A DNA stretch of 40,051 bases, taken from the NCBI GenBank assembly GCA_964406145.1, contig CAYOQP010000007.1, positions 1 to 40,051 on the forward strand, written 5' to 3'. Numbering within the stretch: position 1 is the first letter of the stretch; every line of letters starts with the position of its first letter. The position numbers and the translations under genes are program-made. The stretch comes from an uncultured Candidatus Saccharibacteria bacterium (GTDB lineage Bacteria > Patescibacteriota > UBA1384 > XYA2-FULL-43-10 > 1-14-0-10-43-13). The notes beneath the pieces are model-generated. The model saw nothing but the letters and a program-made list of their open reading frames with translations. It was not told the origin of the DNA and did no database searches. Below are positions 1 to 40,051 of this stretch, in pieces.

Positions 1-105
1 TTCCGGAACTATCTTTCTGATCGTAGTCCGAATCTGCTCAAGAATTTCTCGGGTTTCTGCAGGGAAATTGGCGATGTATTTATCAATTGTTTTTGGACTA
101 TCCAT
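1..105 (-). CDS. Partial (N-terminal 35 aa) DUF1801/YdhG-like protein, running off the window edge
   Basis: Hand translation gives MDSPKTIDKYIANFPAETREILEQIRTTIRKIVPE, matching the 'IDeYIa.fP...r..L..iR..I....Pe' N-terminus of YdhG/DUF1801 proteins. Not in the ORF track. Confidence 0.75.
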   Translation of the reverse strand, partial: MDSPKTIDKYIANFPAETREILEQIRTTIRKIVPE

Positions 106-137
106 ATTCAAATCTTATCTTCTGAGACTATTTTCGT

Positions 138-165
138 CAAACAGCTCACGTGGGTGAGCTGTTTG
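138..165. terminator. Perfect 12-bp hairpin between two minus-strand genes
   Basis: CAAACAGCTCAC-gtgg-GTGAGCTGTTTG; no strong U-tract. Confidence 0.45.
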
Positions 166-192
166 GTATTCGATCACATTGCGTCGGATAAA

Positions 193-429
193 TTACATAT
201 GCAACATTGAAAACACTTTGTGGAGCAAAAATGCTGGCCAGACAAGGGCTTTCAGAATAGCAACGACGACAGGCCAGAAGCCACTGACTTGCTGGATATA
301 ATAGACAGCAACCCCGATCATGCCGAGACAATAAACTGCACCCCAATTTTCTCCGCCACGGCTGCCATGATGTCGCCACTTTTTCGGATCACAACACTCC
401 ATCTCTTTTTCTTTTTTTTCTTCAGTCAT
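193..429 (-). CDS. Small membrane protein (78 aa)
   Basis: Two hydrophobic segments (AVYCLGMIGVAVYY; FWPVVVAILKALVWPAFLL); SD AGGAG upstream. Confidence 0.75.
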   Translation of the reverse strand: MTEEKKEKEMECCDPKKWRHHGSRGGENWGAVYCLGMIGVAVYYIQQVSGFWPVVVAILKALVWPAFLLHKVFSMLHM

Positions 430-450
430 AACACTCCTACTAGATAAATA

Positions 451-1161
451 TTAAGGAACTAATTTAAATTGATTCATCACATAAGCAGCAATAGTATTCG
501 GATCTTTAACGAAAGCAAAAGTATTTACGCCATTTGCAAGAGTAACAGAGCCAAGGTCATACCATTTCCAGCCCTTGGTGTCCTCGGAAACATGAACATA
601 TTTTATATTCTGAGAGCCATTAATAGTAATTGTTGCGTTTCTGGCACCATCAAAATGAACTGCATCATCAGACAATTTGACCCAGAGTCGATATGTACCA
701 CCAGTAGCCACTTCGATATTGTATGTAGCTGTTGCGCCGTCATCGCCAAGATAGGCCTCGCCAAAACCGTTGTCTCTCTCAATATTTGAGATATTGGAAA
801 AATAGCCAGCATTAGTCAAAGTACCAGAGATACCATTGACCAAGATGGTTCCAGCCGGATCAGCAACTTCTTTCTTTTCCTCTGTCACCCCGCCAGTCGT
901 CGTTGCGCGATTGAGCATTCCACTTATAATCGAAGCACCATCCTTTGTTGGCACTGTCAAAATAGTAACAACGGCGGCCACTAAAACAAAGGCCGAAGCA
1001 GTCATGGCTTGAGGAATACCGAGCTTCATTTTACGAAGCGCAAAAACAAGTATGGCCCAAACTGCCGCAATCAAAATAGTGATGAACGGTTTGTGTTCGA
1101 TGCCAGACCAGATCACAGTCGCAAAACTAGCCAAATAAACAGCAACATTCAAACTAAGCAT
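451..1161 (-). CDS. Membrane protein with 3 N-terminal TM helices and a C-terminal beta-sandwich (CBM6/35-like) domain
   Basis: Hydrophobic N-terminus; C-terminal 'ATYNIEVATGGTYRLWVK...ATITING...WKWYDLGSVTLANGVNTF' pattern typical of CBM6/35-like folds; SD AGGAG. Confidence 0.65.
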   Translation of the reverse strand: MLSLNVAVYLASFATVIWSGIEHKPFITILIAAVWAILVFALRKMKLGIPQAMTASAFVLVAAVVTILTVPTKDGASIISGMLNRATTTGGVTEEKKEVADPAGTILVNGISGTLTNAGYFSNISNIERDNGFGEAYLGDDGATATYNIEVATGGTYRLWVKLSDDAVHFDGARNATITINGSQNIKYVHVSEDTKGWKWYDLGSVTLANGVNTFAFVKDPNTIAAYVMNQFKLVP

Positions 1162-1169
1162 AAAATCTC

Positions 1170-1334
1170 CTAGTCGTTATTATCGTTAAATGAACTAAAT
1201 GACTGCGACTCTGTGCCATCGTAGAGATCCTTTTCGACAAACTTTTTAGGACGCTCCTTAGCATTTGTGTAAGTGCCCTTGGCATTCCAATTTTTGATCA
1301 CACCGATCTTTTTTAAAAAATCAATCAACCCCAT
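1170..1334 (-). CDS. Small hypothetical protein (54 aa), below the ORF-track cutoff
   Basis: MGLIDFLKKIGVIKNWNAKGTYTNAKERPKKFVEKDLYDGTESQSFSSFNDNND; AAGGA SD upstream; its stop overlaps the SD of the next gene. Confidence 0.65.
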   Translation of the reverse strand: MGLIDFLKKIGVIKNWNAKGTYTNAKERPKKFVEKDLYDGTESQSFSSFNDNND

Positions 1335-1481
1335 AAATCTTCCTTATTAAACTTAACATTAACACCATAATATCCTCTAGTAAAAGCCATTTCAAGATAA
1401 ATAAAATATGGCTTTCGATTTACAGAATAGTACATTTCTGTTATGGTGTGGCAACGAAACTCGACACAGGGGGATCAAGCC

Positions 1482-2012
1482 GTGTTCAATCTTGATGAAC
1501 TTATTCCGAGCTTAGTTGCTCGATCAATCCTAGACATCGACTTCTCGATGCTCGCAGGACTCGGCAGAACAAAAGTGCTTACTGATCTTGATGGCACTTT
1601 AGCCGCAGTCCTATCCGAAAAGTACGACCAGCGAGTCATCGACCATCTGCTTAGCGCTAAAGCAAACGGCTTCATCACAGACATGTGCGTCTTCTCGAAC
1701 ACTGGATTGGCCTGCTATGTGCCTCGTGTTCGCAGAATAGCTGCACGTCTCAACGCCAAACATATGGCATGTTACTGGCCGTTACCGATGAAACCGAAGG
1801 AGAAGGCATTTAGATCGGCTATGGCCACAATTGACGGCAATGCCGACGACACCGTCATGATCGGTGATCAGCTCCGCAAGGATATCCTGGGAGCCAATCG
1901 CATCGGCATAATGAGCATCCTTGTCGAAACCGTCCCGCCGATCCCTTTCTGGAAGAGACGGACACATAAGAAGGATACAATCCTTTGCCAGCAACTTGGC
2001 ATTAAATTCTGA
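1482..2012 (+). CDS. YqeG-like HAD family IIIA phosphatase
   Basis: DLDGTL motif I, SN motif II, KP motif III, MIGDQLRKDILGANRIG motif IV. GTG at 1482 is preferred over 1443 because AGGGGG SD precedes it. Confidence 0.85.
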   Translation: MFNLDELIPSLVARSILDIDFSMLAGLGRTKVLTDLDGTLAAVLSEKYDQRVIDHLLSAKANGFITDMCVFSNTGLACYVPRVRRIAARLNAKHMACYWPLPMKPKEKAFRSAMATIDGNADDTVMIGDQLRKDILGANRIGIMSILVETVPPIPFWKRRTHKKDTILCQQLGIKF

Positions 2013-2117
2013 TGATTGGCCGTCATCAGTGCTATTACTCCGCCGGATACCCAACAGTACTCCGGCAAGGCCCGAAGCAATCAATTACTTTATTACTTCG
2101 GGCCTTGAATGCCTCAA

Positions 2118-2155
2118 ATACAAAACGCCCCAAATTAATCAGGGCGTTTTTGTAT
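2118..2155. terminator. Bidirectional intrinsic terminator between convergent genes
   Basis: ATACAAAACGCCC...GGGCGTTTTTGTAT inverted repeat with A/T tracts. Confidence 0.7.
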
Positions 2156-2179
2156 CAAAAACAAAGTTTGATCGAAAAG

Positions 2180-2320
2180 TTATTTGCCGATTCGGAAAAC
2201 TTTAGTGCCACAAGCTGGACATTCACCCTTTGTTGCTGGCTTTCCGTTCTTCATTGTGATCTGCTCTGGGTTCTTGACCTCAACCTTAGCTTTACACTTT
2301 ACGCAGTATGCTTCTACCAT
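2180..2320 (-). CDS. DUF5679-like small zinc-ribbon protein (46 aa), not in the ORF track
   Basis: MVEAYCVKCKAKVEVKNPEQITMKNGKPATKGECPACGTKVFRIGK with two CxxC pairs; very strong SD AAGGAGGTGA. Confidence 0.88.
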   Translation of the reverse strand: MVEAYCVKCKAKVEVKNPEQITMKNGKPATKGECPACGTKVFRIGK

Positions 2321-2415
2321 TTAACTCACCTCCTTCCGTTGTTTTTTTACCCCTCCTACTTTCAACTCACTGTGGAGGAAGAAAATATTTGGAGATTATT
2401 TTGTTCTCACTATTC

Positions 2416-2445
2416 ATTGTATTCGTGCGACGAAGCATCTGTCAA
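2416..2445 (-). promoter_or_regulatory. Sigma70-type promoter for the zinc-ribbon gene
   Basis: Minus strand TTGACA-18 nt-TACAAT. Confidence 0.6.
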
Positions 2446-2571
2446 GGAAATTGAGATCAATTGAGATCAGAAAAATGTCCGATCTTGATAAGCACAAAAA
2501 GATAGTCCCTGATTGAATATTTTCATAATCACGTTCAAAACAGTAGCCTAAATAAAAAATTTGCCTCTCGG

Positions 2572-2580
2572 TTATCCACA
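2572..2580 (+). promoter_or_regulatory. Single consensus DnaA box
   Basis: TTATCCACA in an intergenic region. Confidence 0.4.
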
Positions 2581-2615
2581 AACCGTGAGGCAAATTTATA
2601 AAAAAGTCGAGTAAT

Positions 2616-3074
2616 TTAGTTCGTCGGAGTAGATTCTTCGGAAAATCCAACAATCGCAGCTAACTCAGAAAGTGATTTGGCACCACTATATTTCTTGCCC
2701 TGATATATCCATGTTGGGTAGCCTTCAATGCCTTGAGCAACACATTCGTCTGGATTGGCATTTGGTCCCTGAGCATCACACTCGACATAATCGACATATT
2801 GAAAAGCGTCGCCGAAATCCTTCTTCTGATCTTGGCAATGAGGGCACCAATAAGCACCATAGAGCACCATGCCCTTCTCAGTCATGAATTTTGCCAATTT
2901 TTCTATATAAGCGTTGTCCTTCTTCTGATTTGTCGAAACACCCGCAATTGTACCATTTTCGTTAGACTTATTATCGGCCGTCTTCTTGTCTTTACCAATA
3001 AAAAACAAGAGTGTGCCGCCGACTATAATAACCAAAGCAACGACTAATAGAAAAATTTTTGTACTGCGATTCAT
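2616..3074 (-). CDS. Membrane-anchored thioredoxin-like protein (VKOR-associated Trx type)
   Basis: N-terminal TM anchor; YGAYWCPHC active site, second Cys pair (VECD...DEC) and GYPTW cis-Pro motif. Confidence 0.85.
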   Translation of the reverse strand: MNRSTKIFLLVVALVIIVGGTLLFFIGKDKKTADNKSNENGTIAGVSTNQKKDNAYIEKLAKFMTEKGMVLYGAYWCPHCQDQKKDFGDAFQYVDYVECDAQGPNANPDECVAQGIEGYPTWIYQGKKYSGAKSLSELAAIVGFSEESTPTN

Positions 3075-3682
3075 ATCTCTCCTAATAAGCTATTGTTGTT
3101 CTCATCGTAAGTGATATTTTCTTTTTTGTCAAAGACAAATTTACCGTCTAAAAAATCAAATGAAAGTCTTATGGCTTTTTGAAGTGGATCCGAATCATAG
3201 TTTCTCATATCTACGAAGAGAATATCATCCTTAATCTGAAAATTTGGCACGTCTGAAACAACACTGGAATATTGCTCTTCGCCGTCCTGAAAATTGATTG
3301 ATTCGAGTGTCCCAATATTGACAAGCTCAAGATTCTGACTATGGACTCCAACGACTCCCTTGAGACATATTGCCTTAATATCGCCAACAGTTATAAGAGG
3401 TCTTTCGCATTGGTCTACTTCGTCTTCGAAGCCAGATAGGGGCAATATTTTTTCAGCACGATTTTTCTGCCTAGAGATCACCCAGGTATCTTGACCGGAT
3501 TTGCGATATTTAATGATCTTGTACGTTTCGGCCGTGCCAAGATCTAATTTCTTTTCAGTAATCAATTGACCAAGATCAACATCTTGATCAGCCTTAATGA
3601 GTGTAACACCAAAATAACAAGAGACTAAAAGCACGCCAACAAAAACTGATAGGAGAATTTCTTTTCTCATTGCCCCACACAT
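3071..3682 (-). CDS. Hypothetical exported protein
   Basis: N-terminal hydrophobic anchor or signal; 4-nt overlap with the downstream thioredoxin gene. Start could be 3682 or the ATG at 3670. Confidence 0.7.
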   Translation of the reverse strand: MCGAMRKEILLSVFVGVLLVSCYFGVTLIKADQDVDLGQLITEKKLDLGTAETYKIIKYRKSGQDTWVISRQKNRAEKILPLSGFEDEVDQCERPLITVGDIKAICLKGVVGVHSQNLELVNIGTLESINFQDGEEQYSSVVSDVPNFQIKDDILFVDMRNYDSDPLQKAIRLSFDFLDGKFVFDKKENITYDENNNSLLGEI

Positions 3683-3707
3683 TTACTAATATAGTGTATT
3701 TAGAACT

Positions 3708-5900
3708 TTATTTGATTGGCGGCCATTTTGCAACCATGACTGATGGGCCCAAATCTGTGTATATCTTTCGAAGCTCTTGCCAGACGGCCTCAGTCACAAA
3801 CGGCATAAAAGGATGAAGCATCACGATTGACTCGGAAAGAATCTTGATCAAAAGCTTGCTCGTATTCTCTCTGGTTTTTGCGTCTTCGATCTGGGGTTTG
3901 GATGCTTCTATATAAGTGTCGCAAAAATCATGCCAGAAATAGTGGTACAATTCCTCGCCAGCATGGGAAAAATTGTAAGCTTTAATATTCTTCTCGACGT
4001 TTTTAATGACCGACTGATGCTTTTTCCAGATAGCCTTGTCGGCGGCTGTGAATTTATTTTCATCAAAATTGAGATCGCTAATCTTAATATCTCCGACTGC
4101 ACCGGTTTGCAGGTCGCCATCGGTAACGCGCAAGAGAACAAATCTGGAGGCATTCCAGATCTTGTTGGAGAAATTGCGCATACCCTTGATCTTCTCCTCC
4201 GAGATGACAACATCGTTACCAGCGGTCGTGCCGAAAACTAGCGCCATACGGACAGCATCGGGACCATAAAGATCGGAAACACCAAGAGGATCAATGACAT
4301 TACCCTTTGATTTGCTCATTTTCTGGCGATCCTTGTCGCGAACCAAACCATGCAGATAAACATTTTCGAATGGAACTTTGTCATTGACGTAGAGCCCAAG
4401 CATGATCATGCGGGCAACCCAGAAGAATAATATGTCCCAACCCGTTTCCATGACAGTCGTCGGGTAAAATTTGTCGAAGTCTTGAGCTACTTTGCTTGTC
4501 TGCAAAGTCGCAAAAGGCCACTGACCAGAAGAAAACCAGGTATCAAACACATCAGAATCTTGAGTTAACTTCTTGGAATTACACTTTGGGCATTCTGTCG
4601 GCACTCCACCATCAGTGACTATCGATTCGCCACAATCGCAGTACCAAACCGGCAACTGGATTCCCCATACAATCTGTCGAGAGACGTTCCAATCGCGAAT
4701 ATTATTCATCCAATGTTTATAAATTTTCTCAAACTTTGGTGTGACAAATTTGGTATCGCCTTTTTTGACAGCCTCGATCGCATCCTTGGCCAAAGTCTTG
4801 CCAGATTTCGCACCTTTTTTGTTCACGGCGATGAACCACTGAGGTAAAACGCGTGGCTCGATAACAGTGTTACACTTGTAGCACTTGGCAACAGTGTGAA
4901 TATAATTGGCATCAATTTTTTCGATCAATCCTCCGTTCTGTAAATCCGCAACGACTTTTTCACGAGCTTCCTTAATCTTCATTCCTTTATACTCGCCAGC
5001 AATGTCATTCATGCGGCCAAATTGGTCAATCACTTGAATAATTTCTAAGTTTTGACGCTTGGCGACCTCAAAATCATTGGGATCATGAGCTGGAGTAATC
5101 TTGACGGCACCAGTGCCAAACTTGATATCAACCATTTCGTCAGCGATAACCGGAATTTCTCTGTCGGTCAAAGGCAGTGGGACATTTTTGCCGATCATAT
5201 GGCTATAGCGCTTGTCTTTAGGATTGACCGCTATAGCGACATCGCCAAACATCGTCTCCGGTCGGACTGTCGCAACAATGATTTCGCCATATTTAATATA
5301 GTAGAGTGGATCTGATAATTCTTCATGCTTAAGCTCTAGATCTGACAAAGAGGTCTGATGCTTCGTACACCAGTTAACCGGACGAACATCGCGATAGGCC
5401 AAGCCATCATCATGCAATTTCTTGAATGTCTGATAGACAGTCTTAATGATATCTGGATCAAGGGTAAATTTTCCCCTTGACCAATCGCAGGAAGCACCAA
5501 GACGCTTGAGCTGATCTTCCATAACTTGCTTATTTTTCTGAGTAAATTCAAAAGTTTCTTTATAAAGCTGATCGCGAGGAATTTCGAATCGATTGCGACC
5601 CTCTTTTTCAAGCTTCTTCTCGAAAACTACCTGCGTCTCGAAACCAGCGTGATCAGCACCGGGTAGCCACAAGGCGGCCTTACCACAAAGTCTAGCGTAT
5701 CGAGTCATAATATCTTCAATAGTCACAAATACTGCGTGACCGAGATGAAGCGAGCCATTGGCATTTGGTGGCGGCATGATGACACAAAAGGGCTCACCCT
5801 GAGGATTGATCTCCGGCTTGAAATAGCCAGCTTTTTCCCATTGGTCATAAATATTGGCTTCAAATTCTTGATGATTGTATGTTTTGGCAATTTCTTTCAT
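3708..5900 (-). CDS. valS: Valine--tRNA ligase (short form lacking the C-terminal coiled coil)
   Basis: PPPNANGSLHLGH (HIGH), DWNVSRQIVWG, DVFDTWFSS, KMSKS; 730 aa. Confidence 0.97.
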   Translation of the reverse strand: MKEIAKTYNHQEFEANIYDQWEKAGYFKPEINPQGEPFCVIMPPPNANGSLHLGHAVFVTIEDIMTRYARLCGKAALWLPGADHAGFETQVVFEKKLEKEGRNRFEIPRDQLYKETFEFTQKNKQVMEDQLKRLGASCDWSRGKFTLDPDIIKTVYQTFKKLHDDGLAYRDVRPVNWCTKHQTSLSDLELKHEELSDPLYYIKYGEIIVATVRPETMFGDVAIAVNPKDKRYSHMIGKNVPLPLTDREIPVIADEMVDIKFGTGAVKITPAHDPNDFEVAKRQNLEIIQVIDQFGRMNDIAGEYKGMKIKEAREKVVADLQNGGLIEKIDANYIHTVAKCYKCNTVIEPRVLPQWFIAVNKKGAKSGKTLAKDAIEAVKKGDTKFVTPKFEKIYKHWMNNIRDWNVSRQIVWGIQLPVWYCDCGESIVTDGGVPTECPKCNSKKLTQDSDVFDTWFSSGQWPFATLQTSKVAQDFDKFYPTTVMETGWDILFFWVARMIMLGLYVNDKVPFENVYLHGLVRDKDRQKMSKSKGNVIDPLGVSDLYGPDAVRMALVFGTTAGNDVVISEEKIKGMRNFSNKIWNASRFVLLRVTDGDLQTGAVGDIKISDLNFDENKFTAADKAIWKKHQSVIKNVEKNIKAYNFSHAGEELYHYFWHDFCDTYIEASKPQIEDAKTRENTSKLLIKILSESIVMLHPFMPFVTEAVWQELRKIYTDLGPSVMVAKWPPIK

Positions 5901-5982
5901 ATGTAATTTTTATACCAGAAATGTAAGGACAATTCTACTGAAGCCTTGTTTTATTTTAGTGGGATGTCTTTAATTAGAAAAT

Positions 5983-7365
5983 TTAGGCGAAATGACGCTT
6001 TTTTTCGATTTTTTCGAGATAGCTGATTCGCCACGCTATATCGTGAATAGCTTCCTTTTTGAGGGCGATAAAAGCATTTCTAGAAGTATAGAAATAATCC
6101 GAAGGAGAATCAGTCTTGAACATTGGCTTTCTGTCTCTATTTTCGCGGGTCATGATTGCGACTGGATAATCCTCGAAGCCAAGCTCCCAAAGAATCTGGC
6201 CCTCCTCCGACTCGTCAAATGTCATCATTTTGAGTATTTGATATTTAAGATTTTTCTTGATCCTACGATTGGGCTCCTCTTTGGGCTTAAAATAGTTGAC
6301 CGAATCTTCTAAGATCTTTTTCAGCGCATCAACCGGCGTCACCTTATTCTTGACCAATTGATTGATCACTTTTAGCCGCATCAGAGGACTGCCTTCCAAC
6401 CTTTCTGGTCGGCCATAATTCTTCAATGCCTGGCAAACCTCCTCGTCATTTACAACCGAAAGACCAGAAGAGACATTATAGATAAGATCATTAACAAACG
6501 TCGAAAACCAGTCGTAGAAAGAGTGGCTAAATATTACAAACATCATGATTAATATCACAAGAACATATGATCGAAAGTTTGCCTCAATTTCCGAAACCAA
6601 AAATGCTAACAAATAAATAATTATAATTAAAATTATTGATGCAGTTTTTATAAAAAATGCTTTATCGAATAATTGTTTTATGGAAATTAATAAGAAGTAT
6701 TTAACAATTGAATAAATAAATATTAAGAGAGAAATACTTATACCAGAAGAGTACAATAAATCTGTTGTATTTATGTAAAAATGATAAGAAAAGGCTACTA
6801 TTATGCCAGTGGCCAGAAGAAAAAAACCACTCAAACTTGGCAAAAAGTACTTCCAAAAATTTTCTTTGATTCGCAATATACAGTTCCAAATTCCAAATGA
6901 GACATACAGACAAACAAAAGTGATTGATGGTATTAGCATTACTCCGGGTTCGAATCCATCAATTCTACGAAAATCATTAAAACGAACACTGTTTTCCCGC
7001 AAGATTAACCCGCCCTTTATGTCGATAATATACAGAAAAATGACTGCCAAATAACCCAAAAACAACAGCGCTTTGTCGGAAGTGCTTATTTTTTTCTTAA
7101 TATAAAGACTAGCATGATAATAAAAAATCGGGGCGAAGAATATCGGCCAATCAGTAATTTTTTGCCAAATTGTATAGGATCTAACATCTGGCGACTGCAA
7201 AAGAATAGAATCGGTAAAAATTGTAATGCCGTATCCCACTATAATCGCAAAAGTTATCCATGATAATTTTTTATAAGGATCTTTTGATAATATATATGTG
7301 GCAACCCAGAGAAAAATAAATCCCAGAAAAAGTTCAAAATAATCCCTTATTGCAAGATTAATCAT
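5983..7365 (-). CDS. Multi-TM (HisKA_7TM-like) sensor fused to a cytoplasmic helical domain ending in a sigma4/HTH-like motif; putative one-component regulator
   Basis: About 9 hydrophobic segments in the first ~285 aa. The C-terminus 'ALKNY..PERLEGSPL...LKKILEDSV...KYQILK...QILWELGF...SRNAFIALKKEAIHDIA' resembles RinA/ArpU/sigma4-type HTH termini. SD GAGGAGG. Confidence 0.65.
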   Translation of the reverse strand: MINLAIRDYFELFLGFIFLWVATYILSKDPYKKLSWITFAIIVGYGITIFTDSILLQSPDVRSYTIWQKITDWPIFFAPIFYYHASLYIKKKISTSDKALLFLGYLAVIFLYIIDIKGGLILRENSVRFNDFRRIDGFEPGVMLIPSITFVCLYVSFGIWNCILRIKENFWKYFLPSLSGFFLLATGIIVAFSYHFYINTTDLLYSSGISISLLIFIYSIVKYFLLISIKQLFDKAFFIKTASIILIIIIYLLAFLVSEIEANFRSYVLVILIMMFVIFSHSFYDWFSTFVNDLIYNVSSGLSVVNDEEVCQALKNYGRPERLEGSPLMRLKVINQLVKNKVTPVDALKKILEDSVNYFKPKEEPNRRIKKNLKYQILKMMTFDESEEGQILWELGFEDYPVAIMTRENRDRKPMFKTDSPSDYFYTSRNAFIALKKEAIHDIAWRISYLEKIEKKRHFA

Positions 7366-7389
7366 CCATCCTCCTCATTCCGATTGCAA

Positions 7390-8361
7390 TTATTTGATAC
7401 TATTTAGTTTATCCAATGTTTCCATCTTTCTTATTATGAAATTCCCTTTTTTCAAGAGCTCTTTTTCATCATTTAACTTTTCTTCAATCCAAGTATCAAG
7501 CTCTTTAGTGGCAGCATTTTTCCCTAATAATTCTTGCGCAACAACCTTACCAGACAAGCAAGCGGCATATATGCCCTTGCCCGTTAAGCCGTTAGTAAGT
7601 CCGGCTGCATCACCAGCTAGAAATATATTCTTAAATTTATAACCCTTATAATCAAAATTAATTATAAAACCTTCAAACTTAGCAGTTGTTAAATCAACGC
7701 CAATTTTTTTAATCCATTTATCAAGATTTTTTCGGACATTCTTCATACATGAGCATGAGGAGTCTACGCATGCTCCGACTGAAGAGAAGTTCTTATTTGG
7801 AAATAACCAGGCATAACCCTTTTCAAATAAAGGCTCGTCGGCATATAGCTCAAATTTTTCGCAACAAGATCTGGTTATATATTGAACGGCCGAGAGATAT
7901 TTCTTCGTCGGTATGTTCAAGTACCGACGCACAATCGAATTAGCACCATCGGCGCCTATTAGATAATCAAAACAGAACTCTTCGCCCGTAGAAATAACGA
8001 CTGATTCCTGTTTTATCTCCTTAACTTTTGCTCCCAATTTTAGTTCAATATTAGACACACCAGATAGGCCAGCTACCCACTTTTTTATTAAATTTGGTCT
8101 ATCTATTGAGGATATTAAGCCTCGGCCAGCAGGCATCTGAATTTTTCGATTATTTGCACAAAGAAAAACTGGTTCAAGAGAGTAGTTCATTTCTAGCGGG
8201 GAAATAAACATCGTATCTTGTTTTGTGACCCCAGAGGCACAAACCTTTTGTCCAAAATCGGAATTTTTCTCCAAAATAAGAACATTAAAATCAGATCTTG
8301 CCAATTCTCTTGCACACGCAAGTCCTGCGAAAGAAGCACCGATTATGATAACTTTTTTCAT
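7390..8361 (-). CDS. Geranylgeranyl-reductase-family FAD-dependent oxidoreductase
   Basis: IIIGASFAG Rossmann motif, KVCASG (GGR PCG-like), IGADGANSIVR, GYAWLFP (YxWxFP), AGDAAG...TGKGI. Confidence 0.85.
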   Translation of the reverse strand: MKKVIIIGASFAGLACARELARSDFNVLILEKNSDFGQKVCASGVTKQDTMFISPLEMNYSLEPVFLCANNRKIQMPAGRGLISSIDRPNLIKKWVAGLSGVSNIELKLGAKVKEIKQESVVISTGEEFCFDYLIGADGANSIVRRYLNIPTKKYLSAVQYITRSCCEKFELYADEPLFEKGYAWLFPNKNFSSVGACVDSSCSCMKNVRKNLDKWIKKIGVDLTTAKFEGFIINFDYKGYKFKNIFLAGDAAGLTNGLTGKGIYAACLSGKVVAQELLGKNAATKELDTWIEEKLNDEKELLKKGNFIIRKMETLDKLNSIK

Positions 8362-8462
8362 ATTTAAAGATAGTTCCTTGTTTCAGAATTATAATATCAC
8401 CTATTTGGCACAAAAAACTACAGCTAAAAATCTAAAATATCAGCACATTAAAAAGATGAACA

Positions 8463-8491
8463 TTGCCTATAGCGATAAATCAATTTATAAT
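8463..8491 (+). promoter_or_regulatory. Sigma70 promoter, probably producing a leaderless ubiA-like mRNA
   Basis: TTGCCT-17 nt-TATAAT, then 6 nt to ATG 8498; no SD. Confidence 0.6.
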
Positions 8492-8497
8492 ATTATC

Positions 8498-9304
8498 ATG
8501 CAACATCATGGCAGAAAAATTTTTGAAATCCTAGAGATGTCTTTAACCACTTTTTGCGCACCTGCTACCGCACTGGCCCTATCAATTTTATTCGATCTGA
8601 GAATTTCTTGGCAATTTCTATTACTTATAACAATTTTGCCATTTATAATATATTTTTTTGATTATTTTGATGATGAAGGAATAAAGGAATTCAGATCTAG
8701 AAAACTCATAGTCTGGATTCTTGTGTTTCTAATTCTCATTTCTTTGTACATTGTTATCGTTTACAGCAATTTAACAACCTTACTGTTTTTTGCAATGCTT
8801 TTACTTCTTGGTATACTCTACCCGCTAATATTCAAAAAGATAACTCAAAAAATCGTGGGGTTTAAAGACTACTTTGTCGCATTAAATTGGAATTTTTTAA
8901 TTATATTTTATTTCTGTTTCTTTGGAATAAATTTGACCTCTGGATTACTTTTTATGTTAGTTTTTATTTTTATACGAGACATGATCAACGTAAATTATTG
9001 CGACATTAAAGACATACATCAAGACAAAAATATTGGACTTAAAACAATAGCAATGAGTCTGGGCAGAAAGAGAATTTTGCTACTAATACACTGGGGCAAT
9101 TTTTTAAGTATACTTATGTTGATCACTGGAATTTGGTTAAAAATTATTCCGATTCAATCAATATCTCTTCTAATACCGGTAATATTAATTTGGATGCTTA
9201 TTTTTCTTTCATCATTAAAGAACAAATTTAACACTTTCATCGTGGATCTAGAATATCCACTATGGTTAATTGTTATTATCTTGGGAAAGGTTCTGCTAAA
9301 ATGA
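8498..9304 (+). CDS. UbiA-family prenyltransferase
   Basis: Multi-TM protein; Asp motifs DYFDDE and DIKDIHQD followed by GLKT..LG; FKD in the central loop. Start moved from 8225 (overlaps the opposite gene) to 8498. Confidence 0.85.
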   Translation: MQHHGRKIFEILEMSLTTFCAPATALALSILFDLRISWQFLLLITILPFIIYFFDYFDDEGIKEFRSRKLIVWILVFLILISLYIVIVYSNLTTLLFFAMLLLLGILYPLIFKKITQKIVGFKDYFVALNWNFLIIFYFCFFGINLTSGLLFMLVFIFIRDMINVNYCDIKDIHQDKNIGLKTIAMSLGRKRILLLIHWGNFLSILMLITGIWLKIIPIQSISLLIPVILIWMLIFLSSLKNKFNTFIVDLEYPLWLIVIILGKVLLK

Positions 9305-10968
9305 GTGTCGACCTGAACACAATAAAAGAATTGTTCCTTGTTGTTGTAATAATCCTCTCCCTTGTCTTGGGATTATCAATTTTATTGGCGAACAGGCAAT
9401 CAAAAAAACATATCTTTTTCTTTTTATCTTGCGTTTCTATGATTTTTTGGGTGACATTTGGTGATATAATTTATATTGAAGCATTCAGAAATTATCTAAC
9501 ACCCATAGGCAGAGCCAACCTTTTATCTGTAGCGCTTTTTTTGGTTTTTATACATGGATTTGTCGCCAACTATCCCGAAGATCAAGCAAAATGGAGAAAG
9601 ATTGATATTGTCTACATGGCGGCAGGAATATTATTGGCAATTATTACCTCTTTTTCCCCTTTTGTAGTAAAAGAGATCAGATTAAGCGGCAGCGACAGAA
9701 TATGGGATATGGGATTAATGATGTACCCTTATTATGCTTACGCAATATCTACAACATTTATTGTCGTGGCCAGATTACTTCGAAGATATGTCGGATCTTC
9801 CGATATTGACAAAATAAAAATTCGATACTTCTTTAGCGGTCTTTTAATTTTGGGGTTGTCAAATATTGTTTTTAACGTACTGGTACCATTATTTTTCTCA
9901 AATGATGGCCTTTATTGGTTGGGAGATTTCTCCTTAATATTTCTCCTTGCATTTACAGGTTATGCGATAGTCAAATATCGAGCATTCAATATCAAATTAA
10001 TTGCTACTGAAACTATTGTAATAGTCCTTTCAATTTTGCTCTTGGTAGAAAGTTTTACATTCAATAACAATTCGACTGAGTTTGTTCTGAAACTATTAGT
10101 ATGGATAATAGCAACATATGCTGGTTTACAGCTCGTTAAAAGTGTCCGCAAGGAAATTGAGCAGAAAGAAAAATTAGCGGCTCTTTCCAAGGAGCTTGAG
10201 AAGGCCAACCTCCATCTAAAGGAGATTGATAAGCTCAAGGACGACTTCTTGTCCATGGCATCGCACGAGCTTAATACTCCTATCGCCGCTATCGAAGGCT
10301 ACCTATCAATGATTCTTCAAGAAGGTATCGGCGGTAAGATTCCAGCAAAAACCCGCGAATATCTCGAAAGCGTCTTTCTCTCATCACAAAGATTGGCCCA
10401 CTTGGTTAAGGACTTACTTAATGTTTCTCGTATCGAGTCTGGGCGTATCCATATTATTTATGAGCAGAAACAAGTCGAAGATATTATCGATCAAGCCATC
10501 ATGGAAGTGATGTCCAAGGCGCGAGAAGCAAAACATACACTGACTTTCGTGAAGCCAAAGAAGAAAATGCCGATGACATGGATAGACGTCACTAGAATCA
10601 CTGAGATACTGATTAATATTATGGGAAATTCGATCAAGTACACGCCCAATGGTGGTAAGATCACTGTAAAATGTGTTAATGATGACGAAAAAATTGTTGT
10701 TTCGGTCGAAGATAACGGTAAGGGTATCCCGAAAGAGCGAGCCAAGGCTGTCTTTGAGAAATTCACACAGGTTGATGTCATGAAAGATGAAGTCAAGGGC
10801 ACAGGATTGGGCATGTACATAGCTAAAAAGTTCATCGAGCTGATGCACGGCAAAATCTGGTTCAAGTCCGATGGTGCTGGCAAAGGTTCCACATTTTATT
10901 TTTCTCTTCCAATTCTTAAAAACAAACCGTTCGATCCTCACGAAGGTGAAGACGCAGTCTTGCATTAA
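9301..10968 (+). CDS. Sensor histidine kinase with N-terminal HisKA_7TM-like domain
   Basis: Multi-TM N-terminus; H-box FLSMASHELNTP, N-box NIMGNSIKY, G1 DNGKGI, F-box VFEKF, G2 GTGLG. ATG at 9301 overlaps the ubiA stop (ATGA). Confidence 0.93.
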   Translation: MSVDLNTIKELFLVVVIILSLVLGLSILLANRQSKKHIFFFLSCVSMIFWVTFGDIIYIEAFRNYLTPIGRANLLSVALFLVFIHGFVANYPEDQAKWRKIDIVYMAAGILLAIITSFSPFVVKEIRLSGSDRIWDMGLMMYPYYAYAISTTFIVVARLLRRYVGSSDIDKIKIRYFFSGLLILGLSNIVFNVLVPLFFSNDGLYWLGDFSLIFLLAFTGYAIVKYRAFNIKLIATETIVIVLSILLLVESFTFNNNSTEFVLKLLVWIIATYAGLQLVKSVRKEIEQKEKLAALSKELEKANLHLKEIDKLKDDFLSMASHELNTPIAAIEGYLSMILQEGIGGKIPAKTREYLESVFLSSQRLAHLVKDLLNVSRIESGRIHIIYEQKQVEDIIDQAIMEVMSKAREAKHTLTFVKPKKKMPMTWIDVTRITEILINIMGNSIKYTPNGGKITVKCVNDDEKIVVSVEDNGKGIPKERAKAVFEKFTQVDVMKDEVKGTGLGMYIAKKFIELMHGKIWFKSDGAGKGSTFYFSLPILKNKPFDPHEGEDAVLH

Positions 10969-10970
10969 AA

Positions 10971-11417
10971 ATGATTAAAGATTTTTCGTTTGGCGTAATC
11001 CCCACATATAGAGATCCCAATACAGATCAGCTCCTTTTTCTATTGATCCATCACACCGGCGAGAGTGGCTATTGGGGTTTTCCCAAGGGTCACAAAGAGG
11101 GCAAGGAGACCAACATCGAGGCGGCAAGGAGAGAACTCGTGGAGGAAACAGGTATTTACGAAGTGAATATTATTGACGAGCCAGCACTTGAAGATAGATA
11201 TTTTTTCGAAAGAGATAAAATAAAATATGATAAAATCGCTACTTTTTATATCGGCACATTGGCCTCACAGCCAACCTTGGAGTTACAGCTAACAGAGATC
11301 GACGAAGCTGGGTGGTACGATTTTGAAACAGCTTATGAACTTCTGACTTTTGACACCTTAAAAGAAATAATAAAAAAAGCCAACCAGTGGCTTATCGATA
11401 ATAAAATATCTCTTTAA
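10971..11417 (+). CDS. NUDIX hydrolase (Ap4A-hydrolase-like)
   Basis: WGFPKGHKEGKETNIEAARRELVEETG Nudix box. Confidence 0.9.
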   Translation: MIKDFSFGVIPTYRDPNTDQLLFLLIHHTGESGYWGFPKGHKEGKETNIEAARRELVEETGIYEVNIIDEPALEDRYFFERDKIKYDKIATFYIGTLASQPTLELQLTEIDEAGWYDFETAYELLTFDTLKEIIKKANQWLIDNKISL

Positions 11418-12220
11418 AGCTTTATTTTGTCTAATTTATCCTCGCTCTTTGAGGATTTTTCTTTTGATACCGTACTCGCAAGAAAGATCAAAAGAAATCC
11501 GATTACCAAAGCAGAGATAAATTCGATAGTAAAATAGAATGATTCCTTAGATAGAGCAACGGAGATAGCCTTATTCAATCCATTGATCAACTTTGGATCC
11601 TCGAAAAACTGTATTTTGTTAGTAAAATTAGAAATATAAGTCGGGACGACTGAAGACAAGAGATATATTGCCAAGACCAATACAATCGAAATGCCGATTA
11701 AAGCCGAGCCAAGCCAGATAAATTTAGAGCGGAATCCGTCTGCCATAAGTAAAATAAGACCGAGAATAAAGATAGCCAGAGTCCCCAAAACGATCAATAT
11801 GAGATTGATGTTTTTCAAGACGACAAAAGCAAGATTATTGTTTAGATTGAGAGTTTTTTGAAAAGATAAATTTTTATCGCCATACTTAAAAATAATGGGG
11901 AAAGTCATGGTGTCGGAACCACTTTCGATGGCCAAGAAAACATTGTCAATCGTCTTGTCGATAACCGGCTGAACAGTTTTTCCATTAATATCCTGATTCA
12001 ATTTTTCAAAATTAGCACCTTCATCGACGGAAAGGCCTGATTTTTTGACAATATCGTCCTTGATATATGCGGCAGCAATATCGTAAAAATTCGCCTCCTT
12101 GATAACACCTTTGACTGAGTCTTTATTAATTAAAGCAACTTTTGTATTAAAAGCGACGAAGAAAATAGCGGCAATTGAGACAAATATAATTAAAAAGATT
12201 AAAGCAAAAAAATTTTTCAT
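11414..12220 (-). CDS. Hypothetical membrane protein
   Basis: N-terminal TM, soluble domain, three further TM segments. Confidence 0.75.
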   Translation of the reverse strand: MKNFFALIFLIIFVSIAAIFFVAFNTKVALINKDSVKGVIKEANFYDIAAAYIKDDIVKKSGLSVDEGANFEKLNQDINGKTVQPVIDKTIDNVFLAIESGSDTMTFPIIFKYGDKNLSFQKTLNLNNNLAFVVLKNINLILIVLGTLAIFILGLILLMADGFRSKFIWLGSALIGISIVLVLAIYLLSSVVPTYISNFTNKIQFFEDPKLINGLNKAISVALSKESFYFTIEFISALVIGFLLIFLASTVSKEKSSKSEDKLDKIKL

Positions 12221-12256
12221 TTGATTATATTATACACCAATTTAGATAGTGGTAAT

Positions 12257-12871
12257 CTAGGCCTGAAAAGTAATTCTCTTATATACTGCCCGAGTGGCCT
12301 CGACGTCTCGTTTGCAATATTCGGCAATTTCATCGACTTTTCCAGCCAGAAAATAATCGTAGACTTTGGAACCATCAATCCCCTCCTCCTTTGGCGACGT
12401 AATCCCCAAGGCAGTCGTCAAGCGATGCAAACTAACTCCCTGTGAGCCCCATTTTTCCCATTCTTTCATCGTGTCAAAAATTGGCTCAGAGCGATATCGA
12501 GCAAAACTGATTTCTCGACTTGGACGAATACCATGGATGATTGACCGCTTAAAGATAAAACGCAAATCAAATTCCATTAGATTGTGACCAACGAAAAGGT
12601 GCGCATCCTTAGCGATAGCCCAAAATTTGCGCAAAATTTCCTTTTCATCACCAACAAGGCATTCGGTTTTTTCATTATCAATAGCGTAACCAATACAAAT
12701 AATTCGGCCAAATTCTCCTTGAAATGAGGTATTACGAAAAAAATTCTCAAAATCAGATTCTTTTTTATCTTTTTGAGGATTTTTGGCTTTGGCATCTTGC
12801 CAAAGTTTCTTCAGCGTCGGAATGTCTTCGCCAGCCGCCGGGATTGTCTCGATGTCCAAAAATAATTTCAT
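12257..12871 (-). CDS. PolB-like/RNase H-fold 3'-5' exonuclease
   Basis: ExoI LDIET, ExoII GHNLMEFD, ExoIII YCKRDV; SD AAGGAG. Confidence 0.88.
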   Translation of the reverse strand: MKLFLDIETIPAAGEDIPTLKKLWQDAKAKNPQKDKKESDFENFFRNTSFQGEFGRIICIGYAIDNEKTECLVGDEKEILRKFWAIAKDAHLFVGHNLMEFDLRFIFKRSIIHGIRPSREISFARYRSEPIFDTMKEWEKWGSQGVSLHRLTTALGITSPKEEGIDGSKVYDYFLAGKVDEIAEYCKRDVEATRAVYKRITFQA

Positions 12872-12946
12872 TTTCTCCTTATTCTAGTCTGGATCTTAGT
12901 TTACCAAGAGATCGCATTTTTGCAAAGCAAAATATCGAATAAAACA

Positions 12947-12975
12947 TTGACATTTGAGCTCATTTGCGATATAAT
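12947..12975 (+). promoter_or_regulatory. Perfect sigma70 promoter of rnpB
   Basis: TTGACA-17 nt-TATAAT. Confidence 0.85.
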
Positions 12976-12981
12976 ATCTAA

Positions 12982-13306
12982 GCTTTAAGTAAAGCAGACG
13001 GCAGCCCTTTCGGGGGAGGAAAGTCCGGGCACCATAGAGTAGAACGCTCGTGAAAATGAGTGGGCAGTGATGTCCAAGAACAGCGCAACAGAAAATATAC
13101 CGCCTTGGCGCAAGTCGAGGTAAGGATGAAATCGTGAGGTAAGAGCTCACGCGCTCGCATGGCAACATGCGTTTGTGGCAAGCCTCGTTCGGTGCAAGTG
13201 AAGTGGACTAAATGTATTAATTCTCTACTCGAGAAGATACAAATAGTCTTCACGCTTAGATAGATTGTCGTCCTTGACAGAACCCGGCTTATGATTTACT
13301 TTTAGC
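12982..13306 (+). ncRNA. rnpB: RNase P RNA (bacterial type A, reduced)
   Basis: GAGGAAAGTCC and ACAGAACCCGGCTTA (P4 halves), ACAGAAA, GGTAAGAG; P1 AAGTAAA/TTTACTT; P6 GAGTA(13037-41)/TACTC(13226-30). End coordinates approximate. Confidence 0.96.
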
Positions 13307-13347
13307 ATAACCCCCTTTGAGGCCCAACACTGGGCAACCAGTGGGGT

Positions 13348-13374
13348 AACACCTCGGCTTTGCCGGGGTGTTTT
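13348..13374 (+). terminator. Intrinsic terminator after rnpB
   Basis: AACACCTCGGC-ttt-GCCGGGGTGTT followed by TT. Confidence 0.75.
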
Positions 13375-13394
13375 AAATATGCTCATTTTTACCA

Positions 13395-13423
13395 TTGACA
13401 AAAAAGTATAATAATTATATAAT
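13395..13423 (+). promoter_or_regulatory. Perfect sigma70 promoter of the GC-rich orphan gene
   Basis: TTGACA-17 nt-TATAAT. Confidence 0.8.
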
Positions 13424-13482
13424 ATATAGCATCGCAGCTAGTTGTGCTGCACTTCCACTCCGTCCACAAAGGAGGACCCTCT

Positions 13483-13863
13483 ATGCGGAAGTTTTTCCTG
13501 TTTGCCGTGATGACGGCAATGCTCACTCTGGCGCTTGCCTGCATGGCGGCTGAGGCGGCACCCGTCGTCAAAACACCCACACAGGCGGCAATGACATGTG
13601 AAGGCACCTTCGGGTGCTTCTTCGGCTCGATGGAGAACGACAATTACAAGATCGAGGCTTCCTCGTTCGAGCCATTCGTGACCATCATCGCCGAGCCGAT
13701 GCCGCGCTCCTACTGGGCCGCCGACAAACCGACCATCCCCTTTCTGGGGCTGACCGTTCTCGGTCCCAAGGCCGTACCGCCACACGGCTGGTACGAAAGT
13801 TACGTCGTGATCGACGCCATCCCCCTCACAGAGGCGGAAATGCGCGCCATTCACGCGCCGTAA
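13483..13863 (+). CDS. GC-rich orphan secreted protein (126 aa)
   Basis: AAGGAGG SD before ATG 13483; Sec signal MRKFFLFAVMTAMLTLALACMAAEA; own promoter and 3' hairpin. Confidence 0.8.
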   Translation: MRKFFLFAVMTAMLTLALACMAAEAAPVVKTPTQAAMTCEGTFGCFFGSMENDNYKIEASSFEPFVTIIAEPMPRSYWAADKPTIPFLGLTVLGPKAVPPHGWYESYVVIDAIPLTEAEMRAIHAP

Positions 13864-13894
13864 CCACAATATCGCCAGAGCGAAAAGGATTTTC

Positions 13895-13921
13895 AGGCCG
13901 CTGCAAGGATGCAGCGGCTTT
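13895..13921 (+). terminator. Terminator-like hairpin after the orphan gene
   Basis: GCCGCTGCA-agga-TGCAGCGGC followed by TTT. Confidence 0.65.
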
Positions 13922-13986
13922 GGCATTTTACAACCTGATCTTATTGAAATAATGCGTATTTTAGGTTAAAATAAATCGAAATATGA

Positions 13987-14060
13987 TCGGGGATCGTCTA
14001 GTGGCAGGACAGCGGCCTTTGAAGCCGTGAACCATGGTTCGAATCCATGTCCCCGAGCCA
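13987..14060 (+). tRNA. tRNA-Gln (TTG), CCA encoded
   Basis: Acceptor TCGGGGA/TCCCCGA, anticodon arm GCGGC-CTTTGAA-GCCGT, T-arm CATGG-TTCGAAT-CCATG, discriminator G. Confidence 0.95.
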
Positions 14061-14110
14061 TGGAAAGTGCTCAACCTTAGTGTTGAGCTTTTTTCATGGT
14101 TTCAGATTGA

Positions 14111-14223
14111 ATGAATTCGAACGGGAAGGGGTCGGGAAACGGGAGTTTCCCGTGCAGGAAAATACTAAAAACCGTGGGTTTTTAGAAGCCTGAAAGGCGA
14201 TCGAAATCCATGTCCCCGAGCCA
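14111..14223 (+). repeat. tRNA-associated hairpin element ending in a 19-bp direct repeat of the tRNA-Gln 3' end
   Basis: AATCCATGTCCCCGAGCCA at 14042-14060 and 14205-14223; inverted T-arm copy ATGAATTCGAAC at 14111-14122; three internal hairpins. Confidence 0.8.
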
Positions 14224-14227
14224 AAAG

Positions 14228-14261
14228 AAAAAAGGACCAGTCTCAGGACTAGTCTTTTTTT
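14228..14261. terminator. Bidirectional terminator
   Basis: AAAAAAGGAC-c-AGTC-tcag-GACT-a-GTCTTTTTT. Confidence 0.65.
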
Positions 14262-15291
14262 AGTTCGCCTCGATATCAATGTGTTTAATGTTGGGAATTT
14301 TTTCTATAACTCTATTTTCTATCTCATCTATTTCCCGACCAAGTATTCTGGTAGTTCTATCACATAATCTTGAGGAATATCTAACAAAATCCTGAAAATC
14401 TTTAATGTCTTCATATTCTTCCCTCATATTAATATCACCAAAAATATTCTCCGCCAAATAATGACCGTTCACCTCGATCTCAGCCTTGACGATGAAAACA
14501 TCGACGCCAATAACAAAAGTTTTGAAATCATGTATCTCATCTATCATTTCCTCGGCCAAAAGAGCGTTTTTGATCTTTTCCTTCATGCTTTTGGGTACTG
14601 ATTTATTCAAGATAAAACGTCGATTGACCATCATCAAAAGGATTGAAACAACGCCTAATATTAAGGATACAAACATCGAGCCGATTCCGTCCCAAATCGG
14701 ATTACCTGTGATATGTGTCAAAATCAAAGCAACGGCCGCGACAATAATACCCAAGAGAGCGGCACTATCTTCATAAATTACTGCCAGTATTGTTGGATCT
14801 CCAGAATTTTTAAAATACGCAGAAATACTTTCTCCATTGGCCGCATGTTTTGCTTCTCTAAAAGCAGTGATGAGAGCATAGCCCTCCAGCAAGAATGAAA
14901 CTATAAGGATTACCAAAATCCACATGCTAAAAGATGTGTGTTCCTTGTGAATAATCGAGCCAATGCCATGATAAAAAGTAATGCCCGCACCAACAAAGAA
15001 AATACCACAAGCGCTGATCAAGGCCCAAAAGAATCTCTCTTGTCTGTAACCATATTGATACTCATCATCAGCAGGCCGTTCAGACCTTTTGATACCGAGA
15101 TATAACAAGGATTGATTGGCAGTATCAGCGAAAGAATGGATGCCTTCAGACAACATGACGGATGAGCCAGTCAGGGTCCAGCCAACCATCTTAAGCATGG
15201 CAACGATAAAATTTCCGAAAACAGCTGTGACGACACTCTTTGTTCCTGAGGCTTTATAGGAATGGATTTTGGCTGTTATCGGAATTCTCAT
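14260..15291 (-). CDS. Cation diffusion facilitator family transporter (ZnT9-like subgroup)
   Basis: SEGIHSFADTANQ (TM2 HxxxD), YGYRQERFFWALISA, EDSAALLG, WDGIGS. Confidence 0.9.
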   Translation of the reverse strand: MRIPITAKIHSYKASGTKSVVTAVFGNFIVAMLKMVGWTLTGSSVMLSEGIHSFADTANQSLLYLGIKRSERPADDEYQYGYRQERFFWALISACGIFFVGAGITFYHGIGSIIHKEHTSFSMWILVILIVSFLLEGYALITAFREAKHAANGESISAYFKNSGDPTILAVIYEDSAALLGIIVAAVALILTHITGNPIWDGIGSMFVSLILGVVSILLMMVNRRFILNKSVPKSMKEKIKNALLAEEMIDEIHDFKTFVIGVDVFIVKAEIEVNGHYLAENIFGDINMREEYEDIKDFQDFVRYSSRLCDRTTRILGREIDEIENRVIEKIPNIKHIDIEAN

Positions 15292-15451
15292 CAGAATAAT
15301 TTGAGAGCTTTAATAGTATGTATCCAGTCTACATTATTACATAAAAATTGGCAAAAACGATTATCTTTTATTGACTTATCATGTTTTTTATGTCATTATA
15401 TAATCAGCATTCGGCAAATAATGCAAAATACAAAGACGGAGGGTTTACCAA

Positions 15452-15835
15452 ATGTCGAAGAAAGCCGAAGACCAGTCAGGAGATTTCCTGACTTTCCTGG
15501 AAGATTTCGGACGAGCAATCGATGCCGAGATCTTGAGACTGAAAACAGTCATCGATTCCCCTTGTGATCATGGTGAAGACCATGAACACGCCTGCTTAAG
15601 AAAAGCGGAGATCTTGCCTCTAATGGAAGAACTGCGTGATCTTAATCAGGTAACAAAACAAGCCATTGCTGGCAACAGCACGGAATTCGTAGCCATGAAT
15701 GACGGCCAATCAAAGAAGGTCATCATCGTCCCGACGACATTCCGCGCCTTAATGCTGGCATCCCATCAGGACGACAGCATTGTCCTGATTCACAGGGATT
15801 CACCCCTGGCTCAAAAACTCCTTAACCAATCATAG
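15452..15835 (+). CDS. Hypothetical protein (127 aa) with a His/Cys patch
   Basis: GGAGG SD; CDHGEDHEHAC segment; own terminator. Confidence 0.75.
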   Translation: MSKKAEDQSGDFLTFLEDFGRAIDAEILRLKTVIDSPCDHGEDHEHACLRKAEILPLMEELRDLNQVTKQAIAGNSTEFVAMNDGQSKKVIIVPTTFRALMLASHQDDSIVLIHRDSPLAQKLLNQS

Positions 15836-15903
15836 GATTGGTATCGGCCGACATTGGATGTCGTCGAAAAGAAAGACAAATCAACGCATAAATGTTGTTG
15901 CCG

Positions 15904-15936
15904 CCCCGGACAAGCAGGTCCAGGGGTTTTCTTTTT
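15904..15936 (+). terminator. Intrinsic terminator
   Basis: CCCCGGAC-aagcag-GTCC(A)GGGG followed by TTTTCTTTTT. Confidence 0.65.
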
Positions 15937-15945
15937 ATAGAACAA

Positions 15946-18771
15946 TTAAATAATTTTAGAGAGATACTGGCCAGTATATGATTCTTTAATTTTGACGATG
16001 TCCTCAGGCGTCCCAGTGCCAACAATAGTGCCACCACCTTCTCCGCCTTCTGGACCAAGATCGATTAGGTAATCAGCTGACTTAATAACATCAAGATTGT
16101 GTTCGATTACCAAGACAGTGTTGCCCTTGTCAACCAATGCAGTCAGAACCCCAACGAGCTTTTTGACATCTTCGAAGTGGAGACCCGTTGTTGGTTCATC
16201 CAATATATAGAATGTTTTACCCGTGCCACGATGAGCCAGCTCGGTTGCTAATTTGATTCTCTGAGCTTCACCGCCAGAAAGAGTAGTGGCCGGCTGGCCA
16301 AGACGAATGTAGCCAAGGCCAACATCAGAAAGAACTTCGAGCTTCTGGCTAATTGAGGGAACATTTTTAAAGAAAGCCAGAGCTTCGTCAACTGTCATAT
16401 TCAAGACATCAGAGATAGTTTTTCCCTTGTATTTGACCTCAAGAGCTTCTTGATTGTATCTTTTGCCTTTGCAATCCTCGCAGGTGATATAAACATCGGG
16501 CAAGAAGTGCATTTCTATTTTCAAAACTCCTTCACCACGACACTTTTCGCAACGACCACCCTTGACGTTAAAAGAGAAGCGCCCAGCCTTATAGCCACGA
16601 ATCTTTGCCTCTTGCGTACTAGCAAAAAGCTCACGGATAGTTGTGAAGACTCCGGTATATGTGGCAGGGTTAGATCTTGGGGTCTTGCCGATTGGCGACT
16701 GATCGATATCGATAACTTTGTTTAAGTTCTCAAGACCGGTGATTGAATCAAATTTGCCCGGCTCAGTACGAGCGCGATGGAAAACTTTCGACAGATGACG
16801 AGCCAGAATATCATTAATGAGTGTTGATTTGCCCGAACCAGAAACACCACTAACACAAGTAAAAGTGTTGAGCGGAATCGAGACATCAACACCTTTGAGA
16901 TTATTCTCTGTCGCGTTATTGATCTTTAAGAAATTGCCATTGCCAGGACGACGAAACTTCGGCACTGGTATTTCTTTTTTGCCGGACAAATATTGTGCCG
17001 TGATTGATTCTGGACATTTCTCGATATCTTCTGGCTTGCCCTCACAGACGATTCTGCCGCCATGCTCCCCTGCCCCAGGCCCGACATCGATAACCCAGTC
17101 AGCACTTAGAATTGTATCTTTGTCATGTTCAACGACAATAACGGTGTTGCCAAGATTTTTTAGATTTATTAAAGTTTTCAACAATTTGTCATTGTCTCTC
17201 TGGTGAAGGCCAATGGATGGCTCATCAAGAATATAAAGAACTCCCATCAGTCCTGAACCAATCTGGGTTGCAAGACGGATTCTTTGAGCCTCACCACCAG
17301 CAAGAGTTGCCGCGTTTCGATCGATTGTAAGGTAAGGAAGACCAACATTCATTAAGAAGTCTAGTCTGTCACGAATCTCTTTGATAATCTGTCTGGCAAT
17401 GATATTTTGCTCTTCATTGAGTTTCGCTGGCAAATTGGTAAAAAAGTCCAGCGCTTTCTCGATGGTTAAGCCAGAAACTTCAGAGATATTTTTACCGATA
17501 ACTTTAACACCTAGAATTTCTCGACGCAGTCGAGAGCCCTCACATGAAGGGCATTTCTTGACAACCATATATTTTTCAATCTCTTTTTTGACATAATCAG
17601 AATCAGTCTCTTTGTAACGACGAGTTAAGTTTGGTATTACGCCCTCATACTTTGTCTCATAGCCACCAACGTTATAAATTTCGTCACCAGTTCCAAACAA
17701 AATTACATTGAGTTCGTCTTTGGTGAGCTTGTTGATAGGAACATCGAGATTAACTTTATGAGTTGTGGCTGCTTTTTCCAGAATTCGAGAATACCAACCA
17801 CTGTGAGCGATGTTTCGAGACCATGGCCTGATCGCACCCTCATTGATGGTTAATTTAGCATTTGGCAGGACTAATCTTGGCTCAATTTCCTGCTTAACAC
17901 CAAGGCCCTGACAGACTCGACAAGCGCCATGAGGCGAATTAAAAGAAAAAGATCTTGGTGCAATTTCTGGCATCGAAATACCACAATCCGGACAAGCAAA
18001 TTGCTCAGAATATGTAACATCAACTTTATCTTCAAAATCATAGATGATTATCTTGCCGCCAGACTCATGAAGAGACTTTTCGATTGAGTCATAAAGTCGA
18101 CTCTTGGTTGATTCGTCAATTTTGCCGGCTTCAAGTATCAATCTATCAACAACAATTTCAATATTGTGTTTTTTATTTTTATCAAGATCTTTGCTCTCGG
18201 CTTCATCCAAATCCATGATTGAGCCATCAATTCTTAAACGAGAGAAACCAGCCTTGGTTATTTTGGCGAAAACGTCTTTGTGTTCACCTTTTTTATCCTC
18301 AACCAAAGGAGCAAGAATAGCTATTCTTCTCGTTCCTTTTGTGTCTCTCATGATTAGATCTGTAATTTGTCCGACAGTTTGTTTGATGACAGCCTTGCCA
18401 CATTTTGGACAATGGACTGTACCGACTCGAGCAAAAAGAAGACGAAGATAATCATAAATTTCAGTTATAGTACCAACGGTAGAACGAGGATTTCTTGAGG
18501 CTGATTTTTGATCGATCGAGATGGCCGGAGAAAGACCTTCGATACTATCGACATCGGGCTTTTCCATGATGCCTAAGAATTGTCTGGCATAAGAAGAAAG
18601 AGATTCAACGTATTTTCGTTGTCCTTCTGCATAAATAGTGTCAAAAGCGAGAGATGACTTCCCAGATCCAGACAAACCGGTAATAACAACTAATTTATCT
18701 CTGGGAATTTCAAGAGAAATGTTTTTGAGATTATGCTCTCTAGCACCGGTAATTTTGATAATATTGCTCAT
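15946..18771 (-). CDS. uvrA: Excinuclease ABC subunit A
   Basis: GLSGSGKSS and GVSGSGKST Walker A motifs, LSGGEAQRI-type signatures, zinc fingers. Confidence 0.99.
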
Positions 18772-18800
18772 TAAAAAAATCTAGGTTAAGAATCCGTGCA

Positions 18801-18829
18801 ATTATATCATCAAAAGTCAAGATTGACAA
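18801..18829 (-). promoter_or_regulatory. uvrA promoter
   Basis: Minus strand TTGTCA-17 nt-TATAAT with TG extension. Confidence 0.6.
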
Positions 18830-18937
18830 GGCTGGAGAACATTTTTTGAACTCGATTTTCCTAATCTCATTTTTCTCTTTTTATTTGCTTTACTTATGTG
18901 ATATATTCAAGAAAAGTAATAAGTATTAAGGAGTAGT

Positions 18938-19378
18938 ATGGAGAACAACACCGATACTATTATTGGCGTAAATGTTTCCCTGAAGGGCAACCTTCATAAC
19001 AAGGGCTCAATCCAGGTCAATGGTAGCGTAGATGGAGAAGTAAGAAGTGACGAGAACGTTCTAGTTGGCGAAACAGCCAAGGTTAAAGGTCCAGTTATTG
19101 CCAAAAAGATCGAAATCTCCGGTGAAGTCAGAGGGTTAATCGAAGCAAGTGAAAAGCTTGAGATCAACTCAACCGGTAGAATTTATGGCGATATTAACGC
19201 CAAATCCCTCGTTATTAAAGAAGGTGCTATTTTTATCGGAAAAAGCTCCATGTCGTCCCATACTAGCACCGAAGAATCAGTCAAGGCTCAGACCGAAGAC
19301 ATCAAACAAACCGCTGATGATAAAGAAGTCAAAGAGGAAGTCCTAAGAGACAAAGCCGGATTTTTCGGCAAAAAATAG
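18938..19378 (+). CDS. Bactofilin (polymer-forming cytoskeletal protein)
   Basis: TIIG...LKGNL...IQVNGSVDG...GRIYGDINAKSLVIKEGAIFIG beta-helix repeats; AAGGAG SD. Confidence 0.92.
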   Translation: MENNTDTIIGVNVSLKGNLHNKGSIQVNGSVDGEVRSDENVLVGETAKVKGPVIAKKIEISGEVRGLIEASEKLEINSTGRIYGDINAKSLVIKEGAIFIGKSSMSSHTSTEESVKAQTEDIKQTADDKEVKEEVLRDKAGFFGKK

Positions 19379-19393
19379 TGACTCAGAGCCTAA

Positions 19394-20167
19394 ATGTACT
19401 ACTACATATTTGATCTTAAAAAATGCAGAAAAAACTCTCAGGTTACCGACATTAAGAATTATCTTTCTGCTTTGGGAATATCGGGAGAGTTTACTTATCC
19501 CTCGGCCGCTTATACCACCGAGGAGTTAGTTGAGTTGGGCTTATCGAAGAAATATAATACTATAGTCGGTATCGGTGGTGATGAAATTGCCAATAAAATC
19601 GCCTCTAGACTATGTGGCAAACCAGAAGCCATGGGAATCATTCCTCTTGAAGCATCAGAAGACTTAATGTCGTTAATTGGGTGCAATAGTTGGAAAGAGG
19701 GCGCCGAAAGTCTCAGATATAGAAAAATTCTCGAAATGAGAATCGGCCAAACCGCAAACGGTAGTGCTTTTTTGACAAACCTATCCCTTGATATCAAAAG
19801 CCCCACAGACGTTACCTTGGAATTTCGGGACTATATGGTCCAGACTCGAGCGGCCAAAATGTTAGTTTCCAATTATCATCCTGACATAGACAAAATTGGC
19901 GAAGATCATCTAGATATTGTTCTTCACAGTGTTGGCCCAAAACCGAAGGGTTTCTTATCACAAGTTTCAGCAATTTTTGGCGGCAATAAAGAAGATGAGC
20001 AGTATTCGCTTTTTCGAGCAAGATCTTTTAGATTATTTACCAACTCGCAAGTCCCTCTCATCTGCGGAGATCAGATTGTCGCCAAGACTCCACAGCTAAT
20101 CGAGAGCTCAGATGAAGATTTGCGATTGATTGTTGGCAAAAAACGCGTCTCAAAAGAATTGAAATAA
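19394..20167 (+). CDS. Diacylglycerol/lipid kinase-family protein (divergent)
   Basis: IVGIGGDE (GGDG-like) and MGIIP motifs; GIIPxGTxN is degenerate. Confidence 0.65.
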   Translation: MYYYIFDLKKCRKNSQVTDIKNYLSALGISGEFTYPSAAYTTEELVELGLSKKYNTIVGIGGDEIANKIASRLCGKPEAMGIIPLEASEDLMSLIGCNSWKEGAESLRYRKILEMRIGQTANGSAFLTNLSLDIKSPTDVTLEFRDYMVQTRAAKMLVSNYHPDIDKIGEDHLDIVLHSVGPKPKGFLSQVSAIFGGNKEDEQYSLFRARSFRLFTNSQVPLICGDQIVAKTPQLIESSDEDLRLIVGKKRVSKELK

Positions 20168-20198
20168 CAAAAAAATATCAAATCCCAAGGAGGGGAAC

Positions 20199-20846
20199 TT
20201 GTCACCATATTGGTACATAATTACGATTCCTTTTTTAGGTCTATTTTTTGCCAGAAATGATCTTAGAAGAAAGATGTCTATTTTTGGTTTATTGTCCGTC
20301 CTGATTTTGGTTATTGAATCATTATTTTCGCCAGAACATTTCAGCACTATAGCATCTCGGGAAATTTTATCTTCTCTTTTTTTAAAAATTTTAGTTGCCT
20401 TTTGTCTTGGTGCAATCGTCTCTGTAGTTTACGAAACTTTTGTTCACAGGATCGTTACGCCAGAAAGACATCCGGATAGAAAAAAAATGATATATCTACT
20501 GTCTGGAACAGTAGTTTTCTTTTCTCTTGTCTTTCTACTGAATCTAAACATCGCTTATTCTCTTCTTACAGGGTTGTTAATAAACCTTATCGTTATACTC
20601 TTTGTGAATCCAGAGCTGATTTGGGATAAGTTTTTTTCTGGCTTCGGCACAGCGATATTTTATTTATTTCTTTATTTTATGTTATTCAGAGAAAAACAAT
20701 CAGATGCGGCAAACTTCTGGTTCTGGGATCGACTGAGCAGTTTTTCCATTCTATCCCTGCCATTAGAGAAAATAATAATTATAATGTTATTTGGATTTTT
20801 ATGGGGGCCAATATATGTCGCCATCAAAGATTATAATGAGAAATAA
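20199..20846 (+). CDS. Membrane protein, lycopene-cyclase-domain-like
   Basis: Multi-TM; RxDLRRKM and W...LS...ILSLPLEK...FG resemble the CrtYc/Yd-type 'GiPlEE' repeat, with one Glu replaced. Start uncertain. Confidence 0.5.
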   Translation: MSPYWYIITIPFLGLFFARNDLRRKMSIFGLLSVLILVIESLFSPEHFSTIASREILSSLFLKILVAFCLGAIVSVVYETFVHRIVTPERHPDRKKMIYLLSGTVVFFSLVFLLNLNIAYSLLTGLLINLIVILFVNPELIWDKFFSGFGTAIFYLFLYFMLFREKQSDAANFWFWDRLSSFSILSLPLEKIIIIMLFGFLWGPIYVAIKDYNEK

Positions 20847-21867
20847 TTTAAACAATTTGGGCAAACAATATTTATGGCCTAAAAAGATTTTGGTCTTAGT
20901 GTTTTTTTCTATAGCGCTAATAACGTCTGTTATCTTGACCATATTATTCGCAGGTCAACCAAAAATAATTTCAAAATCGCCGGAAGATTTTGAAATATTG
21001 CAGTTAAATCAAAACATTGAGGTAGAATTTGACAAACCGATAGACATATCAGAATTAAATCTTTCAATTACCCCGACCACGGATGGAAATTGGACTTTTT
21101 CAAAAAGCTTAACCGATAAATTAACAAAAAAAATAATTTTTCAGCCAAAAGATTTTTATAAACCAAATCAGAAATACGTTATAAAATTTGAAGGCATTAG
21201 AGGAGTTTTTAATAGCTCAAAAAACATAAAAGAGACCTCAATATCTTTTGTGTCTCAAAAGATTCCAGACGTAGATAAAACTTCTCTCGACACAGAGAGT
21301 GCGGAGGTCAATATCTGCAATCCAATAATTGTAACTCTGGACCAACCAAACGACAAACTAGCTGATTTCAACCTTAGGTTAACACCGGAAAATACTTTTA
21401 AAAAAGTAATCTCTTCTGACAAATTGTCATACTCGTTTATTCCAGACCCATGTCTGATTCAAGATCAAGATTATGATCTTTCCGTCGAAAGAACCATATT
21501 AGTGCCAAATCTAGAGATAATGGACAAAAATACAACTTCATATCGAACAAAGTTTAGAACAAGGGGATCAGCTGGCATAATAGGTTTTGAGCCAAAGGGA
21601 TCAAGTGTGGACATAGGCACAAAAAAAATTAAAATATTTTTTTCAAAACCAATGGTTCAAAATGAAATTGCTGAAAATATATCGATCAGGCCAAGATTGT
21701 CGGGAGATTGGTCTTGGCAAAATAACACGATATTGATATTTACAGCAACCGAACCATTGATGTATAACACTGACTATACTGTAGAGATAGCAAAAGGCGT
21801 ACATAATCAGGAAAACGAAACCATAAGTGAGAATATATCTTTAAACTTCAAAACCATAAAAAAATAA
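20836..21867 (+). CDS. Membrane-anchored protein with tandem bacterial Ig-like (Big_5/SbsA) domains
   Basis: TM anchor followed by three repeats such as IEVEFDKPID...IIFQP...KYVIK and IKIFFSKPM...GDWSW...LIFT...YTVEI. Confidence 0.8.
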   Translation: MRNNLNNLGKQYLWPKKILVLVFFSIALITSVILTILFAGQPKIISKSPEDFEILQLNQNIEVEFDKPIDISELNLSITPTTDGNWTFSKSLTDKLTKKIIFQPKDFYKPNQKYVIKFEGIRGVFNSSKNIKETSISFVSQKIPDVDKTSLDTESAEVNICNPIIVTLDQPNDKLADFNLRLTPENTFKKVISSDKLSYSFIPDPCLIQDQDYDLSVERTILVPNLEIMDKNTTSYRTKFRTRGSAGIIGFEPKGSSVDIGTKKIKIFFSKPMVQNEIAENISIRPRLSGDWSWQNNTILIFTATEPLMYNTDYTVEIAKGVHNQENETISENISLNFKTIKK

Positions 21868-21898
21868 AAAATATTCTCATTATTTGTTCATATAAAAT

Positions 21899-22699
21899 AT
21901 GAAAAAGAACTCAAAAGGATGCTCGACTTTTAAGATAATTGCCGCAACAACACTTATTTTGTTTTTGGCTTTTTTAGCTTTTTTCGATTACAAAATTTAC
22001 CATAGTGCAAAAAATCAAACTAATATTTTTGGCGATACAACCCAAAATAATATTGAAGTTGAAAAAATAGACGAGGAAGTAATAGTCGAAGAAAAAAAAG
22101 AAGAACCAAAAATTGTCACCGAATTACCAAAGGAAAAGCCGTTGCCAACCGAAGCATTAATAACGGTCCCGTATACCAGACAAGCTCCATTTTCGGTTTG
22201 GGACGCATTACATGAAGACGCTTGCGAAGAAGCAAGTCTCTTGATGGTTAAGCATTTTCTCGATGGGACAAAAATTAGTGACAAACAATCAATTGATAAT
22301 GAGATAATCGATCTGGTTAATTTCGAAGAAGAAAATGGATATCAAACCAGTATCACCCTAGACGAACTAAACGCAATTTCTAAAAATAAATACGGAATAA
22401 GTGGAGTGGTAAAGAAAAATATTACCAATAATGATATTAAGAAGGAGATCGCCGCTGGCAAACCAGTAATAGTTGGGGCGGCAGGCAAGATTTTACCAAA
22501 TCCCTATTTTAGAAATGGCGGACCGATATATCATATGCTAGTTATCACTGGCTACGACAACACCAACTTTATAACAAACGATCCAGGAACAATGAAGGGA
22601 GATGGCTTTAAATACACTTTTTCTGACCTCTATAATGCGATCCACGATTGGGATCCAACAAATATTATGAATGGCCAAAAGGCCTATCTAGTTTTCTAG
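21899..22699 (+). CDS. C39-like (papain-fold) exported peptidase
   Basis: VPYTRQAP, ACEEASLLM (Cys), HMLVITGYD (His), NDPG; N-terminal TM. Confidence 0.88.
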   Translation: MKKNSKGCSTFKIIAATTLILFLAFLAFFDYKIYHSAKNQTNIFGDTTQNNIEVEKIDEEVIVEEKKEEPKIVTELPKEKPLPTEALITVPYTRQAPFSVWDALHEDACEEASLLMVKHFLDGTKISDKQSIDNEIIDLVNFEEENGYQTSITLDELNAISKNKYGISGVVKKNITNNDIKKEIAAGKPVIVGAAGKILPNPYFRNGGPIYHMLVITGYDNTNFITNDPGTMKGDGFKYTFSDLYNAIHDWDPTNIMNGQKAYLVF

Positions 22700-22716
22700 A
22701 TCTATTTTTAAATTCT

Positions 22717-23427
22717 TTATTGCTTTCTAACTATACAAAGAGGTGTCTGTTCGTTTGTCTGGCCAAGTGGGTTGTCCCTAAAGACCGCTTTGGCAAATTC
22801 ATCGGAAATTTTTTTGCTTGATTTGCCGAGTACAGCAACACCGAGATCATTGGCATCAATTATGACAACCTCATAACCAAGTTTATCTTTGATCTCTCTG
22901 GCTACTTTGTCGGGATTTTTAGGGGCAAGCTTGGCATATTTATTATAAGGTGGCAACGTATAATCACAAGGGCCATCAATAGCCGAGACAGCACTGCCCA
23001 CAACTCGATAGAAAACGCCTCTGATTCCAAAAGGTTTAGTCAGAACCGAAGCAATAATCCCCAGCATTATTCGAAGATATCCGACCTCGTCAATAGCAAG
23101 TTGCATCGTCCAAGGACTACCAATACCGATGCCGTAAGGAGTTTTAAGAACGAATTTTGATAGAAATTTAGCTGCAAGGGTTGGTTTGATGTCTTTAATT
23201 GGAAAAGCTCGACCCTGACTGATGGCAACAATTTTTTCACTCATAAAAATGTAGTCATTTTCTTGAGCAAATGGAACCAAAAGTTCATTTATTAATTTCA
23301 AAAGATCATCCCCCTTCATTATAATTGGGGTTTTGATCGGATATCGAGCATATTTTTCTCCAGATACCGAAATCAATAAATTCTTGCCGTTATTTGGAAT
23401 TGGAAGTTTTAAAGCATCTTTTGTCAT
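22717..23427 (-). CDS. F420-0:gamma-glutamyl ligase (CofE)-like protein
   Basis: SEKIVAISQG, AIDG, P..PD..A, IIDAND, NPLGQ..EQTP..IVR. Confidence 0.8.
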   Translation of the reverse strand: MTKDALKLPIPNNGKNLLISVSGEKYARYPIKTPIIMKGDDLLKLINELLVPFAQENDYIFMSEKIVAISQGRAFPIKDIKPTLAAKFLSKFVLKTPYGIGIGSPWTMQLAIDEVGYLRIMLGIIASVLTKPFGIRGVFYRVVGSAVSAIDGPCDYTLPPYNKYAKLAPKNPDKVAREIKDKLGYEVVIIDANDLGVAVLGKSSKKISDEFAKAVFRDNPLGQTNEQTPLCIVRKQ

Positions 23428-23487
23428 TTCAGTATTTAGTATACACAAAATTATCAGAAATAGAAGAATAATTTGCTCTAAAAACTG

Positions 23488-23516
23488 TTGACCAAAGCGT
23501 CTGTTTGTGATATTCT
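23488..23516 (+). promoter_or_regulatory. Promoter of infC-rpmI-rplT
   Basis: TTGACC-17 nt-TATTCT with TG extension. Confidence 0.6.
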
Positions 23517-23548
23517 AATCTAAGTTTAGTATTGAAAAGGAGCGAAAG

Positions 23549-24073
23549 ATTAATAAAAGACAGACTTTTCTGCGTGCCAATGAGCAGATTCGTATAACGC
23601 CAATCATGCTTATTGATGATACTGGCGCGAATGTCGGCACGAAATCCCTCAGAGAGGCCTTGGACATAGCATATGAAAAAGGCCTAGATTTGGTTGAAAT
23701 AAATCCGACCAATCGTCCTCCTATTTGCAAAATCATGGATTTTGGTCGTTACAAATACGACCTCGCAAAGAAGGAAAAGGAAGCTAAGGCAAAAAGAAAA
23801 GAAACTACGCTCAAAGAAATACGACTAACTTTCAAGATTGGTGATCACGACATTGAATATAAAGCCAAACAAGCAAGAGAATTCTTTGACAATGGTGACA
23901 TGGTTAAAGTCTCAATGCGCTTAAGAGGCAGAGAAAATTCAATGGCTGAGGCAGCAATCAACGTATTTAAAAAATTTGCAGAACAGACTGGTCTAGAGCT
24001 AGAGAGAACACCGCAGAAAATGGGCAATCAGATTACAGTTATGCTCACCGCAAAAAAAGAGGCTAAGAGTTAA
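23549..24073 (+). CDS. infC: Translation initiation factor IF-3, ATT start
   Basis: AAGGAG SD then in-frame ATT at 23549, restoring RANEQIR; GLDLVEI, PPICKIMDFGRYKY, RLRGRE. Confidence 0.95.
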   Translation: MNKRQTFLRANEQIRITPIMLIDDTGANVGTKSLREALDIAYEKGLDLVEINPTNRPPICKIMDFGRYKYDLAKKEKEAKAKRKETTLKEIRLTFKIGDHDIEYKAKQAREFFDNGDMVKVSMRLRGRENSMAEAAINVFKKFAEQTGLELERTPQKMGNQITVMLTAKKEAKS

Positions 24074-24081
24074 GAGGAAAT

Positions 24082-24264
24082 ATGAAACTAAAAACCCACA
24101 AAGCAACAATCAAGAGAGTCAAACAGACTAAGACAGGCAAACTCATGAGAGTTCAGTCAGCTTCTAGTCACCTTTTGACGCACAAATCAGACAGAACCAA
24201 AGTAAAGCTTGAGGTTAGCCCAAGCGATACCAAGAAAGTAAGACGATTAGCCCCTTATATTTAA
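24082..24264 (+). CDS. rpmI: 50S ribosomal protein L35
   Basis: MKLKTHKATIKRVK.T.TGK...SHLLTHK; lies between infC and rplT. Confidence 0.95.
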   Translation: MKLKTHKATIKRVKQTKTGKLMRVQSASSHLLTHKSDRTKVKLEVSPSDTKKVRRLAPYI

Positions 24265-24286
24265 GCAAAGATGATCCGGAGAAAAA

Positions 24287-24628
24287 ATGAGAGTCAAAAC
24301 AGGCACAACAAGACGTGCTAAACACAAAAAAATATTGAAAGCAGCTAAAGGATATCTCGGCAGACGTCGAAGCGTATTTAAATTAGCCAAGCAGGCAGCC
24401 CTTAAGGCCGGACAGTATTCATACCGAGACAGACGAGTCAAAAAGCGAACCTTTAGAGCTCTCTGGATTATCAAGATCAACGCCGCAGTCAGAGCACACG
24501 GAATGAGCTACTCAGAGTTCATCAACAAGCTCAACGAGAAAAAGATTGAAATTAATCGTAAGCTTCTCGCCGAGATGGCAGTCAAGACTCCAGCCGCACT
24601 CGAAGAGATTATCAAAAAAGTTAAGTAG
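24287..24628 (+). CDS. rplT: 50S ribosomal protein L20
   Basis: MRVK...[10 protein letters not shown]...[21 protein letters not shown]. Confidence 0.98.
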
Positions 24629-24638
24629 AATCTCATAG

Positions 24639-24671
24639 AAAAAGAACTCCGATTAAACGGAGTTCTTTTTT
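24639..24671. terminator. Bidirectional terminator between rplT and ileS
   Basis: AAAAAGAACTCCG-attaaa-CGGAGTTCTTTTT, 13-bp stem. Confidence 0.85.
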
Positions 24672-24693
24672 ATTTCTGCAAAATATTGCGACT

Positions 24694-27651
24694 CTAATTT
24701 GCCCTAGAAAGACCAAACCAGATTTTCTGTCCGTCTATATCAAATTCTTGCTCGCCTTCGGACGACAACCTCTTATTGATAATTTCTTTGGCCAAGACCT
24801 CTTTGGTAATAAGATCGTTCATTCTTTCCATGGTTTTATTGAGATCCGGCGATTGTGTTTCAAAATTAACGATTATTCGATCTTCGACACGAAAACCACT
24901 GTTCTTGCGAAGTGATTGAATATTTCTAACAATTTCTCTGGCAGAGCCCTCTGTTCTAAGTTCTTCAGTGATATCTGTATCAAGCACGACACTTTCTTGA
25001 TCGGAATTTTTGCCATGTTCAACAATTTTGACATTGACCTCTTCGGCAATAATTAATTCCAATTCCGAATTCAACTTTTTCCCAAAATATTCCAATCTTC
25101 GTAATGGTTGCCTGACCTTAATGTTGTTAGCTGCTCTAGCTGAAAGGCCAAGCTCGACCATTTTTCGAGTCTCGCCCATTTCAAGATTTAATTCTTTATT
25201 TATTAAATCTTTATTCGACACAGGATATTTTTCCAAATGAACTGATTCTTTACCGGTCAGATTTTTATAAATTTCTTCAGCAATAAATGGTGTAAATGGC
25301 GCCATCAATTTAGAAAGCTCAACCAACACAGTCCAAAGTGTTTGATAAGCGTTCTCTTTATCGGAATCACTTTCTGATTTCCAGAAACGCTTACGCGAGC
25401 GCCTGATATACCAGTTAGAAAGATTATCTATAAATGGAGCAAAAAGTCTCGATGTTTTGGTCAAATTATATTTTTCCATGCCATCGTTTACTTCCTTGAT
25501 CAGAGTATTTAATTCGGAAATGATCCATCGGTCGAGAATGTTTCGACTTTCCACTTTCGACTTTCCACTTTCGACTTGATTTGGCTGCCATTTATCAATA
25601 TTGGCATAAAGCGTGAAAAATGAATATGAATTCCAAAGCATTCTGAAGATTCCACGATGAATCTCATTCATGTCCTTTTCAGCAAAATTAAGATTTTCTG
25701 CCTGCATTACAGGAGAAGTCAAAAGATAATAACGCATCGTATCTGCGCCGTACTTATCAAACATTAGCATCGGATCTGGATAATTTTGTAAGCGCTTGCT
25801 CATTTTCTTGCCATCTTCCGCCAAGACAATTCCGTTGACTATGACGTTTTCATACGCTTTGCTTCCCTTGATAGCAGTCGCGATAACATGAAGATAGTAA
25901 AACCAGGCTCTTGTTTGATCAACTCCCTCGGCGATGAATTCTGCTGGGAAAGTTTCACTAAATTTTTCTTTGTTTTCAAAAGGATAATGAAGCTGAGCAT
26001 ATGGCATCGAACCAGAGTCAAACCAGGTATCAAGTACATCGGGAACTCGACTCATCTCGCTATGACAATGCGGACAGGGGAACTTAATTTTGTCGACAGT
26101 ATCTTTGTGTAGATCGGTGACTTTTTCGCCACTGCGCTCTTCCAATTCAGTAATGGAGCCAAAAGTAACAGTCTCGGCGCACTTATCACATCGCCAGATC
26201 GGAATAACAGAGGCCCAGTAACGTTGTCTTGAAATGGACCAATCTCTGGCGCCCTCGAGCCATTTACCAAAACGGCCTTCCTTAATATAAGCAGGAGACC
26301 AATTGATGTCTTGTGCTAATTTTATAGCCTCATCCTTGATTTTCAAAATATCGACAAACCAGGAGGTCGTGGCATAATTCAGAAGAGGTGTATCGCAACG
26401 CCAACAGTGAGGATAGGAGTGCTCATATTTTTCTTTTAAGAACAGTAGACCTTTATGGGCCAGATATTTGATAATCTCAACATCAGTTTTCTGAACATCA
26501 TCGGCTGGTTTGACATTCATACCAGCAAAATCATCAGCTTCTGACTTAATAATGCCGTCCATACCAACATGTTGGATAAAGGGTAGATCATTTTTCTGGC
26601 CAAGTCTCATATCGTCTTCGCCGAAAGCAGGAGCGATATGAACAACTCCAGTGCCATCTTCGGTCGTAACAAAATCTGCCGAGCAAACCCTCCAACCGTT
26701 ATCATGATTTTTAAGGTTTTTATCTTTTGAGTAATAATCAAATAGCGGCTCGTATTTTAGACCAACCAAATCTTGGCCCTTAATGTCATCGTGAACAATC
26801 TCAACCGTTTGATCTTTGAACACATCCTTGATTCGATCTGTTGCGACAATATAAAGATCTGGCACATCTTTTACTCTTAAGGCCGAATAATTAATGTCCT
26901 TGCCAACCGCTAGAGCAACATTGCCAATCAGGGTCCATGGAGTCGTGGTCCAAGCCAACACATATGCGGAATCCTGAGTCTGATATTTGCCGTCTTTCCA
27001 ACTTTGTCCTGGTTTCAGATGAAATTTAGCAATTGCGGAAAGATCTTTGACATCCTTATAACCTTCAGTAACCTCCGATTGAGATAAGGTCGTCTCGCAA
27101 CGAGGACAAATATGCATTGAGCGGTAGCCTTCATATATTAAGCCCTTGTCATAAAGCTCTTTGAAGACCCACCAGACTGATTCCATATAATTGAGATCCA
27201 TGGTTTTGTAGGCATTCTCCATGTCGGCCCAGCGTCCAAGTCTTCGAATAACCTTCTGCCAAACTGAAACATATTCTAAAACTTTAGAACGGCAGGCGGC
27301 GTTGAACTTCTCTACGCCAATCTCTTCGATTTGTTTTTTATGAGTAATTCCTAGGTCTTTTTCAGCGATATTCTCGATTGGCAAACCATGGCAATCCCAG
27401 CCCCAAACACGTGGCACATAGTGACCTTTCATCGTCCAGAAACGCGGTACGACGTCTTTCATCGTACTAGCAACAATATGACCATAATGAGGCGTCCCTG
27501 TGGCAAATGGAGGCCCGTCATAGAAGCTATAGCGAGGGCCGTCCTTTGTCTTTTCTAAAGATTGCTCAAAAATATTTTCTTTATCCCAAAAAGAAAGAAT
27601 TTCTTCCTCTAACTTTGGCAGGTCCATTTTCGAGTCAATTTCTTTAAACAT
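24694..27651 (-). CDS. ileS: Isoleucine--tRNA ligase, type 2 (archaeal/eukaryote-like)
   Basis: DGPPFATGTPHYGH, WTTTPWT, DWSISRQRYW, KMSKR, NWYIRRSRKRFW; type-2 C-terminus. Confidence 0.97.
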   Translation of the reverse strand: MFKEIDSKMDLPKLEEEILSFWDKENIFEQSLEKTKDGPRYSFYDGPPFATGTPHYGHIVASTMKDVVPRFWTMKGHYVPRVWGWDCHGLPIENIAEKDLGITHKKQIEEIGVEKFNAACRSKVLEYVSVWQKVIRRLGRWADMENAYKTMDLNYMESVWWVFKELYDKGLIYEGYRSMHICPRCETTLSQSEVTEGYKDVKDLSAIAKFHLKPGQSWKDGKYQTQDSAYVLAWTTTPWTLIGNVALAVGKDINYSALRVKDVPDLYIVATDRIKDVFKDQTVEIVHDDIKGQDLVGLKYEPLFDYYSKDKNLKNHDNGWRVCSADFVTTEDGTGVVHIAPAFGEDDMRLGQKNDLPFIQHVGMDGIIKSEADDFAGMNVKPADDVQKTDVEIIKYLAHKGLLFLKEKYEHSYPHCWRCDTPLLNYATTSWFVDILKIKDEAIKLAQDINWSPAYIKEGRFGKWLEGARDWSISRQRYWASVIPIWRCDKCAETVTFGSITELEERSGEKVTDLHKDTVDKIKFPCPHCHSEMSRVPDVLDTWFDSGSMPYAQLHYPFENKEKFSETFPAEFIAEGVDQTRAWFYYLHVIATAIKGSKAYENVIVNGIVLAEDGKKMSKRLQNYPDPMLMFDKYGADTMRYYLLTSPVMQAENLNFAEKDMNEIHRGIFRMLWNSYSFFTLYANIDKWQPNQVESGKSKVESRNILDRWIISELNTLIKEVNDGMEKYNLTKTSRLFAPFIDNLSNWYIRRSRKRFWKSESDSDKENAYQTLWTVLVELSKLMAPFTPFIAEEIYKNLTGKESVHLEKYPVSNKDLINKELNLEMGETRKMVELGLSARAANNIKVRQPLRRLEYFGKKLNSELELIIAEEVNVKIVEHGKNSDQESVVLDTDITEELRTEGSAREIVRNIQSLRKNSGFRVEDRIIVNFETQSPDLNKTMERMNDLITKEVLAKEIINKRLSSEGEQEFDIDGQKIWFGLSRAN
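25541..25577. repeat. Heptamer tandem repeat TTTC(G/C)AC x5 inside ileS
   Basis: tttcgac tttccac tttcgac tttccac tttcgac tt; encodes QVESGKSKVESRN. Confidence 0.85.
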
Positions 27652-27712
27652 ATTGAGTAAACATTAGCACATTTAAGATTGAGCGACAAGATAAAACGCA
27701 ATAAAATTGAGA

Positions 27713-28129
27713 TTATTTAATCCGTCGAAAAACATTTAGAATAAACGCTAATAGGCCGACTATTATGCAGATATCAGAAAGATTAAAAAATGGAATTCCC
27801 GGAATCTTAAAATAATCCAGAACACCGCCGTAAATAGTCCTGTCAATTATGTTTGCAGTTGCTCCGGAAAAAATCAGAATAAATGAAGTTGCAGTGAAAA
27901 ATTTCTTCAGAAATAATACAAGTAAAATTACGAGAAACAATGCCGAAACATAAATCGAAGAAACATTATTACCCAAAAGACCAAAAAAAGCAGCGTCATT
28001 AATTGAGGCAAACTTTTTTGAAGCAAATATAACAAAATGGACAATTTCCAACAGAACCGTGATGACGGCGGCAGAGAGAACTGTTTCTGGCCAATGACTT
28101 AGCCTATTTTTTTCTTGCACGATACGCAT
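27713..28129 (-). CDS. lspA: Lipoprotein signal peptidase II
   Basis: GATANIIDR, VLDY and FNLSD catalytic Asp motifs; start uncertain. Confidence 0.85.
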   Translation of the reverse strand: MRIVQEKNRLSHWPETVLSAAVITVLLEIVHFVIFASKKFASINDAAFFGLLGNNVSSIYVSALFLVILLVLFLKKFFTATSFILIFSGATANIIDRTIYGGVLDYFKIPGIPFFNLSDICIIVGLLAFILNVFRRIK

Positions 28130-28431
28130 ATTTGAGCAAACGGCATTATATCTAATCTATCTTTCTCAATTAGACCCTGACACTTTTTGCAGATTCCATA
28201 AGTCTGATCATCGATTGATTTTAGGGCAGTTTTTACTTTTTTATAGATATTTTCCAAACTATCTTCTGCTGACATTCTGTTCTCGTAATCAATAAGCTCT
28301 TGGGTGTTGTCATCATCCATCCCGCCATAATTGGGATATTTTTTAAGATCCTTCATTTGTGATTCGAGTCGCTCTTTCTCGGCAAGAAGTGCTTTTTTCT
28401 GCTTTTCGATAAATTGTTTAGACAATGGCAC
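28099..28431 (-). CDS. DksA/TraR C4 zinc-finger protein
   Basis: Coiled coil followed by TYGICKKC..IEKDRL..MP....CVSC. Confidence 0.9.
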   Translation of the reverse strand: MPLSKQFIEKQKKALLAEKERLESQMKDLKKYPNYGGMDDDNTQELIDYENRMSAEDSLENIYKKVKTALKSIDDQTYGICKKCQGLIEKDRLDIMPFAQICVSCKKKIG

Positions 28432-29158
28432 TTTTCCTCCTTCCGATTCTTTTTTTATTCAAAATGACTATCACTAAAGCTCCAAGACCTAATAATAGGC
28501 TAACTAATTGCCCTAGTCCCAAATTGAAAAAAACCACTTCTTCTGCTCTCCAGAAATCGATGACAAATCGGCCGAAACCATAAAGAAGAAGAAATAGAAG
28601 GGCAAGACTTCCATCTTTTAGATTTTTAGCCTTCTTGTATATAAAAAGAAGTAGACTAAAAATAATAACAAGCAAGAATCCTTCAAATAAAGTTACTGGC
28701 AAAACGCCATTTATAGCCAAAAAACTATTGGAAAATCTACCAGAATATTCTCCGGCCATTAGATTGCCAATCCGCCCAAGAAAAAGACCAATTGAAAAAG
28801 CAATTAGAGAAATATCTAGCCATTTTGTAATATTTTGCTTTTGCGACTTCAGAAGCAAAACAAAGGCAACAGCACCAAGAAAAAAGCCACCATATGAAAC
28901 CATGCCACCGTTCCATAAATAGAATATTTCACTGAAAGAGGAAAACTGATAACGATACATAAAGAAATAAACCAGTCTTGCTCCAACAATTCCGGCTAAA
29001 ACAGAGTATATGATGTTATCAAGGATTAATGAAGTGTCTAGTTTTTCTTTTTGAGCCAATTTATAGAGAATAAAACCACCCAAAACTATGCCCAAAACCG
29101 ACAATAGCCCATGCGTATAAAATGTCAGTGTCCCGATTTTAAACAGTATCGGATGCAT
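28418..29158 (-). CDS. lgt: Prolipoprotein diacylglyceryl transferase
   Basis: MHPILF, GARLVY, GGMVSYGG, GRIGNLMAGE.G, YGFGRF..DFWR; GAGGTG SD before ATG 29158. Confidence 0.92.
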   Translation of the reverse strand: MHPILFKIGTLTFYTHGLLSVLGIVLGGFILYKLAQKEKLDTSLILDNIIYSVLAGIVGARLVYFFMYRYQFSSFSEIFYLWNGGMVSYGGFFLGAVAFVLLLKSQKQNITKWLDISLIAFSIGLFLGRIGNLMAGEYSGRFSNSFLAINGVLPVTLFEGFLLVIIFSLLLFIYKKAKNLKDGSLALLFLLLYGFGRFVIDFWRAEEVVFFNLGLGQLVSLLLGLGALVIVILNKKRIGRRKSAIV

Positions 29159-29242
29159 CCGCCACCTCTCTTTTAATATCTTCTCACGTTCATTATACAT
29201 TGCTGTTGACCATGACTGTCAAGTATTGGTAAGATAATACAG

Positions 29243-29938
29243 ATGATTGAAGATAATCCAAACGAAATAATTTCTAATTCAGAACAGCTCAATAATCTCA
29301 CTGCCGAGCTAAACCCAGCCAGGGATTTCTGGAATTTTTTGTTGGATCTTTTGAAAACTGGCGTGATAGTTTTCGTTATTGCATTTTTGCTTCGATATTT
29401 TGCGATTCAGCCTTATATTGTTGAAGGTATTTCCATGATGCCAAACTACGAAAACAGAGAATACCTCCTAGCGGAGAAACTTTCTTACTCATTTGGCCAA
29501 CCGAATCGTGGAGATGTTGTGATTTTCAGATACCCCAAGAATCCAAGTGTTAATTATATAAAGAGAATAATTGCTCTTCCTGGCGAAAAAATTAAAATTG
29601 CTAATAACGCCGTCACAATATATAACACTAAGAATCCCAATGGAATGGTGCTGGACGAGACTTATATACCAACAAATTCTCGCACATATACTTCTTACGA
29701 GAACGGCATATTAGAACAAAGCCTAAAAGACAATGAGTATTTCGTCATGGGAGATAATCGTGAAAATTCCTCTGACTCTCGAGAGTGGGGTGTATTACCT
29801 AAGGGCAATATCGTTGGTAGATCTTGGCTAACTTTGATACCAATAAGACGAGCTGGTTTCCATAGCCATCATACGTATTCAAGCATTATTTCACCAACTC
29901 TTCAGAAGATAAAATTAGCGTTTTCGGGTCTGAAATAG
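29243..29938 (+). CDS. lepB: Signal peptidase I
   Basis: GISMMP (Ser), YIKRIIALPGE (Lys), GDNRENSSDSR. Confidence 0.95.
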   Translation: MIEDNPNEIISNSEQLNNLTAELNPARDFWNFLLDLLKTGVIVFVIAFLLRYFAIQPYIVEGISMMPNYENREYLLAEKLSYSFGQPNRGDVVIFRYPKNPSVNYIKRIIALPGEKIKIANNAVTIYNTKNPNGMVLDETYIPTNSRTYTSYENGILEQSLKDNEYFVMGDNRENSSDSREWGVLPKGNIVGRSWLTLIPIRRAGFHSHHTYSSIISPTLQKIKLAFSGLK

Positions 29939-31243
29939 ATCTATAAATATTGGCGTCCCGTTCATCGGAAAAACGTCGCGAAGCTTGTTCTCTAAATACC
30001 TCACTTGAGTAAAATGAGGTGGCTCTTTTCCTGTGTATGTCAGAGAAAATATTGGCGGATTTGTACTTTTCTGTCTTAAACTTTTAAGACCCGTCAATTG
30101 GAAATTACTATTCTTGGCATTATCTAAAACCGCTTTGAGATCATCTTCAGATATTTCAGTATGACGATTAGCGTCAACAGTAACAACTTGGTCAAGAAGA
30201 TTTTTTATGTTTGTCTTGTCTGTGGCAGAAATAAATACCGCCGGTAACCATGGAGCAAAATTTAACTTTCGACGAAGTTGTCCGAGCATCATGTGCTGAA
30301 AACTTTCAGCATCTTTGACGGTGTCTATCTTGTTAATCGCCAGAATTATACCCTTACCCCATTCTTTGGCCTTGCCAAGAATATTAGCATCTAGCGCAAC
30401 AAGGTCTTCGGTCGAGTCTATAACCAAAACAGCAACATCGGACCTTCTAAGGGCTTGTTCAGTTCTTAAATTACTATAAGATTCAATACTATCTCTCTTA
30501 ACTTTGCCTGGACTACGAATTCCGGCTGTATCAGAGATAAGAATTTTTTTGTTCTTATGTAAAAAAAGAACATCAACAACGTCCCGAGTTGTTCCGGCCT
30601 CACCCGAAACAACAGCGCGTTTCTGGCCGATGATTGAATTTAGTAATGTTGATTTACCGACATTGGGACGACCAATAATAGACAACCTAATATCACAATC
30701 AATGTTTCTGTTATTTTTTTTATCAGTTGTTTTGTTTTCTGCTAATTTTTTAACAATTAGATCGAGCATATCACCAGAATTTGATCCGGAAATTGCTGAA
30801 ACAGGAATTATATCAAAATTGCCAAGTCTCCTAAAAACATCGAGGTCTTTTTGTCTTTCAATATTATCAGCTTTATTAACAACCAGTATCACCTTTTTGC
30901 CAGATTTTTTCAGTTTTAAGGCGATATTTTTATCAACTTGATTTTCTTTATCGTGCCAGTCAACTAAAAATAAAATTAGATCAGCCTGATCAATGGCAAT
31001 CTCAATTCCCTCTTGAATCGATTGATCTATTTCCTTGCTGGTCCCCTTTTCTAGACCAGCGACATCTAATAAGTCAAAGTTAACTCCACACCAAAAAACC
31101 TGACCAACTAGTCGGTCTCTCGTTGTGCCAGCGATTGGTGACTCAATGGCAATTCTTTTCCCAACTAATCTATTGAAAAGAGTAGACTTCCCAACATTCG
31201 GCCTGCCAATTAGCGCAACAGTTTTAGTATCTTTTTCTTCCAT
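29915..31243 (-). CDS. der: Ribosome biogenesis GTPase Der/EngA
   Basis: Two G domains, each with GRPNVGKS, GTTRD and NKxD. Confidence 0.96.
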   Translation of the reverse strand: MEEKDTKTVALIGRPNVGKSTLFNRLVGKRIAIESPIAGTTRDRLVGQVFWCGVNFDLLDVAGLEKGTSKEIDQSIQEGIEIAIDQADLILFLVDWHDKENQVDKNIALKLKKSGKKVILVVNKADNIERQKDLDVFRRLGNFDIIPVSAISGSNSGDMLDLIVKKLAENKTTDKKNNRNIDCDIRLSIIGRPNVGKSTLLNSIIGQKRAVVSGEAGTTRDVVDVLFLHKNKKILISDTAGIRSPGKVKRDSIESYSNLRTEQALRRSDVAVLVIDSTEDLVALDANILGKAKEWGKGIILAINKIDTVKDAESFQHMMLGQLRRKLNFAPWLPAVFISATDKTNIKNLLDQVVTVDANRHTEISEDDLKAVLDNAKNSNFQLTGLKSLRQKSTNPPIFSLTYTGKEPPHFTQVRYLENKLRDVFPMNGTPIFIDLFQTRKR

Positions 31244-31338
31244 ATTATAATAATAACATAAAAATGATCTTTAGGCAAGTTAAAATGACTCAAAATGGAA
31301 CAAATTGGAAAGTCGAATTTTTATGCTAAGATAGCCTT

Positions 31339-33276
31339 ATGATTATCGATGTAATACCCGAAGTAAAAACACATGCTGTCGACTTTTTTTCCTATTCTGT
31401 CCCCAAAGAATTAGAGAATGAAATTTCCGTTGGTCAAATTGTCAAAATTCCATTTGGCAAAAGAAATATTCGAGGAGTTATTAAAAAAGTTGGTTCTGAA
31501 TTTGATTCAAAAATTGAATTGAAAGAGATTGCTGCGATTACTGACTCAAAAATTCCTGAGCAATATCTAGAAATAGCAAAGTGGATATCAAAATATTACC
31601 TCTGCACACTTGGAGAGGCCATTGCTCTTTTTTTACCGCCAGAAATGAAAAGACCCAGAGGCAATGACACAGAAATAACGAAAATAAAAATTAACCATTC
31701 TAGAAAATTAACTAGGGAACAGGAAGAGATATTCTTGGCTCTGAGAAATTCTAAGAAACCCGCCCTGATCCACGGCGTAACCGGATCGGGTAAAACTGAA
31801 ATATATATAGAGCTTGCCAAAGACACATTGTCACAAGGCAAACAAGTTATAGTCTTAGTGCCAGAGATTATCCTTACACCTCAAACCGTTGAAAGATTTC
31901 AGGAAGTTTTTGGCGATCTAATCACTTTGATGCATTCACACTTATCAAAATCAGAAAAATATAATTGCTACAGGGAGTTTCAGGCCGGCACAAAACCAAT
32001 TATTATTGGACCAAGATCGGCTCTATTAGTACCCAATGAAAAACTAGGCCTTATTATTATTGATGAAGAACAAGAGGATTCATACAAGCAGGAGCAAAGT
32101 CCGCGCTATCATGCTGTTGCTTTGGCAGAAAAAATTGTCGAAAAATTTAATGCACTTCTGATTCTGGGAAGTGCTACTCCAAGAGTCGAAACTTATTACA
32201 ATGCCAAGATCGGCAAATATAATTTCTTCGAAATTAAAAACAGATATCTAAAAGAGAGTTTACCCAAAGCTAAAGTAATAGATCTAAAAGAAGAAATAAA
32301 ATCCGGTAACTTTTCCACCATTTCGGCTTTATTAAAAAGCAGGATTGAAGAAAATCTAAAAGACAAGAATCAGATTTTGCTCTTCATCAACAGGCGCGGA
32401 AGTTCAACCTTTGTCTCCTGCCGAGACTGCGGCCATGTTATGATCTGTAAAAATTGTTCGATTCCTATGGTCTTCCATCTGAATAGCAAAAATGACGAGC
32501 TTGCCTGCCATCACTGTGATTGGAAAACGCCGACTCCCCAGATTTGTCCAAATTGCAAAAGTCCAAGAATCAAATACTTTGGCAGTGGAATAGAAAAAAT
32601 TGAAAAAGAGATAAAAGAGATTTTCCCGCTAGCAAAAACATCAAAAATCGATTCTACCACCATAAAAACAAAGACTGATTATAATAGCTTCTATAGAGAT
32701 TTTAAAAATCACAATATTGATATCGTTATTGGAACTCAGATGGTCGCCAAGGGCTTAGATATCCCCGGGGTTAATCTGGTCGGTATCGTATCGGCTGACA
32801 CTGGTCTCCATCTTCCTCATTACAAAGCAAGCGAAAGATCTTTTCAGCTTCTAACTCAGGTTTCTGGCCGGAGCGGACGCAGAGAATCTATCGGCGAAAC
32901 AATCATACAAACATATTGGCCAGAATCTTTACCGATTTTAACCTCATCAAATCATGATTTTAAAACTTTTTATGAAAAGGAAGTCGGAGAAAGAGAGAAA
33001 TATTCTTACCCGCCATTTAAAAAGCTGATCAGAGTTCTATCGGAAAATGAAGATGAAACGAAAGCTTTGAAAAACCTCCTGAAATTAAAGGAAACACTTA
33101 AAGATCATAATATAGATTTTATCGGTCCAGGAGCTTGTTTTTATCAGCGCCTTAGAGGGAAATATCGTTTTCATATTATTATAAAAGTTAAAGTTCTCCC
33201 ATCAGACACAATTGAAACGATATACAAAAAATATCCGGAACTAGTCTGGGACGCAGACCCGACAAATCTGCTATAA
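31339..33276 (+). CDS. priA: Primosomal protein N'
   Basis: GVTGSGKTE, DEEQ, SATP, four CxxC pairs, GTQMVAKGLD, QVSGRSGR. Confidence 0.97.
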   Translation: MIIDVIPEVKTHAVDFFSYSVPKELENEISVGQIVKIPFGKRNIRGVIKKVGSEFDSKIELKEIAAITDSKIPEQYLEIAKWISKYYLCTLGEAIALFLPPEMKRPRGNDTEITKIKINHSRKLTREQEEIFLALRNSKKPALIHGVTGSGKTEIYIELAKDTLSQGKQVIVLVPEIILTPQTVERFQEVFGDLITLMHSHLSKSEKYNCYREFQAGTKPIIIGPRSALLVPNEKLGLIIIDEEQEDSYKQEQSPRYHAVALAEKIVEKFNALLILGSATPRVETYYNAKIGKYNFFEIKNRYLKESLPKAKVIDLKEEIKSGNFSTISALLKSRIEENLKDKNQILLFINRRGSSTFVSCRDCGHVMICKNCSIPMVFHLNSKNDELACHHCDWKTPTPQICPNCKSPRIKYFGSGIEKIEKEIKEIFPLAKTSKIDSTTIKTKTDYNSFYRDFKNHNIDIVIGTQMVAKGLDIPGVNLVGIVSADTGLHLPHYKASERSFQLLTQVSGRSGRRESIGETIIQTYWPESLPILTSSNHDFKTFYEKEVGEREKYSYPPFKKLIRVLSENEDETKALKNLLKLKETLKDHNIDFIGPGACFYQRLRGKYRFHIIIKVKVLPSDTIETIYKKYPELVWDADPTNLL

Positions 33277-33293
33277 TTCAATAAGAATAATTA

Positions 33294-34460
33294 ATGGATA
33301 AAGATATGAAAATTGCAGTTACTGGCGGCGCTGGCTATATCGGTAGCATCACAACAAAAGAATTAATTAATAATGGATATCAAGTTGTTGTCATCGATAA
33401 TCTAGAAAAAGGACACCAACAAGCAATAGACAAACGTGCAATTTTTGAATTGGCCGACGTAGGAGACAAAGAAAGGACAGCAGAGATTTTCAAAGAACAT
33501 AAGATCAACGCTGTCATTGATTTTGCGGCTTATATTGCTGTCGGTGAGTCAATGGAAGAACCCAAGAAATATTTTCACAATAACGTCGAAAACTTTGTGA
33601 ATCTATTGGATTCGATGAAAAAGAATGATGTCAGTCTTATCATAAAGTCATCAACTGCCGCTGTTTACGGAATACCAGAAAAAGAAACTGACCTCCCGCT
33701 CAAAGAATCCTACATGACAACTTACAAACCGAAAAAATCGTCACTGTCTGGTGGCAAATGGAAAAATCGCGATGTCTTAAGCGATGATTTTTTGGGTGAA
33801 TTTCTTGATTATTATCATCAAATATTTATTAAAAGACCAGAATTGGCCCTAAAGGAAGATGAAATTACCAAACTCAAAATCCCAACTTCAATATACGGTC
33901 TAACCAAGCTCCTTGACGAAATTATTATGAATAAGTATGATAATGTGTCCGGATTAAAAGGAATTGTTCTTAGATATTTCAATGTTGCTGGCGCAGATCC
34001 TTCTGGAAATTTAGGACAAGATAACGACAATCCGACACACATTTTTGCTAATGCAATATTTCAAGCACTTGGCAAAAAAGATGAATTAACTGTTTTTGGC
34101 CAAGACTATAATACAAAAGATGGGACCGGCGTTCGTGACTACATACACGTAAATGATCTTGCGACTGGCCATGTTAAAGCATTGGAATATCTGCTCAGAG
34201 AGCAAAAATCCGACACAATTAATCTTGGTACGGGCCAGGGATATTCAGTGATCGATGTTATCAAAGCGGTCGAAGAAGCAAGTGGGAGAAATATTAAATA
34301 TAGATTCGGAGAAAAACGTTCCGGAGACGTTCCAATTCTATTAGCCGACCCGACAAAAGCCAAAGAGATATTAAAATGGGAAGCCAAATATTCTCTTATT
34401 GATATGGCTAAAACAGCCTGGAAATGGCATAGTTCACACCCTCGTGGATATGAAAATTAA
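33294..34460 (+). CDS. galE: UDP-glucose 4-epimerase with an internal insertion
   Basis: GGAGYIGS, SSTAAVYG, YGLTK, LRYFNVAGA, DGTGVRDYIHV. Confidence 0.92.
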   Translation: MDKDMKIAVTGGAGYIGSITTKELINNGYQVVVIDNLEKGHQQAIDKRAIFELADVGDKERTAEIFKEHKINAVIDFAAYIAVGESMEEPKKYFHNNVENFVNLLDSMKKNDVSLIIKSSTAAVYGIPEKETDLPLKESYMTTYKPKKSSLSGGKWKNRDVLSDDFLGEFLDYYHQIFIKRPELALKEDEITKLKIPTSIYGLTKLLDEIIMNKYDNVSGLKGIVLRYFNVAGADPSGNLGQDNDNPTHIFANAIFQALGKKDELTVFGQDYNTKDGTGVRDYIHVNDLATGHVKALEYLLREQKSDTINLGTGQGYSVIDVIKAVEEASGRNIKYRFGEKRSGDVPILLADPTKAKEILKWEAKYSLIDMAKTAWKWHSSHPRGYEN

Positions 34461-34471
34461 GGAAATAAAAT

Positions 34472-35791
34472 ATGAAATTGGAAATTAAAAAAACCAACGA
34501 CCCAATATTGAGACAGCCAGCAGAGGATGTAATCTCTTTTGATATGGAACTCCAAGAGATTGTCGATAATATGATCGAAACAATGCGAGCAAATAATGGT
34601 ATCGGTCTTGCCGCCCCTCAAGTCGGAATTTCTAAAAAAATTATCGTTTGTGAATTTCCAGGTGATGAAGAGGCTAAAATTCCGCCAATTCCCCTAACGG
34701 TTGTCTGCAATCCCAAAATAACATCGGCATCAAAGGAAATATGTAAAATGGTAGAAGGCTGTCTGTCTTTTCCAGGAATGGAGATTCTAGTCGACAGACC
34801 CAAGGAAATCACAATCGAAGGTTTAGACCGTTATGGCAAGGAAATCAAAATTTCTACCAAGGGCTTGCACTCTAGGGTATTACAACACGAAAATGATCAC
34901 CTAAATTCTATTTTGTTTATCGACCATATGAAGGAGGTTAGAACTATTTTCATCGGCACTGGCTCCCTCGGTGTCCCAGCGCTTGAGGCTCTGGCCGTCG
35001 ACCCACAATATAAAATTGAAATGGTTATCACTTCACATTTCGAAGCCACTTCAAGAACAAAGAACGATAACTTGATCGAAGAAATTGCCAAAAAATACAA
35101 TCTTCCAATCATCAAAACAAAAAATATCAATTCGGAAGACATCGTCGGAAAAATCAAAGCGTTAAAGCCAGAGCTTGGCATCATGGCTGATTTCGGTCAA
35201 ATAATAAAGAAAGACATATTAGATATTCCAAAATACGGCATCATTAATATTCATCCTTCGCTCTTGCCAAAACATCGCGGCCCATCTCCTGTCCAGCAGA
35301 CTATTCTAGACGGAGACAAAAAAACTGGAGTCAGTCTGATTTTAACAAGTGAAAAAATGGATGCTGGAGCAATAATTTCTCAGGCAAGCATCAAGTTGCT
35401 TGGCAGTGAGACCTCAACAATTCTAAAAGATTATTTAGCCAAAATTGGCGCTTCCATTCTCTTGAACTCTGTCCCCTTTTATATCACTGGGGATCTCAAA
35501 CCAATAGCCCAAGACGAGAATAAGGCAACATTTAGTCACTTATTTCACAAAACAGATGGTCTAATCGATCAAAAGACTGATCCGACTGAGATCGAGAGAA
35601 AAGTCAGAGCCTTTGATCAATGGCCAAAAGTTTACACGATAGCTAAGAAAATGCGAATTCAGATAATCGCGACTCATTTCGATAAAGAAGGCAATTTTGT
35701 CATTGATCGCGTCAAGCCAGAAGGCAAGAAAGAAATGAGCTACGAAGATTTCAAAAGAGGGTACCGCGTTACATTGACATTTGGGCAATAA
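34472..35791 (+). CDS. def-fmt: Peptide deformylase / methionyl-tRNA formyltransferase fusion
   Basis: Def motifs GIGLAAPQ, EGCLS and QHENDH continue in frame into Fmt motifs IFIGT, INIHPSLLPKHRGPSP and MDAG. Confidence 0.93.
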   Translation: MKLEIKKTNDPILRQPAEDVISFDMELQEIVDNMIETMRANNGIGLAAPQVGISKKIIVCEFPGDEEAKIPPIPLTVVCNPKITSASKEICKMVEGCLSFPGMEILVDRPKEITIEGLDRYGKEIKISTKGLHSRVLQHENDHLNSILFIDHMKEVRTIFIGTGSLGVPALEALAVDPQYKIEMVITSHFEATSRTKNDNLIEEIAKKYNLPIIKTKNINSEDIVGKIKALKPELGIMADFGQIIKKDILDIPKYGIINIHPSLLPKHRGPSPVQQTILDGDKKTGVSLILTSEKMDAGAIISQASIKLLGSETSTILKDYLAKIGASILLNSVPFYITGDLKPIAQDENKATFSHLFHKTDGLIDQKTDPTEIERKVRAFDQWPKVYTIAKKMRIQIIATHFDKEGNFVIDRVKPEGKKEMSYEDFKRGYRVTLTFGQ

Positions 35792-35832
35792 TTTGTTACT
35801 TTTGTATTGCAAAATTTTTTTATAGGAGAAAA

Positions 35833-36297
35833 ATGTTAGTAATCAGATTAACCAGAGTTGGAAAGAAAAACAGCCCCGCCTATCGCGTAGTTGTCGCCGA
35901 CAAAAGAAAAGCAGTCAAGAGAAAATTCATTGAAATTCTTGGCCATTACAATCCTGCTTCGACACCGAAGCAATTGGTCATCAACAAAGAGAAATCTTTG
36001 GAATGGATCAGTAAGGGAGCTCAGCCTTCAGACACAGTCAAAAATTTGATGTGTGATTTGGGTATTTTAGCCAAGGACAAAAAAGTCAAAGTCACTTACG
36101 GCAAGAAAACCAAGAAAAAAGATGCTGGTAAAGAGACCGAAGAGAAAGTAGAGAAAAAAGAAGAAGTAGCAGCAGAAGAGTCAGAAGAAGCTGAAGAAAC
36201 AGCAACAGAAAAAACTACCGAGGAAGCAACTCCAGAATCTCAAGAAGAGACCGCTCCAGAAGCAGAAGAGAATGAAGCCGAAAAAGCTGTTGAATAG
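35833..36297 (+). CDS. rpsP: 30S ribosomal protein S16 with long acidic tail
   Basis: MLVIRLTRVGKK..P.YRVVVAD, LGHYNP, GAQPSDTV. Confidence 0.97.
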   Translation: MLVIRLTRVGKKNSPAYRVVVADKRKAVKRKFIEILGHYNPASTPKQLVINKEKSLEWISKGAQPSDTVKNLMCDLGILAKDKKVKVTYGKKTKKKDAGKETEEKVEKKEEVAAEESEEAEETATEKTTEEATPESQEETAPEAEENEAEKAVE

Positions 36298-36385
36298 GTT
36301 ATTCAACTCCGCTATCATTAAACTGTAATAGTAAGTAAATAATTCTACACACCGCCTCAAGAGAACCGGTGTCAGAAAGGAACAA

Positions 36386-36736
36386 ATGGCAGACGAAGAC
36401 CAGAAATTCGTAGAGGACGTTGTCAAAGCAATTGTTGACAATCCAGCTGACGTCAAAACAGAGAGAACCATCGACGAAAGAGGAGTGCTGATTAAACTCT
36501 ACGTCAACCCAGAAGATATGGGCAAAATCATTGGCAAAGACGGTAAGACCGCTAAGGCCATTAGAACATTACTTAGAGTATTTGGTGCAAAAAATAATGC
36601 TAGACTCAACCTCAAAATTGTAGAACCAGAAGGGTCAGAAAGACCAGAAAAACGCGAAGAGGTTGAAGAAGAAGTCACGGAAGAAAAAACACAGAAAAAT
36701 GTAATGGATGATGTTCCAAGCGACGTCCTTGCATAA
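36386..36736 (+). CDS. khpA: KH-domain RNA-binding protein KhpA
   Basis: IVDNP.DV, DMGKIIGKDGKTAKAIR; follows rpsP. Confidence 0.92.
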   Translation: MADEDQKFVEDVVKAIVDNPADVKTERTIDERGVLIKLYVNPEDMGKIIGKDGKTAKAIRTLLRVFGAKNNARLNLKIVEPEGSERPEKREEVEEEVTEEKTQKNVMDDVPSDVLA

Positions 36737-36754
36737 ATATAATACAAATTTAAA

Positions 36755-36789
36755 GAATCGCCACAGTTCTTCGGACTTGGCGATTTTTT
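36755..36789 (+). terminator. Intrinsic terminator between khpA and trmD
   Basis: AATCGCCA...C-TTCG-G...TGGCGATT followed by TTTT. Confidence 0.7.
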
Positions 36790-36804
36790 GTTAGAAAGGC
36801 AAAA

Positions 36805-37458
36805 ATGAAATTTAATATTATCACATTGTTTCCAGAAATGTTTGCTGGTCCCTTATCAGAGAGCATAATTAAACGTGCTCAAGAGAAGAATTTAATTGAG
36901 GTTAATTACTATAACCTGCGCGACTTTGCCGAAGATAAACACAAAACTGTCGATGATACTCCGTATGGTGGCGGCCAGGGTATGGTCCTCAAAGTCGACG
37001 TCATGGATCGGGCGATCAACGCAATTAAAACCAAATCTAAAAAAATCAGAAAAATATTATTGACCCCTCAGGGCAAGATTTTTAATCAGGAAAAAGCGAT
37101 TGAATTAGCTCAAAATTATGACGAACTGGTATTAGTTTGCGGTCATTACGAAGGATTTGATCAAAGAATCAGAGAAAACTTGATCGATGAAGAAATCTCA
37201 ATTGGCGAATTTGTTCTAACTGGCGGAGAATTACCAGCCATGATACTCGTTGATGCAATTTCCAGGATGGTGCCGGGGGTCTTGAGTCCCGGATCAGCCG
37301 ACGAAGAAACTTTCATGCAAAAAGATAAGGCTGGAAAATATTTAAAAGAATATCCCCAATATACTAGACCCATTGAATATAATGGCTGGAAAGTGCCAGA
37401 GATTTTAGCATCAGGAAATCACGGGGAAATAAAAAAATGGCGTGAAAGCCAAAGATAA
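36805..37458 (+). CDS. trmD: tRNA (guanine37-N1)-methyltransferase
   Basis: ITLFPEMF, VDDTPYGGG.GM, CGHYEGFDQR, SIGEFVLTGGE, YPQYTRP. Confidence 0.98.
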   Translation: MKFNIITLFPEMFAGPLSESIIKRAQEKNLIEVNYYNLRDFAEDKHKTVDDTPYGGGQGMVLKVDVMDRAINAIKTKSKKIRKILLTPQGKIFNQEKAIELAQNYDELVLVCGHYEGFDQRIRENLIDEEISIGEFVLTGGELPAMILVDAISRMVPGVLSPGSADEETFMQKDKAGKYLKEYPQYTRPIEYNGWKVPEILASGNHGEIKKWRESQR

Positions 37459-37470
37459 TTTAGGGGGTGA

Positions 37471-37512
37471 GTGACGCTTTGACTCACTGGGTGAACAGAG
37501 TCAAAGCGTCAC
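37471..37512. repeat. Perfect 15-bp inverted repeat between convergent genes
   Basis: GTGACGCTTTGACTC-12 nt-GAGTCAAAGCGTCAC. Confidence 0.8.
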
Positions 37513-37531
37513 GGGCTACGATGTATGCTGC

Positions 37532-37780
37532 TTACGCTGCAGCCGGAGCGGATTGCAGTACGCGACCGCGCGTGGGACGATTGCCGTTTTTCGGCAGGGA
37601 CACGAGATGTGCCCAAACGTCCTCGACGGTCCGGTCGATCCAGGTCTTGATCGTCCTCAACTTCTTACCGACGCGGTGAGAGATCTCGACCTGGACTTTA
37701 CGTCCACGTTCCAGCTCGCGCTCAATACGCGAGACCAAACTCCGTGCCCACTTGGGGCAAGTGCTGCTGGGGGATGCCAT
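37532..37780 (-). CDS. GC-rich orphan basic protein (82 aa)
   Basis: AGGAGG SD 6 nt before ATG 37780; MASPSSTCPKWARSLVSRIERELERGRK...; own promoter. Confidence 0.7.
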   Translation of the reverse strand: MASPSSTCPKWARSLVSRIERELERGRKVQVEISHRVGKKLRTIKTWIDRTVEDVWAHLVSLPKNGNRPTRGRVLQSAPAAA

Positions 37781-37912
37781 ATGAGGCCTCCTAAGATTGG
37801 AATGCCTGCTCCCAGATTGTGCTGGTTTGCATCTAAAGAGCAGGGTTAGAGCGCTCACGCCCTAGACCCTACTCTCTAAAAGTGGTACTATACCATCTCG
37901 GATATGTCGTTT

Positions 37913-37940
37913 ATTGTATCACTTTGTTTGAATTAGTCAA
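37913..37940 (-). promoter_or_regulatory. Promoter of the orphan gene
   Basis: Minus strand TTGACT-16 nt-TACAAT with TG extension. Confidence 0.55.
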
Positions 37941-37950
37941 GAGAAATAAT

Positions 37951-37959
37951 TGTGAATAA
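37951..37959 (-). promoter_or_regulatory. DnaA-box-like site immediately upstream of uvrB
   Basis: TGTGAATAA reads TTATTCACA on the minus strand (TTATNCACA). Confidence 0.4.
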
Positions 37960-37964
37960 CCTTT

Positions 37965-39974
37965 ATGGGACAGAATAAATTTAAATTAGAATCGGTCTTC
38001 AAGCCAACCGGCGACCAGCCAGCCGCTATTACTGAAATAACCGAGAATTTAAGAAAGGGAGTTAAGCATCAGACTCTCTGGGGTGTCACAGGCAGTGGCA
38101 AGACTTTTACAATGGCGAATGTCATTAATAATATTCAAAAGCCAACACTAGTCATCGCCCATAACAAGACTTTGGCCGCTCAACTTGCCGATGAATTTAG
38201 ACAATTTTTCCCCGAAAATGAAGTCCATTACTTTGTTTCCTACTACGACTATTACCAGCCCGAGGCCTATATCCCCCATTCTGATACTTATATCGAAAAA
38301 GATTCGTCAATTAATGATGAGATCGATCGCCTTCGCCACGCCGCAACTCATGCCCTTCTGACTCGAAAGGATGTAATTATAGTTGCTTCGGTGTCTTGTA
38401 TCTATGGTATCGGCTCACCAGAATTCTATTTACGAGAAAACTTCAAATTCCAAGTTGGTGAAAAAATTAATCGCCACGATTTTCTTTCCAAGCTCAACAA
38501 TCTTCAATATGGCCGAAATGACGTTGAAGTAAAGCGCGGAAGCTATCGATTAAGGGGCGACGTACTTGAGATCCTTCCTGCCTATGCGACCAATTCCATA
38601 AAAATTGAATTCTTTGGCGACACAGTCGAAAAAATTTCCGAGATGGACTGGATCACCGGAAGACCATTAAAAGATCTGCAAGAATTTGAGGTATTCCCTG
38701 CCACCCACTTCTTGACGCCGCCAGATTTGCAGAAGAAAGCTATCGGTCAAATTCGCGAAGATCTCAAGATTCAAGTCGACAAATTTAAAAAGAATGATCG
38801 TCCGCTAGAAGCTGAAAGAATTGAACAGAGAACCAATTTTGATCTAGAAATGCTTGAGGAAACCGGTAGCTGTTCGGGGGTTGAAAACTATTCACGTTAT
38901 TTTGACGGCCGTAAACCCGGCGACCCAGCGACTACACTGATTGACTATTTCCCTAAAGATTTTCTGCTTTTTATCGACGAATCGCACATGACTGTACCGC
39001 AAATTGGTGGCATGTTTGCCGGAGATCTTTCACGCAAAGAGAAACTGGTCGAATATGGGTTTCGTCTGCCATCAGCTTATGACAATCGACCACTTAGATT
39101 TGCTGAGTTTTATAAAAAAATCAACGATTTAGTTTTTGTTTCTGCAACACCGAGTAATTATGAGATCGAGAAAAGCTCTTCTGCGAATGAAGTGTCTGGT
39201 CATAAAAAATCATACGAAGCGATTGTGAAGCAATTTATTAGACCGACCGGATTACTCGACCCAATAGTTGAAGTCAGAAAAACAAAGGGCCAGATTGACA
39301 ATTTACTTGAGGAAATAAACTCTATTGTAGCTAAAAAACAGAGAGTTTTGGTCACAACCTTAACCAAGAGAATCGCCGAGGAACTAACAGACTATTTAAA
39401 AGAACGGAATATCAAGGTGGCCTATCTCCACTCAGATGTCCCGACACTAGATCGTCTAGAGATACTTCACAAGCTTCGACTTGGCAAATTCGACGTCTTA
39501 ATCGGCATTAATTTACTCAGAGAAGGACTCGACCTACCAGAAGTCTCGCTCGTCGCGATTCTCGACGCTGATAAAGAGGGATTCCTGCGTAGCAAAACTT
39601 CGCTAATTCAGACAATGGGTAGAGCCGCTCGTCATGCCGACGGCAGAGTAATTCTCTATGCTGATGTCATGACAGAATCAATCAAATCTGCAATTGCCGA
39701 AACAAATGAGAGAAGAAAATTGCAAGAAAAACACAATCTTGAAAACAATATCAACCCGACAAGTATCTCAAAAGATGTTGCTCCAGAAAAAATCGAAGAG
39801 GAAAAAGAACTTTCAGAGATTGATAAAGACTTTCATAAGCTGTCCAAAACAGAGAAGAAAAACGTAATAAATAGTATGAAGAAAAGAATGGAGGAAGCCG
39901 CTCTCAATCTCGAATTTGAGAGAGCGGCAGAACTAAGAGATCAAATTGTAGTAATGGAATCTAGAATAAAATAA
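37965..39974 (+). CDS. uvrB: Excinuclease ABC subunit B
   Basis: PTGDQP, GVTGSGKT, YFVSYYDYYQPEAY, DESH, C-terminal UVR domain. Confidence 0.99.
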   Translation: MGQNKFKLESVFKPTGDQPAAITEITENLRKGVKHQTLWGVTGSGKTFTMANVINNIQKPTLVIAHNKTLAAQLADEFRQFFPENEVHYFVSYYDYYQPEAYIPHSDTYIEKDSSINDEIDRLRHAATHALLTRKDVIIVASVSCIYGIGSPEFYLRENFKFQVGEKINRHDFLSKLNNLQYGRNDVEVKRGSYRLRGDVLEILPAYATNSIKIEFFGDTVEKISEMDWITGRPLKDLQEFEVFPATHFLTPPDLQKKAIGQIREDLKIQVDKFKKNDRPLEAERIEQRTNFDLEMLEETGSCSGVENYSRYFDGRKPGDPATTLIDYFPKDFLLFIDESHMTVPQIGGMFAGDLSRKEKLVEYGFRLPSAYDNRPLRFAEFYKKINDLVFVSATPSNYEIEKSSSANEVSGHKKSYEAIVKQFIRPTGLLDPIVEVRKTKGQIDNLLEEINSIVAKKQRVLVTTLTKRIAEELTDYLKERNIKVAYLHSDVPTLDRLEILHKLRLGKFDVLIGINLLREGLDLPEVSLVAILDADKEGFLRSKTSLIQTMGRAARHADGRVILYADVMTESIKSAIAETNERRKLQEKHNLENNINPTSISKDVAPEKIEEEKELSEIDKDFHKLSKTEKKNVINSMKKRMEEAALNLEFERAAELRDQIVVMESRIK

Positions 39975-39981
39975 TTGTCGA

Positions 39982-40051
39982 CTATTTTTTGATTGCCTTT
40001 TCCTTCTCTATCGTAATTTTCTTGTTTACTGTCTCGATCTCATCCTGAGCT
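39982..40051 (-). CDS. C-terminal fragment of a gene entering from the right edge
   Basis: Open frame ...AQDEIETVNKKITIEKEKAIKK-TAG, convergent with uvrB. Confidence 0.5.
   Translation of the reverse strand, partial: AQDEIETVNKKITIEKEKAIKK

What the first reader, a model, noticed from the sequence alone, without database searches (positions are those of the whole stretch)
5983..10968. Candidate prenyl-signal synthase plus twin 7TM receptor system (UbiA + GGR flanked by a kinase and a one-component regulator)
Seen: layout [7TM-HTH <- GGR-family reductase <- 136-bp divergent promoter -> UbiA prenyltransferase -> 7TM histidine kinase]. Each enzyme is tightly coupled to a receptor (ATGA overlap at 9301-9304; 24-bp gap at 7366-7389). 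Established: UbiA enzymes attach prenyl chains, GGRs saturate them (the same family pairing acts in archaeal ether-lipid and chlorophyll synthesis), and quorum systems typically place the synthase beside its receptor. Inference: the two enzymes make or modify a hydrophobic prenylated molecule that is sensed within the membrane by two receptors with different outputs. This would be an undescribed lipid-like cell-cell or host-sensing circuit. No peptide precursor gene is visible, so the substrate is probably a small molecule.
Basis: partly seen in the sequence, partly recalled or inferred. Interest (0 to 1): 0.9.

Follow-up and report, generated by a model that had tools for sequence, protein, structure and literature searches.

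The report
Prenyl enzyme with matched membrane sensors
In a tiny-genome Patescibacteria bacterium, a lipid-attaching prenyltransferase gene shares an operon with a seven-helix membrane sensor kinase, and in relatives the sensor half of the kinase is inherited with the enzyme rather than with the rest of the kinase, as expected of a signal-maker and its matched receptor.

Summary
The four genes are real and lie where stated: a 460-aa membrane protein, a short GGR-family flavoprotein, a divergent UbiA prenyltransferase and a HisKA_7TM histidine kinase. The ATGA overlap and the 24-bp gap are confirmed.

The two "7TM" parts are homologous (hhalign 98%, E 8e-14). The "HTH" of the 460-aa protein is not verified: its C-terminal domain folds confidently but matches no Pfam, PDB or viral structure.

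UbiA followed by the 7TM kinase is a conserved module. It holds at 13 of 17 other UbiA places in the class, and in 4 of 4 further genomes from a phylum sample.

In 54 kinase loci, the slot upstream of the kinase holds interchangeable enzyme cassettes: UbiA, ThiF-type, GNAT-like, FeeM-like and terpene-synthase-like.

The sensor-domain tree follows the cassette, while the kinase-core tree follows taxonomy (AU tests p 4e-55 and 2.5e-40). UbiA divergence correlates with the sensor and not with the core. This is the mosaic known from comQXP.

GGR linkage is local: the window and two metagenome contigs.

Best reading: the sensor is specific for the product, or the substrate, of the co-encoded enzymes. 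Whether this is cell-to-cell signalling is untested. No prior description was found.

The parts
5983..7365 (-). 460-aa membrane protein ('ORF1'): a 7TM sensor domain, two further helices and a conserved cytoplasmic domain
   Evidence: ORF. Family of 112 proteins at E<=1e-3, 6 of them carrying PF16927. AF2 model has mean pLDDT 84.1, with nine long helices before residue 297.
6685..7365 (-). ORF1 residues 1-227: 7TM sensor domain homologous to the kinase's sensor
   Evidence: hhalign of A1 against A4: probability 98.1%, E 8.4e-14 over 227 columns. Direct BLASTP of the two window proteins is not significant (E 0.19).
5986..6480 (-). ORF1 C-terminal 165 residues: highly conserved all-helical domain of unknown fold family
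   Evidence: Mean column identity 60% in 29 sequences. AF2 pLDDT 87.1, pTM 0.83. No Pfam family shared by more than 2 of 29 members at E<=1. Best PDB profile match E 0.1. Foldseek best E 1.2 in PDB and 0.57 in BFVD.
7390..8361 (-). Short (323 aa) GGR-superfamily flavoprotein, 24 bp upstream of ORF1
   Evidence: TIGR02032 E 2.8e-35 (122.5 bits, cut-off 158.8) and FAD-binding Rossmann families. Weak matches to solved archaeal GGRs, E 2e-4.
8362..8497 (.). Divergent intergenic spacer between the GGR-ORF1 and UbiA-kinase gene pairs
   Evidence: Sequence read. One promoter-like site on the + strand at 8463-8491 (10 of 12), but such sites are not enriched. No operator-like repeat and no motif evident by eye among 8 such spacers.
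8498..9304 (+). UbiA-superfamily prenyltransferase of a small, unnamed subfamily (alternative start 8456)
   Evidence: PF01040 at 41.5 bits. 426 representatives at E<=1e-3. Second Asp motif DxxDxxxD is invariant in 60 of 60; the first motif is D/N (60 of 60) xxx E/D (53 of 60). Best NCBIfam is NF010117 in 47 of 60 members.
9301..10968 (+). Histidine kinase with N-terminal HisKA_7TM-type sensor (about 9301-10040) and HisKA/HATPase core
   Evidence: Start overlaps the UbiA stop. The sensor falls in the isoprenoid-cassette clade. The core is closest to same-family kinases with other cassettes.
10971..11417 (+). NUDIX hydrolase gene starting 2 nt after the kinase stop; possibly co-transcribed, with no established tie to the module
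   Evidence: PF00293 E 1.8e-13. A NUDIX homolog also lies downstream of the kinase in L083 and L089, which carry a different cassette.

Best explanation
The window holds one example of a modular signalling locus of Patescibacteria. A conserved histidine-kinase core is fused to an exchangeable 7TM sensor. That sensor is always co-encoded, and probably co-transcribed, with an exchangeable small-molecule enzyme cassette just upstream.

Here the cassette is a UbiA-family prenyltransferase with intact metal-binding Asp motifs. The divergent operon adds a GGR-type reductase and a second protein that carries a homologous 7TM sensor on a different, novel cytoplasmic domain.

Most likely mechanism:
1. 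UbiA attaches a prenyl chain to an unknown acceptor in the membrane. The chain would come from the genome's single trans-polyprenyl synthase on contig C11.
2. GGR may saturate that chain.
3. The resulting lipid, or its precursor, is the ligand read inside the membrane by the kinase's 7TM domain, and probably by the second 7TM protein.
4. The kinase then phosphorylates a stand-alone receiver protein encoded elsewhere.

Shown: the gene structure; homology of the two sensors; conservation of the UbiA-kinase pair; co-inheritance of sensor with cassette against the kinase core.

Inferred: that the enzymes are active; that their product is the ligand; what the output is; and whether the signal acts within one cell, between cells or towards a host.
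For: Coupling. The UbiA stop overlaps the kinase start. Overlapping or abutting UbiA-kinase pairs also occur in L002, L003, L004, L005 and L008.

Recurrence.
- 13 of 17 non-self UbiA places in 162 class genomes lie directly upstream of, or one gene from, a 7TM kinase.
- All 4 further genomes in a 401-genome phylum sample show the same.
- Metagenome loci L032 and L036 have kinase, UbiA and divergent ORF1. L034 repeats UbiA | GGR-ORF1.

General rule. In 54 kinase loci, 52 have a co-oriented gene within 200 bp upstream. These fall into recurrent enzyme types: UbiA 12, ThiF+515-aa protein 12, GNAT-like 9, ThiF+FeeM-like 6, and others (Pfam).

Mosaic.
- The sensor tree needs 14 changes of cassette label against 28 of taxonomic-family label. 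The kinase-core tree needs 29 against 16.
- All 12 UbiA-linked kinases and the one kinase linked to the terpene-synthase-like gene alone form one sensor clade (SH-aLRT 98).
- Core columns reject that clade (p-AU 4e-55; 8e-44 without the long row L078).
- Sensor columns reject a clade of the window's own order (p-AU 2.5e-40).
- Example: L088 has a core 79% identical to the window's and a sensor 17% identical. L060 has core 49% and sensor 31%.

Co-divergence. Among the 12 UbiA-kinase pairs, UbiA identity correlates with sensor identity (Spearman 0.34; 14 of 5000 permutations as high). It does not correlate with core identity (-0.06; 3489 of 5000).

Enzyme plausibility.
- The Asp motifs are conserved.
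- 8 of 16 distinct UbiA loci have a polyprenyl-synthase homolog within 5 kb.
- The genome has a polyprenyl synthase, with a neighbouring gene on C11 that I take for DXS from recall, and UppS.
Against: - No experiment and no expression data were used.
- The prenyl acceptor is unknown, and no exporter lies in this cassette.
- No response regulator is adjacent to any of the 12 UbiA-type kinases downstream. The window genome's 5 receivers lie on other contigs.
- GGR is not part of the conserved module.
- For ORF1 the sensor/output mosaic could not be demonstrated (p-AU 0.13), and its output domain is unidentified.
- Transmembrane regions generally diverge faster than catalytic cores. Low sensor identity alone means little, so the argument rests on the conflicting trees.
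- The trees are 'quick' IQ-TREE searches with LG+G4.
- Cassette labels come from my own ORF calling and clustering.
- Genomes of one class are kin, so the shuffle counts overstate independence.
- G015:C10 and G026:C63 look like one sequence counted twice.
- The same mosaic is expected if the sensor detects the cassette's substrate rather than its product.
Confidence: 0.5

Rival explanations
1. Sense-and-respond module. The 7TM sensors detect an external or host-derived compound that is the substrate of the cassette enzymes (uptake, modification or detoxification). The enzymes are the response, not the source of the signal.
For: Sensor-cassette co-inheritance is equally expected when sensor specificity matches the enzyme's substrate. 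Some cassettes contain an MFS transporter, GNAT-like acyltransferases and methyltransferases, which also occur in resistance modules. Patescibacteria depend on hosts for lipids (general knowledge, recalled).
Against: - The kinase lies downstream of the enzymes in the same gene run. That order is typical of auto-inducing operons such as comQXPA (PMC4008528, passages read) rather than of resistance systems, where the two-component genes usually stand apart (recalled).
- UbiA, terpene-synthase-like, FeeM-like and FabA-like enzymes are biosynthetic types.
- UbiA loci often sit beside the polyprenyl synthase that would supply an endogenous substrate (8 of 16).
Confidence: 0.22
2. Ordinary envelope or lipid-carrier metabolism. 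UbiA and GGR make or modify a structural isoprenoid lipid, such as an ether-type lipid or a saturated polyprenyl carrier. The kinase monitors general membrane state. The adjacency reflects a recombination hot spot next to a conserved kinase.
For: - UbiA + GGR is the pairing of archaeal lipid and chlorophyll pathways. The nearest NCBIfam models after NF010117 are DGGGP-synthase-like (19 and 16 of 60 members).
- The best PDB profile match is a decaprenyl-phosphate phosphoribosyltransferase (E 0.0055).
- The kinase has conserved downstream synteny while the upstream slot varies.
Against: - A hot spot does not explain why the sensor half of the kinase is exchanged together with the enzymes.
- It does not explain why UbiA divergence tracks the sensor.
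- This UbiA subfamily is almost never found away from the kinase.
- The subfamily is patchy: 14 of 162 class genomes and 7 of 401 phylum genomes. That is unlike a core lipid enzyme.
Confidence: 0.13
3. The UbiA-like protein is a non-catalytic membrane partner that modulates the kinase by direct contact, like known accessory proteins of envelope-stress kinases.
For: Tight translational coupling and co-divergence with the sensor would also fit a physical partner.
Against: - The catalytic Asp motifs and conserved Lys/Arg positions are kept in all or nearly all of 60 members.
- There is genomic linkage to polyprenyl synthase.
- Other cassettes in the same slot are soluble enzymes (ThiF, GNAT-like, AMP-ligase), so a common contact mechanism is unlikely.
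Confidence: 0.05

Closest known systems
ComQXPA quorum sensing of Bacillus (isoprenyl transferase ComQ, peptide ComX, polytopic kinase ComP, regulator ComA)
   Same: A prenyl-transferring enzyme is encoded just upstream of, and often overlapping, a multi-helix membrane histidine kinase. The kinase has a strongly variable N-terminal membrane domain and a conserved cytoplasmic domain (PMC4008528, passages read). The window's family shows this as conflicting sensor and core trees.
   Different: - ComQ is of the polyprenyl-synthase fold, not UbiA.
- There is no room for a ComX-like peptide gene here (4-nt overlap).
- ComP's kinase domain is of another Pfam family (PF07730, per the paper).
- No ComA-like regulator is adjacent.
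- The same kinase chassis takes cassettes of quite different chemistry.
- A second receptor with a homologous sensor is present.
agr locus of staphylococci (AgrB, AgrD, sensor kinase AgrC, AgrA) with its hypervariable specificity region (recalled, no paper read)
   Same: Signal-producing genes and the sensor half of a polytopic kinase vary together, while the kinase core and regulator stay conserved.
   Different: It uses a peptide signal and a membrane protease, not a prenyltransferase. It varies within a species, whereas here the pattern is across families of a phylum.
UbiA + GGR pairs in known pathways: DGGGP synthase with archaeal GGR, chlorophyll synthase ChlG with ChlP, MenA with MenJ
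   Same: Same two superfamilies side by side.
   Different: - Neither protein reaches any equivalog cut-off.
- The UbiA belongs to an unnamed subfamily.
- The GGR is short (323 aa).
- The GGR is linked to this UbiA only in the window and L034, with L033 showing GGR-ORF1.
- None of those pathways is coupled to a kinase, to my knowledge.
HisKA_7TM (PF16927) sensor kinases
   Same: The kinase's N-terminus matches the model over 2-222 of 224 positions. 6 of 112 ORF1 relatives carry the family too.
   Different: The score is just under the gathering cut-off (27.5 against 28.6). No ligand is known for the family: the two papers that name it only list it as a sensor domain (PMC5847659 and PMC6944256, passages read). 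Its use on a non-kinase output domain (ORF1) was not found described.

Membership tests
UbiA prenyltransferase superfamily (PF01040) | Match to the family model above its curated cut-off | tested here: met
   41.5 bits against a cut-off of 34.2, E 1.3e-10.
UbiA prenyltransferase superfamily (PF01040) | Two Asp-rich metal/diphosphate-binding motifs (form of the motifs recalled) | tested here: met
   Second motif D183/D186/D190 is invariant in 60 of 60. First motif: position 69 is D or N in 60 of 60, position 73 is E or D in 53 of 60. The third acid position is D in only 27 of 60 and K in the window protein, which has extra acids next to it.
Named UbiA subfamilies (UbiA, MenA, DGGGP synthase, ChlG/BchG, DPPR synthase) | Reaching an equivalog model's cut-off or clear similarity to a solved member | tested here: not met
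   Only TIGR01474 matches, at 20.8 bits against a cut-off of 275. phmmer against PDB finds nothing at E<=10. The profile's best PDB matches are E 0.0055 to 0.76.
Geranylgeranyl reductase family (TIGR02032) | Family model above cut-off | tested here: not met
   122.5 bits against a cut-off of 158.8, although E is 2.8e-35 over 3-295 of 297 positions. GGR_cat PF22578 scores 21.2 against 27. It is best called a GGR-superfamily member of unknown substrate.
Geranylgeranyl reductase family (TIGR02032) | FAD-binding Rossmann fold at the N-terminus | tested here: met
   PF01494, PF07992, PF13450 and PF01266 are above their cut-offs at residues 2-51.
Two-component sensor histidine kinase | HisKA phospho-acceptor and HATPase_c domains | tested here: met
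   HisKA E 3.5e-17 and HATPase_c E 6e-28.
HisKA_7TM sensor domain (PF16927) | Match above the gathering score | tested here: inconclusive
   Kinase: 27.5 bits against 28.6, full-length match. ORF1: no direct hit, but homologous to the kinase sensor family at 98.1% probability.
One-component transcription regulator with HTH (for ORF1) | A recognisable DNA-binding domain | tested here: not met
   - No Pfam family in more than 2 of 29 members at E<=1.
- Best PDB profile match E 0.1, to an unrelated BAR-domain protein.
- Foldseek finds no match at E<=0.001 in PDB or BFVD.
- Only faint leads: phage 'Sigma70' and 'ECF sigma' models at E 2.5 and 4.3, and an ArpU-family cluster at 0.89.
ComQXPA-type quorum sensing | ComQ-type (polyprenyl synthase fold) transferase and a ComX pre-peptide gene between transferase and kinase | tested here: not met
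   The enzyme is UbiA. Its stop overlaps the kinase start, leaving no gene between them.
ComQXPA-type quorum sensing | Sensor domain and signal-making genes vary together while the kinase core is conserved | tested here: met
ComQXPA-type quorum sensing | Extracellular, density-dependent signal activating the kinase | not testable with these tools
   Needs culture or heterologous assays.

The most novel reading that the evidence does not exclude
Patescibacteria carry a phylum-wide family of 'plug-in' chemical communication loci. One vertically inherited kinase chassis, often with a second receptor on a novel output domain, exchanges by recombination a block made of a biosynthetic cassette plus its cognate 7TM sensor. 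This creates signal-specificity groups analogous to Bacillus pherotypes, but spanning unrelated chemistries: prenyl lipids, terpenes, N-acyl amino acids and ThiF-made compounds. In this genome the signal would be a partly saturated prenylated lipid read within the membrane, used for talk between these episymbionts or with their hosts.
Probability: 0.3. Interest if true: 0.9.

Novelty: new variant of a known kind. Interest (0 to 1): 0.78.

Why it matters
- Almost nothing is known about how ultra-small, host-dependent Patescibacteria sense their surroundings, and the HisKA_7TM sensor family has no known ligand.
- This locus gives a concrete, testable enzyme-receptor pair.
- Its relatives give a natural panel of cassette/sensor combinations on one kinase chassis. 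That panel could reveal ligands for a whole receptor family.
- It would show that the pherotype-like mosaic known from Firmicutes quorum sensing also operates across a candidate phylum and with non-peptide chemistry.
- It also flags a conserved, structurally confident cytoplasmic domain with no known relatives.

Tried and rejected
- Direct BLASTP of ORF1 against the kinase was not significant (E 0.19). Only profile-profile comparison showed the homology.
- The word-based homolog search for UbiA found only the window's own two gene calls. The exhaustive HMMER search was needed.
- Foldseek of the whole ORF1 model gave only generic seven-helix receptor matches (best E 0.016, TM about 0.3, none at E<=0.001). 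I take this as helix-bundle likeness, not kinship.
- The HTH reading of ORF1's C-terminus was tested five ways and not supported.
- An operator search in the divergent spacer found only two short AT-rich inverted repeats. I saw nothing shared among eight such spacers by eye.
- Promoter and terminator scans were at chance level.
- A mosaic test for ORF1 like that for the kinase was inconclusive. The C-terminal columns do not reject the N-terminal grouping (p-AU 0.13), and most rows are metagenome contigs without taxonomy.
- The AU test holding the window's order together on kinase-core columns gave p 0.0012. I set it aside because two metagenome rows of unknown taxonomy nest inside that clade in the free tree.
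- Complex prediction of the kinase sensor with UbiA returned 'no answer' (score 0.00). It counts neither for nor against binding.
- GGR as a conserved part of the module was rejected.
- Supplementary files of papers were not opened. Table S3 of PMC4008528 (ComP topology) might refine the comparison.
- The claim that the system is undescribed rests on five searches. In those I read only the listings, plus passages of three papers.
- Labels recalled and not tested: DXS, IDI, YjbQ, PQ-loop, GreA-like, the agr comparison, and the class I terpene-synthase motif forms.

Rows dropped:
- Of the 94 kinase-sensor places, 52 went into the trees. 13 of the best 65 were left out: mostly partial matches at contig ends, a few for lack of region slots. 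The 29 weakest were never fetched.
- Loci L019-L023, L025 and L037 were dropped as duplicates of loci already held.
- L101-L103 and L107 repeat earlier places.

Full report
**What is there.**
The window is contig C7 of a 761,667-base, 30-contig genome. Its homologs carry names such as Patescibacteria group, Parcubacteria and Candidatus Berkelbacteria.

- a 460-aa protein (ORF1) at 5983-7365(-);
- a 323-aa protein at 7390-8361(-);
- a UbiA-like ORF ending at 9304(+), with ATG starts at 8456 and 8498;
- a kinase ORF ending at 10968(+), with ATG starts at 9262 and 9301.

The ATGA at 9301-9304 and the 24-bp gap are real. The 136-bp spacer holds if UbiA starts at 8498.

Pfam and NCBIfam give:
- UbiA above its cut-off;
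- a GGR-superfamily flavoprotein under the family cut-off;
- a HisKA/HATPase kinase whose N-terminus matches HisKA_7TM just under the cut-off;
- nothing for ORF1.

Each of ORF1, GGR and UbiA is single-copy in the genome. The kinase has a full-length paralog on C23.

**The two sensors are homologous; the HTH is not shown.**
- ORF1 belongs to a family of at least 112 proteins of about 460 aa, 6 of which carry PF16927.
- An AF2 model from 32 sequences is confident (pLDDT 84.1) and shows nine long helices followed by a helical domain.
- A profile of the ORF1 family against a profile of 38 kinase sensor domains gives 98.1% probability, E 8.4e-14, over residues 1-227. 'Twin 7TM receptors' is therefore correct.
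- The C-terminal 165 residues are far more conserved than the membrane part (58-68% against 25-40% identity in relatives; 60% mean column identity). They fold confidently on their own (pLDDT 87.1, pTM 0.83).
- They match nothing in Pfam, in PDB by profile, or by Foldseek in PDB (best E 1.2) or BFVD (best E 0.57).
- Faint hints to phage sigma-like regulators are leads only.

**The UbiA.**
- The word-indexed search found no relative.
- The exhaustive search found 426 representatives, only 24 of them at E<=1e-30.
- In 60 aligned members the second Asp motif is invariant, and the first is kept as D/N...E/D.
- The nearest NCBIfam model is the unnamed 'prenyltransferase' NF010117 (47 of 60), followed by DGGGP-synthase-like models.
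- Solved structures match only marginally.
- It looks like an active prenyltransferase of unknown acceptor.
- The genome can supply prenyl diphosphates. A polyprenyl synthase lies on C11 beside a gene I take for DXS (that label is recalled and not tested), and UppS lies on C13.
- In 8 of 16 distinct UbiA loci a polyprenyl-synthase homolog lies within 5 kb. This is not so in the window.

**Neighbourhood survey.**
- In 41 related genomes, G000 included, ORF1 is found in 9, UbiA in 11 and GGR in 10.
- In the whole class sample the UbiA subfamily is in 14 of 162 genomes, and the kinase's sensor domain is in 81 of 162.
- Combining the coordinates, 13 of the 17 non-self UbiA places lie directly upstream of a 7TM kinase or one gene from it. 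The four exceptions are second copies in G012 and G004, the G010 copy, and a weak hit in G001. Two of the 13 (G015:C10, G026:C63) look like one sequence binned twice.
- In a 401-genome phylum sample the subfamily is in 7 genomes. The 4 new ones all have the kinase sensor right after UbiA.
- Metagenome contigs repeat the window's architecture. L032 and L036 have kinase, UbiA and divergent ORF1 (three tandem ORF1 copies in L032). L034 has UbiA | GGR-ORF1, and L033 has GGR-ORF1.
- GGR homologs in five loci of relatives lie among unrelated genes. GGR is a local addition.

**A slot for interchangeable cassettes.**
I called ORFs in 54 kinase loci: 52 of the 94 places plus two metagenome loci. I then clustered the co-oriented genes lying within 200 bp upstream.
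- 52 of 54 loci have such genes.
- Types: UbiA 12; ThiF plus a 500-527-aa protein without a Pfam family, often with an MFS transporter, 12; a GNAT-like 215-231-aa protein 9; ThiF plus a FeeM-like N-acyl amino acid synthase 6; two small unknown proteins 3; ThiF with other genes 2; a terpene-synthase-like protein alone 1; other 7; none 2.
- The GNAT and terpene-synthase labels are weak (E 0.0018 and 0.0042). The latter is helped by DDxxD-like and NxxxTxxxE-like motifs conserved in two members (motif forms recalled).
- A stand-alone receiver follows the kinase in 17 of 54 loci, and in none of the 12 UbiA-type loci.
- The window genome's paralog on C23 has the GNAT-like gene upstream and a receiver downstream.
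- ORF1 homologs sit divergently next to kinase operons of several cassette types: UbiA, terpene-synthase-like, FabA+methyltransferase, ThiF types.

**The mosaic.**
- On a tree of the sensor columns, cassette labels need 14 changes (minimum 8; shuffled mean 35.3; 0 of 200 shuffles as low). The tool's taxonomic-family codes need 28.
- On a tree of the kinase-core columns it is the reverse: 29 against 16.
- All 12 UbiA-linked kinases and the one linked to the terpene-synthase-like gene alone form one sensor clade (SH-aLRT 98). That clade draws from four taxonomic families and two metagenome contigs.
- Kinases of the window's own family that have other cassettes fall elsewhere in the sensor tree.
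- The core columns reject the isoprenoid clade (p-AU 4e-55; 8e-44 without the long row L078).
- The sensor columns reject a clade of the window's order (p-AU 2.5e-40).
- In plain identities to the window kinase: L088 (same family, ThiF type) is 79% in the core and 17% in the sensor. L060 (another family, UbiA type) is 49% and 31%.
- Among the 12 UbiA-kinase pairs, UbiA divergence follows sensor divergence (Spearman 0.34; 14 of 5000 permutations as high) and not core divergence (-0.06).
- So the enzyme and the sensor half of the kinase are inherited as one block, and the kinase core as another.

**Interpretation.**
This is the pattern described for comQXP of Bacillus. There an isoprenyl transferase, its peptide substrate and the membrane domain of ComP are polymorphic, against a conserved cytoplasmic ComP domain (PMC4008528, passages read). 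From recall, the staphylococcal agr locus shows it too. It argues that the sensor's specificity is tied to what the cassette makes or uses.

I keep apart what is not shown: enzyme activity, the ligand, the output, and any between-cell role.

The main rival is that the sensor detects the cassette's substrate and the enzymes are the response (0.22). It fits the trees equally well. What speaks against it is the gene order and the biosynthetic nature of the cassettes.

A structural-lipid reading (0.13) does not explain the mosaic or the patchy distribution. A non-catalytic partner (0.05) is unlikely given the conserved active-site motifs.

**Caveats.**
- The trees are quick searches under LG+G4.
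- Labels rest on my own ORF calls.
- The genomes are kin, so shuffles overstate independence.
- Taxonomic codes are the tool's own, and two rows lack them.
- For ORF1 the mosaic is not demonstrable.
- No expression data were examined.

**Novelty.**
Five literature searches turned up no description of a UbiA-kinase module, of HisKA_7TM ligands, or of such cassette swapping in Patescibacteria. HisKA_7TM is only listed as a sensor domain in the two papers that name it.

I rate this a new variant of a known kind: synthase-receptor loci with a co-varying sensor. Its unusual features are a UbiA/GGR cassette, unrelated chemistries on one chassis, and a second receptor bearing a domain with no known relatives.

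Noticed in passing
L027:3454-3696, L038:7079-7342, L041:5586-5810, L051:12818-13072: Small ORFs of about 75-87 aa lie just downstream of ORF1 homologs. They resemble the C-terminal domain of GreA-type transcription factors (recalled motif). This hints that ORF1's unknown output domain acts on transcription. There is none in the window, where valS follows ORF1.
   Followed up: no
L032:9919-14056: Three tandem ORF1 paralogs lie opposite a UbiA-kinase operon. Copies 2 and 3 have nearly identical C-terminal domains (branches 0.039 and 0.11) but divergent 7TM parts (0.76 and 0.79).
   Followed up: partly
G000 contig C23:1366-4209: The genome's second 7TM kinase has a GNAT-like gene upstream and a stand-alone receiver downstream. 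The same trio recurs in L080, L092, L094 and L095.
   Followed up: partly
L018:8693-9040: A receiver-like 115-aa gene lies directly upstream of, and co-oriented with, the ORF1 homolog. It is a possible link between the kinase pathway and ORF1. Pfam found nothing for it at E<=0.01, but it clusters with verified receivers.
   Followed up: no
L002-L005, L063, L073-L075: A membrane protein of 88-110 aa (PQ-loop-like by recall) precedes UbiA in four relatives. It also sits in ThiF-type and other cassettes. It may be a shared small transporter of these loci.
   Followed up: no
window 10971-12871: A NUDIX gene starts 2 nt after the kinase stop. A 268-aa membrane protein and a PolB-exonuclease-like gene follow on the other strand. 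A homolog of one or both of these two genes lies downstream of the kinase in L002, L004, L006 and L015 (read by eye from the gene maps), and a 268-aa homolog in L032 and L073. The kinase therefore sits in a conserved frame while its upstream slot varies.
   Followed up: partly
window 12986-13306 and 13987-14060: RNase P RNA (class A, 185 bits) and tRNA-Gln. The RNase P gene explains the local GC rise to 0.51.
   Followed up: yes
G015:C10:6-1526 and G026:C63:6-1520: The same UbiA-kinase fragment, with one in-frame TAA, appears at the same coordinates in two genome bins. It is probably one contig binned twice and should not be counted as two observations.
   Followed up: no
L018:5721-7235, L065:4697-6253 and 10 more loci: A protein family of 500-527 aa without any Pfam match is the commonest partner of ThiF upstream of these kinases (cluster of 12).
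   Followed up: no

Follow-up and report, generated by a model that had tools for sequence, protein, structure and literature searches.

An AT-rich enzyme-and-sensor block between two conserved receptor halves in a patescibacterial genome, with allele replacement in relatives

The window, meaning the whole 40,051-nt stretch of DNA that was analysed, carries at 5983–10968 two divergent gene pairs, in each of which a putative enzyme gene precedes a predicted 7TM-type receptor. On the minus strand, memX encodes a 460-aa receptor with a variable, AT-rich N-terminal multi-pass membrane sensor half of the 7TM type (6528–7365) and a conserved C-terminal cytoplasmic 'output' domain without a Pfam family (approximately residues 280–460; 5983–6527). 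Upstream of memX on the same strand, at a spacing of 24 nt, lies a gene for a FAD flavoprotein resembling the geranylgeranyl-reductase (GGR) family (7390–8361). A divergent intergenic region of 94 nt (8362–8455), read from the sequence, separates this pair from the plus-strand pair, which comprises a UbiA-family membrane prenyltransferase (8456–9304) and a histidine kinase with a variable 7TM sensor half (9301–10143) and a conserved core of HisKA and HATPase_c domains (10144–10968). By inspection, the kinase start overlaps the UbiA stop (ATGA). This gene content and divergent arrangement are as the sequence-only reading of the window had described them, and the block that it delimited (6540–10140) consists of the two 7TM halves, the GGR-like flavoprotein and UbiA, with the memX C-domain as left anchor and the kinase core as right anchor. 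Promoter-like sites were not in excess across the locus (18, versus 19.4 expected from shuffles).

The left neighbour, valS (valine–tRNA ligase; 3708–5900, minus strand), is conserved and is not part of the cassette; it scores 927.5 bits against NCBIfam NF004349 (cut-off 704) and 879.4 bits against TIGR00422 (cut-off 612.1) and shares 50–74% identity with its counterparts in relatives. The right neighbour, a NUDIX hydrolase (10971–11417, plus strand; Pfam NUDIX, 51.1 bits), is syntenic together with a membrane protein (11414–12220) and an exonuclease (12257–12871) in L015, L016, L018, L020, L021, L024 and L025. The valS-to-kinase interval differs in length and content among relatives. A Pfam scan of 5983–10968 found no integrase or transposase genes, a search for flanking repeats at the block returned only short AT-rich chance repeats, and the nearest tRNA lies at 13987–14057; an IS200-like transposase adjoins the module in L015 alone. 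A mobile genomic island borne by an integrase or transposase was rejected, the block having no such gene, flanking direct repeats or tRNA target. A known anti-phage defence system was likewise rejected: the locus proteins match no PADLOC system model set, PADLOC giving only generic domain matches (FAD N-terminus, HATPase, NUDIX, DEDDh) and none for memX or UbiA.

The UbiA protein meets the family criterion (Pfam PF01040, 42.1 bits; cut-off 34.2) and fits no specific subfamily (ubiA_proteo, 21.7 bits against a cut-off of 275). UbiA is an accessory gene; the copy in the block is the sole UbiA match in the genome, and the family was absent from searches of five of ten relatives (94–98% complete). 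The flavoprotein, 51% identical to the GGR of L025, has a clear FAD-binding N-terminus (Pfam FAD_binding_3, 44.9 bits), although its scores against GGR_cat (21.2 bits; cut-off 27) and, over near full length (3–295 of 297), TIGR02032 (122.5 bits; cut-off 158.8) stay below cut-off, for which reason we label it GGR-like. The kinase meets the criterion for the HisKA class (HisKA, 62.7 bits, cut-off 26.9; HATPase_c, 98 bits, cut-off 26.4); the nearest NCBIfam models, PnpS, WalK and PhoR, each fall below their own cut-offs, and the N-terminus reaches 27.6 bits against HisKA_7TM, slightly below the cut-off of 28.6. No response regulator is adjacent, the five receiver domains of the genome lying on contigs C2, C8, C10, C17 and C23 and none on C7. 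A partner encoded on another contig is possible, none having been identified. In a HisKA_7TM (PF16927) search memX itself was unmatched, while four of 72 close and five of 10 distant homologues matched (the distant ones at E 1e-9 to 5e-14), and an hhalign comparison of the memX family with the kinase was collinear but weak (E 0.017, probability 2.7%). The memX C-domain had no match in Pfam, NCBIfam or PDB sequences; a profile search across 1.84 billion representatives yielded 75 matches, in the full-length ones of which the domain is C-terminal.

From hand counts of G+C per 60-nt line, all nine of which were exact on recount, the sequence-only reading had inferred an AT-rich, possibly swappable cassette with edges inside both receptor genes. 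GC is 0.325 in the block, 0.411 and 0.428 in the flanks (5983–6539 and 10141–10968) and 0.392 in the whole window, and the block is the lowest-GC 3.6-kb stretch of the genome (none of 3305 sliding windows over 761,667 nt is as low; the five lowest are all at this locus). In 200-nt windows GC drops from 0.43 (6300–6499) to 0.19 (6600–6799), then runs at 0.26–0.415 before reaching 0.45–0.47 at 10100–10399; the low GC claimed for the inner block holds overall but is not uniform, with GGR windows up to 0.415. A two-change-point fit to raw GC placed the edges at 6470 and 10120. With amino-acid content and the codon usage of 550 ORFs genome-wide (locus genes excluded) setting the expected GC3, the memX residual changes at codon 279 (nt 6528; −0.091 versus +0.115 in the C-domain; 0 of 500 permutations) and the kinase residual at codon 281 (nt 10144; −0.062 versus +0.098; 2 of 500). 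No significant step was detected within valS, GGR or UbiA (91, 218 and 466 of 500 permutations), the gene-wide residuals of which are +0.076, −0.064 and −0.085, respectively (UbiA GC, 0.29).

The step persists under this control for amino-acid composition, and hydrophobic codons, the caveat attached to the original claim, do not explain it. Among the 44 proteins of the genome whose membrane and soluble regions each span at least 100 aa, the soluble-minus-membrane residual averages 0.010 (sd 0.063), with memX ranking first (0.170) and the kinase third (0.113); second place goes to a paralogous 7TM kinase encoded on contig C23. Per-amino-acid GC3 is about the same in membrane segments as elsewhere (F, 0.328 versus 0.311; L, 0.447 versus 0.437). 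Across a comparison set of 25 orthologous kinases from Berkelbacteria-like relatives, sensor GC3 is lower than kinase GC3 in every one (mean difference 0.14), so AT-richness is a systematic property of the two halves and no mark of recent foreign origin. Since variable and conserved columns within the kinase half are similar (0.432 versus 0.455; sensor, 0.327), the effect is regional rather than site-wise.

Sequence conservation divides at the same junctions. The 25 kinase halves are 49–100% identical to one another and the sensor halves 14–61%; between the window kinase and its 24 orthologues, the core shares 53–82% and the sensor 16–43%. For memX, the C half is 59–68% identical in family-level relatives versus 29–38% for the N half. 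Alignment across relatives thus returned the expected conserved kinase half and memX C-domain around a divergent or replaced middle. Sensor and output halves gave conflicting trees, as separate phylogenies had been predicted to do, and so sensor and transmitter histories differ: AU tests rejected an L028+L029 clade (p 0.0035) and an L015+L026 clade (p 0.045) on sensor data, and on kinase data rejected clades of the seven UbiA-linked rows (p 1.6e-86) and of the FabA/methyltransferase rows (p 5e-57). These clades were chosen post hoc, from an identity matrix already inspected. The sensors of L028 and L011 are 60% identical, close to their kinase identity of 63%, which indicates that sensor alleles are common to different genera.

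Direct evidence of replacement comes from near-identical relatives. L024 and L025 are 99.49% identical across 10,983 nt downstream and match fully along 123 nt at the GGR 5' end, with the intervening UbiA and sensor at 40–60%; L028 and L029 share 99.92% over 8,504 nt and about 40% upstream. The change points correspond to window nt 10114 and 10174, within approximately 30 nt of the right boundary drawn earlier. The mosaic pattern is independently present in the species-representative genomes L015 and L026, whereas L133 and L134 (98.3% identical over 16.5 kb) had no replacement. Homologues of memX are similarly mosaic, their C halves sharing 97.6% identity and their N halves 35% in P0099/P0102, or 96% and 44% in P0055/P0062, with breaks at residues ~277–297, matching the left boundary of the block; in two reverse pairs the N half is the more similar (P0003/P0007, 92% versus 85%; P0017/P0027, 93% versus 82%). 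The proposal of a swappable cassette is therefore borne out as allele replacement in relatives, but not as a single event spanning everything from memX to the kinase: in L024/L025, the sole pair with both edges visible, UbiA and the kinase sensor make up the replaced unit, and the GGR 5' end is already identical. As no strain-level relative of the window's species was available for comparison, exchange is documented in relatives and not in the species itself. Contigs of four further runs, from four studies, are identical to the window within the block and beyond it and contain no alternative allele; given low depth and contigs only, absence of other alleles in this species is not established.

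The enzymes vary with the sensors. At least six different enzyme sets lie upstream of the 25 orthologous kinases: UbiA with or without GGR, polyprenyl synthetase or radical SAM (10 kinases; polyprenyl synthetase in L022, L053 and L056); ThiF plus a ~510-aa protein weakly resembling PaaK ligase, with or without an MFS transporter (seven kinases; MFS added in L016 and L017); FabA-like protein plus methyltransferase (L011, L028 and L052); ThiF with FeeM or another protein (two kinases); and, for one kinase each, an aminotransferase (Aminotran_1_2, L020), an unknown 331-aa protein and a set not visible. All enzyme classes found in the modules are of biosynthetic or tailoring types. The window's UbiA is 24–37% identical to UbiA genes adjoining orthologous kinases; its block encodes no polyprenyl synthetase, the single copy in the genome residing on contig C11. 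Enzyme type and identity track the sensor tree, not the kinase tree. Module type changes six times on the sensor tree (none of 300 label shuffles gave six or fewer; shuffle mean 12.4) versus 11 times on the kinase tree (53 of 300 shuffles), and the identity between enzymes is correlated with that between sensors (Spearman 0.51, 0.48 and 0.67) but not with that between kinases (−0.11, 0.18 and −0.19), the pairwise data points being non-independent. Coupling of sensor and enzyme is not universal, since L016 and L017 have enzymes 54–74% identical and sensors merely 26% identical.

The swappable-cassette reading is supported in relatives, with exchange in this species inferred. Neither outcome that would have refuted it was found: the GC3 step was not lost, and the relatives are neither uniform in divergence nor the same in enzyme content across the locus. 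Module exchange is very probably the origin of the block. With no data on product or ligand, we lean only modestly towards regarding 6528–10143 as the variable, pherotype-like 'specificity' module of a conserved receptor locus of Berkelbacteria-like Patescibacteria, and whether it pairs a self-made signal with its cognate sensor is a near-even question on which we stop short of assent. A 'signal dialect' function is inferred from analogy and enzyme classes.

In the mechanism we propose, the cytoplasmic halves (memX C-domain and HisKA/HATPase core) are conserved and descend vertically, and the membrane sensor halves with the enclosed enzymes are drawn from an old allele pool that moves between lineages by homologous recombination, with crossovers at the sensor/output junctions—observed in relatives, inferred for this genome. 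A lipophilic small molecule may be synthesised or modified by the enzymes; in this genome UbiA and the GGR-like reductase could use prenyl diphosphate from the contig C11 polyprenyl synthetase to give a prenylated product whose chain is partly reduced. Within the membrane this molecule would be sensed by the cognate 7TM domains; the kinase would relay the signal to a response regulator that is not linked to the locus, and memX would relay it through an output domain that is uncharacterised. A module swap would then change the molecule made and sensed while keeping the downstream wiring.

Two functional alternatives accept exchange and differ on its purpose. The locus could be an accessory regulon in which 7TM sensors detect an external compound from host or environment and neighbouring enzymes process or detoxify it, sensor and enzymes being co-swapped for their common substrate without any kin talk. 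Two-component systems beside genes under their control are common, UbiA is accessory, and covariation of enzyme and sensor decoupled from the kinase core fits equally; we nonetheless judge this unlikely, as the enzymes are biosynthetic or tailoring classes (prenyltransferase, polyprenyl synthetase, ThiF-type and PaaK-like adenylating enzymes, FeeM N-acyl amino acid synthase, methyltransferases and radical SAM), and the modules examined lack uptake systems and hydrolases, MFS (L016 and L017) being the single transporter type. A still weaker case can be made for an envelope-variation island, in which the enzymes alter membrane or surface lipids, the receptor membrane halves diversify under pressure from phage or host cells, and recombination shuffles surface types as at O-antigen or capsule loci. 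The variable parts (UbiA, 7TM halves and GGR-like lipid reductase) are all embedded in or act on membranes, the valS-to-kinase region changes in length and content among relatives, and flexible islands are often AT-rich, as is this block, the most AT-rich part of its genome. Against it, many module types include soluble non-lipid enzymes (ThiF, PaaK-like, aminotransferase and methyltransferase), the modules contain no glycosyltransferases or flippases, and PADLOC matched only generic domains, no known defence system. Moreover, the junction breakpoint preserves a working chimeric receptor, and its position exactly between sensor and kinase points to selection on what the receptor senses.

Other explanations dispense with exchange altogether. 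The compositional step could merely reflect membrane domains that diverge quickly in place under weak codon selection, contrasted with strong selection for translation accuracy in conserved catalytic domains, so that this genome holds no cassette. The lower sensor GC3 in 25 of 25 orthologues, the raised GC3 of conserved genes such as valS and the lack of other alleles seen in this species all suit such an account, yet it is very improbable: membrane regions genome-wide have no GC3 deficit (mean step 0.010, with the locus genes first and third of 44), the effect is regional within the alignment (0.432, 0.455 and 0.327 as above), 40–60% identity beside 99.5–99.9% is impossible by point mutation, and sensor alleles cross genera (L028/L011). 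It is scarcely credible that the mosaics in the strain pairs arose when metagenome assembly wrongly joined sequences at the conserved kinase half. Although the L024 and L029 contigs start inside or just beside the variable segment and the underlying reads were unexamined, kinase-half DNA is only ~70–77% identical between genera, too low for k-mer joins; kinase reading frames are intact in both members of each pair (547–566 aa); L024 again equals L025 at 100% beyond the divergent segment; and the same mosaic recurs independently in L015/L026 and in memX proteins from other sources.

Returning to exchange of synthase-plus-sensor modules, a broader joint reading is conceivable, and we offer it as speculation that we would not ourselves endorse: a family-wide 'dialect' locus of Berkelbacteria-like Patescibacteria, in which the very conserved kinase core and a new output domain of uncharacterised kind, the memX C-terminus, act as fixed recombination anchors and modules of unrelated chemistries—prenylated lipid, adenylated or ligated acids, N-acyl amino acids, methylated fatty-acid derivatives and amino-ketones—are exchanged among strains and genera. 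If true, it would give the Candidate Phyla Radiation its first system of kin-specific chemical communication, and would be the first known quorum-sensing locus whose alleles differ in signal class rather than in signal variants.

Among known systems, separate histories of sensor and transmitter halves recall general sensor-domain shuffling in two-component kinases, but exchange here is allelic at one syntenic locus, tied to adjoining enzyme genes, and recurs both among genera and within near-identical strain pairs. In Ralstonia (PhcB/PhcS, methyltransferase) and Vibrio (CqsA/CqsS, class I/II aminotransferase-like), an autoinducer synthase acts with a membrane kinase, much as FabA-like protein plus methyltransferase (L011, L028 and L052) and Aminotran_1_2 (L020) are paired with a multi-pass membrane kinase; only Pfam class is in common, without orthology data, and both module types come from relatives, the window having neither. 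In staphylococcal agr (agrB-agrD-agrC), the hypervariable segment comprises a signal-processing gene, a signal gene and the kinase sensor half, and the flanking kinase half is conserved. The locus resembles agr in this hypervariable enzyme-plus-sensor segment next to a conserved kinase half, but its genes in the window match neither the AgrB nor the AgrD family, its arrangement is divergent, and its chemistry looks lipid-like or small-molecule rather than thiolactone peptide. For ComQXPA, Tortosa reportedly found in 2001 that variation affects comQ, comX and the N-terminal part of comP, with comA and the remainder of comP conserved. The system differs from the present locus in several respects: here no ComX-like precursor was identified (small ORFs were not systematically covered), no response regulator is adjacent, UbiA and a GGR-like reductase stand in place of ComQ, alleles differ in enzyme class rather than being variants of one enzyme, a second receptor with non-kinase output, memX, bounds the other side, and the host is a Patescibacterium with a 0.76-Mb genome (762 kb). 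The likeness lies in a polymorphic block—here in relatives—that joins a prenyl enzyme, at this locus only putatively signal-modifying, to a kinase sensor half beside a conserved kinase part, with polyprenyl synthetase, the family of ComQ, in L022, L053 and L056. ComQXPA strains sort into communication groups. Pherotype diversity at ComQXPA in Bacillus subtilis and its relatives is described in PMC4408185.

The locus lies on contig C7 of a genome of 761,667 nt (30 contigs, 40.4% G+C); records under the names Candidatus Berkelbacteria or Patescibacteria group are the nearest relatives of this genome. valS (3708–5900, minus strand; NF004349, 927.5 bits against a cut-off of 704) is followed by memX, encoding 460 aa (5983–7365, minus), and by genes for a GGR-like FAD flavoprotein (7390–8361, minus), a UbiA prenyltransferase (8456–9304, plus) and a histidine kinase (9301–10968, plus); a NUDIX hydrolase, a membrane protein and a PolB-type exonuclease are encoded to the right of the kinase, up to 12871. 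Because the GGR gene lies 24 nt upstream of memX on a common strand and the UbiA stop overlaps the kinase start (ATGA), these genes form two divergent pairs, each comprising an enzyme and then a multi-pass membrane receptor. This UbiA is the sole one in the genome, the single polyprenyl synthetase is encoded on contig C11, and histidine kinases amount to only about four genes; of the five receiver domains, none is on C7. Across 5850–11100, promoter sites (18 vs 19.4 expected) and terminator sites (3 vs 3.3 expected) were uninformative, and PADLOC identified no defence system at the locus. Just to the right lie a bacterial class A RNase P RNA (12986–13306, plus; 185 bits) and a tRNA (13987–14057, plus).

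The sequence-only reading had proposed that an AT-rich block at 6540–10140, bounded near the sensor/output junctions of both receptors, is a swappable specificity cassette, with the caveat that hydrophobic codons are intrinsically AT-rich. The observation is confirmed at these coordinates: all nine of its 60-nt G+C counts were reproduced exactly, the block has a GC content of 0.325 against flanks of 0.411 and 0.428, and none of 3305 sliding windows of 3.6 kb across the whole genome is as low. Its edges, searched for repeats, yielded short AT-rich matches only. Expected GC3 was then calculated per codon from the amino acid and the codon usage of the genome (550 ORFs, with the locus genes left out). 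The residual flips sign within both receptor genes, with change points at codon 279 of memX (nt 6528; 0 of 500 permutations equally strong) and codon 281 of the kinase (nt 10144; 2 of 500), and scans of valS, GGR and UbiA found no significant internal step. Among 44 proteins genome-wide in which a membrane and a soluble region each span at least 100 aa, the soluble-minus-membrane residual averages 0.010 (sd 0.063), and membrane codons in themselves are not poor in GC3; memX ranks first (0.170) and the kinase third (0.113), with a paralogous 7TM kinase on contig C23 in second place. Sensor GC3 is likewise below kinase GC3 in 25/25 orthologues (mean difference 0.14, and 0.17 when only four-fold sites are counted; the set includes three near-duplicate kinase halves), which indicates that the step is a standing property of the two halves and no mark of recent import here. 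The GC3 step thus persists after amino-acid control in three analyses, and the caveat does not account for it.

As to the cause of the step, site-wise codon selection was rejected: within the kinase half, variable columns (0.432) are nearly as GC3-rich as invariant columns (0.455; sensors, 0.327), so accurate-codon selection at conserved residues is not the main cause, and a regional cause fits better. This could be GC-biased conversion in the half that serves as recombination substrate, or the drawing of the exchanged half from an AT-rich allele pool, two inferred options that the present data do not separate. Elsewhere in the window, the GC3 residual of a 189-aa unannotated ORF (1443–2012, plus; GC 0.50) is among the window's highest, at +0.165. 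As do valS and the kinase core, this ORF suggests that conserved or strongly expressed genes of the genome are marked by GC-ending codons. Between the RNase P RNA and the tRNA, approximately 500 nt (13400–13930) reach 0.59–0.61 GC, compared with 0.40 for the genome, and include a 162-aa minus-strand ORF with a residual of +0.197.

Turning to the receptors themselves, the kinase comprises HisKA and HATPase_c domains, and its N-terminal region scores 27.6 bits against HisKA_7TM, just under the cut-off of 28.6. memX matches no family in Pfam or NCBIfam. A word-indexed search returned 116 homologues of approximately 460 aa, all named 'hypothetical protein' in their sources, mostly from Patescibacteria where an organism is named, and none more than 69% identical in the C-domain. 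HisKA_7TM matches in four of 72 close homologues, and in the distant ones described below, suggest that memX is a 7TM-type receptor of the kinase's sensor class, in which an uncharacterised output domain of approximately 175 aa replaces the kinase; the label of receptor applied to both genes by the sequence-only reading was justified. A profile of the memX C-domain recovered only 75 proteins from 1.84 billion representatives, with the domain C-terminal in full-length matches; five of ten distant matches scanned begin with HisKA_7TM, and three of those five add a GAF domain. Against PDB chains the profile found only a designed protein (E 0.94). Structural neighbors in the ESM Atlas (TM 0.54–0.60, no family named) sit in proteins that also bear Response_reg, AAA_16 or TPR; such fusions to receiver or STAND-type domains are no more than a lead to the memX output.

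In this genome the kinase has one full-length paralogue, on C23 and 33% identical, and memX has none. Paralogy was considered as the cause of the pattern and rejected, because the relatives' kinases share downstream neighbors and were treated as positional orthologues. The C23 kinase (in locus L135, features spanning 1366–4829) has the same design as the window's 7TM kinase; it is preceded by a GC-rich ORF of 225 aa (0.52, no Pfam family) and followed by a single-domain response regulator, with a GNAT acetyltransferase transcribed divergently. Among the memX homologues, several (P0007/P0010/P0095, P0026/P0091/P0093 and others) share a longest contig of equal size: three of 22,575 nt, three of ~18,058 nt, and pairs of 8,929, 27,788, 12,816, 27,028, 20,511 and 3,544 nt. 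In some genomes a single contig may thus hold two or even three paralogues of memX.

Comparison with relatives, which are of family and order level and none of the same genus, revealed the conserved flanks and divergent middle that the sequence-only reading had predicted. Kinase halves are 53–82% identical to that of the window, compared with 16–43% for the sensor halves; for memX, the C-domain is 59–68% identical and the N half 29–38%. Downstream of the orthologous kinases, the genes for the exonuclease, the membrane protein and NUDIX are found again, and valS lies 6–12 kb upstream in loci L015–L018, identifying the kinase as a positional orthologue. The set of 25 kinases excludes partial genes (L021, L031), loci from the same records as L015, L017, L012 and L011 (L023, L030, L048, L050, L051, L055), and all loci with a kinase half below 53% identity (L032–L047, L060–L127). 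Across genera, conservation is greater for the kinase core than for valS (81% vs 68% in L015, 78% vs 51% in L017 and 76% vs 51% in L018). This is uncommon among sensor kinases and suggests that the pathway downstream is essential or under tight constraint. In the window and in L011, L012, L013 and L014, a divergent memX closes off the module at its far end, as it does in L133/L134, where the kinase is more distant.

The enzymes encoded upstream of the kinase are not uniform among relatives. UbiA, accompanied by GGR, by a polyprenyl synthetase and a UPF0047 protein, or by a radical SAM/SPASM protein, occurs in the window and in L015, L022, L024–L027, L053, L056 and L059. ThiF with a protein of approximately 510 aa occurs in L013, L016, L017, L018, L054, L057 and L058; two of the three ~510-aa proteins tested have weak similarity to PaaK ligase, and the L016 and L017 modules additionally hold an MFS transporter. 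Further modules comprise ThiF with a FeeM-type N-acyl amino acid synthase (L014), ThiF with unknowns (L049), a FabA-like protein with a methyltransferase (L011, L028, L052), a class I/II aminotransferase (L020) and an unknown 331-aa protein (L012). The module type of L029 could not be assigned, as the 285 nt upstream of its kinase match none of 14 module proteins. UbiA was not found in five of ten relatives that are 94–98% complete, indicating that it is dispensable in the family and arguing against a housekeeping role.

Several smaller features accompany the UbiA modules. In one sub-type (L053, L022, L056) a divergently encoded polyprenyl synthetase is accompanied by a UPF0047 protein, and in L053 a 105-aa half-size SWEET/PQ-loop-type membrane protein directly precedes UbiA (sub-type features at L053 6019–6336 and 5498–5965); small ORFs of 89–92 aa occupy its position in L024, L026 and L059. 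An IS200-like transposase gene (Y1_Tnp; L015 12456–13130, minus) adjoins the UbiA module of L015 and is the sole mobile-element gene seen beside any module.

The module travels with the sensor. Sensor identity averages 33.6% within a module type vs 23.1% between types; for the kinase half the values are 66.3% and 64.7%. Module type changes six times on the sensor maximum-likelihood tree (0 of 300 shuffles as few) and 11 times on the kinase tree (53 of 300). Enzyme identity follows sensor identity (Spearman 0.51 for UbiA, 0.48 for ThiF and 0.67 for the PaaK-like protein) rather than kinase identity (−0.11, 0.18 and −0.19, respectively). For example, L018/L054 have identities of 62–68% (enzymes), 61% (sensor) and 62% (kinase); the values for L016/L018 are 26–27%, 23% and 81%. 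An exception is L016/L017, which share enzymes (54–74%) and not sensors (26%). Separate sensor and output phylogenies conflict: in AU tests, the sensor data reject the sister groups of the kinase tree and the kinase data reject the sensor clades. The tested groups were picked with the identity matrix already known, and the pairwise values depend on one another.

Replacement at the junction is observed directly in strain pairs. Over 10,983 nt, metagenome contigs L024 and L025 share 99.49% identity; upstream, in a global alignment, the first 123 nt of L024, corresponding to the GGR 5′ end, are 100% identical, identity falls to 40–60% over the intergenic region, UbiA and the kinase sensor (36% for the UbiA proteins, 42% for the sensors), and at least 98% identity resumes ~30 nt before the start of the kinase half. 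Similarly, L028 and L029 share 99.92% identity over 8,504 nt, which drops to ~40% upstream. Projected onto the window, the change points of the strain pairs fall at nt 10114 and 10174, compared with the window's own GC3 switch at 10144. The analysis also shows that a recombination junction can be revealed by a within-gene GC3 step controlled for amino acids. In a third and more distant pair, L015/L026 (kinase 96%, sensor 32%), the switch lies at nt 9931. The control pairs without a swap, L028/L011 and L018/L054, diverge evenly along the gene, and the close pair L133/L134 (98.3%) shares one cassette over its whole length, with no replacement. Mosaics also occur among memX homologues: the C half is 97.6% identical vs 35% for the N half in P0099/P0102, and 96% vs 44% in P0055/P0062, the rise falling at residues 277–297 of the window's protein (nt ~6475–6535). 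Two pairs have the N half above the C half (P0003/P0007, 92% vs 85%; P0017/P0027, 93% vs 82%), which is how shared sensor alleles in different backgrounds would be expected to look. Sequencing runs X5–X8, freshwater or lake metagenomes from four further studies (2023–2025), yielded contigs over 3708–12871 as short pieces of depth 2–4 that are identical to the window in and outside the block; one piece spans 10016–10180, and loose ends are absent at both 6.5 and 10.1 kb. These identical contigs indicate that the same strain with the same cassette is widespread, and neither show nor exclude polymorphism in the window's own population.

Together, these data show two receptors of the 7TM type whose cytoplasmic halves are conserved, and between these halves sensor domains and enzymes that vary. 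In relatives, alleles are replaced at the junctions, and enzyme type is coupled to sensor lineage. Composition alone is excluded as an explanation, since membrane regions genome-wide lack a GC3 deficit, variable and invariant kinase-half columns hardly differ in GC3, and segments of 40–60% (L024/L025) or ~40% (L028/L029) identity stand beside 99.49–99.92% identity. Assembly chimeras could produce such mosaics and are unlikely: the kinases of L028 and L029 are both intact 547-aa frames, L024 is again 100% identical to L025 beyond the divergent segment, and the more distant L015/L026 pair has the same pattern. Cassette exchange is accordingly supported in the relatives, and is plausible for the window's own genome.

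What the cassette does is a matter of inference. We propose that the enzymes make a small lipophilic product, here possibly a prenylated compound with its chain reduced by the GGR-like enzyme and its prenyl donor supplied by the C11 polyprenyl synthetase. The cognate sensors would detect this product in the membrane, with outputs passing through an unlinked response regulator (among the five receivers, none on C7) and the memX output domain. An accessory regulon that senses a substrate fits the comparative data equally well; the one point against it is that the enzymes are of biosynthetic kinds. For the lipid-type modules, an envelope-variation island is possible; for modules with ThiF, a ligase, an aminotransferase or a methyltransferase it is less likely.

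Patescibacteria of ultra-small size are regarded as living attached to other cells and as poor in regulatory systems. Literature on histidine kinases of Patescibacteria or Berkelbacteria, on quorum sensing and on CPR pherotypes yielded no description of such a locus, supplements not being covered. The wholesale replacement of sensor and enzymes even between 99.9%-identical strains suggests that what these cells make and sense is under strong diversifying selection. Should the modules be pairs of signal and receptor, they would provide a testable handle on cell–cell recognition in a group not yet culturable alone, and a natural library of matched enzyme/sensor pairs on one constant kinase chassis. 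The enzyme classes at orthologous loci resemble four known autoinducer-synthase types, namely ComQ, PhcB, CqsA and LuxI/FeeM-like, an untested lead. The agr hypervariable region has a similar pattern and is the next closest known parallel. The closest is the ComQXPA pherotype locus, whose diversity is documented (PMC4408185). In ComQXPA, agr and the present locus alike, a block of enzyme plus sensor varies and half of the kinase is conserved. Unlike ComQXPA and agr, the present locus has no adjacent regulator and no identified peptide precursor, and belongs to a CPR host; its alleles differ in enzyme class, and its block is bounded by a second receptor with a new output domain.
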